A stretch of DNA of 64,000 nt from assembly GCA_004764695.1 (NCBI GenBank), contig SMSO01000036.1, forward strand, positions 2,046,001 through 2,110,000, written 5' to 3'. Below the pieces are notes generated by a model. It was not told where the DNA came from. It ran no database searches and saw only the letters and a list, made by a program, of their open reading frames with translations. A program made the position numbers and the translations under genes. Source of the DNA: Schizochytrium sp. TIO01. Lineage: Eukaryota; Protista; Bigyra: Labyrinthulomycetes. Shown piece by piece: positions 1 to 64,000 of the stretch (position 1 is the first letter of the stretch; each line of letters starts with the position of its first letter).

Positions 1-1
1 G

Positions 2-2195
2 TCAAACATTTTGAGCTATGCAGAGGCAGTGGCTTTAGGGAGTAGTATTGATTCCCCTGAGGCTGCAAATACTAGTGGTGGTCAAAGCCCCCCCCCGAGC
101 CTCAACCAGGACGAGCATGAGCACCAAGAAGAGCAAGTTGAGGTACCTGCGAGCCCGGGTAGTAGTGCTGACTACGCTTCTGCTACTAGCGAGCATGTTC
201 CATCAGGCGATGATGATGATGATGATGATCATGAACGACCACGACCACGACGACGAGAGTGCCAACGATGTCCAAGGGGACCTCCATATGGAGAATGGTG
301 TCAACGTTGTAGAAGGAGGCCACAGAGGAGCGGAGGATGAGATCGACGTCTCCAATAGCGTTGAACATGTACCTAAGAATGGAAGTACAATCAACACTGA
401 TGAACCAAGCTTTACCGATTCTGGCGAAAGCAATGTGCCGATATCAGAGGCTAATGCGCCAGGTCAAAACATCGAAGAAGGACATACAGTTTCGCCTGAT
501 AATGATCACAGAAACACTGTTGTACTTAAACCTGAGCACGAGCACGTTGAAGAAAATGCCTCCCCGGCAGTCGACAACGGAAACATCTCTAGCGTAAAGG
601 CACAGGAGCAATCCAAACCACTTGCCTCTTCAGCACCACCTTTACCTGCTCGGGATAGTGAGGAAGAAGGCAATTTAGTTAACTTTGCTAGCCTTCCCGT
701 GGAGTCAGAGTCGAAGGTTGCAGTTCCTGATGTTGTACCAACTGTAGATGCCACTATGGAAGCAGATATGGAAGATGCCCCACGCATTCCGGAAGACGAT
801 GATGAAGCTGAACACGTGCATATTCAAGGTGACAACATCATGCAGAGCGATATTTTTGGCAATATTAATGCCAGTGAAGCAAGCAGGTCTGGGCCTGTCT
901 ATAGTGGATCAGCGCCAGAAAATAACGAAGGCCATACCGGCGCATCTGTGGTCTCAGGTGGTATCAGTGAGGAAGATGCTACAACTAGCTCTGTTTTTCA
1001 GTTTGATTCAGCTAAGCCATGGTATATGTTTGGAAGAGGTACTGTAGATACGTCAGGAGCCTCAGGTGCACCGGCTTGGGAACCAGATGCTTCGAAGTCT
1101 GAGTGTACTTTATGCCGGAGTAAATTTGACTTTTTCCGTCGCAGACATCACTGTCGCATGGATGGCAAAATTTATTGTAAGAACTGTTGTAATCAGTTTC
1201 GGCTCTTGCCTGCACAATTCGGTGTTCGTGAGCCTCAACGTGTATGCAATACCTGCTGCACGAAGTTGGACCCACTTCAAGATGAGCTTGCAGCGACTAT
1301 TAGCAATGCAACAAGAGAGCTTGGTCGCTCAGGTGGCAGCGCTGCTAGTGGCAATTGCGCACCAGGAGCGCATATGGGTAGTGCAAGTAGCACTACCAGT
1401 GATGAGTCAACTCAACACTCGCAGTCATCTAGCTTGTCTTCTCCAGGTGCTCTCTTGGGAGGTAGGGTAAACATTTCCTCACCTGTGAGTTTTTCAATGT
1501 CAGCAGAAATAATGAAAGCAGCAAATGCTGTAGATAATTTCTTTGGAACTTCTCAGCAGTCTATGTTGCGGGATGAATATATTCCTGCAATGTTGCTGAA
1601 GCAGGCCAAGGGGATTGCTTTCTTAACTGTTGTCAAGATGGGTTTCGTTGTGACTACACGCTTTGGCACTGGCCTTGTGGTTGGTCGAGACCGGCATGGA
1701 TCATGGACTGCTCCTAGCGCTATCGGTCTAGCTGGTTTTGGATGGGGTGCACAAATGGGGGGCGAAGTTACAGATTTTGTAATTATTCTCAATACAGAAA
1801 GTGCAGTTGATGCTTTTAGTGGGAACAGCCAGGTTGCCTTGGGATCCCAATTGAGCCTCGCCGCTGGTCCACTCGGTCGGACTGGAGAAGCTTCTGTAAA
1901 TGTAAGCATGGGTGGCGAGAGCCGTATTGCCCCTTCTTATACGTACTCCCAGTCGAAGGGCCTCTTTGTAGGTATCAGTCTTGAAGGTGCTGTCATCCGA
2001 GCTCGCGCGGATGTGAATGAGCGCTTTTATGGAAAGCACTATGACCCGAAGGATATTCTTGGAACTCGAGTACCTCGCCCCAAGGCTGCAGAGCCCTTGT
2101 ATGAGGCTTTACAGCGGGCGTGTGAAAGAGACACCTCGGCCGGTAACGCATCTCCTATGGGCGTGACGCGTGCACCACTCATGGACGAGATCTAA
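2..2195 (+). CDS. FYVE zinc finger + SYLF/Ysc84 domain protein with a long acidic disordered N-terminus; 5' end lies upstream of the window; one apparent frameshift near 231
   Basis: FYVE signature WEPD...CTLC...RRRHHCR...C..CC...RVCNTC (~1075-1260). SYLF motifs AKGIAFLTVVKMGF, GTGLVV, WTAPSAIG, GWGAQMGGE.TDFVIILN, YSQSKGLFVGISLEG (~1600-2100). The frame open from nt 2 reads as acidic low-complexity protein (..SGDDDDDDDH) and continues naturally as NDHDHDDES in the +1 frame. Confidence 0.9.
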
Positions 2196-2919
2196 TATTG
2201 TGTATTGGGCGGTAGAGGCACTAGCATTTTACATTCTAGATTTTGCACATGTTTGTCTACCGGCAAGCACAATTCATTTCGTGTCCATGCATTGAATACC
2301 CTATCGTGACCATGACTCCACATTGGATTCGCTCTTTACAATAACAGGGAGGTTGAAGCTCCTCTGCTTTTTAGCGCTCCTAAGGTTGTATGGAAACTCT
2401 CTTGTAGTCTTCCATTGATAATGACCAGGAATATGCGATTTTGGTGTCTCTAGCCCTAGTTAATGAGAACTCCTCGCTTTCATCAAAACAATTCTGCTTG
2501 CACACAACGCTTGGAAGTTTAAGCTGCGAATTGGCGTACTACCGGCTTGTATTTCAAGGAATCTTTTCTTGCCGCCTCCAAACTCTGCAAACCAATTCTA
2601 CACTTTCCCTTACTCCATTCTTTATACATAGATATTTTCAAGACACTGAATTCGATGCTCAGTCGTGTCTTCTGATTAAAAGCATGGATTAATCGTCGAA
2701 TTATCTTCTATCGTAAAAATTAAATTTATGCTATTTGCTGTTTTAACACGAAGATATTCTGTTGCGTAAGCCACATAGATCTGATCATCTTCGATTTCAA
2801 ATTTAAACCTTGGAAGATGGGGATGAATGTGGTGAGAAAATTATGGGTCTATGTGTACAGTTTGGTTATTCATTACAGTTTTTTTTTGCGAGGTCATGAA
2901 GAATTCCTTTTCAGTCTTT

Positions 2920-5246
2920 TTATGAGCAGATTTTTGTACGTAAACTTGTGTGAATGTCTATTTCCTGTAATATAATTTTTTCTGCAGCTCGAACTCGGAT
3001 CCATTCATCCTTACTACAACGCGGCCACCAAGATGGTCCACTTGACACTATTTTCCAAGCTTTATCCATTTTCTCTACTTCTTCAGCACGTAAGGCAGCT
3101 AATTTTTCCGAAACCCGAAGGACTGGTTTTCCATCTACCAAGACGCGACGAGTAGCCTGTCTCGGAGTCACTGGTCGATTCTCTATAGGAACTGCAATTA
3201 TAAAAGGGTTCATCCGCAGTGGCATAAGATCACCATACCACTGATGGAGCTCTGGGATTTCGTCAAGATAATCCAAATGGGTAAGCATACGGACAAGGAC
3301 ATTGCCTCCACCCCATATGAATGGGTAAGTCTTGGGGTGGTGGTCAGGATTATTTGACGCGGCCAAATCATTTCTTGCTTGACGCCACTGAGTAATTCCT
3401 TCCACCAATGAACATGTTGCAAGGCGTAACTCAAAAATGAGCTTGGTAGTTTGGTCATATGCGTGGTTTCGAGCTGCATGTGTACTCACAGTGCGATAAG
3501 CATGTGTATTGTCTGTGACTACTTGTCGTAGGCTTTCGTGAAGCTTTGTGTAAAGAATCACACGCTTGATTGTGGTTTGGAGCTTTCGATCGACTTGATC
3601 TTGTAGTCTTTCACGTCGAAGTTTTTCACTAAGCGTCTCATTAGCAGGAGCTTCTCTTGAGTTGGGGATTTGTCGCTCCTCGTCAGAATATCGCACATCA
3701 TATTCGTTAGAGGGGGGTTGACGATTATGCGATTTGCGAGAAGGCCTCTTTCTGTGATGAGGTTCCAATCGCGATCTTTGTGGTTTTGTAGTCACCCATT
3801 GCGGCTTGGGCGCAGGCCCTGTAACCTTTTCCAATCGACGGCTTTCTGCTGCAGGTTTCAAAGGAGTTTTCCACCGGATTGGAGGGCTTCTGCTGCTTCG
3901 GGGGCCGTCAAGCGATTTTGGGTGCGAAGATTGTAAAGTTCTTTCCCAAGTTTCATTTCGTGGTGCACCAGGCCGTCGATGAGATCATCCATGGAATAAC
4001 TCCCTTTGGCTACAAGTTCCTGTAGCGATTCCCGGACATACTCATTAGCTTTGTCGAGCGGATTTCCTACATTTACCCCGTCTATGATTTCTACTTCCTT
4101 CTCAACGAAGTGTTTATTCTGTTGACCAGAAGGCTTATCTGCAATGCCTGGTGTAGATTGACTATACTCTTCATAGGTACAAATACTGGAGTTAGACTCT
4201 TGTCTCTGGGGAGGTGGTGGTTCATTTGTGTTTTTAGGTCTTCCATAGGACGAGTGTTCAATATTTGTATTCTCAAGTTTCTTTTTATGCTCAGCCTCTG
4301 GAGCTGCTGATTCTTGATGTAGAAATTCCTCCAAGTCATCCTCGTATTCAGCTTGAAGGCGGTCAGCAAGCTCAGAGTAAATAGGCAAAGCATCCTGTAA
4401 AGGGGCTGCAGCGTTTAAAATTGCAGTGTGAGAGCCTAATTTAAAGTCTGGACTTTGGGAAATCTTGAACTTGGACATTCCCATATCGCGAAGTGTATTC
4501 GCTCGGAAGAACATTGATTGAACCTGTGTATTGTTCATTCTGGGGGGCTTAGTCAAGAGCTTGCGACGCTTGTCCTCTATCAAGGCTTCTTCTTCAGCTC
4601 GCTGCCTTGCAATAAAATCCTCCTCAGGCGTGTCTGGCCTACGCTTTATGAAGGCCTCGTGGCCCCTCGTATGCAGTATTTGATCAACTGCTTCGCGCCA
4701 TAAGCCATGACGAACCATATCTGCATCTAATTTAAGATCTAGTCCGGGGGGTGGAAGCATATCCTTAGCTTTGTCGAGAAGCACTGGGTCGCTCAAATAG
4801 AACATAGCCTTTTCATGGGCCTGAAAAATATGATCAAAATGCTCAGAGTGGCGTCGAAGATACACCACACAAAGGGCAAGGGTCCATTTCCAGTGTGTGA
4901 TGCCATCGGGAGGATCTGGTATACCATGGCCACTGCCTAATATTTCTTTAATTCGTTCATTATTCACAGGCCATTTACCATCGCTTTCTTGAAAGCTTGT
5001 GAGCTCCAAAAGTTCTGGAGGTACACCTGCCACTTGATCTGCTCGCACCTTTTGTTCAGCCTGCCGTATTTTGATCAGCTCATCGTTTCGAATAGATTGA
5101 AGAGATTTTTCTGGGTGTTTGACACTCAAGTATCCGTCTTTGAGTGCCCTTCGGACCTGCCTGGAGCGAGTAAAAGCTTTGTTGAATACTTCAAACTCTT
5201 GGAGTTGTCTTGAACGGCGCTCCCGCTGCCGTTGCGTCAAGTACAT
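2920..5246 (-). CDS. Hypothetical protein, ~775 aa if ORFs 3858-5246 and 2920-3861 are joined by a 1-nt correction
   Basis: The two long ORFs overlap by 4 nt and the second has no ATG start. Adding one A in GGAAAAC (~3867-3870) gives ...SGGKTPLKPAAES... The N-terminal part LTSFQESDGKW...WTLALCVVYL...EKAMFYL resembles the VWA5A/PARP4 C-terminal helical motif. The C-terminal part has a globular-looking block RLATCSLVEGITQWR...PFIWGGGNVLVRM...NPF. Confidence 0.7.
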
Positions 5247-5515
5247 GGGCGTTGTCTCGATGTAGTGTCATGCAGGCCGGCTGCCAAGCATTTTGCGCGC
5301 TCTCGAGAATGTTTTTCAGCTAGAGTACCCCTCGTCTGTGAAGAGGTTCATCAGCTTTACGGCGTCCTGAAAATTGTTCTCGTTGTTCAACGGCTTAATT
5401 TGGTAAATATCCACAGTATAAAATCTGTTTTACCTATTTCTCCTTCCATTGGTACGCCAGTAGCTAGCTAGCTAGCGAGCTAGCTATATTACCTAGTTTT
5501 GAGAAGGAGCATGTA

Positions 5516-5568
5516 AACCTTGGAGCACTTCGCGGTCCAACCTTGGAGCACTTCGCGGTCCAACCTTG
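5516..5568. repeat. Perfect 23-bp tandem duplication (2.3 copies)
   Basis: aaccttggagcacttcgcggtcc twice, then aaccttg; about 270 bp upstream of the ATG at 5246. Confidence 0.9.
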
Positions 5569-8500
5569 AAATCGGTAGATATGTATCGATTGGTATGCCC
5601 TGAGACATCGAAACCTTCTTCCTCTGTATCAGCCATAATTCCTCATTGATAATTAATTACCAGCCAACCTTTTCCCAGTTGATTCTAAACTGCAGATTTA
5701 AGCAAATGCGCCATTTACCCACGGACGTACTTCTAATTTACTCGCAAACGTGCTCTTAAGTTTCAAAGCAGTACATTCTTTGATCCTACTACTATGTCAC
5801 AGCTGAGAGTTTGTATAGGAACATGGGTTTTCAACCAAAGGAAAAAGAAAAAAGAAAAAAGAAAAAAGAAAAAACATTACAGTATACATGTTATATAACA
5901 ATATCCATGTCTCTACTAGAGTTCATCATTTTTTAAATAAAAGTTTTTAACAATTTAAATTTTACAAAAGAAAAGAAACGAGATAGGGGAAGAACTTTTT
6001 TAAAATGCTGTTAAAAAAGCCTGCCTAACTGTGGAGCATGGCAGCTCTCGTTTAATAACGCGGTCAAAAGCCGCAGTTACCAGTGCTCTGCCGATGCACG
6101 AGCCGAAGGCTGCACTTCCTCGTCGTGCTCACAAACACACGAACGAAAGTCAAGAAACTGCTTGTTTTGCCACGTGAAGGAGTCTGAGGGACCTCTTTCC
6201 CAGCACCTTAGCCTGACCTGGTCCACTCGAGTTCTCTGCTTTTGCAATGCTGATTGGCCGCCTTTTTAATTAATTAATTAACTCCCTTCCTGTCATTCTT
6301 TCATTCTAAACAATACAATCTTTCTCCAGCAAGAAGAAGGAGGTTTCAAGAATCAAATCATAATCAGAAGGAGAGGATAACAAAGAACCTCTCGGAGACG
6401 ATGGGTTCTTGCGAAACTTCTCTAAACGATAGCGACGAACTCCTCTCGAAACAGGACGCCGACTGCTACTCACTGCTACGCGCCACTACCGAGGCGAGGC
6501 GCTTCCGGTGGCCCCCAGAACTACAGCTCAACACATCGCTCGATCGACCCTTCGATCCTCTGCCCAAAGCTTGTGCCCCAACGCGAAGGCAGCGAGCGAG
6601 CTTCCGGGCCTGCTAGCTAGCGAGGTAGCAGCTGGCGAGGCACCGCCGCTCTCGACATGCGTAGCGAGCGAGGCTGGCTGGCTGGCTGCGTACGGCAGGC
6701 TAGGGCCCGGGTTCTCGGGTTCTCGGAGGACCTGCTCTGGCGCAGCGCAGTCCTTTGGGCTGCTGCAGTCGCGGCTGTTTGTTGGAGAGCTAAGAACCGA
6801 TTGCCATCTAGCTTCGAGGCCTCTTGTGTGAGAAGCAGGCAGGCAGGCAAGCAGGCAAGCAGGCAAGCGAGCAAGCCCGCCTTCTTCACGCAGAGCAGAG
6901 AAGAGCTGAGAGACTGCAGCGCCACCTCTGCCCGTGCCCGTGCCTGTGCCTGTGCCTGTGCCTCGGTCCGCGAGGCCTCGGGGCTCCTGTTGTCTGTCAA
7001 CTGTGCTCGCTTCTCCTTCGCTTTGCCATCGCGATTCATCGAAAGACAGAGCAGCAAAGCAAACCTTAAGAAAGAAGTAAAAACAACAGACTAACACAGG
7101 AAAGAAAGAAAAGGAAAGGAAGGAAAAGAAATACATGAATGGAGGCTCTTATTATTTTTATAATTAAAAGAGAAAAGAAGAGGGTTTAGGCCTCAGCGAC
7201 CTACTAGGTCGGTACTACGTCCCTCCCGTAGGTGTAAGAAATCGAAAGGAGTTAACCAACAAAACAAAGGTCTCAGGGGGTCCACAGACATCGCTAGCTA
7301 GCTACTCTCCCGCGGAGCTCGAAAGGGCCAGCCAGTCGGCCTCCGAGCCAGTGACGTCAGAGAAATAAACCAAAGAAAGTCGAGCAGGAGGAGCTTCGAG
7401 GTATTCTTCATTCGTTGATTTATCTATTCATTGATCCCTTCGTTGACAGAACTTCTAAAATATTCAACTTAGCGAAAGCCCAAGCCACTACAATCACGCA
7501 TTACTTGGTTCTAACATACATAGGCAGAGATTTCTCAGCCAGAGGGGCTCTTCAACATCAGCTCTTTTACGACTTGACTATTTGCTATTCGTAGAAAAAT
7601 CATCACTCAAGTCAATATAAATATACAAAAGGCCCGGAGATTAAAGAGGTCGATCGACTGAATCGTTCTCTATCTTTAGCGGAGGCTAAGCTCGATGGCA
7701 ATTCGCCGTCGCGGAACTCGAACTCGAGTAAAAAAGCCTATTATCCTGCTCAAAAGACCAACTTATAAAAAAGGCTCACTGGCATGCTTTAAAAGTTCGC
7801 ACTTAACAGCGGATGAGTCAAAAGATAGAAAGAAAGAAAGAATTACAAGACAAGACAAGCAAGCCAAGCAGGTCAAGCATCAAAATTTCATTGGCAGGGG
7901 GCGTTACAAAGTCCTCCAGGTCTTGTCGTTTTGCAAATTTGTAGTGCCCGGCAAATTTAACATGTCAACATGAGCCGAGAAGCAAATTCAAGGGGCAGCA
8001 GATTCTGAAAACTAAAGGAACTTCATTGTTTTCTAATTGTCAATAAACCAGAGGTTAGTTTTATCTTTGTTAAAATTCTCTCGTATGCACAATCTACCGT
8101 CATAGACGATAGCTGTAGTACTGACTAGGCAACGCACTTGCCATCGAAGGATGGTGAGTTCTTCCCAACCTTCTAGCTCAGATTCCCTCCGAGTTCTTGT
8201 TTTGCGAGAGTTAGTCAGCCACAAGACAAATGAACTTGAACGAAATGAGCTTCTAGACAGTGCTACTGCTTCGTATGTTTCTTCTAGCCTGCGGGTGAAA
8301 GAAAAATAAATCGCGTTCGTTACCTTGCATTGAAAATTGAAAAAAGAAAATGTACTGGTGGACATGGTTGTCTTTTCACTTCTAAAAGCGAACAGCCATC
8401 GATCAGTAATTCCCTATAATTAAGGTGGTAGCCCAGCTTTCTTGCTTTTCTACATCCAGGATACCTACCAGAACAGGTATTTGGCTCTGCACACGTAGGC

Positions 8501-8749
8501 ATTAAAATTCAAAGTAGCATGATTTTTCATTTCACTTATTCAAGGAAAATCTTCACTTATTTTTATCCATGATAGATAGTTATGTTCATTTCTAATAAGA
8601 CTTTTTTTAACATTGCCAAACGTATTAACTAGCCCCCCATGAAAGCTTCTACTTGAGGCGGGCTCAGAGGTTTCTCCCCTCCATCAAGAAGGCGAGAGGG
8701 TATACAGCAATTATACACAAAGGCGTTTTGTGTAGATAGCCACTCACCC

Positions 8750-9125
8750 AATCTTTCTCTGTGTCTCCATGTTCCTCTCTCTACCCCTCTGCATTTTCCC
8801 CCCTCTGTCTCTCCTCTCCTCTCCTCTCTCACTACCTCTATCTGTCTCTCTGCCTCCCCCTCTCCCTCACTCCCCTACTAAACTTTCACCTCAAAATCTC
8901 CCCCCATTTCCCTCTCTCCGCACTGGCACTATTATTCCCTGTTTCACTCTCTTCCCCTCTCAGGCTCTCACTCCCTCATTCCCACTCTGCTCCACTGCCT
9001 TGCTCTCCGCTCCCTCACCAACTCTCCCTCTCCCCCTCTCACATACTTGTTCATCAATCTCCCTCACAAAGCTCCTGAGTGCACAACTCAAAGCAGTCTC
9101 CCTCTCCTCTCTCCGCTCCTTGTCA
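8750..9125. repeat. C/T-rich low-complexity tract
   Basis: About 370 bp dominated by ctc/ccc/tct on the + strand with very few G. Confidence 0.75.
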
Positions 9126-12100
9126 AAACAGGGCCTTCGATCAACGATCACTCGCCAAAGCAGAGGCGCTTACTTACTTCCTCCTACACCTCTCGGAAGT
9201 TACTGCTACAGCAGCTGTTACCGTTTGTGGGGGGAGGGGGGCTTCGCGCCTGTGTGGGACTTCAGAGTGCAAACGAGGCCGCCCCTGTGTGGTCTGTGAG
9301 GCCTGCCGGGGCTTCTCGCAGCGCCTCGAATGGGGAGACAGGCGCCAGCCAGTACCTAGCTAGGTGTCTGCGCATTTGCTTACTCCCTGGAATCCGGTAG
9401 GGCCGCTCTCCCGATTCTCTCGAATGGAGAACCTTCTCGATCGAAAGCGTTGTTTCTTTCAGGGTGCCTGTTTCCTGTTAAGCTAAAAGAAAGAAAAAAG
9501 TTCTCTTCTTACGATCATGATAATAGTTTTTATGATCAGGTTTATGTTTATCATCATTATTATTATTATTAAGATGAAAATGAAAAGTAAAAGGAAAGCG
9601 CGCTTGTTTAGAGCAGTTGACGAATTCAATGTGAGGGGTTTCGCTGAGCGAGGCCGACTTTACTTAGATAAGAAAGGTCTTTAAGTAAAGCAACGACGCA
9701 AAGCAAAGGGTGGTAATGGCGAGAAAGAGGCCTCTAAGAGTCTTGATGCAGAAGCCTTCGAAGAAAAGGCCGCAGGGGGGCCTAGTTAACGAAGAGCAGC
9801 GCGTTCGTGGAGAAAGAAGACAACGGCAAACCAAGGCTTCAAGAGTTTTCTACAAGATAGTTTTCTTCACAGGGAGTCCTCGAGCGAGTCACCGTTTACT
9901 TGCTTTGCTGGCAACCGTGACGGCTTTGACTCTCAGGCTTGTGGCGAAGAGCGTTGTTGATCACTGTATTTGATGAGCAAGGAAAGCCAAAAATGGATCT
10001 ATATCCTTTGTAAAAGTAAAAGAACAAAAGTAAAAAAATAAATAAAATTATTAAAATTATTATTAAAATAATATTTAAATTGTTTAAAAATCAGAAACCT
10101 CAGTAGTAGGAATAGTAGTAATGGTGGAGAAGGATTAGACTTGAAAGAAGGGACATATGGCGAACAAACGCAAAGCTGATAGCTAACACAGAGAGGAAAG
10201 CCAATAAGCAAAGCGTGACCTTGGATCATCAGAGTATAACAAGAGACCAACCAATCATGTGGAGAAGCGGATTGCGCAGGTCTCTGGCGTGGCGTTTTCC
10301 AATAGGAACGATCATGCTCGATGCAAAATCCATTGGACAAAGTGCTACTACACTCACTGGGTCGAAAGAAGGGCGGCTCTGAATTGGCACTGCGGGGTGT
10401 TTCGAGGAGGCTTGCAAAGAAAATGCCAAGTAAGAATACAGAAAAAAAATCGAGGTCAAAAGAGGTAAAACCCGCACATGGTGCAGCGACGGCGATGCCA
10501 AGACAGCTTTACTTGCTAGATGAGAGCAGAGAACCTCGTAAGAACAGCAAGTGCGGAGATAACTGCAGAGTTATGTGGTTTATGTTACAAAGGTGGAGGT
10601 GACCTCGCTCAAGTCTTTGGTATATACTGGTACTCGTTTACCTTTTTGTTTACTTCGGTACTCATATTTACTTATATACTACTTACTTTTACTTGCATAC
10701 TTGAAGAAGGAGAGAAGGGCGGCAAAAGACATTTAAACAACCTTAATGGCAGTCTTGTTGATTGAAACGAGGACAGGAGAAATCCTCAGCGCAATAGTCT
10801 GCAAAATTTCAAGCGAAGCTGTGAGTGAGGTCAGCAGTGGCAGTGGAGGCGAGACAGTGGAGGCTGAAGAAATGAAGGAACTTTGCTTAGCAAGTAAGTA
10901 CCTCCTCTCTACCGACCGACCGACTAAGAAGCGAAACCTAAGGCTCTCTCTGGGTGTATAATTTTAAAAACAGAATAAAGAGAAATAATAGTAATAATGG
11001 AAGCCAAAAAAAGTAAACAATCGGCTACCAAATCGAAAAAAGCTGAATGTAGGATTCACTCTATATGTGTATACCTATGCCAAACTTCGATGTGTGTAAC
11101 GATTTTCGATTCGTGGTGTCGGAAAGGCTAGGCAATGAAGTTAAGGTCGAGGTGCGGAGCTCTAAACCAATAAAATGGCTCACGGGGTATTTCAGGTTTC
11201 TCCACTGTGGCAAAAGGAAGAACAATATTTTGCGTCTCCAGATATTAAATGCATATTTATTCAAAAAAGAAGCAAATGGATACTTTCACGAGCACCTGTT
11301 TTGATATTTTCTTCTTTCCTCGTTCCTGCTCACCCACTCACCACGATTTAATTAATCTAAGCTATATAGGCTTTAAAGCTCATTAAAAAACTTACTCGGT
11401 CATTTTTTTTAGGTCACCACGGTAAAGGTGGATCGATTTTCTATTTATTTCTTTTCCTTCTTTTAGATGAATTAAAATCGTAGGTAGTAGTAATCATGCG
11501 GAGACGAGATAAAATAATACATAAACTATTATTATTTTCGGTGGGGGAGGGGGGTGAAATTTCTGTTTGCAAGCGTTGTAATTGTACTATAAGCATAAGT
11601 GGGTGATGCCACGACTCCCTAGCCTTTCTCCTAACGCTGGCCGTTTTCTCCAAGGGCAACGCTTCGAGCAATACAACATCTTGAGCTTATTCTTTCGCGA
11701 GACACACAGCCTCCAATGCAATACCAACAGAGGGCAGTGGTAAATGTACATAATTTTGGTGAAGTTTCAACTTTGACGATTCTATTTTCCACCACAAAGC
11801 CTAAGGACCAACTTCTAAGGGAAGTTCGACACTAATAATGATTTCTTGTCTAGTAAGCTTGAAAACCTGTTTCTATGGGTATATAATACCTCTCTCTGCG
11901 ATTTTTTTTTTTTTTTAAACCTTAAAACGTGAATGAAGGACAAAGAAAGGATAAGTTGAAATTAATTTTTGTACTAGCTAGACTAATAAATATATTTACT
12001 TGCAACTTTGAAAGCGTGCGAGAGAAGCATCGTTGCTCTTATTTTAAAATAAAAATCGAATGATAACAATATATTTAAGCTGTATGAGATAGTTTTTCGT

Positions 12101-14367
12101 GTCGATATAAGATTCATAATTTAAGTAGCTGACTTGGCCGACTTATCCATCCCATTGCTAAGGGGCTTGAGCAAATTTACTCAAGCGGGTTCTGGAAAGG
12201 GTGCAACAGAGATGAGGAGCATCAAATAGAGTCGATGCACATTTTTTAAAATTAAAACCTAGGAAACACGTATATTAAGAAGTAGATGATAAGATAACAG
12301 AGTGATATTTAGAGTATCGTCGTATTTAGCAGTGTAAAGTGATCTCCTACTTTTGCGTTTCTTGTAAGTTTTTAAAGTATTTATAGATGATCATATTTTT
12401 TAGTTTGAACATTGTCACATAAAATAGCTAAATTGATGAAATAAAGCGTTCTATTGCTAATGTTACATATTGTAAAGGAGGAAATGCAAGTATGGTCGGC
12501 AACATTATATTTATTGTTATAGAAGGGGAAGAAGAAGCCTACAACTGAAGCTTTAAAAATATCCTTTTCTATATTTTAATTAAATATAATCTGGTTTTTA
12601 ACCATAATCATGCTACCTCTAAAGAAACAACTGGGAAATATGCTCTTTCAAATATGCTATTCTCTTTTTAAAAACTAATAAAACCTCTGTCTAGAAAAGC
12701 AAAACATAAATCAAACGATCTACAACCATTTTAATTCTTGTTTTTTGTTTTAGGTAAGGACCTGCTACGTGTTTCCTAGTTCTTTTTGTCTTCGATTGTA
12801 GTTTTCACAAGTAATCAGGCTAAGGCCTTGAGCATTCAAAATAAGAAAAAATCTATATGGTTTGCACAATAAAACATTATCATGGTTGGGATGGTGGCTG
12901 CGCATAAATACTCAGACAGGAAGCAAGCGAAGTAGCCCCTCTAACTCAACCTAGCGATGAAGAAAGTGGGAGAATCATGACATTCTTAAAGCTTTCTTTA
13001 TGCCAACTCACCTTGTAAGCTTACTTTTCGAACGATCTGTAGCAGTGATTGGCAAAATAATCACACTGAGCTGGCTGAGGTTTCCAATAGGTGTTATAAG
13101 TACGCAAGAAACATGCATTTCCCTTTATAAAAGGAAGGAAGAAAGAAAGAAAAGCAAAGTAGTTTAAAGAAAAAAATGGATACGTTTTCAATTTCTTTGT
13201 CAACAAATTTGACCTCGGCAACAGTAAGGTATATATGATCACTCTGTGCTTATCAAGTACCTTCCATTGCACTATTGAAAACTAAAATAAAAAATACGTA
13301 TAACCTCCGACTAGGGTTAGTTTAGCTACAAAAACGGAAGTTATTATAATGAATATTTCAAGCAACAATTGAAATTGGAAAGTACTTCCTGAGCTGTTAG
13401 TCTCTTTTTACAGATTCACCTGTGAAGCACTATTAAACATTAAACGCTACTTGATTCCGTCTATAAAATTACACTATCCAACCCCTGGTTTCATATTCCA
13501 TAAGAAAGAATAGCTTAGCGTAGCGTGGCAAGTCGATTGTGGTCAAGAAAAAGGGGAATTTGTCAACAATGTATTTTGAGATGAGTAGCCAGTTATACGC
13601 GGGAGGGAGGCATCACGTTACAATTTATGGAACGAAACAGAAGAGAAAATCTGAGCCGACAAAGTGAAATGATTTGACATGCGTGTTAGGTAATCGTAAC
13701 CACAAGCAACTTGAACTTATCATGAGTGCCTGTATTTAAGATGAGTCAGGTATTATACTACGATTAAATAATTTTGCAGTGACTAGGGGTGTAGCTTGCA
13801 CTCAAAGAGTAACAACAGGTCAGTTATGTCTCCTGGAAACGTTTTTTTTTTATTTTGAACAAAAAGGGAATTAATAATCGATGTCCAGAATAAATCTCTT
13901 CAAGGCCACATTTCAATCCGCTGATATGGCATTGCAAAAGCTCAAGTGCACAAATATAGAGTACCCTAAGACTTGGTAAAGCATTGGGGATGGAGATTGC
14001 TACAAAGGGGATACAGCCGTCAGTGGCATGGAGTCTTGAAAAAGCTGGAGGTACTTTTTTTCGACTTTTTTTCCAATGATGTACACGCGATGGTAAATGT
14101 AAATGTATAGGCCACATAGTAGGTTTTTATTTTAAGATAAGAGTAGAGAAAATAAAATAAAATAAAAGGTAGATAGAAATAGGATGCAATCTGCAAGAAA
14201 AAGAATGGAATGAGTTCAAGGCTATTCCCTCATCACATGTCCAGAGTTCCAAAAGCGATCTAAGCGAATCGTCTATTTCTTGTTTATTTGTTCATTTGCT
14301 TGGTGTTAGGAAAATGCAAATCTATAAGACAAAAACAAAAAGGAGAAAACACGCTTGGAAAGAGAAC

Positions 14368-14398
<31 letters not shown>

Positions 14399-16294
14399 GA
14401 CGAGCGAAAATTAGGTTAATTGATTATTATTATTATTAAAATAAAAATAACCACAAGCAAAATCAAATTTGGCCAAAAATACTTTATGTCTTCCATAACA
14501 TCACAAACAAATTGTCGCTTCTTATGTCGTTGTTCGTTTTGTCTATTTTTGTGGTGGGTGATCATAGATAGTTGAATAATTAAGCAATTTAGCCAGGTAC
14601 TTGACTAGCTTGGTGTACTTCGATTCCGAATTTGTTCTTTACCTACTTAGGCAATAAATGAAGGACTCGGGACGAATCTTATTCCTGAGAAAGGACGATG
14701 AATCTGGCATGACGAGGGGCTTCAAAGCCTACACTATCAATTCGAATTCACTTGCTTGGTCCAATGGCTATTTAGAGCTGCTAATAATCCTTTTTCTATT
14801 ACCCGAACTGAATATAATAACGCAAAACTCTTCAAAATGAGAAACGATAATGCCACCCCGAAGACGTAAATTAATGACTAATTGCAAATATAGAGCCCTC
14901 CAAGAGGGGAGACGCAGCATCGGCATATGAAAAGAAAAGCTGTCGAAGTTATGATTTAAATGATCTCTCACGCAAGGTAAATTCGACTGTTGATAATTGG
15001 TAGAGTATTTGTGCAATATGCTTCCCGCTCATGCGCAAATTAATTCCTGCAAGAATTAAGCGAAAGGCCAACCTCCGAGCTCCCTTTTCCACACCTTGGT
15101 ACCGACTGCACCGTGAGGAGTTATGACGATAACGTTTCAAATGATGATGTCCTGTAGGTCTGTTTGTTCTAGCCGCTATTCCAGAAATCTCATTTCTTCT
15201 GCGCATAAGAATGGTACTGTAATTTTGCCAAGCGCTTCTGAGAGGGGCTCGGAGGGTAGGCGCCTAGTTTCTTCTTGAGCTGGGCGCCCCGGTGTTCTGC
15301 TCGATCTCTTTGAGGTTCATCTGCTCGGCATGAGAGCGAAGCGTTGCTTATGCAACTGGACCACCCCTTTAGGAACAAGTTCCTGGGAATAGCTGAGGAG
15401 ATGAGATGAAAAGTACTAGAAAGAAAAAGTTGAATGAGAGGCCAACTAACAGAATGTGGGCCCCACTATATGTTATTATAGCAAAGTGGAAATGAGTTAG
15501 CAAAAGTAGGGAAACGCTCTTCGTACTCTGGCTCTGAAGAGGCTTTTATCAGCGTCGCCATACAGCCTTGTCCGGGCTTCAGCTACCTGCGTTAGCTAGT
15601 TAGCCTTCGTTTCTAGCTAGCTAGAGTTTCTCTCAGGGGCTTTGCCATATTGCTTTCTTTTTGGTGAGTGAAAAGAAAGGAAGAGGCCTTCCACAGAGGC
15701 CTTACCTACTTCACACAGTCGGCTCGGAGAGGCCTGCATTTACTGAGACAGCGGGAAGAAGGCCCCCGCAGAGGGACTGCGGGGAACTGTTTCGGGAATT
15801 ATATGGCCTAGAGGAACTATATGATAATCTCTCTAGGGCCTTATTATTCTCGATGGCAAGTTTTGGGGGTCAGAACCATGGAAACTCAAACAGGGGAAGG
15901 CGCTAAAGGTTCTCTGCTCTCACATCACCCCAAGTCAAGATCAAGGAATCAACTCTATCATCTTGGTGCAAACTAAAGTGAGAATTGAGGCATGGGGAAG
16001 GTCTCTCGCTTCTATCATTAGATGTTGGACTCAATGTTGCTTGTTCTTCCTCTCCTTTAATATTAAAAATTCAAAAGTTAAAATTAAACTGAAAAAATAT
16101 GTTTATATATATTTTTTCTTTCTGCTGAGAATCTCAGAAGTCATTCTATTTTATTTTAAATTAAGAAGTAAGGTTATCTTATTAAAAAAAAAGTAAGTTT
16201 GAATAATTGCAGTTTTCTATTTTATTTCTTTTTCAGTTTTGAGTCTTCCCTACTTAAGGCCTTGTGAGGGAGGCCCAGTGGAGAGGAAATTCAA

Positions 16295-16295
<1 letters not shown>

Positions 16296-16375
<80 letters not shown>
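16296..16375. repeat. (GAAA)n microsatellite
   Basis: Directly visible, about 20 units. Confidence 0.95.
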
Positions 16376-16376
<1 letters not shown>

Positions 16377-18981
16377 CACTCACCGTCTGCGTTGCAGTCA
16401 CGCTTCACCTCATTAACGGGAGAGGAAAGAAAGAATTAACCGAAAAAAAGTTCGTACTCCTCCTTCCAGAACCTTTGTCTTCTAGTGTATGATTATAGCT
16501 ACAGAAAGAAACCGAAGGAGTAGCAATAGTACCCATTAGCCAGCTGGCTAGACAACAAAGCACTCGAACCAAAAATAATGCAAACCAGTTTGTAGCAAAC
16601 TGATGATTTATAAAATTTAATTCACTACACTCAGAAGCACTATAGAAGTATAATATTTATTTTCTTTATTTTTCTGTTGATGCTGTCAAACTAAGCTAGA
16701 TTGAAGCGGCGGTTGCACTGCAGCTTGCAAATAAGCAGAGTAGCACCAAGAATGTAAGAAGGTATGGCCTCTGTCCACCACTATTTTGCTGTTGTTGCTG
16801 TTGTTGTTTTTTTGGCACCGCTTACTCTGTAGCTATTGTTGGATTTCACCAAAGTAGCCCTGCGAAGCCTCTGTACTCGCGATTCTTTTTTGTAGTCCAC
16901 TGTGCTTCGCTGTGCTAGAGATGCTCTGTAGTCTGGCCTCCTCCTAACACAATCGATCAATCGATCAAGTACGATAAAAATATAAATAAACAAACAAACA
17001 AACATATGGATGAATAAATAATTTAATGAATGAGTGGAATCGTGCCTAAATCCCTTTCGTTCTTCCATACTTACTAAAGAGAAAAAACGAAAAACGAAGC
17101 GAAGCAAAGCAAAGCAAAGCCTCACGCGATGCTATAATTCCAGCAGAAGCTAGCACCATCAGTGAAGGCCCTGAAAGCTGGCAGCTGCTACGTTCTTGAA
17201 ACAGTTGTCGGCATTTTGTTCTTGCGGCTTCTACTGTTCTACTGCTTCTCCTTCTGGAGCAGGGTTTGAAGAATAATTGATTGCTCTTGAAGGTGCATTT
17301 AAAGTTAGTAAGCTGCCTATTTATTAAAGGTACTGAGAGAGGGGAGCATTGACTCCGGGGAGTAAACGAGAGAGACAGAGAGAGAGAGAGAGAGAGGTGA
17401 GAGAGAAACAAAAACAAACAAATGGTTTCTCTCTCTCTCCGGAAGACAAGTATCAAAGAGAGTCGGCCTTCAGAGCGGTGCGAGTGATGGACTGTGGGAG
17501 GTTGTATGGGAGGAGGCGAAATTGTTTTCTTTGTTTCGAAAAGCTCTTCTTTCTAGAAAACAAATCCCTCTTTTAGTGCTACTCGTTCTGCTGTCTTGCA
17601 TCCCCATTCTTCAATTGCGCTGTTTTGTAATAAGAAGGCTGTATTTAATGATATATATAATAATAGTAATAAAAATAAATTAAAAGTCATTAAAGCATAA
17701 TGAATGTGGTCGTGAAAAGGCATAATGAAGAAACAAGCGAAAAGATTATGCTCGGCGACAGTTTTATGAAAAAGAAGGATCAGACAATAAATTAGGGCTG
17801 ATAGGTAGACGAGCTGACCAGAAACTAGGATCATTAGACAAAAGCCATTGACTGAGTGCCACAGTGGGTATCCTTTTTTCTTCACTTACTAACTGCACCA
17901 CTAGCAAACAACGAGAGAAAAGAGTAGAAAGAGAAAGGGCCGTCCACAGGAACTCTTGAATCCGGCCCTCCTAGTTTTGTTTTGGATGACGATAAAGAAA
18001 ATAAAACCCTACCACTGATAACTTGAGTTTTTCCAACAGCCAAAGAGGGGCCGTTTTCAAGAAACATAACACAACTAGTTGAGAAAATAAAACAACGCCC
18101 GAAGCGTTCTAACAAGCAACAGACCACGCAAGACCAAGCAAGCCACCCAAAACACGCGCTCTGTGCTCTGCTCTGCTTCGCGACTTATTAGTACGTCCGT
18201 GTAGACAAAACCTCCCTCCTTTTTTCTTCCTCCTATTTACTATTCACTCGAGAGAAGAAAACTTTCTGCTAAATCCGTACAGAGGGAAAAAAACAAACAA
18301 ATACTAAATTAAAAAAATAAAAAATTGTTCTGCGCTGTCCTCGTGGGTTAGCTTCATATCTGTTCGCGTTAGTATTTTGCCCAAAAGAGAAGGTCCGAAA
18401 CTGGGGTTTTATTGTCTTATCTAAGCGAGGCAGGCGAGGCAGGCGAAGCCTCAATCCAACAACAACAACAAAACAACAGCAAAAACAACAACAAAAACAA
18501 CAACAGAGGAGAGAGGATGCCAGAGAGAGAGCGAGAGAAATGCAAGGGAAGAAGGTATGGGCGCTCTTCTTCTTGCCTCTAGCTAGAGAGGGATAAGCAA
18601 GCAAGCGATCGAAGCCGCAAGCAAGCAAGCAAGCGATCGGCCTCTGAGAGCAGCAGCAGCCAGCTTTGAGGGGTATGCCGCTGGCCTCTGCCCGCATCGT
18701 GGCAGGCTTGGCCTAGGATCGGGCGCGGTGCAGCTGAAGCTGGAGGCTGCTTTGGAATGGAATAAGATCTTCGGGAGGGCAGAATGACGAAAGAGGAAAA
18801 GCAAGCTGCTACAGCAGCAGAAAATTGCAGAATCATGCATGATTTTATTTACGGGGTTCTGCTACTACAAAAATAGGAAATAGAATGCAGCTTCAGATTG
18901 TGAATGCCTCTCTGAAGGCTGACGGAGGAGGGATGAGCCTCTCTGCAGTTTTGTCAGCAGGTTATCGGCAGAATTCAGGTT

Positions 18982-19043
18982 ATGAATGAATGAATGAATG
19001 AATGAATGAATGAATGAATGAATGAATGAATGAATGAATGAAT
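18982..19043. repeat. (ATGA)n microsatellite
   Basis: Directly visible, about 15 units. Confidence 0.95.
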
Positions 19044-20145
19044 TGTGGATTAATCGTACTATTTTAGAAGGCGGCAATCTCTATCTTTCCAGGGTGAAAA
19101 CCACTATATCTCTTGTGTTTATAATAAAATGTATCGATTAGATGACACCATGATGAATATAGCGAAATCAAATCGTGCAGCAATTCCTCACCACTAACGA
19201 AGGCTTTAAAAGTATCTCCAGCGGCCTTTCGAATGTCTATTGCGATTCAGGCTTAAGTAGCATGGGCAAATCCAGGCGGGAGGTCTGCTGGATGTCTAGC
19301 TAGAGTTATTGGCGATATGCCAGCCATACGAGTGGCAAACCTTTAATCTGAGCCCTTCATCTTAACTAGATGGGTGGATGTGAGGAAAGATCATCTTCCA
19401 GAGACATTTGCCCTGGGAAAATAAAGATGCAAGATTATTTTAAAATTATAAATATTAAATAACAATAATCAACTCATGAATGCTCGTTTCACATGCTTGG
19501 AAATAACTCATACGTATGATGAACTCATATATAAATATATATATATATATAATAAAGAGGAAACGATTGATTGGGGTTTTAAAAGCAAAGAAGAGAGATT
19601 TGAATGGATCTCTGGGGTTGTTGTATCTCTGTGTTTCCCCACCTTTACAAATATATATAGATTTATATACATACAACTATAAATTAAATTTGCCAAATCG
19701 AAGATTCAGGACGAGTGAATTTTTAATCATTTGAAGCATCCTCGCATTCGAGTGCAAATTTCTTTTGCATTTCGAAAAGTCAAAGTGCTAAACTTCTACT
19801 ATACAGGGCATAAAGGAGGCCTTGAAGAGCCTTTGGTCGATCTTGAGCGGCCCATTGCCAAAAGGGCCACGCGTAACACAAATCCGCTGATTGCGTATGC
19901 AAATGCGCAGTCTCTGCACTCGCCATCGTTGTTGCGCAGGTACAGAACAGCAAAACCACTGAGCTCGAAGATGGGTTCGAAGGCGGATACAGATCAGTTG
20001 CAGCAACCCCTCTTCGCTCTTCGTGTGTCCATGCAGATGCAACACTTGGATACTGAAAGGTAACTTAAGGCGGAGCAGAGGAGAGATCACAGAAACCAGT
20101 AAGTTAGATTTCATTCAGAAAGGTCAAGAAAAAAAGGTCAAGAAA

Positions 20146-20217
20146 GAAAGAGAAAGAGAAAGAGAAAGAGAAAGAGAAAGAGAAAGAGAAAGAGAAAGAG
20201 AAAGAGAAAGAGAAAGA
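20146..20217. repeat. (AGAAAG)n microsatellite
   Basis: Directly visible, about 12 units. Confidence 0.95.
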
Positions 20218-20938
20218 AAAGCAAAAAATAAGAAGAAGATAATCCAACAGCGCCGCGATATCCTTGCATCTTAAAACAAACCACAGCTCTCAAGTCAAAC
20301 CAAGGCCTCTGGGGCCCTTCTTCAGCCTGCCGTTTGCCTGCCTCGGTGCGGTCAGCTGTGCCTCCTGCAGCCCAGCCAGCGCGGTCGCTGCGGCGGCAAC
20401 GCGAGTTGGCTCTGAAGCTAGCTAGCTAGCTACAACCATGACAGCCAGCGATTAAAAAAACGACAGCGGTGATAAAAGAAAAAGAAGAAGAAGAAAGAGA
20501 AAGAGAAGAAGAAAGAGAAGCGCCAACTAACTAACTAACTAACTGACTAACTGCCTATTGCTGGGAGGCTCTCCAGTGGAGAAAATAAAATTTTTGTCCA
20601 CCCACGGGGAAGAGGGCGAAAGCGAAAATAAGAATGGACAGGAAGCAGAGGCCACCACTAAGGCTTTGACCAGGCCAGTTTATGAGGGCTCAGGTAGTGA
20701 GAAGAGCTTTCCGTCTCTGTGGATGGAGGCGGCGATGGATGGTTGAAGCAGAGGAGCTCAGGCAGCAGGGCAGGAGCATGCACTGAAGCAGGAGGGGACC
20801 GACGGCGTGGAGGAGATGGCTGACGGCTGACTGACTTGCTGGCTGGCTGGTTGGTGCTGGCTGATCTTATTGGGTCATCGATTGATCGACTGATTGATTG
20901 ATTGGAGACGAAATGGCAGTGCTTATTGAGGTTGTTTG

Positions 20939-20973
<35 letters not shown>

Positions 20974-21794
20974 TAACTTCTTTCTTTCTTTCTATTTACA
21001 CATATTTCATTTTGTTTTAAATACCCACCTCTACTCTTCTTCTCCTATACACGCAAGCATAGTTATTAGTACACTTTAAAGGGAAAGAACCAACAAGAGT
21101 TTAATAAATATATATTTAAATCAATTAAAATGTTGTGCTTATTCTTTTGGTAGGTGCTTCCTTTGAGTTCAATTACAGCAGTTTACATCAGCTCATTTCG
21201 GATGGTAAAGAAAGAGGGGCACAGTGCGCCGAGGATCAAACGCAATTTGCCATCGCGCGGCCAACAGCATAAGCTAAAATGCAATAAAGCTTATCGCCAG
21301 AGCCGCCGGGGTCTGCGCAGCACACGCGCAAAAGCCGGGAAACCAGCGGGAAACGAGCAACGAGCAGGCAAGAGGACGCGCAGGCAGCGGAGAGAGCGAA
21401 GGGAGGGCAAGACATCAGAAAATCGGGAGACAGGAACTTAAAAAAGCCCCACCTTCCAACAGAAAATTAAACAAAAAGAAAAGATGCGAAAAAACTTATT
21501 GTTCCAATCAAGAAATTAAAAGAAAACGCCATCAGCTTAAACGAAAGAGGTGAAAGGAAGTGAAAGGGAATGAAAAGAGAAGAGGTGAAAAAGAGCAAGA
21601 AACAGAAACATATATATGTATGTTTGTATGGATATATGGATATATAGAGAGAGAAGAAGCGAAGGAGTCCTCCCTCTCACAATCTTATTTATCCTTTCGG
21701 CCAAATAAACAAATAAATAAATAAATAAATAAACAAACAAACACTGCTGCAGACTCACTCACTCGTTCATTCTCTCTCTCTCTCTCTGACGTGA

Positions 21795-22465
<671 letters not shown>

Positions 22466-22768
22466 TAGTGCCTCTGTCCCTATCTTCTGCCTATCCTTAG
22501 ATGGTTTGATTGGGTTATTATTGAGGATGACGAAGAAGAAGCAGGTAGCGAAGGCGATGTGCAGAAGGAGAGAGACCTCTGGTCAACAGCAGTTAATTTT
22601 CCGTTGCTTGCTGCAGAGAGCAGGAGCTCGAAAAAGCTGATCCTGGCCGCGTCTTCTTTGGGAGGCTTTCTCAAAGATGGTGTCTCTGGAGAGTGGGTAT
22701 CCTGGAACATGAGATGGATTGATTGATTGATTTAATGCCAAGAAAGAGCGAGGCTTTCTTCGGGATTC

Positions 22769-22998
<230 letters not shown>

Positions 22999-25130
22999 GT
23001 TTCCCTCTCTAACTCTGTCTGTTTTTCCCTGTTCCTGTTTCCTGTTTCGCTTTTTCACCGAGAGGAGAGAGGTGTGTGCTGCAAGGCTCTACAGAGAGGC
23101 CTGCGCGATACCGGTGACTGGCTTTGAACTGTTTTTATTTTCGGTGTCGCTTCTTACCAAAATGATTATTTTCGATCTTTTTAGTTAAATCCTAGTTTTA
23201 TTTTCACTTTGTATTTTCCATTCTGGGCTTCCCTCCTCTTTCCCCTTTCCCCCCTCCCTTTTTTTTTTTTTTTTTTTTTTTTTTCCTTTTTTTTCTTTCT
23301 TTCTCTACCCTCCTTTATGGCTCTTTCTTTTAGTATTCTTTTTATATACGCCTTTAAAAGCATAATCTTTTCTTGAAAAAGGAAAGATAAGACTGAGACA
23401 TAGAACAAGGAGATGCATAATGGAACAGGCGTTTTATCTTCCGTGCTCTGCTTCGATGTGGACTTGTCCGTATGGTTTTATCCTGCGAAGAAAGACTCTG
23501 AGGACAAGTTGGCGAGGAGGACCTTTCTCCCTCTCTTTCCCCCAGTCTGCACGGCAGCCGAATAAATAAACAAAACAAACAGAGATAGACACAGTGGAGT
23601 GAAAGAGAGAATGCGATTTCATATTCTCTATTAAATGGAAGCACTTTATGCAAACAGGATAAAGCCCTCCCACATCTCCCTCACTCAAATGAATAACGTC
23701 TTCTTTCACTTTCTTCCTGCATCTATTTTAACATTCTTTTTGGTTTAAATACAAAATACTCAAAACAATAATTTCTATTTTATAAAAAAAAAAAATTACA
23801 GTTTTTTTTTTTCAAAGGCCTTTCTCTCTCTGAATCGATTATATCAACAAACAACCAAATAATATTTCCCGACGAAAAGGGAAATCTCACTAAGAGTTCT
23901 GCTACTGATATCTTATGGTGAGTAAGAATGAATGATTCTGACGGACGCCAACGAACCGAAAGATAGAAAGCGAGAAACCAGAAAAGCAAAAGAAGAATCG
24001 GCAACGGAGTAGACAGTGAAAAGTATAAAGCGTAGGGCTACAGATAAAATGGGGAGAGTGATATCTGTGTCGGCTACAAAATATTTATCCGCGCAGGATT
24101 TACATATCCTCAATTCGCAAGGTTTGTCTCTTCGAATGTGCTCATTCTCCACCTCTCTATTCAAAAATAAATAAATAACTATTTTATATACATATATATA
24201 ATAAACAAAGAAAAACTCAAAGAACGAAACGAGAAGTAAGCAAAATCTCTTTAAACTCCAGAATTAAATCGTTCGTCTGCTCCATTCAGGCTCCTCTCCG
24301 GCCTCTGCCCCCGAAGCGGCTGCCCCCAAGCAGACCCCCAACGCTCCTTACCACACTCGCAAGCAAAGAAGCAATTGATTAAACAAGCCCCAACCTGCTC
24401 TGCTGTTCCCCCGGCGTCTTCTCGCGCTGCGATTTTCCCATTTTCGATCAGCAAGAGAAGAGGCCTTTATTTTAATCAATTCCCTCTCTCTCTCTTTCTC
24501 TTTCTCTTTCATTATCTCTTTTCGATAACATCTCATTCATCGACTTCGTTGAGCGATCAATCGATCGATTGTCTGCATCAGTCAGTCCATGAACTAGCGA
24601 TCGGGGCGAGAGACCGACGCGGCGATCGACCTCCGACAGCAGAGCGCTGCCGTAGCTTGGGGGAGGCGCAGAGAGGTAGCTCGCTCGCCGGCCGGAGCGC
24701 CTGTTGGATTGATTGTTGCTTTTTTGCTTGAGGTGCTTTTTAGCTAGGATTATTGCCTCTCTCAGTCTGTGGCCTCGCGTTTCTTTTTCTTTTTCTTTTT
24801 CTTTTTCTGTTGGCCTCTTTTGTTTGTTTGTTTGTTTGTTTCTTTCTTTCTTTCTCTGTTTGTTTGTTTCTTTTTTTGCTGTGGCCTTCTTCTTTTTTTC
24901 TTTTTCTATTTGCTGTTTGGAGTGTTTGTTTGTTTGGGTTGTTTGTCATTTGTTTTTGTCTTTTCTGTATACTGGCAAAAGTTTTATTTTTCGAGCTTGA
25001 AAATTTTGCGCTCAGGCCTGCTCCAAAGGGACAGCCAGGACGGCGGCGGCGACCGCACGCAGAGGCACGACGAGGGCGAAGCGCAGGGCGCACAAAGGCG
25101 GCGCAGGAGGCGTGCCTGCTGCTGCGCGCC

Positions 25131-25247
25131 ATGTGGCCGGACAACCCTTGGTCTGGGCCGCAGCAGGAGCAGGAGGGTACGCCTTCGCAGGCGCGGCAGC
25201 CACCTGTGCGGCAGCCGCCAGCGCCGCGGCAACAGGGCCCGCCGCGT

Positions 25248-25286
<39 letters not shown>

Positions 25287-26162
25287 CAACAACAGCAGCA
25301 GCAACAGCACGCTCGGCACCAGGACCAGCAGCTCCAGCAGCGGCACAGACACCAGCAACACAATCATCAAAGTAATCAACAACAAAACCAACAACAACAG
25401 CAAAACCAGCAGCAAAACCAGCAGCAAAACCAGCAGCAAAACCAGGAAAATCAAAGGGAGCATCGCCACCGGCAACGATCACACTCTCAAAGACAGCAGC
25501 AGCAGCAGCAACAACAACATACAGGCAACTCGGCAAACTCGAACCACCAGGACCAAAACCCATACTCAAATCTTCAGCAACAACATGAGAACACCGCTGC
25601 TTCTCAACAGCAGCTTCAAAATATGATGAATACCGCCGGGAACCAACTAGGGCCGCACAATGCGGCCAACATGATGACTATGCACCAGGTATTTGGCAAC
25701 CACCAGGGCTCACATGAAATGTTCATACCTATGATGCATGGCATGCATCCATATGCTCAGCAATCACAGCAGCAACAATCTCAGCAACAGCAATCTGACC
25801 AGAGCATGCAAAATCCACAGCAGCAACAACAACAGCAAGTGCTGCAGCAACAGCAACAAGGGTCGTTGCCGATGCTGCAGTTCTTACTGCGCGAGAAACC
25901 ATCACAAATTCACCATGCGCACATGTCAGGGCAATCATCAGGGTCAAATATGACAACAACACAGGTTGCTGACAACTCTGTTGGCCACATTGCATGGGCG
26001 CCGCAGAACATGGCAGGACCTCATCCTATGTATGCCAATGCTGGCATGAACGCTGACCCTGCTACCTTTCAAGCGATGATGAATCAGGGTATGATTCCCA
26101 ACTTTGTTGCGCCAAATCAACAAGCTGCTGTTGTCGCTGCACCCATGTCACAACAACAGCAA

Positions 26163-26221
<59 letters not shown>

Positions 26222-27914
26222 ACAGCAAACAGCAACAACAGCAAACAGCAGCAACAAATTCAACAGCAGCAACTTTTGCAGCAGCAACAACAACAACATA
26301 TGCAACAAGCCCACCTCCAGCTTCACAATTCTGCAGTAATGGGGCCCATGATGCACATGAACTCAAACGATGGGTCAATGTCACACATAATGATGGCCAA
26401 TTTGCCAATGATACCTCAACTTCCCGAGCGACAACGTCATATTGCCATGCAAGCAGAGCATCTTCTCTCAAGCATGGAATCTTTCCTCGGCAAAACATCA
26501 AACCAAGTAAATACCCAGTTAGATAGAGTATCGAACCTGTCCAAGCAAGTGACAAAGGTACGCACAGCCTTTGCCTTACTCGAAAGGCGTCGCTACCGCC
26601 GCAAGTTTCGCCGGCAAGGCGGAGAGTCCAACTCAAGGTCCTCCAACTCCTCGTTCTCCTCATTCTCCTCGCCCTCCACTTCGTCATCTGATCGCCAAGG
26701 TAGAGCTCGATTTGGTCGCCAGAGCGGCAGTGGAGTTGATGATCGTCGCTCGAGCGATCTTGAAAACGAAAAGAATGGCCCCATGGTTAGTGAGGCGTCA
26801 GGTCAGGCGAGCAGTAGCGCATCCGGCCAGCAATCGCAGCAAATGACATCCTCGCCCATTTCTGCAGCCCAAACCAAACGTTCCGCAGCACACTCCAGCG
26901 CTGTGGCCACCACACCAAAACGCAGGCGAGTCCAGGGTTCCACAGCCAGCAGCGAGCACCTGTCTTCTTCCTCAGGAAGCTCCAATCTGTCCAATATTGG
27001 CAGCAGCGACAGTGCTAGTGAGCCCGAAAAGACACTATTACACCTTGTGCACATGCATCCCAGCCAGAACAGTGAAGAACTCCGAGAGAACCTTGCTGAG
27101 ATGCGTGCATCAGATCCTGACAGCCAGCTTTCTAGCATCGCTCAGGCAAACATCTTGCACGCATACATGGACTCATTCCTCAAGTTTGAGATCCTTGACC
27201 TCCGCGTTTTTCGCGCATTCCACCGCGCAGGATTTAGCTTTGAGGCTCGCAATGATGAGGGTGACACAATCTTGCTCCGGGCCGCGAGAGGAAAAGAGCG
27301 TGATCAACTCTTTCCGCTTTCTGATTAACGAATGTGGCGTCAACCTGAATCGCACGTCAGCACGCGCCAACGACACTGGTCTTCACCTCTACATCCGCCA
27401 CGGCCCCATTTACCTTCGAACCCTACAAGCATACTTGGAGGCAGTGCCTGTCAAGTTTGGCCCGTTTAAGGTGAACTCTGTAAACAGCGATGGTAATACC
27501 GTGCTCCACGAGCTTCTGTTGCAGACATCTCGCATTGACGTCACCGATGAACTCTGCAATAGTGTCATCAACATGCTGCTGCAGAGACGCTTCAATGTGC
27601 ACATTCTGAACAACCAAGGTCTCAGCGCCCTTGCGCTCGCGCAATCCCTTTCTGCCAGTGAAGACGCCAAGTCAGGCTCAGCAGCATCTTCTTCTTCAGC
27701 CGTTTCCGCCTCGGCATCTTCCTCTTCCATCGTTACATCCAGCGGATCTGCCCCCTCTGCTGTGGCAACGGCCCAAAACAGCCATATTCTATCCAAGCCC
27801 ATGCCAGTTGCCGCAGCTGCCAAGGCCATGCAATCTTCCGCGCAGGTCGCCAGGCGCCAACTTCAGTCCACCATATCGCTGCTCAAGCGCCTACAACTGC
27901 AAAACAGCAACTGA
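25131..27914 (+). CDS. PolyQ/prion-like N-terminus + coiled coil + C-terminal ankyrin repeats; ~926 aa after removing three apparent extra A's
   Basis: ATG at 25131 in gccATG context. CAG/CAA tracts. Frame breaks at caaacag (~26228 and ~26244) and ggaaaag (~27293) join ORFs 24753-26339, 26276-27328 and 26997-27914. Ankyrin-like turns: RNDEGDTILLRAAR, ANDTGLHLYIR, NSDGNTVLHELL, NNQGLSALALA. Basic NLS-like motifs RRRYRRKFRR and TPKRRRV. Confidence 0.8.
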
Positions 27915-29447
27915 GCTCAACAGTGCCTGCCGCGCGCTTTAAACTCGCTTTGCGACCACAATCTATTTGCAACCACTGATCATCTCCATCTTCACAAGAG
28001 TCCCGCCCACCGAAGATTGCGCTACGTGCGACACTTGGGAACTCTCTTCCTTGCTTGCCCATTTGCTGACAACTTGTCTTTTCTCTCAGCGCACCAAGGT
28101 TGCGGAGGACGACACATGAACCCTTGCTTGAGATCGCTGTGGCCGACACGATGATTGAATCTTCTGATTGCACGCGATTTCAAGGGCAAAGGCATTCAGC
28201 AAGAGAAAAATGACATGGCATGCTTCTGGTGGCCGTTCCCTAGAGAACCCCCTCATCTTAATTTTCTTTTTCCATTCTTTTTGTAACGCTCTTAAACTGT
28301 TTCAGTTCCATCAGGTAGGACAGGTAAAGCTATTGTAATACCAAAGTTGAAAACTCTTATTAAAATATCTAAACAGAATAGATTGGCTTGAAAGATCTTA
28401 GAAAGCAGCTTCTCGTCAGATTGGGACTTCTCGACAGGATTTTGTATGCCTGTACCTGTTTGCATGACAGCATTCCACTCAGTGATTGGATGAATAAATG
28501 CTATTCCTTTCTTAACTTTTCATCTACAAAGTGACAATCTATCCTTCCACAGACCTATGCGAATGGCAATAGTCCTCGCCGCCGCATGAGCTGGACTTAG
28601 TTAATGCGGCCTCGCATGCAGATGAGATATGGAGAAGTAAGCAAATTTTGTGCCTTTAAAAACAAGAAAAGAAAAAGTTGCGCCCAAGGAGGCCATTACA
28701 AGTTTCTTTTTTAATTCTTGAAAGGTTTCAGAACGCACACCAGGAGGGTAGGAATCCCAAGCTATGCACCATGTGCCCTTGGCAGGCTTGAACTTTCTTC
28801 TTCTTATTGTTCTTTTCTTTTCTTTATTCGGGAAAGATCTTGTGCAACGACGCTTCTTCTCCTCAAATGTTTTGAGCAGCACACTAAACTCGTCTTCTAG
28901 ATTTTACTGATCATGCGAGAGCAAATGGACGAGGTAGGCAACGCGAGCAATTACCCAAGGTTTAAAGCCGAACGAAGCATACATATTCGGACCAACCCTA
29001 TCTACAAGTAATACGAGTACGGGAATGAAAAGGAAAAAAAGTGCAGATGAATATTGCTGGAGATTTTCGTCAGACTAATGTGAAAAATAAATAAACAAAT
29101 GAAAATAAAATGGGGGGAGAGGGGGGGAGAAAAGCCAAACCAACAACACAGAAAAAATGTTGCATTTCATTTCTTTTTCAATTGAAAGAAATGACAAGGT
29201 GAGCTTTTCTGATTTTATACTTGTCTGTGTGAACTGTGTCTCCCCATCAGCTAGCTGTTGACCAAGTGAAGAAACTGAGTACTCTTCAATAGGAGATTAG
29301 AGACCAAAATTTACACCAAAAAAATGAAAGAACCAAAAACAAATTCAAGCGACCAAGCCAGCCAGCATGTGGCCATCGGCAATAACTTATATGATCGCAT
29401 TGGCTCAGGATATGTTATATGCTCAAAGTTGTGTGACTTGTATCTTC

Positions 29448-32018
29448 CTACATCGCGGACTCAGACACGGGTTGAAACGCATGAGGCGCCATCTGTGTAA
29501 GGATAGTGGGATTCACCCGCGTTGCATTTCGTAAGCGACGTTGTAAACGCGGTACCACAATCCAAGGGGGGGGGATTCCACAATGACGCGCAAACAGACT
29601 TGAAGGGTGAACCTCTAACATTACATTGCCATGAATAGTAACGTAGTGCTGCCCATCCTTGTCAAGACGGGCAATATTAAGAAACAAGCTTTTACATATG
29701 CATTGAATAAGACTTTCCACATCCTCGCAACATGAGAGAATTTGTAAACCCAACTCTCTAGCTTGCCTTCCCAGAATTCTGGCAAGATCTGCACGTATTG
29801 TATTACAACGCTTTAATGTAGCTAGACGCAAACCAAACTGATTGCAAAAAGTCTTCCTGCCGATGCCTTGAGACTCGCTAGCATCCCGAAATGCATTAAA
29901 TATGTTCACATACATGATCAAATCTCCTTCCTTTGCGCCCAGAGCACGCATGCACTCATCAGATTTGGCTTGCTGTCGCACATCCCCAAAATGAGTTGTA
30001 GCAGACTCAAACAAACTTGCATATTCAAGAGCCTCTAACATCGCAGCAATCGACAGCACCTCCTCCGCGCACCCCAGGTCAAGGGAGCATACCAACATTC
30101 GCCCAAGCATGGGGCTCAACGGAAGGAATTCTGCAATTCGCACACCCAGAGCTGTCAATTCTCCTTCATCATCCATTGCTTCCAGAGCATGTAGGCAATC
30201 TAAAGCTCGCATCATTGCTTTAGCTGGTGGAGGCGTCATGTAGGAATATCGCACAACATTACGCACTTGCAACCTCTTCAGTTGCAAACACACTGCAGAC
30301 AAGTCGCTTCGTAGTATCTCAGCTTCAGCCTCCGTACTAAGTTCTTCCCGAGCGTCTGCCTCGGTGCAAAGACGAAGAACTAACTCGTTAGAAAACACAG
30401 CGCGCTGTCGAGCCTCATCCCAACTCACTGGCACAATACCCCTGTCTTCCACTCCTGTTTCGCTGTCAACGACTGTCCTCTCAGTGAACATGGAGTCAAT
30501 TACGGCAAAGACACCGTGCAAAGCAGCTGAAAATTTTGAACTTGACTCCATAACTGAGGATGCTACAACGCAGTGACGAAGACCATGTTCTGCGGGGCCA
30601 ACTCTTAGCTGGGATGCACCACCTTGAGTCCAAGGAATAAGATTAAGCGTTGAGCACCCTTGCCTTCTTTTCAATAAGTCTACAAAATTCGATACGGCAC
30701 GATTGGTTGGCAGAAAAACAAGAATGTTTCCTGCGCTGACAGGGCGCTCGATATGCAACATTGCAACGAGATCTACGCTCTCCTGCAAGTAGTTTGAGGT
30801 GGGATTTTCAAGATACATAATTCGGCGTTTCCTGTTATCCCACGTATCCCTTGGTTGGCGTAGATCAAGAAGGCCGCATTGTGGGGTTGCAAGCAAAAAT
30901 CGATCTCGCACAAGCTCTGCTGATGCTTCTGAGCTAGAAAAGACAACTACCCTTAAATCTTGTCGCTGGCATATTATTTTAACCAAAAGACTCATCAAGA
31001 TATCCGTATAGACACTACGCTCCTCAAACTTGTTCACGACAATCATTGCAAATCGAGATAGCAAAGGGTCGCGAAAAGTCTCTTGCAAAAGCATGCAGTC
31101 GTTGTACACAGTGATTAAGTTGTTTTCTCCATTACCATGTAAGCGCTGCCGGTCAAAGCGCTCTACATAGTCCCCACATCTATAGTCGAATGCAAAATTA
31201 CGAGCATTGTTTCCCCCTGGAACCGTACAGGCAATTCGGGCTGAAGTTGAGGACGCAGCGTCGCTTAGAAATGCTCCGCACATTGAACCCCCACGTTCCT
31301 CAAGACATACTACCAATTGAAGCGAGGTAGAAAATTTCAGGATATCTGCTTTCTGAACCTGCTTAGACTTGCGACGCATGACTTGACTATTCGTGGAATC
31401 CATTGGATCTCGCAAGGATGTGCATGGCGCATCCTCATTGTGTTCTTTTTTTGGGGCGTTGGTCGCATGAGGCTCGCGAGAACTATGACGAGATTTGTGC
31501 CTTGATCCACGTTCTTCACGCGAATGCTTTCGATGCGATTTTCTAGACCGTGAATTACGAGAGTGTTTATATTTATGTGCCTTGTCACGAGAAGCCTCGC
31601 TCAGAGACTTTTGTGAGCCTTTTTTTTTTCTTGACTTTGAGGATGATGAGGATACAGAGGATGAAGACGATGAAGACGATGATGAGGTTTCAGATGAACT
31701 TGAAGACGAAGAGCTTGACACAGATGACCTTGATGACGCCCTCTTGTGTCGTCGCCTTCTTACTTCTCGTCGTCCCCGCCGCTGATCTTTTCTCCTCCTC
31801 GAGTGTCCAGAGCTTGGTTTTCGAAGCGGATTTGCCGCCGGTGTTGCATCAGCTTCTGTCTTTGCAGATATTTTACTTTCACACTTTTGAAACTCACTGT
31901 CATCTCTATCTCTGCGGTGTCTCTTGCGACTTGTTTTCTTGCTTTTGGCAGCCTTCACAGTGGTACTTCTTGAGAGTACAAGTCCTTGGTTCTCGTCATC
32001 GTCCTCTGGAAGCTCCAT
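29448..32018 (-). CDS. DEAH/RHA-family RNA helicase-like protein (closest by motif to DHX35) with degenerate ATPase motifs and an N-terminal R/S/K-rich extension
   Basis: DPLLSRF..IVV....ERSVYTDIL, NILVFLP, AEILRSDLSAVCLQLK, YMTPPP, ELTALG..IAEFLPLSPMLGRML, GCAEEVLSIAAML, EGDL, VHPSS: the RecA1-RecA2-HA2-OB layout of DEAH helicases. Confidence 0.88.
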   Translation of the reverse strand: MELPEDDDENQGLVLSRSTTVKAAKSKKTSRKRHRRDRDDSEFQKCESKISAKTEADATPAANPLRKPSSGHSRRRKDQRRGRREVRRRRHKRASSRSSVSSSSSSSSSETSSSSSSSSSSVSSSSSKSRKKKGSQKSLSEASRDKAHKYKHSRNSRSRKSHRKHSREERGSRHKSRHSSREPHATNAPKKEHNEDAPCTSLRDPMDSTNSQVMRRKSKQVQKADILKFSTSLQLVVCLEERGGSMCGAFLSDAASSTSARIACTVPGGNNARNFAFDYRCGDYVERFDRQRLHGNGENNLITVYNDCMLLQETFRDPLLSRFAMIVVNKFEERSVYTDILMSLLVKIICQRQDLRVVVFSSSEASAELVRDRFLLATPQCGLLDLRQPRDTWDNRKRRIMYLENPTSNYLQESVDLVAMLHIERPVSAGNILVFLPTNRAVSNFVDLLKRRQGCSTLNLIPWTQGGASQLRVGPAEHGLRHCVVASSVMESSSKFSAALHGVFAVIDSMFTERTVVDSETGVEDRGIVPVSWDEARQRAVFSNELVLRLCTEADAREELSTEAEAEILRSDLSAVCLQLKRLQVRNVVRYSYMTPPPAKAMMRALDCLHALEAMDDEGELTALGVRIAEFLPLSPMLGRMLVCSLDLGCAEEVLSIAAMLEALEYASLFESATTHFGDVRQQAKSDECMRALGAKEGDLIMYVNIFNAFRDASESQGIGRKTFCNQFGLRLATLKRCNTIRADLARILGRQARELGLQILSCCEDVESLIQCICKSLFLNIARLDKDGQHYVTIHGNVMLEVHPSSLFARHCGIPPPWIVVPRLQRRLRNATRVNPTILTQMAPHAFQPVSESAM

Positions 32019-32399
32019 GGCGTCGATTAAAAGGTGTAACCAATATAGAAACTCCCTCCACAGAGAAATTTCTCAACCTTTTTTAAGCTAGTCCCTCCAG
32101 CTCTACGACACGATCAGTTCCTTCTTCAGCTTCGTGCCAATGTAGCGAATCAGCTCTCGCCAGAGGGCTGTGGAGTGAGTGTATCGAAGATCATCACAAT
32201 CACCTTTACCCGTCCTAACCCCTACTTCTACTCATACTTAGCTTCTTATACTTTCAGGTCTATACTCTACTTTCACACTCTACTTATACTTATACCTCAC
32301 TTATAATCGACTTATAAACAGTAAGTACGTAAGTGCTTATCTATTGGTTCACTGGTATTTGTTGTTGAGAACGTGAGGCCCTCGAGCAGCAAGGCGGCA

Positions 32400-34646
32400 A
32401 TGGGCGGGGCCAACTCCACGCTGCAAACCGGAAAGGCGTGTTTGACACTGCCCAAGAAATCGCTGGGGTACAGGATACCTGCGAGACATTTCTCAAGCCG
32501 CCAGTCAGAGTTCGAAATTCAGCAGAACTGCCGCTTGAGTGCTTGCAAAGCCAACATGGAGCACCAACCAAGCCAGGCTGAAGGAATGAATGGTGAGCAC
32601 CAGGATAAAGTGGAGCGCACGGATAGCGGAGCACAGGTCGATGCAGAGGGCAACGCAAAACCTGGCGAAGCACAGGTGTCAGAGAGCCCTGCTACAAAGG
32701 ATGCAAATATTTTGGAGACCTCCCAGAAAGATGCTGCCGAAGAGGCCCGCAGAAAGAATTACGAGCAAGTTAGAGCCCTCGTGGAGGAGAAGCATAAGGA
32801 TATTTTAGCAGAGTACTCTTCAAAGGAATCAAAGAATGCCTTAAAACGCAAGATGGCCTCGCTTGTACGTCAAGAGCTTGTGCGGCAATCAAAGGCAAGA
32901 CAGAAGATGAAACGTGCCAAGTTGGCCGAGACTGAAGGCAAGAAATCGGGTCGGCCAGAAAGACCAGAGGCAGAGGAACGCAAAGCCATGGATCAAGCGG
33001 CTATGTCACAGCTGAGGAAGGCTGCAAAGGTTTCTGTACCAAATCTGATGCAGACAAACCCTAAGATTGTAGTGGACATGGAGTTCGCTCAATTAATGCC
33101 CCGGGATTTGCGAAGAGGGTTGTACCACCAGATTTCGAGCACATACGGCAATAACCGTGGAGCCTGGAGACCGAGTCTACTGATGCTTGTGGGAATGACG
33201 CCCGAGCTCCAGGCTGACTTTTTAGAACGTCAATCTACAGCAGATTCGTGGAAAGAAATTGGCGACTTTTCCATGCACAGCGAACCCTTCGAAGAGCTGT
33301 TTACCCCTGAAAATGCAGTGTATCTTTCTGCAGACGCCACAGAAACCCTTGAAGAGTTTGATCCTAGCAAAGCCTATATTATTGGTGGACTCATTGATAG
33401 GAATAGCAAAAAGGGTGCGTCACAAGATAAGGCCCGTACGCTCAAGTTTCCCAGCGCCAAGCTTCCTATGGATGAGTACTTCACGCGCCAAAATAAAACT
33501 GAGGGTAAAAAGGTTCTCACTGTAAATCAAGTCTGTGATATCATACGTGACCACCGTGGCTCTGGTAGCTGGGATTATGCACTTGATCGTCAAGTTCCAC
33601 ACCGTTTCAATGCTGCCACAAAAGAAAAGCTCCGCGCGGCTAATATTGATGTGGAGTCAGCTCATGACAAAACTAGCAACTGGCGCTATGTTGATGAGAA
33701 GCCGCGTACAGCACTTGTCACTGGTGCCTCCTCCGGCATTGGCCTTGCGTGGGCCAAAGAGCTCCGTCAGCGGGGGTGGTCCGTCATTATGGTTTCACGT
33801 GACGCTCGTCGTCTTGATGCTGCAGCTACAGAGGTCCGGAAGGTTACACCCGAGGGCAGTTCCCGGCCTGAAGCCACCTTGGAACCCTTGGTCTTTACTA
33901 CAGAAGCTGATTGCACTAACTGGGCCGATGTGGCACGGCTGACCCTGGCTGTGAAGACCCGGGTTGAGGGTTTGGATGGAATTGTTCTTGCAGCCGGTAC
34001 TTTCAAGTGGGATGACGACCAGTTACTTCAGTCTGACCATTCACTCCTTATTCGCCAGAACCTGTCCAGCAAATCACTTATTGCTAAGGGTCTCCTGCAG
34101 GTCGTTCACTCAGACCTGCGCTACCGTGAGAATGAACCTGCCCCAGCAGTAGAACCAGAGGTCGACAGCAGCAATGAGAGTGGAAATAAACCTGCCCCTC
34201 AACCCTTCTTTCTTCAGGATCCCACCGGGTTTATGCTTGTTCGCGAAGAGAAAAAACAGGAGCAATCTTCCAGTACAGAAATGCATAAAGCTAAGCCTCA
34301 GAACGAAAAGGATGATGGTTTCCAGAGGTTTGTCATGGTTGTTGGCTCTGATGCAGGCACCCCAGACTTTTCTCAGCGCGTTCCAGATACTGAACAGGAG
34401 CAGGGATATATCACGTCTATGCAGGCTGTCCGCACATGGTCTACCCAACTTGCCACTTTAGTGAAGGATGTTACAGACAGTGTCACTATTCAACTGGATG
34501 AAGCTCCTCTTCTCGACTCCCCATTAGCCCGTAGTGAGTTTTCGCGCCTCAAGATTGATTGGGGGACTATTCCCAACACCCAAGATTATGTGCACGCAAA
34601 GGCGGAAGCCCTCTTTACGAATCTTCAACAAAAGCCGTGCAAGTAG
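32400..34646 (+). CDS. TRM10: Trm10-family tRNA m1G9/m1A9 SPOUT methyltransferase fused to a C-terminal SDR (Rossmann-fold) domain; alternative start at ATG 32556
   Basis: Trm10 motifs IVVDMEFAQLM, QISSTYGNNR, VYLSADA, AYIIGGLIDRN, SAKLPM, KVLTVNQV, W..AL...VP.R (~33060-33606). SDR motifs TALVTGASSGIG, SVIMVSR, ADCT, LDGIVLAAG, QNL, VVGS, GYITSM (~33700-34600). Uninterrupted ORF. Confidence 0.9.
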   Translation: MGGANSTLQTGKACLTLPKKSLGYRIPARHFSSRQSEFEIQQNCRLSACKANMEHQPSQAEGMNGEHQDKVERTDSGAQVDAEGNAKPGEAQVSESPATKDANILETSQKDAAEEARRKNYEQVRALVEEKHKDILAEYSSKESKNALKRKMASLVRQELVRQSKARQKMKRAKLAETEGKKSGRPERPEAEERKAMDQAAMSQLRKAAKVSVPNLMQTNPKIVVDMEFAQLMPRDLRRGLYHQISSTYGNNRGAWRPSLLMLVGMTPELQADFLERQSTADSWKEIGDFSMHSEPFEELFTPENAVYLSADATETLEEFDPSKAYIIGGLIDRNSKKGASQDKARTLKFPSAKLPMDEYFTRQNKTEGKKVLTVNQVCDIIRDHRGSGSWDYALDRQVPHRFNAATKEKLRAANIDVESAHDKTSNWRYVDEKPRTALVTGASSGIGLAWAKELRQRGWSVIMVSRDARRLDAAATEVRKVTPEGSSRPEATLEPLVFTTEADCTNWADVARLTLAVKTRVEGLDGIVLAAGTFKWDDDQLLQSDHSLLIRQNLSSKSLIAKGLLQVVHSDLRYRENEPAPAVEPEVDSSNESGNKPAPQPFFLQDPTGFMLVREEKKQEQSSSTEMHKAKPQNEKDDGFQRFVMVVGSDAGTPDFSQRVPDTEQEQGYITSMQAVRTWSTQLATLVKDVTDSVTIQLDEAPLLDSPLARSEFSRLKIDWGTIPNTQDYVHAKAEALFTNLQQKPCK

Positions 34647-35184
34647 TGCACACTCTGATTGCCCATTTACTTATATATGATTTGACTTCTTTTCCTCCAG
34701 TAGAAATGTATTTGCAGTATGCCAATTTCCCCTAGCTATAGGCCACAAGATGCACTCGTGAACTTTGTCAAATAATACTCTCTTTCTTGATGTAATGTTC
34801 TTTTGAACGAGGAAGAACCTCTAAATTTCAAACGCCACCCCTACATGAAAAATTTAATCAGTTTATTAATCTAAGAAAGCCAGTAGAATGAACTTCTAGA
34901 TCCAGTAGAAAATGATTTTGCACTACAGTGAAACTTATTCAGTTTAGGTCACATGCACTCTACAAACTTTGCATTGCAACTAAGGAAGTCGTGATTTCGC
35001 TTTCATGTTCAACCTCTGATATTGTTCCTGTCAGCAAAGACAATAATAAAAGGTACCAAACGGGCTGTAACCATGATTTTACCTAACTCTCAGGCAAAAC
35101 GAAGAACCCGTTTTCTTCAACTCAACAAGAAGGCCCAAGACTGTGATGCAAGGAAAAGGAAAAAAAAAGCAAATAATATCATCA

Positions 35185-37503
35185 TCATGCTTGAGGGTAC
35201 TGAGATAAGTCCACAACAAATCGCGCTCCCTTCATAAAAGGATACGCCCCAGCCCACTCTGGCAAAGTAGAGGTGCCAACTTCGGCCACACCATGATGAA
35301 TGGGATGTGTCAGCGTGCCACGAAAAACTAGTGCGTCTCCACTTTTCATCACTATCCGCGCTCCATTGATTGTCACTACAGCGTCCTCTCCTATGCTAAT
35401 AAGGGTTTTGCACGCGTCGCTTAACACAGGGCGTGGCTCCTCTGCGCATCCATGCACGAAACATTGTAACTGTGCTTCCCGGAACCCGCCCGGTGTCGCA
35501 CATTCCTGAAGCATACGTACACCTGCCTGCCTATCAGCAGTGGTAAATCTTGGATCATTTTCAATGGTAGAACATGCCTTTGTTGAAGCCGCATCAAAGT
35601 GCGAGGCCCATGAATCAGCATGCAATGGCATGGAAAAGGATGGGAAGCTCATCCGCAAACCATCCCCAATTTGCAACAACGGCGCCATGCGGCAAAGGTG
35701 GGTCGAAGCGTACACTGCGTCAAACAGAGCCTTGCCACCATCACTGCAGTAGTTGCGGATGAATATCACAGGGATATGACCATGACGAATAGGTTGCATC
35801 TGGTCAACTGTATTTTGATTCAATGGTAACCCACGCGCAAGGTGAACTCGAATGTGCTCTCGTAGGTCTTCGCATTGCATCATGTACCGATCTTCTATCA
35901 TCTGCGGTGTGATGCATAGCTGAACGACTTCTGAGTTTGTTGAAGCCATTTGAGCCTCACACTGGACGGGTTCTTGGACAATAAGGACTGTTCCATTGTG
36001 AGCACCAGCAGCCACGAGAGAACGAGAGCCATCTGCGCTCCGACGAAGATGCGCCGGCTGGAAAGCCGCCATGGCCAATACAAAGCGCCTCCGTGAAACG
36101 TTAGGACCAAACTTTGCCATCACTGCCGCAAAAAGTTCCTGAACTGTTGCTGTCGTTGGCAGTGTAACAACAATGGACTTCTTTCTTTTCTCAATGAACA
36201 CGCGCATAGTAAAAGTATTCGACGATTGAAGAGGGGCGCTGCGGCCCGTTTGTGTGCGGGTATCTACGCATTCCTCAATCCAATTGACGGTTCTAAGTGC
36301 GATATCTACAGAGCTAGTTCCGTCACGCAGACGAGTTGGTTTGCCGTCGAACTCGATATCGTGAATGTTCTTCATTGACGGCCGCCAACCAGTTGCCATG
36401 AGAAGACGCAACACTGTGCCAAAGTGCGTCTCGAAACAGCTGTTTTGAAGGTTTTCAACCCGAATAGCCAGGGGTGCCCCGCTTTGTGCGCGCTCCAAAA
36501 GGCCGCGAAGAGAGGTCATCATGGTCTTGATCCCCAACATCCAGCGGACGTCCACACGGTCAAGGAGCGTAGCCAATTGGTTCGCGGCCTCTTGCAAGAC
36601 CTCATCAATGGACTCAAAAGAAGAGCTGCTGGTGTGACTCTGCGATAGCATTACAGGTGGCTGGCCCATGACCATAAGGTCTTGATTGTCGCCGCTGTGA
36701 TTCCGAGAGAGAATAACCGGGTCGCCCCTGCGTCGCTTTGCCTCAGCTTCTCCAGCCTCCTCGCGAGACGATTGTGTCTGGGCCCTGCATACCGTCCTTG
36801 GCTCCACCTTATCATGAAACTGGCCTGAATTACTACTCGCTGCCGTACAAGGGGCCATCGGCGGTGATGTTTCATGTGAAGCAGTCTGCATTGAAGTGCT
36901 TTGAGAACTCGCATTTCCCACATCTTCGTTTCCAATCTCAGTTTCAACTGAATTACGTGTAAGGTTTTCGTCTGCAACTGCATTAGTATATGTGTTCGAA
37001 GCTATGTTCGCGTTTGTATTGGCGTTCGTGGCAATGTGGTCTGCATTAGATCGCGCTCTACGTTCGCCATTACGTCCATAAGTGGCATCCTGGCCGATCC
37101 TACTACTACGCATTGCTTTCACGACCTCCTCCTGATGCGAAGCTGCTCCTGGATGTTTAGCAACTCCCTGTTCTGCAGTGTTTGGACTTCCAAGGTTGTT
37201 TGAAGAAGGTTCATTTGGCACCAAGCTTGGCGCTGGAGTCGGATCTACACTCAAATGTGATGAAGATGTCGAAGGCGCTGCACGCTTAGCGCCAGCTCGG
37301 ACGCCCGTGTCTGTGTTGATGTTGATGTCGAGGTCCAGATCAAGGTCTGCCCCACGAGGTTGCTCTTGGGTGACTTGATCACCGGAGTTCGTGAAGTCTG
37401 GGGGGGTAGCAGCGCTGGCGTTGGCATCGGCGTTGGTGCTCCTAGCCTTCTGCGCTCTCGCCATCTCCGCGCCCATGGCAGGATTTTGCGAAGCGTCGGC
37501 CAT
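35185..37503 (-). CDS. Multidomain protein: disordered N-terminus, PUB-like domain, ubiquitin/UBX-like domain, C-terminal AlkB-like 2OG-Fe(II) oxygenase domain
   Basis: First ATG at 37503 (the ORF track starts at GTG 37575). IRVENLQNSCF...LRLLMATGW is PUB-like. FTMRVF...VTLPTTATVQELF...SLVAAGAHNGTVLIVQE is beta-grasp-like. LHAD...LISIG...MKSGDALVF...HHGV...RFVV gives the HxD..H..R pattern. Confidence 0.7.
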   Translation of the reverse strand: MADASQNPAMGAEMARAQKARSTNADANASAATPPDFTNSGDQVTQEQPRGADLDLDLDININTDTGVRAGAKRAAPSTSSSHLSVDPTPAPSLVPNEPSSNNLGSPNTAEQGVAKHPGAASHQEEVVKAMRSSRIGQDATYGRNGERRARSNADHIATNANTNANIASNTYTNAVADENLTRNSVETEIGNEDVGNASSQSTSMQTASHETSPPMAPCTAASSNSGQFHDKVEPRTVCRAQTQSSREEAGEAEAKRRRGDPVILSRNHSGDNQDLMVMGQPPVMLSQSHTSSSSFESIDEVLQEAANQLATLLDRVDVRWMLGIKTMMTSLRGLLERAQSGAPLAIRVENLQNSCFETHFGTVLRLLMATGWRPSMKNIHDIEFDGKPTRLRDGTSSVDIALRTVNWIEECVDTRTQTGRSAPLQSSNTFTMRVFIEKRKKSIVVTLPTTATVQELFAAVMAKFGPNVSRRRFVLAMAAFQPAHLRRSADGSRSLVAAGAHNGTVLIVQEPVQCEAQMASTNSEVVQLCITPQMIEDRYMMQCEDLREHIRVHLARGLPLNQNTVDQMQPIRHGHIPVIFIRNYCSDGGKALFDAVYASTHLCRMAPLLQIGDGLRMSFPSFSMPLHADSWASHFDAASTKACSTIENDPRFTTADRQAGVRMLQECATPGGFREAQLQCFVHGCAEEPRPVLSDACKTLISIGEDAVVTINGARIVMKSGDALVFRGTLTHPIHHGVAEVGTSTLPEWAGAYPFMKGARFVVDLSQYPQA

Positions 37504-39580
37504 ACCCGCGCGGATCACCGGAGATGCGGCGGAAGGTGCAAGCGGGAGCGAGGGAACGAAGCTCTTGTGCCCCACTCGCTACCGAGATCCGCGTTTGCGG
37601 TGATTGTGTTCTGCGAGACCATACTCGACAATAATGATAATCTTGATCTTTTCGTGATCATTTTTTTGTTACTGTTCTTGTTGTTCTCCTCATAATTGAG
37701 CAAGTAAATGTGGACTTCTTAAGAATCCCTCACTCATCAACAGACTGAGGTTTCAAAGAATCAAGTGAGAGATAGCCTTACTTTGGTTTCTGCAAATGAG
37801 TGAATGGAATGGTTGGGGGGTGTCTTGTTTTCTAACCTTGTGATAAAATAACTGTATCTTACTTTTTACAATCTTGTGCTGGTAGAAAAGGTTTAGTCGA
37901 TCTGGATGCTCATGAGAAGAAGATTGAGAACCTCACAGAAATCGAAGCTCGCAGTCTCGGAGTTGAGGAATCCTATGGATCTACGGGTAAAACACACCTG
38001 CTGGATAAGAGAAGAGCGGCTACGAATTACATGAATTTTAACGCAGTCTAATTTAACCACCTTTAGGGTGGATCGCTTTCCCCAATCTGAAATGCCAGGT
38101 TTGCTTTTCGAAAATCATACCATACTAGAGAAGAACTATATTCAGTGAAATAGAGCATGGTAAACCAGCGAGCCAATTCATGAATCTTCACTTGGAATTT
38201 CACTTTGTGCTTTGGGCATACCCAGAACGAGCCTAGAGGCTTGAAAATTGATGAGGCACAAAGCTCGGTTTCCATAGAAGGTTCAGCATCCATGCCTCGC
38301 AGCCCAAAAGTCCCGAACCAGAATACAAACAACTATTTTTGAAAGGGTACGGATTTGAAGTAGGCCAACTTGGACTAAATTTAATGAGATGAAAGCTCGT
38401 ACCACGTTTCATTCTTCAAGGGACTAGTATGATGGGCTACCCCTTTTCTTTGTTAAAAGTATCATGCCATGCTGTAAGAAATTACGGCTTTGGCAGATTT
38501 ACAACAATGTGCAAATAAGAATGCTCCGGTCTTCAAGATTTTTTCTGAAAACTTAAACGATGTAGTACATAGAGGTCTCTACGACGGCCAGGCTCTCTGG
38601 GCCTGATAAGCCTCCTGCTTTTCACTTGCGCTGGGTTCTTTGTAAAAACAGAGAGCTCTACTCCTATTGGCTAAGCTAGGTAGACTTGGGCACGTCAGAA
38701 ATCGCAGTGATGCTTATGCAGCCTTTCGAAGGGGCAATCAAAGGACTTGACAAAGAGGCCCGAGAAGAAGAAGAAGAAGAAGACGCAAAGCAGTGGATAA
38801 GAAAATGCTTGCAAAGAATTCGCGTTTCTAAAATCTCGCATAGGTATGACCTTGCTTTTCTTTTACTGCTTGTCATGGCCATTTTCCATATGCAGGAGTT
38901 CAGCCAGCATGTCAGGATCATTTTCTCTTTTGCCGCGACGCATCACATTGGAATAACTACATGCAACATGAATGAAATTGCCGCATTTCCCCATACGAAA
39001 AAGTTGAGGGAAAGAGAACCAGAACAGAGAGTACGAAATATTACTTTGGCCTCTAAAATCCACTCATATTTTCCTTGCTTGAAGAGATATTGGACCTCCC
39101 CTGCTGTTGCGAATGCTTCAACTTGTGTCCACTGGAGCATCAAGTACTAAAAGTCCCGAGCGACCGCGGACCTCTCCCTGAGCAGTCCTCGCACACACCT
39201 TGCGTACAATAGCGAGTGCTAACAGTCCTAGTAGAGACTGGAAAACACTTCGACTCGGAGAAGGAAGCAAAAGGCGATGAAATGATCAATTCTTGGACGC
39301 GTCCCAGAGTTCTCGAGCCCGCTTCAGCAAACCGATACTGCAAGTCTCCTGGGCCCTCGCCGGTTCGAGGAGGTTGGTCAACAGACTTGGGTTGAACTGT
39401 TGGTTGCATCGCAAAGTAGCTCGGCCTTTCCTTCGTACAGCTTGGCTTCCCGAGGTGATAGGCCAAGAAAGGAAATAGCCGCAGAAAGCTATTGGTATAG
39501 GCCTATATCGTGACACGTTGAAAGGAGAAGCTTGCTTTTGCAGAAGCATAAGATTGAGGATTCAAGGTGTACCAAGAACA

Positions 39581-41338
39581 ATGGGGACCTCATGCCTTCT
39601 ACGGTGGTCTATTCTCCTGGTCTTTTCGTTGTCTGCGTTTGCGAATGGCCTGAACGGGATGGCCATGGCATCTATTGCAAAGAAGATATCGGCCTATTTC
39701 CATGTGAGCTACAATGCCGTTAACCAACTCACGGTGTTTGGCATGATCTTTCCAATTCTCACGTATGTTCCTGCGATGTGGATATGCGATCGCAATAACA
39801 TTGAACTTCCATATTACCTTGCAATGTTCGTGGTTGTTACTTCCATGTGGGTAAGGTACCTTTTCGCGACGGCAGATGCAAATGGCTTTGCAGTGATACT
39901 ACTTACGCAGGCAATGGTATCACTAGTCTCTGGACCCTTACTCAATTGTTTACCTCCTGCTCTTTCACATGCGTTTTTCCCCAAACAGGAACAAACCTTG
40001 GCCACGAGCATTGGCACTCTTTCATCCTTACTTGGCCTTGGCGCTGGCCTAGTCTTGGCGCCCATTTTTGAAGAAAGTATCCCTGAGCTCTTGCTCTTTC
40101 ACGCCTGGGCTGTGACTATCCCCCTCGGACTATCTATGTTTTGTTTGGATGCTGCGAAACTGTGTGCTCCTGTCTCTACAGAGGACGATGAGCGAAGAAC
40201 CTCTTTTGGAGAACTTGTGCGGTCCATGTCAGCACTTTCATCGCCGTCGAGTATGGGATTTTCACCTGTGCGGCCGGAGGAGCACACCATGCTTGTAGGT
40301 GAACACGAAATTTATGACCCATCCGCATACCATCGGATCATGCATCGTGAGGATAGCGGCCGGGGTCCAGCTTTTTACGCTATTCCGTGTAGAAATTTCA
40401 AGCGTGGTACTGGGGGCAAAGGTGTACATGTTCCTTTTGTCTTAAGTTCAGCTTACCACATCGTCGAGGAGCGAGAAGAGGATGTTGACGAGCTGGGTCA
40501 TCGTTTTTCCTTTTCAGCGATTTCCTCAAACGCCCAGCAACAGACCCATTCAAGGAGCTCTGCAAGAGGTGAGATGGAGCAGGGAGGTCCTCAAGACAGG
40601 GCTTCAAGCACGTTGCACTCTGACACCATTCGTCTCAATAACGGTAGTGAGATAAATGATCACTCTGAGGAAGCTCTTGAGGTGCCTCTCCTGGAGAATG
40701 ACAGGTTTTCAGAGGAAATCGCATTGAGTCCATATTTGGAAGCTCTGAAAAGCGTGGTGTGTTGTGGCATTTTTCTTCGTCTTACTATTGCTATTAGCTT
40801 GCTTACAAGTGTGATCACCTGCCTTATGACTTTGGTTAATGAAGCAAGCCCACCTTCCATTGATAACGCAGCTGGAGCCCAAGTGGTGTCTGGATTGTTT
40901 TTCGGTTTTGGAACTATTGGTACAACTATAATGAGTATGCTTGCTGACAATGAATCAAGGCGCCACATACAAGTCGCACGTGCGTCAGTTCTTCTCAGTA
41001 TTTTGCCTATTCTTATAACTATGCTTGGATGGCACCTTGATTATGCCGTGCTCATCTATACAGGCATTTCGTTCCTTGGCTTCTTCGGGTTTGGATTATT
41101 GCCTATTTGTATTGAGTTAGGTATTAAAATTACTTATGATGAAGCTAATGAGGACATGAGCGCAGCTGTTGCTGGACTCATACAGGCAAGTACAAATGTA
41201 TCATCGGTCTTTCTCATTCTTATTACGACTCCAGGAAATATCCCTGGTCTTACAACTCCTTACATCCCATTCGTTTGGCTTGGAGTTTTCTACTTTGGAG
41301 CAATCTTGTTCTTCACTATTCCTGTCCGTTGCTCTTGA
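39581..41338 (+). CDS. MFS transporter, FLVCR/SLC49-like, with an expanded central cytoplasmic loop
   Basis: Two bundles of about 6 hydrophobic helices. Motifs FFPKQEQTLATSIG and LPICIELGIKITY match FLVCR-family consensus. First ATG at 39581. Confidence 0.85.
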   Translation: MGTSCLLRWSILLVFSLSAFANGLNGMAMASIAKKISAYFHVSYNAVNQLTVFGMIFPILTYVPAMWICDRNNIELPYYLAMFVVVTSMWVRYLFATADANGFAVILLTQAMVSLVSGPLLNCLPPALSHAFFPKQEQTLATSIGTLSSLLGLGAGLVLAPIFEESIPELLLFHAWAVTIPLGLSMFCLDAAKLCAPVSTEDDERRTSFGELVRSMSALSSPSSMGFSPVRPEEHTMLVGEHEIYDPSAYHRIMHREDSGRGPAFYAIPCRNFKRGTGGKGVHVPFVLSSAYHIVEEREEDVDELGHRFSFSAISSNAQQQTHSRSSARGEMEQGGPQDRASSTLHSDTIRLNNGSEINDHSEEALEVPLLENDRFSEEIALSPYLEALKSVVCCGIFLRLTIAISLLTSVITCLMTLVNEASPPSIDNAAGAQVVSGLFFGFGTIGTTIMSMLADNESRRHIQVARASVLLSILPILITMLGWHLDYAVLIYTGISFLGFFGFGLLPICIELGIKITYDEANEDMSAAVAGLIQASTNVSSVFLILITTPGNIPGLTTPYIPFVWLGVFYFGAILFFTIPVRCS

Positions 41339-41510
41339 ATTCAGCTCAACCTTGCATTCAATGTCATCGAGTAGACACAATCTGAGATGCTGAAAGAAAC
41401 AAATGGAGGAATGTATCTATTCATAACACGTTTATAGCGAAAGTAGAGCAATACATATATCATTTTTCCTCTTATTAATTTTACATGCATGATTCTCTTA
41501 AACGACGGTA

Positions 41511-43865
41511 TTAACGAAGCTGCCAGACTGCGACATCACGTTGGTCACGATCGTCTTCATCGTCTTCACTCTCGGAATCATTCAAGAGAAGATTCGGAGC
41601 GGCAACCTTTGGTTCCTTTAATCCGCCATCACTCAAAGATGTAGTTGTAGTAGACACTGACGCTGGCTGTCTTAATTCTGTTGAGGGCTTCGTTGAAGCC
41701 TCATTTGACGTAGTGATAATTTCTTGAAAATTGAGCACTTTTGTTGTTGCATGAAAATTCTGGTTAGTCTTTTCTCTGACCAAAGTGCTGGTCTCTGATG
41801 AAGCAGATTTTCTCTCCTTTTCATCGCTATCCGAAACCCGTGTCCTCTTAGGAGGAGAGTCATCGTCACCATCCTTTGAAGAGGCTTTCCTCAATGGCAC
41901 AGGTGTAGACGGTGCCGCTTCTGGTGGGCTAGGAACCGGTGCCCGAGGGCGCTTTGTGGCTATAAGTCCGGACTTTGAGCCTATTTGTCCTTTGACGTTT
42001 CTCCGGGAACCGGGGTGCTTGCGAACCGCTTCTTGAATGTAAGGGTGGGCATCTGCGAGATCAAATTTTTTATTTACCTCTGCCGTATTTCTCCATGCAG
42101 ATGCAACACTTGCCATCTTCTTCCAGTCTACGATCTTTGCAAAGGCAATAGACTGTTTTGTGTCTTTCAAAGGAGCCCAAATGAGATAGCGAATAGAACA
42201 GTTATCCTTTTCTGAAATACACTCGGTAAAGCAACTTGGCATGTCGCGTTGCGCTTCCCCTTCCTTGCTTCGCGCGCTTCCCTGGCTTTTTGCCCCAACT
42301 TGCACCCTGCAAGTAGGAGCTGGTGCACCCATGGGTATGTTGTCAGAATCAGGGTGGGCTGCTTTAGTATCTTTCTTCTGTTGTTCTTCACCCAATTGCG
42401 CGACTTGGGTGTTTTGTGTTGCCTGTGTCTCTGAATGACTAAGAGTTGAAAGGCCAGCTCCTGTGACTCGGCGATTAAGACGAGATGCCGAGGTTGTACG
42501 TTTGACTGCCTCAGTCAGCGGTGATTGCGAGTTGAAATGTTCGGATCCCTCATGACCTTGCACACGGCGACGAGGAGACTCAAGTGTTTTACGTTGCGTT
42601 GCCAAAGAAGTTTGCGTACTGGTTGCGTCCAATGTTGATGCGCGTGTTTCGTACGGATGACTACTTGTATTCATGGTATTAGACATATTTGTTCCAGATG
42701 CCCTCCTATTGGTGTGAGACGTTCTGAAGGTACCAACATCACCGAAATCGTCATCTTCATCGTTATCGTCAGATACATCCTCGTCCTCCCCATGTCTACT
42801 AGATGCACGACTGATTCTGCTGTGACGTCTTCTCCCTCGATTCGAATCACCTGAGTCGTATGCTCCATCCTGATCACTATCTTGAGCATCTTCCTCATCA
42901 ACTCCGTCACCCCGCCCCACAGTCATACGACCTCTGGCACGCCGAAGGTTGGCAAGCATCTCCTTCTTGCCATTAAGAACCTGGGCAAAGCGTTCAAGAA
43001 GGTCAGCTCGTTGGCGTTCAACAATATCAGCAACAGCTTCTTGATCAGCCTGCGACTTCTCCATAGCCTCGTGACATATCTTCAATTCATTTTCGCGACG
43101 TTTCTCGTCTGCACGATCTGCAATGCCTTTTCGCACTACTGCATCAAACGCAAGCTGTCGAGCCTTGGCGATCTGATCTGCACCACTCACCCTAAGTAAT
43201 GGTACACGAAGCTTTCTTAGCGGCACAAGGTCTTTTGTAATCTTAGAAATATCAAGAATTTTTCGCTCTCGACCCTCAGGTGCTGGTGGAAGGTCTTCGC
43301 GACCTGTCTCATCTACAAGTCTATACCTTAGTGAGATTTTTGAGCCAGCTGTTGTGAACCTTGCTGAGTTTCGCTGGATGAAATCTTCTGGCTCCTCCGG
43401 ATCGAGGGCACCTTGCTGCTCGTGGCAAATGTCGATGACACCCTCCCAGACCTCTTCTGCACAGTCCAAGACTGTGAGCAAAAGCGCTTCGTGACTGTAT
43501 TCTGAATCTAGCCCTGCAGGAATTGTTTCTTGGCTTCTGCTTTGTCCAGAGGTTATTGATGCTTGTGTACCAGAACGGTTTGATTCACGGTTAGGTTGAC
43601 CAGGATTTTCGGGAACGGCAAGTGGCTCTTGTTTAACTTTTAAAAGGTCTTCGCCAGCAAAATTCTGTGTCGGGTTTTGCATGAGCTTGGCGCTCAGAGA
43701 TTGCGTTGCTTGAGTTGCATTTCCAGGCACTTGCGACGGAGGCGTCAAAGTCGTGTTTGAGGTCGAGCTGGGGTTAGAAATTCGTTGCAGAGGTCGCAGC
43801 ACAAAGTAGTACGGTCGGGAGCGAGCATCGCGGCCCCTCGACAGCAGAACGTCAAGCCTATTCAT
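41511..43865 (-). CDS. XRCC4: XRCC4-like NHEJ scaffold protein with a long C-terminal extension
   Basis: Head-like LLTVLDCAEEVWEG, then a coiled coil containing DLLERFAQVLNGKKEMLANL, which matches the XRCC4 ligase-IV-binding segment (human [20 protein letters not shown]). An acidic and S/T-rich tail follows. Confidence 0.65.
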   Translation of the reverse strand: MNRLDVLLSRGRDARSRPYYFVLRPLQRISNPSSTSNTTLTPPSQVPGNATQATQSLSAKLMQNPTQNFAGEDLLKVKQEPLAVPENPGQPNRESNRSGTQASITSGQSRSQETIPAGLDSEYSHEALLLTVLDCAEEVWEGVIDICHEQQGALDPEEPEDFIQRNSARFTTAGSKISLRYRLVDETGREDLPPAPEGRERKILDISKITKDLVPLRKLRVPLLRVSGADQIAKARQLAFDAVVRKGIADRADEKRRENELKICHEAMEKSQADQEAVADIVERQRADLLERFAQVLNGKKEMLANLRRARGRMTVGRGDGVDEEDAQDSDQDGAYDSGDSNRGRRRHSRISRASSRHGEDEDVSDDNDEDDDFGDVGTFRTSHTNRRASGTNMSNTMNTSSHPYETRASTLDATSTQTSLATQRKTLESPRRRVQGHEGSEHFNSQSPLTEAVKRTTSASRLNRRVTGAGLSTLSHSETQATQNTQVAQLGEEQQKKDTKAAHPDSDNIPMGAPAPTCRVQVGAKSQGSARSKEGEAQRDMPSCFTECISEKDNCSIRYLIWAPLKDTKQSIAFAKIVDWKKMASVASAWRNTAEVNKKFDLADAHPYIQEAVRKHPGSRRNVKGQIGSKSGLIATKRPRAPVPSPPEAAPSTPVPLRKASSKDGDDDSPPKRTRVSDSDEKERKSASSETSTLVREKTNQNFHATTKVLNFQEIITTSNEASTKPSTELRQPASVSTTTTSLSDGGLKEPKVAAPNLLLNDSESEDDEDDRDQRDVAVWQLR

Positions 43866-44697
43866 ACCTGTTCACTGCGCGCTACGGAAGCGGGTCCTCG
43901 AGGAAACCCGACCCCGGTTTCGCACAGGGTCAAAGAGACTCAACAGGCTGGGACTTCTTGAGTTTTGAAGAGGTCTGTTTCCATTCTTACGAAGCCCGTT
44001 TTTTGGTTGTTCACCAACACAGCCTTATTTATACATTTGTCTATATCATGATATGAGAATTATAGGACTTATCCTTGGGACCAATCTGCCCCTTTTCTTT
44101 TTTAATATTGGGGCAGCTCTTGTCAAAACCCGGCCTAGTTGGTTCAATCCTCTCGAGAAGCAAACTATTCTGAAAACTATCGAGGGAGACAATCAACGGA
44201 TGGCCTTGGATGTAGAATTGACAAGAAATGTGGTCGTTATACGCCCTCAATTACCTCTGCTCTCACCATTTTGTACTATAGCCCCTACCATGGGATCATA
44301 GTCCTTATTGAGATAGGAGAAGTAGTCTTATGGGGGGTTAATGTAGGACTTAGCACGTGACGAAGGTTATGTCAAAAGGAGTTAAACGAGGAGGGGTTAC
44401 ATTTCTGACGGAATGGAGAGCGCATGGGCTGGGAATCAAACTCCAAGTTGGGATGTTCACAGCACCACTGAGCCCCGAGAGTACGTGCAAGACTTACCTG
44501 GAGGGCAATAGGAGGGAGCAAAGAGACAAAGCAAGGTTACTGTTTAGACCTAAGGAGGGTATTTACGGATAACTTTTGAGAGTCGCGAAGACTGGGTTCT
44601 TCTGGTTGATGGCCTTCTTGAAGAGCTAGCTCTGAGCTAGTTGCTCCTCAAAGATTTGGTTGGCATAGCAGGACATCTTCAAGAACAGATCCCGCCG

Positions 44698-45825
44698 ATG
44701 CATGCAAAGAGACTAAGAGATGTATCTACATCGGGGAGTAGCGAAACTCTGGGGAAAAGTGAAGAATGTAGAGAGGAAAGAAGGCACCAAATTGCAGCTG
44801 CAAGCGATTGGGGTCTCAATCCTTTGTTCTGGTGCCATGTAACAATGCTTATTGCTCAGGTTCATGGCCTGAGACAAGACAAAGAGAGCCAGTGCGAACA
44901 TGTCTTGTGTGGGATGCACTCAATTTCTCGAGCTGAAATAATGGGCATCATCACTTCCATAGATATTCGTGAAAATTTAGTGAAGTATCTTGTTGACGAC
45001 GGAACTGGTGTAATTGCCTGCGTTGAGTGGAAAACAAACACTCCAGGGATAAACAAACTTAGACTTAAGACTCAAAGGCAAATAGAAATCACATTTAAGC
45101 TCGGCCAGCGGGTACATGTTTTAGGTAAACTCAAACTAATGCTCTCTGAGTATTCAGAAGGTTCCTCAGCAGATATGAAACGTGAACTCATTATAACGAC
45201 CATTCTTCCTGTAAATGATCCGAATGAGGAGATTTTGCACTGGGCACGGGCAAAGCTTCTGATGGAGACAATGTATTCCAAGCCAGCGCACAGTGCCTTT
45301 GCAAAATCTTGGAAGCTCCACTTTGCAACGGACGGGAATGAAGCAGTTTCGGAAATTGCGGAGAGGACGGAAACTCTTCTCGGAGGTTTGTTACTTAAAC
45401 ATTTGGAGCAACATGAAACTTCGTCAACTGATGAAATCTTTTTTAGACTGCGTGACTTCGTGGAGCTGGAGAACCTTTGGAAGGAAACGCAGCGTCGCAC
45501 GGGGCTCCGGCCCACGGAAGCTCGCAAATTTCTTGGAGGCGCCTTAGAACGTCTTGTTAATAGTGGTAAAATATTCCACATTATGGACCTGTATGGCCTT
45601 GTTTCACAGGACCGAGTGTTGATACCTGCAATTGTATTGACTCTAGCAAAATTTGATTCTGAGAAAGGCTTACGCATGCATGCGCTATTGAAAACGCTTC
45701 ATGCCGATGAACGATGTAAAAATGTTTCTCAGGAAGCAATCGATTCTGCTTTAACCCGTCTCAAAGATATTGGGGATGTTTATGAGCCTAGGCACCGCAG
45801 CTTTCGATTGCGCAAGAACCTCTAA
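44698..45825 (+). CDS. STN1: CST complex subunit STN1 (OB fold + winged helices)
   Basis: ISRAEIMGII...YLVDDGTGVIACVEW...LGQRVHVLGKL...DPNEEILHW is the STN1/RPA2 OB fold, and DPN.E..HW is STN1-typical. Two wHTH-like ends (LERLVNSGKIF; LTRLKDIGDVYE). Confidence 0.82.
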   Translation: MHAKRLRDVSTSGSSETLGKSEECREERRHQIAAASDWGLNPLFWCHVTMLIAQVHGLRQDKESQCEHVLCGMHSISRAEIMGIITSIDIRENLVKYLVDDGTGVIACVEWKTNTPGINKLRLKTQRQIEITFKLGQRVHVLGKLKLMLSEYSEGSSADMKRELIITTILPVNDPNEEILHWARAKLLMETMYSKPAHSAFAKSWKLHFATDGNEAVSEIAERTETLLGGLLLKHLEQHETSSTDEIFFRLRDFVELENLWKETQRRTGLRPTEARKFLGGALERLVNSGKIFHIMDLYGLVSQDRVLIPAIVLTLAKFDSEKGLRMHALLKTLHADERCKNVSQEAIDSALTRLKDIGDVYEPRHRSFRLRKNL

Positions 45826-46033
45826 ATGTATATAATCAGGTAGAGGAAAACAGTTTTGCCACAAATGATATACATCTTTGTATCTAAAATTGCTTCACAT
45901 ATGCTTCCTTTTTATGTCCACTGGTAAATTAGATCTCAGGTCCAGGATGGATTTTATGCGGGGTCTTAAAGGATATAGTTTCATTTACGTGGGCAAAAAT
46001 GGTTTGATGTCATATTACAACTAGGATATTCAA

Positions 46034-48088
46034 TTACGCCTGGTTTTGAAGTATATGACAACGTGTCATGGCGCTATCAACACCGGAGAGTGCAATGGCA
46101 AGGGCCTCGCTTTCTTCATCAGTGAGTCCTGTATACTGGGACACAAAAGGAGGTGCTGAACGGTGCACTGTGACTGTCGCCACTGCTCTCTTCACAACAT
46201 TGTGCACGATAGATTCTGCAACAGAAATTACCACAGAACGTGTGAAATCGCGCTTGAGTTTCGCGTGGAGCTTGCTAATGAAGGCTCTCTGACTTTGGGC
46301 CTTTTCTCCTGGAGACTCGACAGGTCGCTCACGCCGTCTTTTCAACCATGATTCAAGCCGCCTTGCAGATTTACTTGTACCGTAGGCTCGAATCAAGCGC
46401 TGTACGGGATTGCCTGATCGAGCTGGCCGTGGTTGACCTGGGGGCTTTGGTTTAAATTTAGGTTTTCCAGACAGTGCTATTTGTTCCTGTCTTTGGTTTA
46501 TGTCTTTTGCTTTTGAGGTTTGTTTTTCTGTAGAGTAAGAGGCGAGTTGCCCAACAGATTTTGCTTTAGAACTTGTGACATAACTATCATCTAATTTCTG
46601 ACCACTCTCGTTTCTCTCTGAGACGCTTTTATGAATCTTTGGCAAGAACAAACTGGGCTGTTCGCGAGCATGTGACTTTCTATTCATTTGTCCTATTTCT
46701 GACTTTGGTCCCTTAGCTTTCTTCGGAACACTGTTCTTTTGCACTATTTCTGATTGTGATCCTTTACCTTTTTTTGTAGCGTTCACAGAGTTATTACGGT
46801 TTTGGTCGTTCGTTTCGCATGTCTGAGTTTGCTTTATGCGAGTCGTTTTCTTTCCATAGAGTGGCAATGACGACTCTGACGGGTCGTATTCAATGTCTTT
46901 TTTAAACGCCTCTAGATCATCACACAGATTACTGTCTTCAGCAAGGTAGTCTTTAGTCTCATTATTGTTGTTGCTTGCCTGTGAAATATCTAAGGAGTTC
47001 ATGAGCTCGTCAACGTCGGAATCGTCGAAATCCTCGATTTCGCGAGGCAAATTTGCAGGTGCTCCAGATTCCTGTAACTGGGTTGAGATTTCTTTGCGGA
47101 CAAAAAGTTTTCTGGTATTCCATCTTGGGTAATAATCTGCAGCTGCGACAGCGTCGAGTAATGCAGGGGGCGGCTCAGTATCAACAAGCTCGATCGTGAG
47201 TGGGAACAAGTAGCTGAGCTCATTGTTTGTGCTGAGTCTGAACATGCACACCAACTTTTTCAAACGTTTGGGTTGCAGCTCCTCTGCGTGACGAACAATG
47301 GCAGCAACTGTAGACCTCACCCGATCTTGAAGCTTAGCTCCAAGCCAAGATTCTTCGACATCCCGATACGTGAGTTGATGGTTACTACGGAGAATAGGGT
47401 TAAACTCGTTCACAAAGGAATCTAGGGCGCGCATTTTCTCTACAATTACTGTTTCAGGAGACCTTGCATTCACTCCTGAGCATGTCCGAGCCTCTATAAG
47501 ACAATGGCCGTTCATCCATGTAACTTTAAGGATATGAAAATCCTCTTCAAAATCATGATTTGGTAGTTTGATGATAACTGTTGTGGTCTGGCTATCTGTG
47601 ATAGATTTATGCTCCAAATATGACTGCAATTCCGCACTTGTGAGATACTTGATTCGCTCATTTATACCACGAAATAGTAGAGCAATTTTTGTATTAATAT
47701 TTGATGCGTGCTGCATCAGTTGGATCATGTTTTCGTCCTCCTCTTCTTCATGTTGTTTTTTTGAAGCAGCGGACATAGCCGGTTGGTGAGTATCAACTGC
47801 TTGAAAATCTTGCAAGACATGGTCCAGAGTTAAATTTCTACGATGCTTACACAGCAGAGCTCCATTTTGTTTGGATGAGAAAAACCAGCCAGCAAGAGCT
47901 CCTTGGTGAAACACCAATGTATCCGGAACATGGAATTTACGTTGTACTTGCATTCCTGATGATGTACGTTCATGTAGCCAACCTAAAAGATTCAGGTTAC
48001 TCCCTGACGCAACTTTCTCCTCAAGTGACCATTTCTCAAAGCTTTGACGCGGATTGACCAATGCAGCACGCCGTGCATGCAGTGTCAT
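46034..48088 (-). CDS. Hypothetical protein, 684 aa: N-terminal globular region and disordered basic C-terminal half
   Basis: Long ATG-initiated ORF; a structured-looking motif HVPDTLVF...GWFFSSK..G near the N-terminus; no family recognised. Confidence 0.75.
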   Translation of the reverse strand: MTLHARRAALVNPRQSFEKWSLEEKVASGSNLNLLGWLHERTSSGMQVQRKFHVPDTLVFHQGALAGWFFSSKQNGALLCKHRRNLTLDHVLQDFQAVDTHQPAMSAASKKQHEEEEDENMIQLMQHASNINTKIALLFRGINERIKYLTSAELQSYLEHKSITDSQTTTVIIKLPNHDFEEDFHILKVTWMNGHCLIEARTCSGVNARSPETVIVEKMRALDSFVNEFNPILRSNHQLTYRDVEESWLGAKLQDRVRSTVAAIVRHAEELQPKRLKKLVCMFRLSTNNELSYLFPLTIELVDTEPPPALLDAVAAADYYPRWNTRKLFVRKEISTQLQESGAPANLPREIEDFDDSDVDELMNSLDISQASNNNNETKDYLAEDSNLCDDLEAFKKDIEYDPSESSLPLYGKKTTRIKQTQTCETNDQNRNNSVNATKKGKGSQSEIVQKNSVPKKAKGPKSEIGQMNRKSHAREQPSLFLPKIHKSVSERNESGQKLDDSYVTSSKAKSVGQLASYSTEKQTSKAKDINQRQEQIALSGKPKFKPKPPGQPRPARSGNPVQRLIRAYGTSKSARRLESWLKRRRERPVESPGEKAQSQRAFISKLHAKLKRDFTRSVVISVAESIVHNVVKRAVATVTVHRSAPPFVSQYTGLTDEESEALAIALSGVDSAMTRCHILQNQA

Positions 48089-49008
48089 TATACTTTTGAC
48101 TCCGACTCAATGTATTTACTGCTAGTTTGAGGCGAGTGCTATTACTCCAACTGTTTTGTTTCCGATATTTGTTTCGATGTTGCAGCCTTTCTGTACTGGA
48201 ACTTCGTGCCTAGGCTGCAATGGCACACGCGTCGTCGGGCAGCACGTCCGACGGCAGATCTGATAGAGTTTCCCTCGAATTAAACTGTGTTCACGACTGC
48301 TTCACTCCTTGTTTCAAATTCTTAAGTCGATATCTTAGCTCCTCTGAGCTTAATAAGACACTCAGTGCATTGGAAGCAGCAAAAATTCTCCAACGAAGTT
48401 GTGATTTGAGACTATAGTCCTCGCCACCTCGTGACCAAAACATGCGCATTCACTTCCTGGTGAAGTCCTCTGTTTCCCTAGATCCCCCTCTTCGACGCAA
48501 ACCACACCTCGCAGGGCCATTCCCGTTAATCTTGTAAGATTCCACTTGGGAACGAGGGTTCTGTTCCCAAATACTCCACAAAGAATCCGTTGATTCACGT
48601 ATGCTTTGCACTCCGTGTATTCAGCGGCAGTTAAAAATGCGTTGCGCAGACTAAAACTAGCACCTTCGTACGTATGTACTACTATCATATATTTTCATTG
48701 GGTTCATTTAGCCAAGAACCGTTTACGGAAAACAGTAACAGGTATTAAGGTAGATTGCCTTGAGGAAAGAGAATCAATTAGCAAAAGCTGAGAAGGAGCG
48801 AAGGGAGAATAAATGTTTGCGAAGCAACAATCAGGGCTAGGCTAGCCCATCACTGGAGAACTCTTTGAGAGAAGCAAACGTGCTAGTGCTCCTGGCAAGG
48901 ACATTTGGTGGAAGTCTAATCCGTTGATTTGGACATATTTTTGCCGTAGTTGGGCTGTTTTGTAGCCGTACTGTTCGGGGAGCAAGTGCGATTGAGTGGC
49001 CAGCAAGT

Positions 49009-50103
49009 ATGGGGAGCACGTTTTCACGAGACTCCAAGAACGGAGAAGCTCCACAGGCCGCGGAAAATTCTTTACGAGAGGATAAAGAAATCACTCAGAA
49101 AAGATCTCGAGAAGATGCTGGAATTGCTGACGAAACTTCAGCAGAAGGAAGTGGAACATTAAATTCTGCTGTGGCCACCAAGCGGTCCAAAGTAGGAGCC
49201 TCGATATCTTCAGGCGAAGATGAAACCGAATTAAAGCAGAATATCACTATCTCTGAACCTGAATCCATCAGTGCTGACTGTAACAATGTCAATGCAAATG
49301 CAAAAGATACAGCCGACCAATCCCAGCACGATAGGCCTGGGAAGAAGCAAAAGAAAAAGAAGACAGCGTTGAAGCCCGAGGCGGGTAGCTCGAAACAGTC
49401 TAAAAAGAAGAAGAGCAAAAAGAAACTCAATCTGTCATATTTGTCGCAAGAAGGAGATGCAAGTCGGGAATGGCCTGAACGATTGTTGATCTTCGATATT
49501 AACAATGTTTTAGTTGCGCGAAGCAAGAAGCCTGTACAAGGCCTTGCAGAGAACTTTAGAGACCCACTCGGTTTTCGTGTCTTTGACCGGCCTCACATGA
49601 GAGAACTCTTACACTGGGCTGTCCATGAGCGTGGATACAAAGTTGCGTTATGGACTTCAGCTACTGCGCCCGTGGCTCAGGCTATTGCGAAACATATTTT
49701 CGCAGCCCCTAAATTTAATCTGGAGGAGGATTGCCTTTTCGTGTTCGATCAGTCTGCGTGTGGGCGGAAAGGCCGGACTTCTCAAAATACACCAAACTTC
49801 ACAAAGCCACTTGTGCGTGTGTGGCATGATCCTGATTTTTCCAATAAGTTCTCTGCAGAAAATACGCTGATCCTCGATAACGATCTTGCGAAGTTTGCCA
49901 TGGATGAGGCTAACGCGCTTCATATATCTGTATTTGATCCTACTATTGACAATGAGACTGACGAGCCTGCTGGGGATGGCATTGATGTCGACTTTGGCGA
50001 GAAAGGGGCTCTGTGGAGGTTCCTCGATGCTCTGGCACGTTGTGATGGCGGGGATGTTCGTGCTTTTGTCCAAGACCAACCTCTCAGTAGCTTTCGTTCT
50101 TGA
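49009..50103 (+). CDS. NIF/FCP1-homology HAD-family protein with a Lys-rich N-terminus
   Basis: LLIFDINNVLV (motif I variant), RPHMRELL, VALWTSA, FVFDQSAC, KPL..VW, NTLILDND..K. Confidence 0.85.
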   Translation: MGSTFSRDSKNGEAPQAAENSLREDKEITQKRSREDAGIADETSAEGSGTLNSAVATKRSKVGASISSGEDETELKQNITISEPESISADCNNVNANAKDTADQSQHDRPGKKQKKKKTALKPEAGSSKQSKKKKSKKKLNLSYLSQEGDASREWPERLLIFDINNVLVARSKKPVQGLAENFRDPLGFRVFDRPHMRELLHWAVHERGYKVALWTSATAPVAQAIAKHIFAAPKFNLEEDCLFVFDQSACGRKGRTSQNTPNFTKPLVRVWHDPDFSNKFSAENTLILDNDLAKFAMDEANALHISVFDPTIDNETDEPAGDGIDVDFGEKGALWRFLDALARCDGGDVRAFVQDQPLSSFRS

Positions 50104-50823
50104 TTCAGGCAATAAACCAAAATTGATCGATTTTTACTATTTTATACTCAATTCTATTCAATTTCCCTTTTTAGCTTGAGCGAGAAAGGGAAAGGGCTAA
50201 TCTCTATTTAGATTTAAACCAATTTTAATCAATAAAGTCTGGAGTGCATTTAGATTGATTGGTTTGTAAAACTCAACCTTAATTTCTCAAGAAGCTGCTA
50301 GCTGCAACTATAATTCACTGGTGGTAGGTTACTTTTACAAATGATTTAATCATATTATTAGAGTTGCATTTCCAAGAAAAAATAGAAGAAAATTTTATGT
50401 TCAATTTGCAATTGTTGCTACTGTTGACATCATCCTCTTATTTTGAAGTACTGAACATGCTTCAGAAGAAACAGTATCCCAGTGTGTCTAAAGTTCCCCG
50501 AGCTGGCGTCTATACGTAGGCATCTATGAAGAAATATGAACTTTTCCACCTGAAACCGACACGAGCTTACCCAAAACTTTAGACTTTTATTTCTGTGTCC
50601 TGTTTTTTCTGTTTCTTAGACTCCGTCAGGCCCGGATCACATCTAGAATACATGGCCATCATTTTTAGACGGCTCATTATGTTGCTTTTTGACATGCAGC
50701 AGTCCTCTTCAAAAATTATACCTCAATCTTCAAAAAATCCTACTGCCTCTTCATTGTTGCCCCCACTCCTAGATGGTGTATTTGATTAGGAACTCCTATG
50801 GGTTGATCTTTTCAACAATTCAC

Positions 50824-51397
50824 TCAAACGACTGCTGGTTGGTGGCGTTCATAAGGTATGGGTTTTGATAAGGGTACAGGCAGCCCAGTGCCATAGAGCC
50901 CAGAGCTGCTGTCCTGTGCATCGCTGCCGAATCCGTCCTCATTTAAAGCTGCCACGCAAAGATTGCAGCAGCCGCTGACCGCTGCAAGAGAACCCGCTGC
51001 TACGCACAGGCTCCAGCCTGCGAGGAAGACCGGATAAGCGTCGTCATAGGCTTTCTTTCCCCCAACAGCACTCAGCACTACTGCTACGAAACACGCGGCC
51101 ATCGTGAGCGCGTGCATTATTGCGCCGACGCGGAAGGCGATAAGTGGTCCTGCACGACCGATTGCCACGCATGCAAGGGCCAAGGCTGACGCTGCAATAG
51201 CAATGGAGATGAGGACTTCTACAGCAGTATCCCAGGACTGAAGTCGTGGACCTTGGTCCGCATGGAAGACATGCCAGATTGAAATGGAGACGCCAGTCGA
51301 ACGGGAGCGCCAGTCGATCCAAGAAGAGCATGCAGCGCTAGAGATCGTAAGTGTCCAAGACGACTAACGCCGCAAAGACTGCCATTGAACGCAGCAT
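50824..51397 (-). CDS. Claudin/PMP22-like 4-TM protein #1 (~190 aa; one apparent +1 frameshift near 51361)
   Basis: ATG at 51397 (MLRSMAVFAALV). After removing one base it reads SWTLTISSAACSSWIDW...GVSISIW... into ORF 50824-51183 with three more TMs and AGWSLCVAAG; ends PAVV. Confidence 0.65.
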
Positions 51398-54300
51398 GGC
51401 AAAGGCTCGAGTCGAGACGGTTTATTTGGGTGAGCCATTAAGCTATCAAGATGTTAAAAATTTAGGTACGTTCTTGGTACATAGAGATACCGATCATTCG
51501 GAATTTTGTTGATTGAGAGAAGAATATCTAACGTCGCAGCCCCTACAGAATGCAGTGGTGATGATGACAAGCTGATAGCCGGATGTTTAGACCAGGAGGG
51601 CGAAGTTGATCTATTCTCGTTTACGGTTCGACCTTGATTAATCGAATACCTCCTTTGGTTAACATAAATACGCATTGTGCTTTTCGCCAATTTCTGCAAT
51701 GTTTTCAAGTAAACAGTAAGACTTGAGTTATGGATTCATGAGTCCCAATGTTGGTAATACCCTAGAGGCAAGAGCTCTGCTAGGTTGGCGAGACCCATTA
51801 TTGCAGTGTTGCAGAATCACAATGTATCTGCGGCTTCGAATATAGAGACGACTTTTGGCCTTGGCGATGAAATTCTAACTGTACTCAGATATGCTACTCG
51901 TAGATTTAACTGGCTTGAAAAAACATGTTCGAGCTCACAACAAATGCTTCTTGCTACATATATTAGACGTACTTACCCAATTGTTGTTGCTCCATACAGC
52001 CTATGACAGGTCTATCCTATTTGGAGGTTCTTTTCAAGGTTCCCAATATGTTCCCTTACCCTGGTAAGTAGTTCCTTGCAACTAGCATAAGCGGTTATTA
52101 GAATAAACCAATGTATTTGGGATACAGCTTCAATACCCATGATTGTAGCCATACTCACCAAGCACCGTGGCCTTCGTTTGATAGCACAATAGAGCTTGCA
52201 AACCTTCACGATGTAAACACCAGATACATTATGTTTGTGCCTTTCCTACACGGGACATGTTTGCCAGGAGGTACATACATAATTCAGTAGTATGGCGTGT
52301 CAGCTAGATGCACCTACTTCTCAGATTATTCGTACAACGTAGTTTTTGGTGGTGGCAGTTATTTTGCACGTGGAAAAGCGCAGACGAAAAGCAATACCTG
52401 GCACAAGCAAAAAAGTATTGCATTCCACTTTAAAATTTCTAAAGACAAGCTTTTAGTTAATAAAAAAAGCTGGATCACACTTTGAAATTTCGTCCGGGCA
52501 TCACCATCTATCAATCAGCCAGCTCTACGCCTCGGTTATTGCATCAGAATAAGTTTGCATTTTTCATAGTCTATAGTTATCTGTAAACGCTTCATCTTTC
52601 TAGCATGCGATGGAAACCTCAACCTAGGCTAGATCTACCTCCCATGCCACCTTCATGCAGTAGTAGGTATGTAACATAGCTTTAAGGTTTTGCAAAACAC
52701 TACTCTGTTTTACGTGTTCTAGTATTCAAAGTAAAATGTTTGTATAAATCAATAAATACTAGTGTAGTGGTCGGGAACATACTACCCTTTTCCAGCTCTG
52801 TCCGGCTGTTCACTTTGTCCAAATACACAGGGAAAACCTGCGGTTGGATGCATTTGCACCTTTGTTTGACGACTTCTAATATAGGATATTGGTAAAAAGA
52901 ATAGCAATTGAGGGTGTGTGTTGTAGCACTCGTTTACGAGCATTGCTGTGCACACATATGATCGCTCAATCGATATGGCTCGTTTGGAGTAGAAAATCCG
53001 GCCTGTTGATTCCAATTTCAATCAAGCTGGCTATTTTGGCTCGACCTTCAAACTGGTTAGTACCCTTTTGCAGTTTCCCCGAGGACCCGCACTTGAACAG
53101 GGTCTGCATCAATATCACCAGCATCACCAGCATTATATATTACATTGAACAAAAACCAGTTCAATTGCAAAGGTACCGTAAATCCCTCTCGTGTCAGACG
53201 AAAGTGCAAGCAAAAGAGGGAATCAAGCAAATGATTTTGCAGATGCTGCATGAGGAAGAAGGCCTCGTCAGCACGATGAACAGTAGTTTGTAAACCCCAT
53301 TTCAACATATCTATATAGTGTAAGAGACCTTTGATGTTTCAATGAAGCTGGATGAGTGCCTTATTTTGTTTCATATGGTCATCGATCTCACTGAGGCCAC
53401 TCCTTTAAATCTTTCAGTACTCAAGCCAAAACAAGGAATGACCCATTGTATAGTCACTCAATACACTATATGATGCGAATACATATAGGCACGTGATATA
53501 AAAGTTTTAATTTAAAATAGTAGTTAAATTTCTAAGTGTTTTAATTTTAATTTTAATTTTAATTTTAAAAACAAATGTAGAAGAACTTGACAGAAAAGGA
53601 ATGATTATTGTGGCTCCCTCGGCCCGGCATATGGAAACGTTTCATCTGCGGATGAAATTTTTACTTTTCATAGCCTCAGGCCTTCAAAAAAAACCAATAC
53701 AATCCTTGGTGGCCAGAAGAGAAAACTTGCGTTCGTGGAGTGCCTTTTTAAGAGCGTGTGCAGTTGTTTTATTCACACACGGACTGACATCACTCTCAGA
53801 GCCACCACCTAGTTAGAGGCTACTCCTGGGCTACTCCTATGAATTGCTTTACTCGGTAGCTAGCAAAGAGATTACTTTCATCATGCAAAGATAGGAGTAG
53901 CCTCTAACTAACTGACGATATCGAGAGAAGCTTAGTATAGTTATTGGCAGCCACTGAAGCAAATCAAATCACTAGGCTATCTAGAAGTGTAGTTAACACG
54001 GTATTGGAAGTAAGTTCGCCGTAGAGATTATGCAGCTTATCTTTAAAAATAAATAAATAAATAAATAAATGTTATTTCTTAAAGCAAAGTCCAATAACTA
54101 TGATCAGGAAATAGAGAAGTAATAAGCGCATCAGTCAGAGCACTGACGCTGAGCAAAAATATTAATCCCTCAGCAAAAGCGGCAGCAGAAGCAGCTGTTG
54201 GTTAGATAGTTAGTTAGTCCCTGGGCTTTTACCCACCTCTAAACTGAGCAAGCTGAGCGTAAGTTAAGAGCTTCTCTACCAGATATTCAACATTACCTAC

Positions 54301-56149
54301 GAGTGCTCCGCCCAGAAGACAATCCATACTTCTTAATCGTCGCTGTTTTTGGTCAGTACTACACTCACATAACTTCGAGTTAAACAACCTTCTGCTAACT
54401 GGAGGTTTAATGTCGAAGCGACCTTTTCTTTTTAATTTGGGATAGAGAGCCACAAAGCAAAGGATGAGGTCACCCACTATATTGAACCTGCGGCTACTCG
54501 CCAAGGAGGAACACCCCTGGGGTGATTCGAACTAAATGTACTGAATGATGATTGTGCACGGAGCAGGGGCAGCTAAATACCTAGCTAGAGGAGTTTGCTC
54601 ACTGTTATGATGGATGGAGAGAGAGAATAAGAATAAGAATTTGGAAGCTTGTTCATGCTCAGCCTGAACTTTCATTATGGTTCGTTCATAATGAAAATGA
54701 CGCCTTGCAATTGCATTGCGGCAAGCAAACAAATGTGCCATTTCGGTCAATGACAAACTCTACTGGACACCAGCGCATTGCAGCGCGCAAAGTTCGGGCT
54801 CTGCTCGAATTGTGGTCCACGACTCACGACTCACGACTCACCACTCACCACCGAGGTGGGTGGGTACCTACTGTCATGAGCAGTTCTACCTGTTCGAGGT
54901 TAATCATCATTAAAATACTTTAGTATGTAAACAAACGCCTGCCAGTGGTTGAATGTGAGCACACGCCCTGTTTAGTTTCGTGGCTTTAAATCAACGAAAT
55001 TAATTTTTAACATAGATCTACTACTTTGGGACGAGGAAAGGGTATCTCTATTGATTCCTCTGGAGCATTGCTAGTTGAACATATCCCCAGCACTCAGCAA
55101 GAACTTGTTGTAAAAACACTTGATAAAAGGCTTGGAGGTATACAATACTACAATCTTGAAAGTCAGAAATTTGAGTAATTTTCTTTCGTAAGCTAAGGCT
55201 ATAAATTCCATATTCTTTATCATTGTGGCATTTAGTGTAGTTTCCATCATGTTACAAAGTGAGTACTTCAATACCCTCTCTCGACTGGCTTAGGGGATAG
55301 GGCTCTGTGCATGCAATTATATAAGACTAGCTGCCATCTATACTTAGCATGCTCCATTCTCTATCGAGAATCTGCACCAACACAATAAAATTTGCTCCTC
55401 CGTCAGGATGCCGCAGAGAATACAACATGTTTCTCGATCTCTGTAGTTAGGTAATTCCTTTTAAAAAGTGAAACAGATCATGAACATGATAATAAAGACT
55501 CTAAAACCCTTACCAAAGCTGCAATCATTGTAGCTTTATTCAAGTGAAAGGATCGATTGTAAAATGCTCTGACTATTGACTCTCAAATGAGCTGTACCAG
55601 AGGCTGAATTTTCGGTGAACTTGAAACCTGCAAGCAAGAAGGTTAAAAATCATATCTTCGATATTACGAGTCACATGGACTAAATTTGTCATGCTGGAAA
55701 CCTTTTACGACGGGCACTCGCCCCTATCGATCCCCCCTTCGTTTGGTCGTGTTCCCACGTTAAAATTCAGACACATATATGAGCTTGAGCTTTCATGCAC
55801 GGGTGCAAAGTGTCCAAAAGTGATAACTGTGGCCCGTGTTTTCCAGCAGAGGATTGAAGATCGCTTGAAGGGGGATAATAAATAAACTACCTACCAGTTA
55901 TCTTGAGCTCATATTGCCAAAAACTGACAGCATAGAACTGTTAGGCTTTGCTCTTAAGCTCAAACAGTCTTACACATCCCTGCCATAGTGTTTGCCTTAG
56001 GAAGAACAAAGGCTAGCTAGCTAGACCTTTGTAATTGTCATTACAAAGTTGAAAGAGCACAATTTAGAATCAGCGCGTGCAGAAAGCAAACCCCGAACGG
56101 TCGAACAAGAATCAAACATTTGATAAAATAAAATCAAGGAGATTGCACC

Positions 56150-56668
56150 ATGAACAAGCTTCTCATTGCACCCTGTGTCACAGCGTGGCTTGCTCTTATC
56201 TTTGGTATCATTGGTGTTTCTGGTTCATGGATTGGAGTTGATTTCCACTCTGCCTATGTTTCCATTAGCGAGTCTGCCGGTATTACGGGTTATGAAAAGG
56301 GGTCTGTTGAGTATATTACGAGTATTCTCGCTGGTATTGCTGTTGGATGCGCCATCATTGCAGCTATCGCATCTATTGTCGCCTTTTGCGTCCATGATGC
56401 AAGGGCGTCTCTCATTACGACAGCTATCTCCAGCTTCCTGTCTATCGTATTCTCAGTCAGCGCCTTTGCTTACTACTGTGATCAATACAATGAATCCATT
56501 GATAGTATCATTGAGGCTGGTGGCAGCGCGACGTATTCTTATGGCTTCGGATTTGAAATTGCCGCTTTCATCCTTGCATTGATTTGCTTGGGCTCATCCC
56601 TCTTTGCCTACAAGAGAAGCAGCAGCACTCCATCCACCAACATCACCATGGTTGATAGCAAGGTTTAA
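56150..56668 (+). CDS. Claudin/PMP22/amastin-like 4-TM protein #2 (172 aa)
   Basis: Four hydrophobic segments; G.W after TM1; YSYGFGF before TM4; ends DSKV; evident paralog of 58133-58651. Confidence 0.85.
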   Translation: MNKLLIAPCVTAWLALIFGIIGVSGSWIGVDFHSAYVSISESAGITGYEKGSVEYITSILAGIAVGCAIIAAIASIVAFCVHDARASLITTAISSFLSIVFSVSAFAYYCDQYNESIDSIIEAGGSATYSYGFGFEIAAFILALICLGSSLFAYKRSSSTPSTNITMVDSKV

Positions 56669-57695
56669 GAAAAATATACATTTTTGTTTTTAGTTGTTCC
56701 TGCTCCAAAACATATCAAACAATGAGCCTCTAAGTCATGCAAAATGGTTATCAAATAGGCTTTAGTGTGAAGGGTCCAGAAATGACTCCAGGTCGAGGTC
56801 GGGTTCAATCTCATTCCAAGGCAAAACGGACTTCAAACTGGAAAACAGTTCATGCGCAAAAAATGAAAGCGATCAAGTATTGCACGAACGAGGTTATAGA
56901 ATTTACGAACAGGATATTGAGCTAGGATAAAAAAGGGAACGGGGTGGGTGAGATGACTCTGATGAGATGACTCTGGTTAGCCAGAAAAACTTTTGCTAAA
57001 CTACAGTGCAGACAAAACGCTTCGAACGACCAGATTTGATCATGAAGGAGAATTCACCAATTGGTGTAAAACGGACATATTTTAGCGCACGGTTTTCGAC
57101 ACGTAGGAGTTGTCAGGACAGAACCAAAAGATTGCGAAGCTGTGTGCCAGAAATTAGCAAAGAATTCAAATCTTGTTCTAAATTTCATTTATAAAGGAAA
57201 GTATTTGATGTACTGTTTCAATTAAAGAAAAAGTGACATTCTCTAAAAATCAAAAACCGCCAAACTAAAGGAGATGCTACTCAAGTACATGGACAGGGTG
57301 GGAGAAGATAGAAGGACATTGTTTGTACTTGTTTATTCATAAGATAGTGTATACGGTAGGACAGTCCTGCACGCATCCCGAAGCTGATGCTAAAATGACT
57401 GTTGTTCGTTGCAGGGACGTAAGGATTCTCCTGCAAACTATAGAGAGTGCATTGTGATAGAAATACATTGCTATTATTTGTTTGGGAACAGGATACTTCC
57501 GATTGTGACAGAATGAGGAATCAAAGCATATCTGAGACATTTCGTAAAAGTAACGGATAAATTTAAAATAAAAAGTCACGTGGAAAATCTCGTATATTGA
57601 TTTGAACAAAAGTTTTTCTATGTATAGTTGTTTTGATGTCATATCAAAGCTAGCGCATGGCCCTTGAGTCGGACAAATTCGGCAAACAACATGTA

Positions 57696-57726
<31 letters not shown>

Positions 57727-58132
57727 CAGATAACAAAAGTTGAAATTGACAAGAGTTCTTCTTTGGTAACATGATAACTTGACGTAGTGGCATATAGTAG
57801 TAGAGAGGAGAAGATAAAAAGATCAGCAATGCCCAACCCATACCACTGTCATAATAGTAAATAAATTAAAGTGCGTAAACCAACGAGTTTATAATAATCA
57901 TAAGAAAATAAGATGCAATTCTTTCTGTGAGTAAATATACAAAACAATGCTGTCTTCAACCAAATCCTTTTCTTGAGATTGCGATTATCAAGCAGTGCTC
58001 TTCAGCATAACCATATTGAAGGCAGAGCTTTGAGATCAAAAATTTCAAAGTAAAAACGAAACGCTGAGCAGATTTATCCCTAGTTACATAGTATTGTCTG
58101 TTGATACCTTAAAAGAGTCATAAATCCTCAAA

Positions 58133-58651
58133 ATGAACCGGTTTGCGATCGCACCGTCGGTTTTCGCTTGGCTTTCTGCAATCTGCGGCATCATCGGACT
58201 TGTTGGTATATGGGTATCAGGTGAATATTCTACCCTCTTCTTCACCTACACATTTGACGCCGGCATCATTGGCTACAACCCCGGCTCTGTTGAATATATT
58301 GCCACTATCATGGCTAGTATTGCTCTTACGTGCGCCTTTCTCGCCGCTATCTTGTCATCTGTTGCAATTTGTGTTGATTCATTTACATTTGGTCTTGTTC
58401 TCTCCGCCTTCTTTAGCTTCATTACTGTTGCATTGTCCCTTACCGCATTTTCGTACTATGTTGCCGCTTACCGAAAGGATGTTTCAGATTATGGTTTTAA
58501 ATTCTCATTTGGATTTGCATGTGAGGTTGTGGCCTTTGCATTTGCCTTGATTTGCTTTATTGTGTCTATTGTTGGCAAGGTAAAGTCATCGCAAAATCCC
58601 TCGCAGAGATCTTCTGAAAAGCATCCTGTGGCAATGGCTGAGAGGGTCTAA
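58133..58651 (+). CDS. Claudin/PMP22/amastin-like 4-TM protein #3 (172 aa)
   Basis: Shares IAP.V.AWL, GIIG..G.W, AGI.GY..GSVEYI, AF.YY and GF..E..AF..ALIC with #2; ends AERV. Confidence 0.85.
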   Translation: MNRFAIAPSVFAWLSAICGIIGLVGIWVSGEYSTLFFTYTFDAGIIGYNPGSVEYIATIMASIALTCAFLAAILSSVAICVDSFTFGLVLSAFFSFITVALSLTAFSYYVAAYRKDVSDYGFKFSFGFACEVVAFAFALICFIVSIVGKVKSSQNPSQRSSEKHPVAMAERV

Positions 58652-60285
58652 TGTAACTCTTCGCATGGCAGTGCGCTTTGCGCTAGCGATTTTCTAATTT
58701 TCAGCATTGACCTTACTTCCTTGGAATATGGAAGTGCAGCTTCTTTTGCCTTTGTCCAGGATGATAAGAGATTAAGTAGTGATTATAAGTTGCAATAAAC
58801 TTCGGTTACCATAAAGTTATCCTTGTTGGCTTCCTTGCTAAATTTAGTGAAAGTATATGAGAAAACCGAAGAGAGTTGATCATAGCAAAATTGCAATGCT
58901 ACTTTTACTAACGTGGCCTAACTAAGATTTTAAGTCACTTGCGATACTATCCTAGCTAGCAAAACCGAAGATCTTGCGCTGGCGATGCTAAATCTAACGA
59001 ATTGCTCGAAATGAACACCAACTGTTGAACTTTATTTGCTCATGAGTTGACCATCAGGAGCAATCTAAACACAACGAATGTAGATTCAAAACACAGATGC
59101 CTTGGAATTTGATTCTTGGGAACTAAATAGAGTAAAATGTAGTAGTATAAGCTCGAAGATTGAGAATGTTACAATGCTCACCCATTTATTCTTCGTCTTA
59201 TATTAAGCTTTGAGCTTGACAAAAGTATTACTTTGAAATGGAATTCTTCATCTGTTTCATTCTATGCACACAAGAACAGTATGAGTCAATAAGCCCAACC
59301 ATAATAAAGATGAACAACTTGCACAGAAACAGGAGAGGCAAACATGCTTTGAAGTTCGGCTGGTCTTACTTTATAACTTTTCATTAACCATATCAAATGT
59401 ACTCTCAAAGTCTAGATCTTGATGAGAGGTGAGAGCAAAAAAACAAGGGGGTTGGGCAAAGTTAAGTAAGACCTAACACTCGAAGCTCTGGAAATCGTTT
59501 TATGCAAGTTTCTCCTCCAGCCCACATTGTGTCGGATATTGGCAAGAAACTTCTAGTTCCGCCAAATCTGCGCACCCTTGCTCCCCCGCTCTATCGTCTT
59601 TTCACAAGTACCCAGAAGCCTCTTTGCTACAATTTCTACAATAAAGTTTGACTTATGTTTCGGTGGCGTTAAAGATATCAGAGCCGTTAGATTACGACCA
59701 ACCATCTTTAAAGCAGCGGCCTTCCAACTCGTAGTCACAAGTTCAAGTTGTCAACTTTTGCTTACCTCCCGAGATGTCCCTTATTGGTTCAGGCTCTTTT
59801 ATTCATATGGATAAGAAAATTCGTCCCTACCAGGAATCCATCCATTTTGCAAAACCAAATCGCCCCATCAGTCAAAACTCTACAACAAGAGACATTATTC
59901 ATAGCATGGGAATAAAGGGGTTTCTGCAAGATAGACCATTGTGAAACTAAAAAGACGGGGGGGGGGCGTCTTCTGTTTCTCAATGTCGCTAATGTTTGCT
60001 TGGTTTTCCCTGGTCATTACCTGTTGCTGAATTCAGGACTTGCCCTAAACATGTACTTTAAACAGCTCAATTGAGTCCGAACTAAGGTACTTAAAGACAT
60101 ATTAGGGAAGGTAGGAGTGTACGGTGCAGAGTAGTTAACTAGCTTATCTTCGGTACGAACAAGCTTTGCAAATTGAGAAAGTCTAGCAAATCCTCAACTC
60201 CAAACTTTGTTGAAAAGCAAAAGGTAAGGTTATAGACAGATAGCCAGATAGATAGGCAGATAAAGGATATAGACTAGTCTAAAAA

Positions 60286-60927
60286 ATGGTGGACAAGGCT
60301 GTTTTAACCAAACAACTCAAGCGTTATACCGTTCTACTCAGTCTTATTTGTTTCATTATATACCTACTGGCCTTCTTTGGAGCGTGGTACTGGGCCGATT
60401 ATGATGATGTTTGGATGGGAGTTTATCCATGGGAGTATACTTTGTTTTGGTTTGGACACGACTTTGTGTATATCACGCTGATGTTCAATTACTTTGGCCT
60501 TATCTTTAGCTTTTGGGCAATCATTGCTAATAGTGCTGTGTTCTGGTTATCGATATGCCTTGAAAATAAGTGGATATACAGGGTAGTGTATTTGACAACC
60601 GCAGTATGTGATGTGTTCACCTTAATTGCTGGAATCGGAGCATTAGGAAGTTTTACACAACCTGCTAAAGACCAATGGCCAACCGGTCATTATAGCTGGG
60701 GATTTGTATTTCAGATTTTGGCTGTAATTTTTGTTTTCGTTCATCTCATTCTCCTGGTTTGGGCGATCATAGTGGCCAAGGTGCAAGATCCACCTGTCTA
60801 CCAGAATCCTTCGCCGCCCTTCATCCAAGGGGCTGGCCAAAACCAATCACTGCCCCCAGCACAGCCATACACCGAGTTTGCGAAGGTCGAGGAAACAGGT
60901 CCACCCGTCGTCGCTACCCTCGTTTGA
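60286..60927 (+). CDS. Claudin/PMP22-like 4-TM protein #4 (213 aa) with a Pro-rich tail
   Basis: aaaaATG start; four TMs; GAWY after TM1; YSWGF before TM4; tail has PPVY and ends ATLV. Confidence 0.85.
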   Translation: MVDKAVLTKQLKRYTVLLSLICFIIYLLAFFGAWYWADYDDVWMGVYPWEYTLFWFGHDFVYITLMFNYFGLIFSFWAIIANSAVFWLSICLENKWIYRVVYLTTAVCDVFTLIAGIGALGSFTQPAKDQWPTGHYSWGFVFQILAVIFVFVHLILLVWAIIVAKVQDPPVYQNPSPPFIQGAGQNQSLPPAQPYTEFAKVEETGPPVVATLV

Positions 60928-62903
60928 TAAAATTCATAGCTAACCAAATATAGTATCGACAATTTCATATTAGCCGTCGTGATTTTCTTAGAGCTTTAAC
61001 TAAAACTCATGTCGCTCAATAATTACCCTCGCATGCACTTTGTCAGCGACCATGCTGATTCTTGTTGAATTCAACTGCAAATAATGAGAATAGTCAAAAA
61101 TGTCTCGATTTCTGATTTTGGGCGGTTTCTCGACCTTCGATTACTACTGCTAAAACATTCGCATTTGTTTTTGCTCGCTCCCGGAATTTAAATACAGAAA
61201 TCATCACAACAACGAGTCCAAAGCAGTAATATAAACGGGTGAATAGCTTTCTATGTCTGTCCGTCTCGCAGCTTTCGAATCTCAGAACACGAGCATGTCC
61301 ATGCCTTGTTTTTTGAGAGAACTGCTCAATTTAAAAAACAGTTAAAAACAATTGATTCTTATATATTTGAAAGCTTTTTTCTTTTTTCTTTTTTCAAAAT
61401 TTTAAAATAAATTTTAAAATAAAATCATAGTACTACATAAAGTCAACAATACTAAATAATACTTTATATATGAGTAGGTAGATATATAGAAGTCACATAA
61501 AGACTCCTGATATTGTGAAGAATATAAAGATACCATGGTATCGTAGCTCAGGCTTCAACTCGAATGAATTAAAAAGAAATTGCTCAATTGTCCAATTTTA
61601 ATAAAAGAGAAGTTACCAATCATAATACACTTGTATTGCTGCCCCGAGGATACTATTTGCACCTAATCGAATGAAATACCCATCAGTCGAATCAGTGGAA
61701 GGTGTTCGTTTTTGTAACTGGAGCCAAGTAGCATTCCACTTCCCACAATAACCTAACTTCTAAATGTTTTCTGCTCTTTGTTGGTTTTCTGTTGGTTTTC
61801 TTTGTCCCATTGTAGTTGCCTGAGCCTACAAAGGGAGGTCGATCATTCAAGCACCTACTACGACTTTTTGGATGAAGATCCAAGTATTACTAGGCAAGCA
61901 CGTTCTTTGCTTTTCTGAAGGAAGAAATCTAGTAGATGGGTGTGGACAATTTGCATGATCTGGTAACCCTTCCTATATACGCATAATTCAATACAGGATA
62001 TCTTGCACTAAAAGAAACTAATTACCATTATGCAAACCAATCCGCATCCCTGTAGTCAAGGGGCTGCCAAGTCCAAAAAAGGACCTAGGTGGTCATTTGA
62101 TCAGTCAAACTTGAGTGTATCAATCTACCCTTACTGATATGCTGTGACAATACAGATTATTGTTGTACAATTTACCGATTGCAACAGGAAAACTCGAGTC
62201 TTGGCAATCGCGGTGCGGACTTAATTTATGGTGGCGCTTTCGTTGTCACCTTTGCCCTTGTTGAAATAGTTCATTTTTTCACAATAACAACGAAAATAAG
62301 AAGATAACAAGATTGTCAAAGAAGATGGTGGATACCATGTTTCTTAGTATGAGTGTTGTTAGTAAATACTCTACAATGTACCTAGTAGCCAGTTAGAGTC
62401 GTCATAGAGAACTTATCTAACTTTAGTTGATACCACCGGGAACCGAAAGCGACCTTATTGCCATATGGTTACATAAAATCTAGCTTAAGCACAATTATAT
62501 AAGAAGAAGAAACGATGGGAGCACGTTTCTGGGTACTACGAGCATAATTCTCCAAGTTCCAGCCATGATCACAGAAGATGTCCCAAGTGCTGTCTTCCTT
62601 GTTTTTTTAGTAAAACTTGTAATACCCTACTATGCAAAGCTTTATCCTACCCTAATAGGTCAGTCAAATGCTCCAAGTGCCAGTGGGACGATGCTTGTAT
62701 TTATACGGGAACTCTGAGTACTCTAGTAAGGATATTATTATGATCATGGTTGAAATGGAATTGTGAAGGATCTGTGAAATACATTTATTTCATCTCGTTC
62801 ACCAAGTTTCACCAAACTTAAGCAAACTTTCAACAAAATCGAAACGTTGCAATCGGTAAAGACATTTGACAAAGAGAAGCTAATTGCATCCAGCAGCGTC
62901 AAC

Positions 62904-63383
62904 ATGAGTGCACTCAGGATTAGTAGCTTGGTGGTGGCGTGGGTCTTATTGGTTTTTGCCTGTCTTGCTATGGCAGGGTCATGGTACACCATTTCCTTTA
63001 CTGGGTCGGGCATGACAGTCTCATACAGCTACACACTCAAAGAGCTGGCAGATGAAAGCGATAGCGAGCAGCTGAAGTTCATTGATGCTGCCTTCGCGTG
63101 CAGCTGTGTTGCCTTAGCTTCTGCAGTTTTAGGTGCATGCGCAAACACTGCAGGTTTTTTTCTATCTGAGAAACGTAAGATTGGTTTCACTCTGGGTGCT
63201 GTCTTTAGTCTTCTGGTTGCAGTTACCTCAATTGTTGCGTTCGGAATTTTTGCGAATAATATGAAGCCTTATATGTCTGATTCTAGCAAGTACGGCTGGG
63301 GCTTTGGTTTGCAGTTTCTTGTCTTTTTATTTGGCATTGGAAACACAGTTCTCTCGATCCTTGCTGCTCGCGACAAGTCTTAA
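62904..63383 (+). CDS. Claudin/PMP22/amastin-like 4-TM protein #5 (159 aa)
   Basis: aacATG at 62904; four TMs; AGSWY after TM1; YGWGF before TM4. Confidence 0.85.
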   Translation: MSALRISSLVVAWVLLVFACLAMAGSWYTISFTGSGMTVSYSYTLKELADESDSEQLKFIDAAFACSCVALASAVLGACANTAGFFLSEKRKIGFTLGAVFSLLVAVTSIVAFGIFANNMKPYMSDSSKYGWGFGLQFLVFLFGIGNTVLSILAARDKS

Positions 63384-64000
63384 ACGAATTTAAGGGCTAA
63401 ATATCTTGAAGTGAGTCATAAGTACTTGACCAAAGCGAAAATTGACTAACAGGTCAAAGGGAGTCTCCAACAAAAGTAGCAGCGGCTGTATATAATTAGA
63501 TATCACTAGCATTGTCTTTATCCTAAGATATTGGTTACCTCACAAGAAAATAATCGTTATGGATTTTATAGTTAAAAAAAAATATATGGTAAAGTTGAAT
63601 ATTCAGATTATTTTATACTTTGTCAACTCTGTCACGAAAGTGGTTTGGAGCTCCTCACTTTCATCCAATCCTTAATTTCATCACAAGTTCGTGATTCGTC
63701 CTCCTCTACAGTATACATGGTGGGATTGGCTTACTACCAGATATACATAGTATTTCCAATAGCTAGGTAGAGTTGTATAGCTTCTTCTTTTTTCTTTCTC
63801 TCCGAGTTTGTACTACTATAGTATTCTTTTATTGATTAATTTAAAAAAAAAAAAAAAAAAAAAACTTACCTATGGTATCTACGTATAATTCATCGAAAAA
63901 TCATTGAGATTCTTGAAAACCTATTCCAAGCAATCCTGCCAAGTCCTTTCACGCAGCTCTTGTCTGATTGGAACGAAGTAGCTTCGCGGTGGCAGTGGCC

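What the first reader, a model, noticed from the sequence alone, without database searches (positions are those of the whole stretch)
32400..34646. Single-chain Trm10-SDR fusion that mirrors the animal mitochondrial TRMT10C-SDR5C1 complex
Seen: one uninterrupted ORF carries a complete Trm10 SPOUT domain (~33060-33606) and, about 30 codons later, an SDR Rossmann fold starting TALVTGASSGIG (~33700). Established: in animal mitochondria TRMT10C (MRPP1) needs the SDR protein SDR5C1/HSD17B10 (MRPP2) as a scaffold for tRNA position-9 methylation, and the pair supports PRORP (RNase P) processing; yeast Trm10 and TRMT10A work alone. Inference: a protist encoding both folds in one chain is a Rosetta-stone case, either convergent recruitment of an SDR as a tRNA-processing platform or a deeper origin of the partnership. 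I do not know of a described fusion of this kind.
Basis: partly seen in the sequence, partly recalled or inferred. Interest (0 to 1): 0.9.

Follow-up and report, generated by a model that had tools for sequence, protein, structure and literature searches.

The report
Trm10 tRNA methyltransferase fused to SDR-like domain
In a thraustochytrid protist, the only Trm10 tRNA methyltransferase gene is fused in one chain to a diverged dehydrogenase-like (SDR) domain; this looks like an independent echo of the two-protein TRMT10C-SDR5C1 enzyme of animal mitochondria and could help explain why that enzyme needs a dehydrogenase partner.

Summary
Window 32400-34646 (+) is one uninterrupted 748-codon ORF with a Trm10 SPOUT domain (aa 219-402) and a complete classical SDR fold (aa 433-745).

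- **Transcript:** gene-sized, transcript-like contigs from four studies span both domains with no joint.
- **Copy number:** it is the only Trm10 gene found in the 64-Mb genome.
- **Conservation:** the fusion occurs in Hondaea fermentalgiana (55% identity) and about 10 more protist or metagenome protein clusters. A single origin is not rejected (p-AU 0.76).
- **SDR part:** all 12 full-length members keep the TGxxxGxG motif, an NADP-type Arg, and Asn-Ser-Tyr, but the catalytic Lys is always Met. Nine relatives keep only a degenerate Rossmann stump.
- **Relation to the animal system:** the SDR part is not HSD17B10-like, and the Trm10 part is closer to Trm10/TRMT10A than to TRMT10C. This favours convergence, not shared ancestry.
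- **Docking:** a controlled model supports the SDR part docking on the helix before the SPOUT domain (ipSAE 0.79, best control 0.00).

My best reading (about 50%) is a general m1G9 enzyme with a built-in, non-dehydrogenase SDR partner. Mitochondrial targeting is unproven. I found no paper describing the fusion. Sibling notes of this scan on this same stretch (s1-850318, s1-850337) raised the Lys-to-Met change and the upstream ATG; the scan has no note of it on other DNA.

The parts
32400..34646 (+). Whole coding sequence of the Trm10-SDR fusion, 748 codons plus the stop. An in-frame GTG lies at 32373 and a second ATG (Met53) at 32556.
   Evidence: ORF list. The first ATG downstream of 32185 is at 32400. 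Transcript-like contigs cover it without joints.
32400..32555 (+). N-terminal extension, aa 1-52. It is basic (8 K/R, 2 D/E, pI 9.9) and resembles a targeting presequence. It is absent from the Hondaea orthologue, and whether it is translated is uncertain.
   Evidence: Two of the four transcript-like contigs begin at 32403 and 32409; the other two begin at 32366 and 32185.
32556..32711 (+). Acidic region, aa 53-104 (4 K/R, 11 D/E). It aligns to no relative, was left out of both structure models, and is presumed disordered.
   Evidence: Alignment A1 and composition.
32712..33053 (+). Basic helical N-terminal region, aa 105-218. The stretch aa 105-215 has 29 K/R and pI 10. It ends in the helix that precedes the SPOUT domain (aa ~190-217), which sits where the TRMT10C 'adapter helix' sits.
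   Evidence: AF2 model: helices with pLDDT mostly above 90. The model superposes on TRMT10C chain 8cbk_F, residues 105..379, over model residues 19..298 (Z 20.5, 265 aligned, rmsd 4.5). Composition.
33054..33605 (+). Trm10 SPOUT methyltransferase domain, aa 219-402. The family's invariant residues are intact: Gln244, Asn252, Pro258, the YLSAD motif, the IGG-x-x-Asp333 motif, LTVNQV and Trp391.
   Evidence: Pfam PF01746. PDB sequence matches with printed alignments. Structural Z 21.6 to TRMT10A 4fmw (rmsd 1.6, 172 aligned) and 20.8 to spTrm10. Invariant columns in A1 and A3.
33606..33695 (+). Linker, aa 403-432. Its length varies among relatives and its predicted confidence is low to middling (pLDDT under 50 only at aa 422-428).
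33696..34634 (+). SDR-like domain, aa 433-745: a full classical SDR fold with strands beta1 to beta7.
   Evidence: AF2 on this part alone gives pLDDT 81 and pTM 0.82. Foldseek gives E 1.5e-13 to NADPH carbonyl reductase 5b1y. VIA Z is about 20 to many SDRs. hhalign against five canonical SDRs of the same genome gives probability 99.45%, E 4.5e-22, 228 aligned columns.
33720..33743 (+). Dinucleotide-binding motif TGASSGIG (aa 441-448). Gly442, Gly446 and Gly448 are conserved in the full-length family (Gly448 in 11 of 12). Arg467 (33798-33800), after beta2, is invariant and is typical of NADP(H) preference.
33990..34016 (+). AAGTFKWDD (aa 531-539). It replaces the canonical NNAG motif. Gly533, Phe535, Trp537 and Asp538 are invariant in the 12 full-length members.
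34122..34319 (+). Insertion, aa ~575-640, between helix alphaE and strand beta5. It is predicted to be disordered, varies in length, and is absent from canonical SDRs.
34344..34433 (+). Active-site stretch: GS(650)DAG ... Y(670)ITSM(674)QAVR(678). Ser and Tyr are kept, the catalytic Lys is replaced by Met in 12 of 12 members, and Arg678 is present in 11 of 12.
   Evidence: Translation, residue table, and the profile-profile alignment that places Y-x3-M on the Y-x3-K of canonical SDRs.
34647..34695 (+). 3' untranslated end. Transcript-like contigs of three studies all stop at 34695.
   Evidence: table 8.

Best explanation
This is one unspliced gene that encodes the organism's only Trm10-family tRNA methyltransferase. 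Shown: one ORF; one transcript-like contig across both domains; an intact Trm10 catalytic domain with a basic helical N-terminal region; a C-terminal classical SDR fold that keeps the TGxxxGxG motif, an NADP-type Arg and Asn-Ser-Tyr but has Met in place of the catalytic Lys in every full-length family member; and conservation of the fusion in other protists. Inferred: the enzyme methylates N1 of purine 9 (most likely G9) of tRNAs with S-adenosylmethionine, as Trm10/TRMT10A does. Also inferred: the SDR-like domain does not work as an ordinary dehydrogenase. Instead it is a built-in structural partner, possibly still binding NADP(H), that packs by its alpha2/beta3/alpha3 edge against the helix preceding the SPOUT domain and against the SPOUT body, stabilising or positioning the methyltransferase. 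In function this would be a convergent, single-chain analogue of SDR5C1 in the animal TRMT10C-SDR5C1 enzyme, not its homologue. The protein is probably the general (nucleo-cytosolic) m1G9 enzyme; a mitochondrial isoform made from the upstream ATG is possible but unproven.
For: Gene and fusion: the ORF, both Pfam domains above their cut-offs, and contigs from four studies spanning 324xx-34695 with no joint and with intergenic holes. Sole Trm10: one PF01746 match in the genome, and one protein match even at E<=1. Active methyltransferase: conserved Gln244, Asp333 and the other family-invariant residues, aligned to S. pombe Trm10 and TRMT10A, and Z 21.6 to TRMT10A. SDR fold. Lys to Met: Y670-x3-M674 aligns on the Y-x3-K of five canonical SDRs of the same genome (hhalign probability 99.45%, E 4.5e-22) and is invariant in 12 of 12 full-length members. 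Non-catalytic role: nine related Trm10 proteins in the same clade keep a 120-180 aa Rossmann-like stump that has lost the Gly motif, Arg467, FxWD, Ser and Tyr, so the appended domain persists without a cofactor or active site. Docking: AF2 on aa 105-748 gives pLDDT 84.9 and pTM 0.81 for a 644-residue multi-domain chain. The complex test of aa 105-422 against aa 429-748 scored 0.79 with a best control of 0.00. That mark was reached by 51 of 78 solved complexes and 2 of 108 mismatched pairs; on eukaryotes, by 39 of 65 solved pairs with no like complex among older structures and 2 of 126 unrelated pairs. The runs share at least 69% of contacts and the partner's pLDDT is at least 73. The contact on the Trm10 side includes aa 202-220, the helix that is positionally equivalent to the TRMT10C adapter helix 183-202, which anchors SDR5C1 (ranges; PMC8437803). 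Convergence: HSD17B10 is not among the 60 best PDB sequence matches listed, of 62 found at E<=0.01, nor among the rows listed for the two fold searches. The Trm10 part is nearer to Trm10/TRMT10A than to TRMT10C. Single origin within protists: holding both fusion groups together gives a better tree (+19.3 lnL, p-AU 0.756), and the groups share the derived motifs YxxxM and GxFxWD.
Against: In the 12 full-length members, the best-conserved SDR positions are the cofactor and active-site positions (Gly motif, Arg467, Asp504, Asn554, Ser650, Tyr670, and the invariant Met674, Phe535, Trp537, Asp538 and Trp721). This is what a working ligand-binding or catalytic site would show, not a mere scaffold. 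Arg678, two helical turns after Tyr670, might stand in for the lost Lys. The predicted interface residues are not better conserved than the rest of the domain (full set 0.03 against 1.19; degenerate set 0.57 against -0.26, p 0.14). The complex score is only the model's own confidence, two halves of one chain are an untested case for that test, and TRMT10C-SDR5C1 structures exist, so part of the score could be memory. The SDR-like core is not basic (pI 4.7-9.1), so it gives no sign of an RNA-binding platform. No activity, oligomeric state or cellular location has been measured. The runs are only presumed to be RNA.
Confidence: 0.5

Rival explanations
1. It is a truly bifunctional enzyme. The SDR-like domain is an active NADP(H)-dependent oxidoreductase with a modified catalytic set (Asn-Ser-Tyr plus Met/Arg678). 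It acts either on a small metabolite unrelated to tRNA or on a tRNA nucleotide held by the Trm10 part, which would be a second, redox-type modification.
For: The Gly motif, Arg467, Asp504, Asn554, Ser650 and Tyr670 are invariant, and so are the pocket residues Phe535, Trp537, Asp538, Phe657 and Trp721, across 12 proteins that are only 24-56% identical overall. Arg678 is present in 11 of 12. The best structural matches are NADPH-bound reductases.
Against: The Lys of Y-x3-K is Met in all 12. From established SDR enzymology, that Lys holds the nicotinamide ribose and lowers the pKa of the Tyr, and its loss normally abolishes activity. Nine relatives keep the domain after losing every cofactor and catalytic residue. 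To my knowledge no SDR-catalysed tRNA modification is known.
Confidence: 0.22
2. It is a regulatory pseudo-enzyme. The SDR-like domain binds NADP(H) or another nucleotide-like ligand without turnover and couples Trm10 activity or oligomeric state to redox or metabolic state.
For: The dinucleotide site is conserved while the catalytic Lys is lost. The domain is predicted to sit rigidly against the methyltransferase.
Against: There is no direct evidence. The degenerate relatives have lost the binding motif yet keep the domain, so ligand sensing cannot be the role shared by the whole family.
Confidence: 0.12
3. It shares ancestry or function with animal mitochondrial RNase P. On this reading the fusion is a mitochondrial TRMT10C-like enzyme whose SDR part corresponds to SDR5C1, and it serves the organism's PRORP as a processing platform.
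For: The upstream ATG adds a basic, presequence-like 52-residue peptide. The genome has a single PRORP gene. The N-terminal helices plus SPOUT domain superpose on TRMT10C over 265 residues (Z 20.5). The helix before the SPOUT domain is predicted to contact the SDR part, as the adapter helix does in the human complex (PMC8437803).
Against: The Trm10 part is closer to Trm10/TRMT10A than to TRMT10C. The SDR part is not HSD17B10-like. The contact uses a monomer edge, not the groove of a tetramer. It is the only Trm10 in the genome. The Hondaea orthologue lacks the extension. Two transcript-like contigs start just after the upstream ATG. The literature places TRMT10C, mitochondrial m1R9 and the recruitment of SDR5C1 within metazoans (PMC10941002). 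The match to the TRMT10C N-terminal domain may simply reflect that few other Trm10 N-terminal regions have been resolved.
Confidence: 0.08
4. It is an artefact: two adjacent genes read as one, or an assembly chimera.
For: None was found. The only gap is that the runs are not labelled as RNA and no protein-level data exist.
Against: There is no stop in 748 codons. The same contiguous sequence occurs in 23 runs from 8 studies. One contig per run crosses the junction with no joint. The same architecture occurs in Hondaea and about 10 further clusters. The junction is predicted to be structured.
Confidence: 0.02

Closest known systems
Human/animal mitochondrial TRMT10C-SDR5C1 (MRPP1-MRPP2) methyltransferase subcomplex of mtRNase P
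   Same: A Trm10-family SPOUT methyltransferase works together with a classical SDR fold. In both cases the helix just before the SPOUT domain is the contact element: solved for the human complex (adapter helix 183-202; PMC8437803) and only predicted here. In the human complex the dehydrogenase chemistry of the SDR is not needed for methylation (PMC10941002); here the catalytic Lys is missing.
   Different: Here there is one polypeptide instead of a 1-2:4 hetero-complex. The SDR part is not HSD17B10-like and has Y-x3-M in place of Y-x3-K. The predicted contact is with the alpha2/beta3/alpha3 edge of one SDR monomer, not a groove built by four subunits. The Trm10 part is nearer to Trm10/TRMT10A than to TRMT10C. 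It is the sole Trm10 of the genome. Mitochondrial location, a link to PRORP and dual m1A/m1G specificity are not shown.
Yeast Trm10 / human TRMT10A (stand-alone, monomeric tRNA m1G9 methyltransferases)
   Same: These are the best sequence and structure matches of the methyltransferase part: 4jwh E 3e-22 and 4fmw E 2e-21; Z 21.6 and 20.8 with 31-32% identity. The conserved active-site Gln and Asp and a basic N-terminal region are shared.
   Different: The stand-alone enzymes have no C-terminal domain. This protein carries a conserved ~310-residue SDR-like domain that is predicted to pack on the SPOUT body.
Classical NADP(H)-dependent SDRs (for example Aeropyrum carbonyl reductase 5b1y, 11beta-HSD1, actinorhodin ketoreductase)
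   Same: The full beta1-beta7 Rossmann fold, the TGxxxGxG motif, an Arg after beta2, the Asp at the end of beta3, the Asn in alphaE, the Ser at the end of beta5 and the Tyr in alphaF are all present.
   Different: The catalytic Lys is Met. The NNAG motif is replaced by AGxFxWD. The Ser-Tyr spacing is longer, at 20 residues. There is a disordered insertion of about 65 residues before beta5. Identity to any solved SDR in the Foldseek and VIA alignments is only 13-26%. No paralogue in the same genome reaches E<=1e-3.

Membership tests
Trm10 family (SPOUT tRNA purine-9 N1-methyltransferases; Pfam PF01746) | The domain profile matches above the curated cut-off. | tested here: met
   62.5 bits against a cut-off of 27.3, E 5.6e-17, aa 241-402.
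Trm10 family (SPOUT tRNA purine-9 N1-methyltransferases; Pfam PF01746) | The SPOUT fold of Trm10 type. | tested here: met
   VIA Z 21.6 (rmsd 1.6, 172 aligned) to TRMT10A 4fmw, and Z 20.8 to spTrm10 4jwh. Model pLDDT is mostly above 90.
Trm10 family (SPOUT tRNA purine-9 N1-methyltransferases; Pfam PF01746) | The conserved active-site Gln and Asp (Q118 of S. pombe Trm10 per PMC3874184; TRMT10C Q226/D314 per PMC8437803) and the SAM-pocket motifs. | tested here: met
   Gln244 and Asp333 (IGGLID) align to the equivalent residues in the printed alignments and are invariant in alignments A1 and A3.
Trm10 family (SPOUT tRNA purine-9 N1-methyltransferases; Pfam PF01746) | m1G9 or m1A9 methyltransferase activity on tRNA. 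| not testable with these tools
   This needs an enzyme assay or tRNA mass spectrometry.
TRMT10C (mitochondrial Trm10 paralogue, mtRNase P subunit) | Closer to TRMT10C than to the other Trm10 paralogues. | tested here: not met
   TRMT10C chains score E 1.6e-14 against 3e-22 and 2e-21 for Trm10 and TRMT10A. Identity is 22-27% against 31-32%.
TRMT10C (mitochondrial Trm10 paralogue, mtRNase P subunit) | Mitochondrial targeting. | tested here: inconclusive
   aa 1-52 are basic, but they are absent in Hondaea, and two of the four transcript-like contigs start at 32403 and 32409, just after the ATG. No targeting predictor was available.
TRMT10C (mitochondrial Trm10 paralogue, mtRNase P subunit) | Works with PRORP as an RNase P subunit. 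| not testable with these tools
   The only finding is that one PRORP gene exists in the genome.
Classical short-chain dehydrogenases/reductases (Pfam PF00106) | Profile match and Rossmann-type SDR fold. | tested here: met
   PF00106 scores 47.7 bits against a cut-off of 26.6, though only over profile positions 2-99. hhalign over the full domain gives probability 99.45%. Foldseek gives E 1.5e-13.
Classical short-chain dehydrogenases/reductases (Pfam PF00106) | The TGxxxGxG dinucleotide-binding motif. | tested here: met
   TGASSGIG at 33720-33743. All three Gly are kept in 11 of the 12 full-length members; P0020 has Asp at 448.
Classical short-chain dehydrogenases/reductases (Pfam PF00106) | The catalytic tetrad Asn-Ser-Tyr-Lys (Y-x3-K). 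| tested here: not met
   Asn554, Ser650 and Tyr670 are present, but the Lys position is Met674 in 12 of 12.
SDR5C1 / HSD17B10 | Specific sequence or structural likeness to HSD17B10 within the SDR superfamily. | tested here: not met
   HSD17B10 is not among the 60 best PDB sequence matches listed, of 62 found at E<=0.01. It is also not among the rows listed for Foldseek or the 50 entries listed for VIA. All SDR matches are nearly tied, so this shows no special affinity rather than proven exclusion.
SDR5C1 / HSD17B10 | A homotetramer that offers a four-subunit groove to the Trm10 adapter helix. | not tested
The predicted contact leaves the alphaE/alphaF face free, so oligomerisation remains possible.

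The most novel reading that the evidence does not exclude
The conserved Asn-Ser-Tyr-Met pocket, with its invariant Phe535, Trp537, Asp538 and Trp721, is a working site aimed at the tRNA held by the Trm10 part. Either it performs a so far unknown NADP(H)-dependent tRNA modification, or it is a cofactor-gated reader that sets which tRNAs receive m1G9. On this reading the repeated pairing of Trm10 with an SDR fold, in animals and in these protists, reflects a functional fit between the two folds rather than chance.
Probability: 0.12. Interest if true: 0.9.

Novelty: new variant of a known kind. Interest (0 to 1): 0.68.

Why it matters
Why human TRMT10C needs a dehydrogenase (SDR5C1/HSD17B10) has been an open question since 2012. 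Reviews call the SDR's role 'elusive' and suggest a neutral, accidental recruitment confined to animals (PMC10941002).

A second, independent and covalent Trm10-SDR partnership offers a natural comparison:
- The SDR comes from a different SDR lineage.
- It has lost the catalytic Lys.
- It has decayed to a stump in some relatives.
- It is attached to the only Trm10 of the cell.

If the fused domain proves necessary for folding, tRNA binding or substrate range, Trm10-SDR pairing would be a recurrent solution rather than an animal oddity. The single-chain protein would also be a simple model, with no tetramer and no second gene, for working out what an SDR fold contributes to a monomeric SPOUT enzyme. 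It also flags a conserved Y-x3-M subfamily of SDR-like domains whose ligand is unknown.

Tried and rejected
**Taxonomy of the other fusion proteins.**
- Two cluster look-ups gave sources only (MMETSP, EukProt, JGI, ENA, Logan, NCBI) and no organism names.
- The word-indexed homologue search returned only Hondaea for the window protein, missed the known relatives when queried with the alignment, and gave no organism for P0006.
- The ESM Atlas holds no fusion cluster of 50 or more members and returned only generic SDR clusters.

**Conservation test of the predicted interface.** The interface residues are not more conserved than the rest of the domain, so I claim no support from conservation.

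**Charge test for an RNA-binding SDR surface.** The core is neutral to acidic, so this gives no support.

**PDB searches by sequence.**
- The N-terminal helical part alone (aa 105-220) found nothing meaningful. The sequence match to TRMT10C therefore does not extend independently into its N-terminal domain.
- The C-terminal 116 residues alone gave no PDB match.
- A four-sequence profile, and hhalign against one canonical SDR, aligned only the N-terminal half. The 11-sequence profile against five canonical SDRs then aligned the whole domain.

**Tree tests.** The AU test on the full 151-row tree did not finish in three runs. It was replaced by a 55-row set in which every fourth unfused Trm10 was kept and P0093, P0162 and near-identical cluster members were left out.

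**Readings rejected.**
- Two genes or a chimera.
- HSD17B10 orthology.
- A second Trm10 paralogue in the genome.

**Not tested.**
- Targeting prediction (no tool).


Full report
**1.
- The ORF list shows one open frame at 32373(GTG)/32400(first ATG)..34646 on the + strand, 748 codons from the ATG, with no stop.
- Pfam finds tRNA_m1G_MT (PF01746) at aa 241-402 (E 5.6e-17, 62.5 bits against a cut-off of 27.3) and adh_short (PF00106) at aa 437-545 (E 1.7e-12, 47.7 bits against 26.6; profile positions 2-99 only). NCBIfam returns only generic SDR models, all far below their cut-offs.
TGASSGIG is at 33720-33743.

**2. It is one gene, apparently unspliced.**
- The stretch is held nearly intact by 23 public runs from 8 studies.
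- I laid four runs from four studies, with contig sets of 24-37 Mb against a 64-Mb genome, on 31400-35700. Each gave a single contig over the gene: 32185-34695, 32366-34664, 32403-34695 and 32409-34695. There were no joints.
- Three of the four had no contig at all in the downstream intergenic stretch 34712-35143, and contigs broke at the gene boundaries of both neighbours.
- This is the pattern of transcript assemblies, although the records do not say RNA, so I treat transcription as very likely but not proven. Three studies share the end at 34695, 49 bases after the stop.
- The 5' ends leave the start codon open. The first ATG downstream of 32185 is at 32400, in a good context. Two contigs, however, begin 3-9 bases after it, which would make Met53 (32556) the first ATG of those molecules.

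**3. Organism and copy number.**
- The nearest named relative is the Hondaea fermentalgiana protein annotated 'tRNA guanine9-N1-methyltransferase' (632 aa, 55% identity, the same two domains). The window therefore comes from a thraustochytrid (Labyrinthulomycetes, stramenopiles).
- The window's own 64-Mb, 37-contig assembly has exactly one PF01746 match, this gene. A protein search with the SPOUT domain at E<=1 finds only itself.
- The genome has one PRORP gene, at least 18 canonical SDR genes, and no paralogue of the fused SDR part at E<=1e-3.

**4. The methyltransferase part.**
- By sequence the best solved relatives are S. pombe Trm10 (E 3.1e-22), human TRMT10A (2e-21) and S. cerevisiae Trm10. 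TRMT10C chains follow at 1.6e-14.
- The printed alignments and the invariant columns of alignments A1 and A3 show the family's Gln (Gln244), the IGG-x-x-Asp motif (Asp333), YLSAD and LTVNQV all intact.
- The AF2 model of aa 105-748 (33-row alignment) has pLDDT 84.9 and pTM 0.81.
- Its SPOUT domain superposes on TRMT10A with Z 21.6 (rmsd 1.6, 172 residues, 31% identity). Together with the preceding helices it superposes on TRMT10C chain 8cbk_F, residues 105..379, over model residues 19..298 (Z 20.5, 265 residues, rmsd 4.5).
- The region aa 105-215 is strongly basic (29 K/R, pI 10), like the tRNA-binding N-terminal regions of other Trm10 enzymes. On its own it has no sequence match in the PDB.

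**5. The SDR-like part.**
- Modelled alone (aa 425-748), it is a complete classical SDR fold (pLDDT 81, pTM 0.82) with a disordered insertion at about aa 575-640.
- Foldseek's best matches are NADPH-dependent reductases (5b1y at E 1.5e-13, 11beta-HSD1, actinorhodin ketoreductase) at 13-18% identity. The wide VIA search gives many SDRs tied at Z 19-20.
- HSD17B10 does not appear among the 60 best PDB sequence matches listed (of 62 found at E<=0.01) or among the rows listed for the fold searches.
- A profile of 11 fused SDR domains aligns over the whole domain with a profile of five canonical SDRs of the same genome (hhalign probability 99.45%, E 4.5e-22, 228 columns). That alignment puts Ser650 on the catalytic Ser, Tyr670 on the catalytic Tyr and Met674 on the catalytic Lys. 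AAGT falls on NNAG and PPLxDT on PGxxxT.

**6. The family.**
- The exhaustive HMMER search found the same architecture in further 50%-identity clusters: P0003-P0006 (E 1e-91 to 1e-82) and P0008-P0012, plus P0020.
- In these 12 full-length proteins (24-56% identical to the window protein) the following are conserved:
  - invariant: Gly442, Gly446, Arg467, Asp504, Gly533, Phe535, Trp537, Asp538, Asn554, Ser650, Tyr670, Met674 and Trp721;
  - present in 11 of 12: Gly448 and Arg678.
- Nine further Trm10 proteins (P0013, 14, 15, 24, 26, 36, 45, 61, 116) carry a 120-180 residue tail. It is recognisably homologous to the N-terminal half of this domain (beta1 to beta4, and the 'R-L-K' of alpha3), but it has lost the Gly motif, Arg467, FxWD, Ser and Tyr.
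- On a tree of Trm10 domains the fused and stump-bearing proteins fall in two groups: A with 17 rows (support 97) and B with 7 rows (support 93), on a weak backbone.
- In a reduced 55-row set, holding A and B together gives a better likelihood (+19.3) and p-AU 0.756. One ancient fusion is therefore compatible with the data, and the shared derived motifs argue for it.
The sources are MMETSP, EukProt, JGI, ENA and Logan, which points to poorly sampled protists.

**7. How the two parts relate.**
- A pTM of 0.81 for a 644-residue chain suggests a fixed arrangement.
- In the controlled complex test I gave aa 105-422 and aa 429-748 as two chains. The result was ipSAE 0.79 (three runs, 0.79-0.80) against 0.00 for the best of three controls.
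  - The mark was reached by 51 of 78 solved complexes and 2 of 108 mismatched pairs.
  - On eukaryotes it was reached by 39 of 65 solved pairs with no like complex among older structures and by 2 of 126 unrelated pairs.
  - The runs share at least 69% of their contacts, and the partner's pLDDT is at least 73.
- The confident contacts are:
  - on the Trm10 side: aa 202-220 (the helix before the SPOUT domain), 253-258, 322 and 387-393;
  - on the SDR side: alpha2 (aa 469-480), beta3 (495-503) and alpha3 (507-521).
- By the alignment ranges, aa 202-220 sit where TRMT10C has its adapter helix (183-202), which anchors it to SDR5C1 (PMC8437803). That helix inserts into a groove made by four SDR5C1 subunits. 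Here the contact is the edge of one Rossmann sheet, which leaves the usual alphaE/alphaF oligomerisation face free.
- Caveats:
  - The score is the model's own confidence.
  - Halves of one chain are not a calibrated case.
  - Solved TRMT10C-SDR5C1 structures could feed memory.
  - The interface residues are not better conserved than the rest of the domain.

**8. Interpretation.**
- Shown:
  - a real, conserved, single-chain fusion;
  - the sole Trm10 of the genome;
  - an intact methyltransferase site;
  - an SDR fold with its cofactor motif and Asn-Ser-Tyr but with Met for Lys;
  - decay of the domain to a stump without cofactor or catalytic residues in relatives.
- Inferred, best reading (about 0.5): the protein is the cell's general tRNA m1G9 (perhaps m1R9) methyltransferase. 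The SDR-like domain is a built-in, non-dehydrogenase partner that packs on the SPOUT module. In function it is analogous to SDR5C1, whose enzymatic activity is dispensable for methylation (PMC10941002), but it was acquired independently.
- The retention of stumps fits a structural dependence of Trm10 on the appended domain.
- Against a pure scaffold: in the full-length members the most conserved positions are exactly the ligand and active-site positions, and Arg678 could partly replace the Lys. I therefore give real weight to an active or ligand-sensing domain (0.22 and 0.12).
- Homology with the mitochondrial RNase P subcomplex, or membership of it, gets about 0.08. Only the basic N-terminal extension (aa 1-52) and the TRMT10C-like helical arrangement speak for it.

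**9. Novelty.**
- Full-text searches for TRMT10C/SDR5C1/fusion, Trm10/short-chain dehydrogenase/fused, MRPP1/MRPP2/stramenopiles and related terms found no description of such a fusion.
- The 2024 review states that a mitochondrial TRM10 homologue, m1R9 in organellar tRNAs and the recruitment of SDR5C1 are known only in metazoans, and that the distribution of the multi-subunit form has not been studied in detail.
- The Hondaea protein sits in databases under an automatic Trm10 name, so the sequence is not new, but the architecture and its implications appear undescribed.
- I class it as a new variant of a known kind.

**10. Notes on procedure.**
- Earlier notes of this scan on the same stretch (s1-850318 on the Lys-to-Met change; s1-850337 on the upstream ATG) were seen after I had reached the same points independently.

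Noticed in passing
window 32400-32555: The upstream in-frame ATG adds 52 basic residues (8 K/R, 2 D/E) and begins MGGANST, which also fits an N-myristoylation-like pattern. Two of the four transcript-like contigs start at 32403 and 32409, so Met53 (32556) may be the start on many transcripts. Alternative starts giving dual targeting are a possibility. Three of the four runs carry A>T at 32515, which would change Glu39 to Val.
   Followed up: partly
window 29448-32018 (- strand): The divergent neighbour is an 856-aa ORF. It matches only the HA2 winged-helix, HA2 ratchet and OB_NTP_bind domains of DEAH-box helicases in its C-terminal third. There is no Pfam match to the helicase core, and the N-terminus is a long Ser/Arg/Lys-rich low-complexity region. 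It is covered by transcript-like contigs.
   Followed up: partly
window 35185-37575 (- strand): The convergent neighbour is a 796-aa ORF with no Pfam family at E<=0.001. It is covered by transcript-like contigs in all four runs.
   Followed up: no
window 31657-31687: A 31-base GA-rich stretch that codes an acidic repeat also occurs inside unrelated, much deeper contigs (716-875 bases, depth up to 206) in three runs. It is a short low-complexity motif shared with another highly expressed locus.
   Followed up: no
L002 (G000:C31:5112035-5112700, - strand): The genome's only PRORP (PF16953) match, E 2.9e-21, lies in a 799-aa open frame. It is the candidate sole protein-only RNase P for all compartments.
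   Followed up: no
proteins P0013, P0014, P0015, P0024, P0026, P0036, P0045, P0061, P0116: These are Trm10 proteins of unnamed protists with a degenerate 120-180 aa Rossmann-like tail derived from the same SDR-like domain. The Gly motif and catalytic residues are gone, while an R-L-K motif in alpha3 and an E-W motif in the alphaF equivalent are kept. They form a pseudo-SDR 'stump' family.
   Followed up: partly
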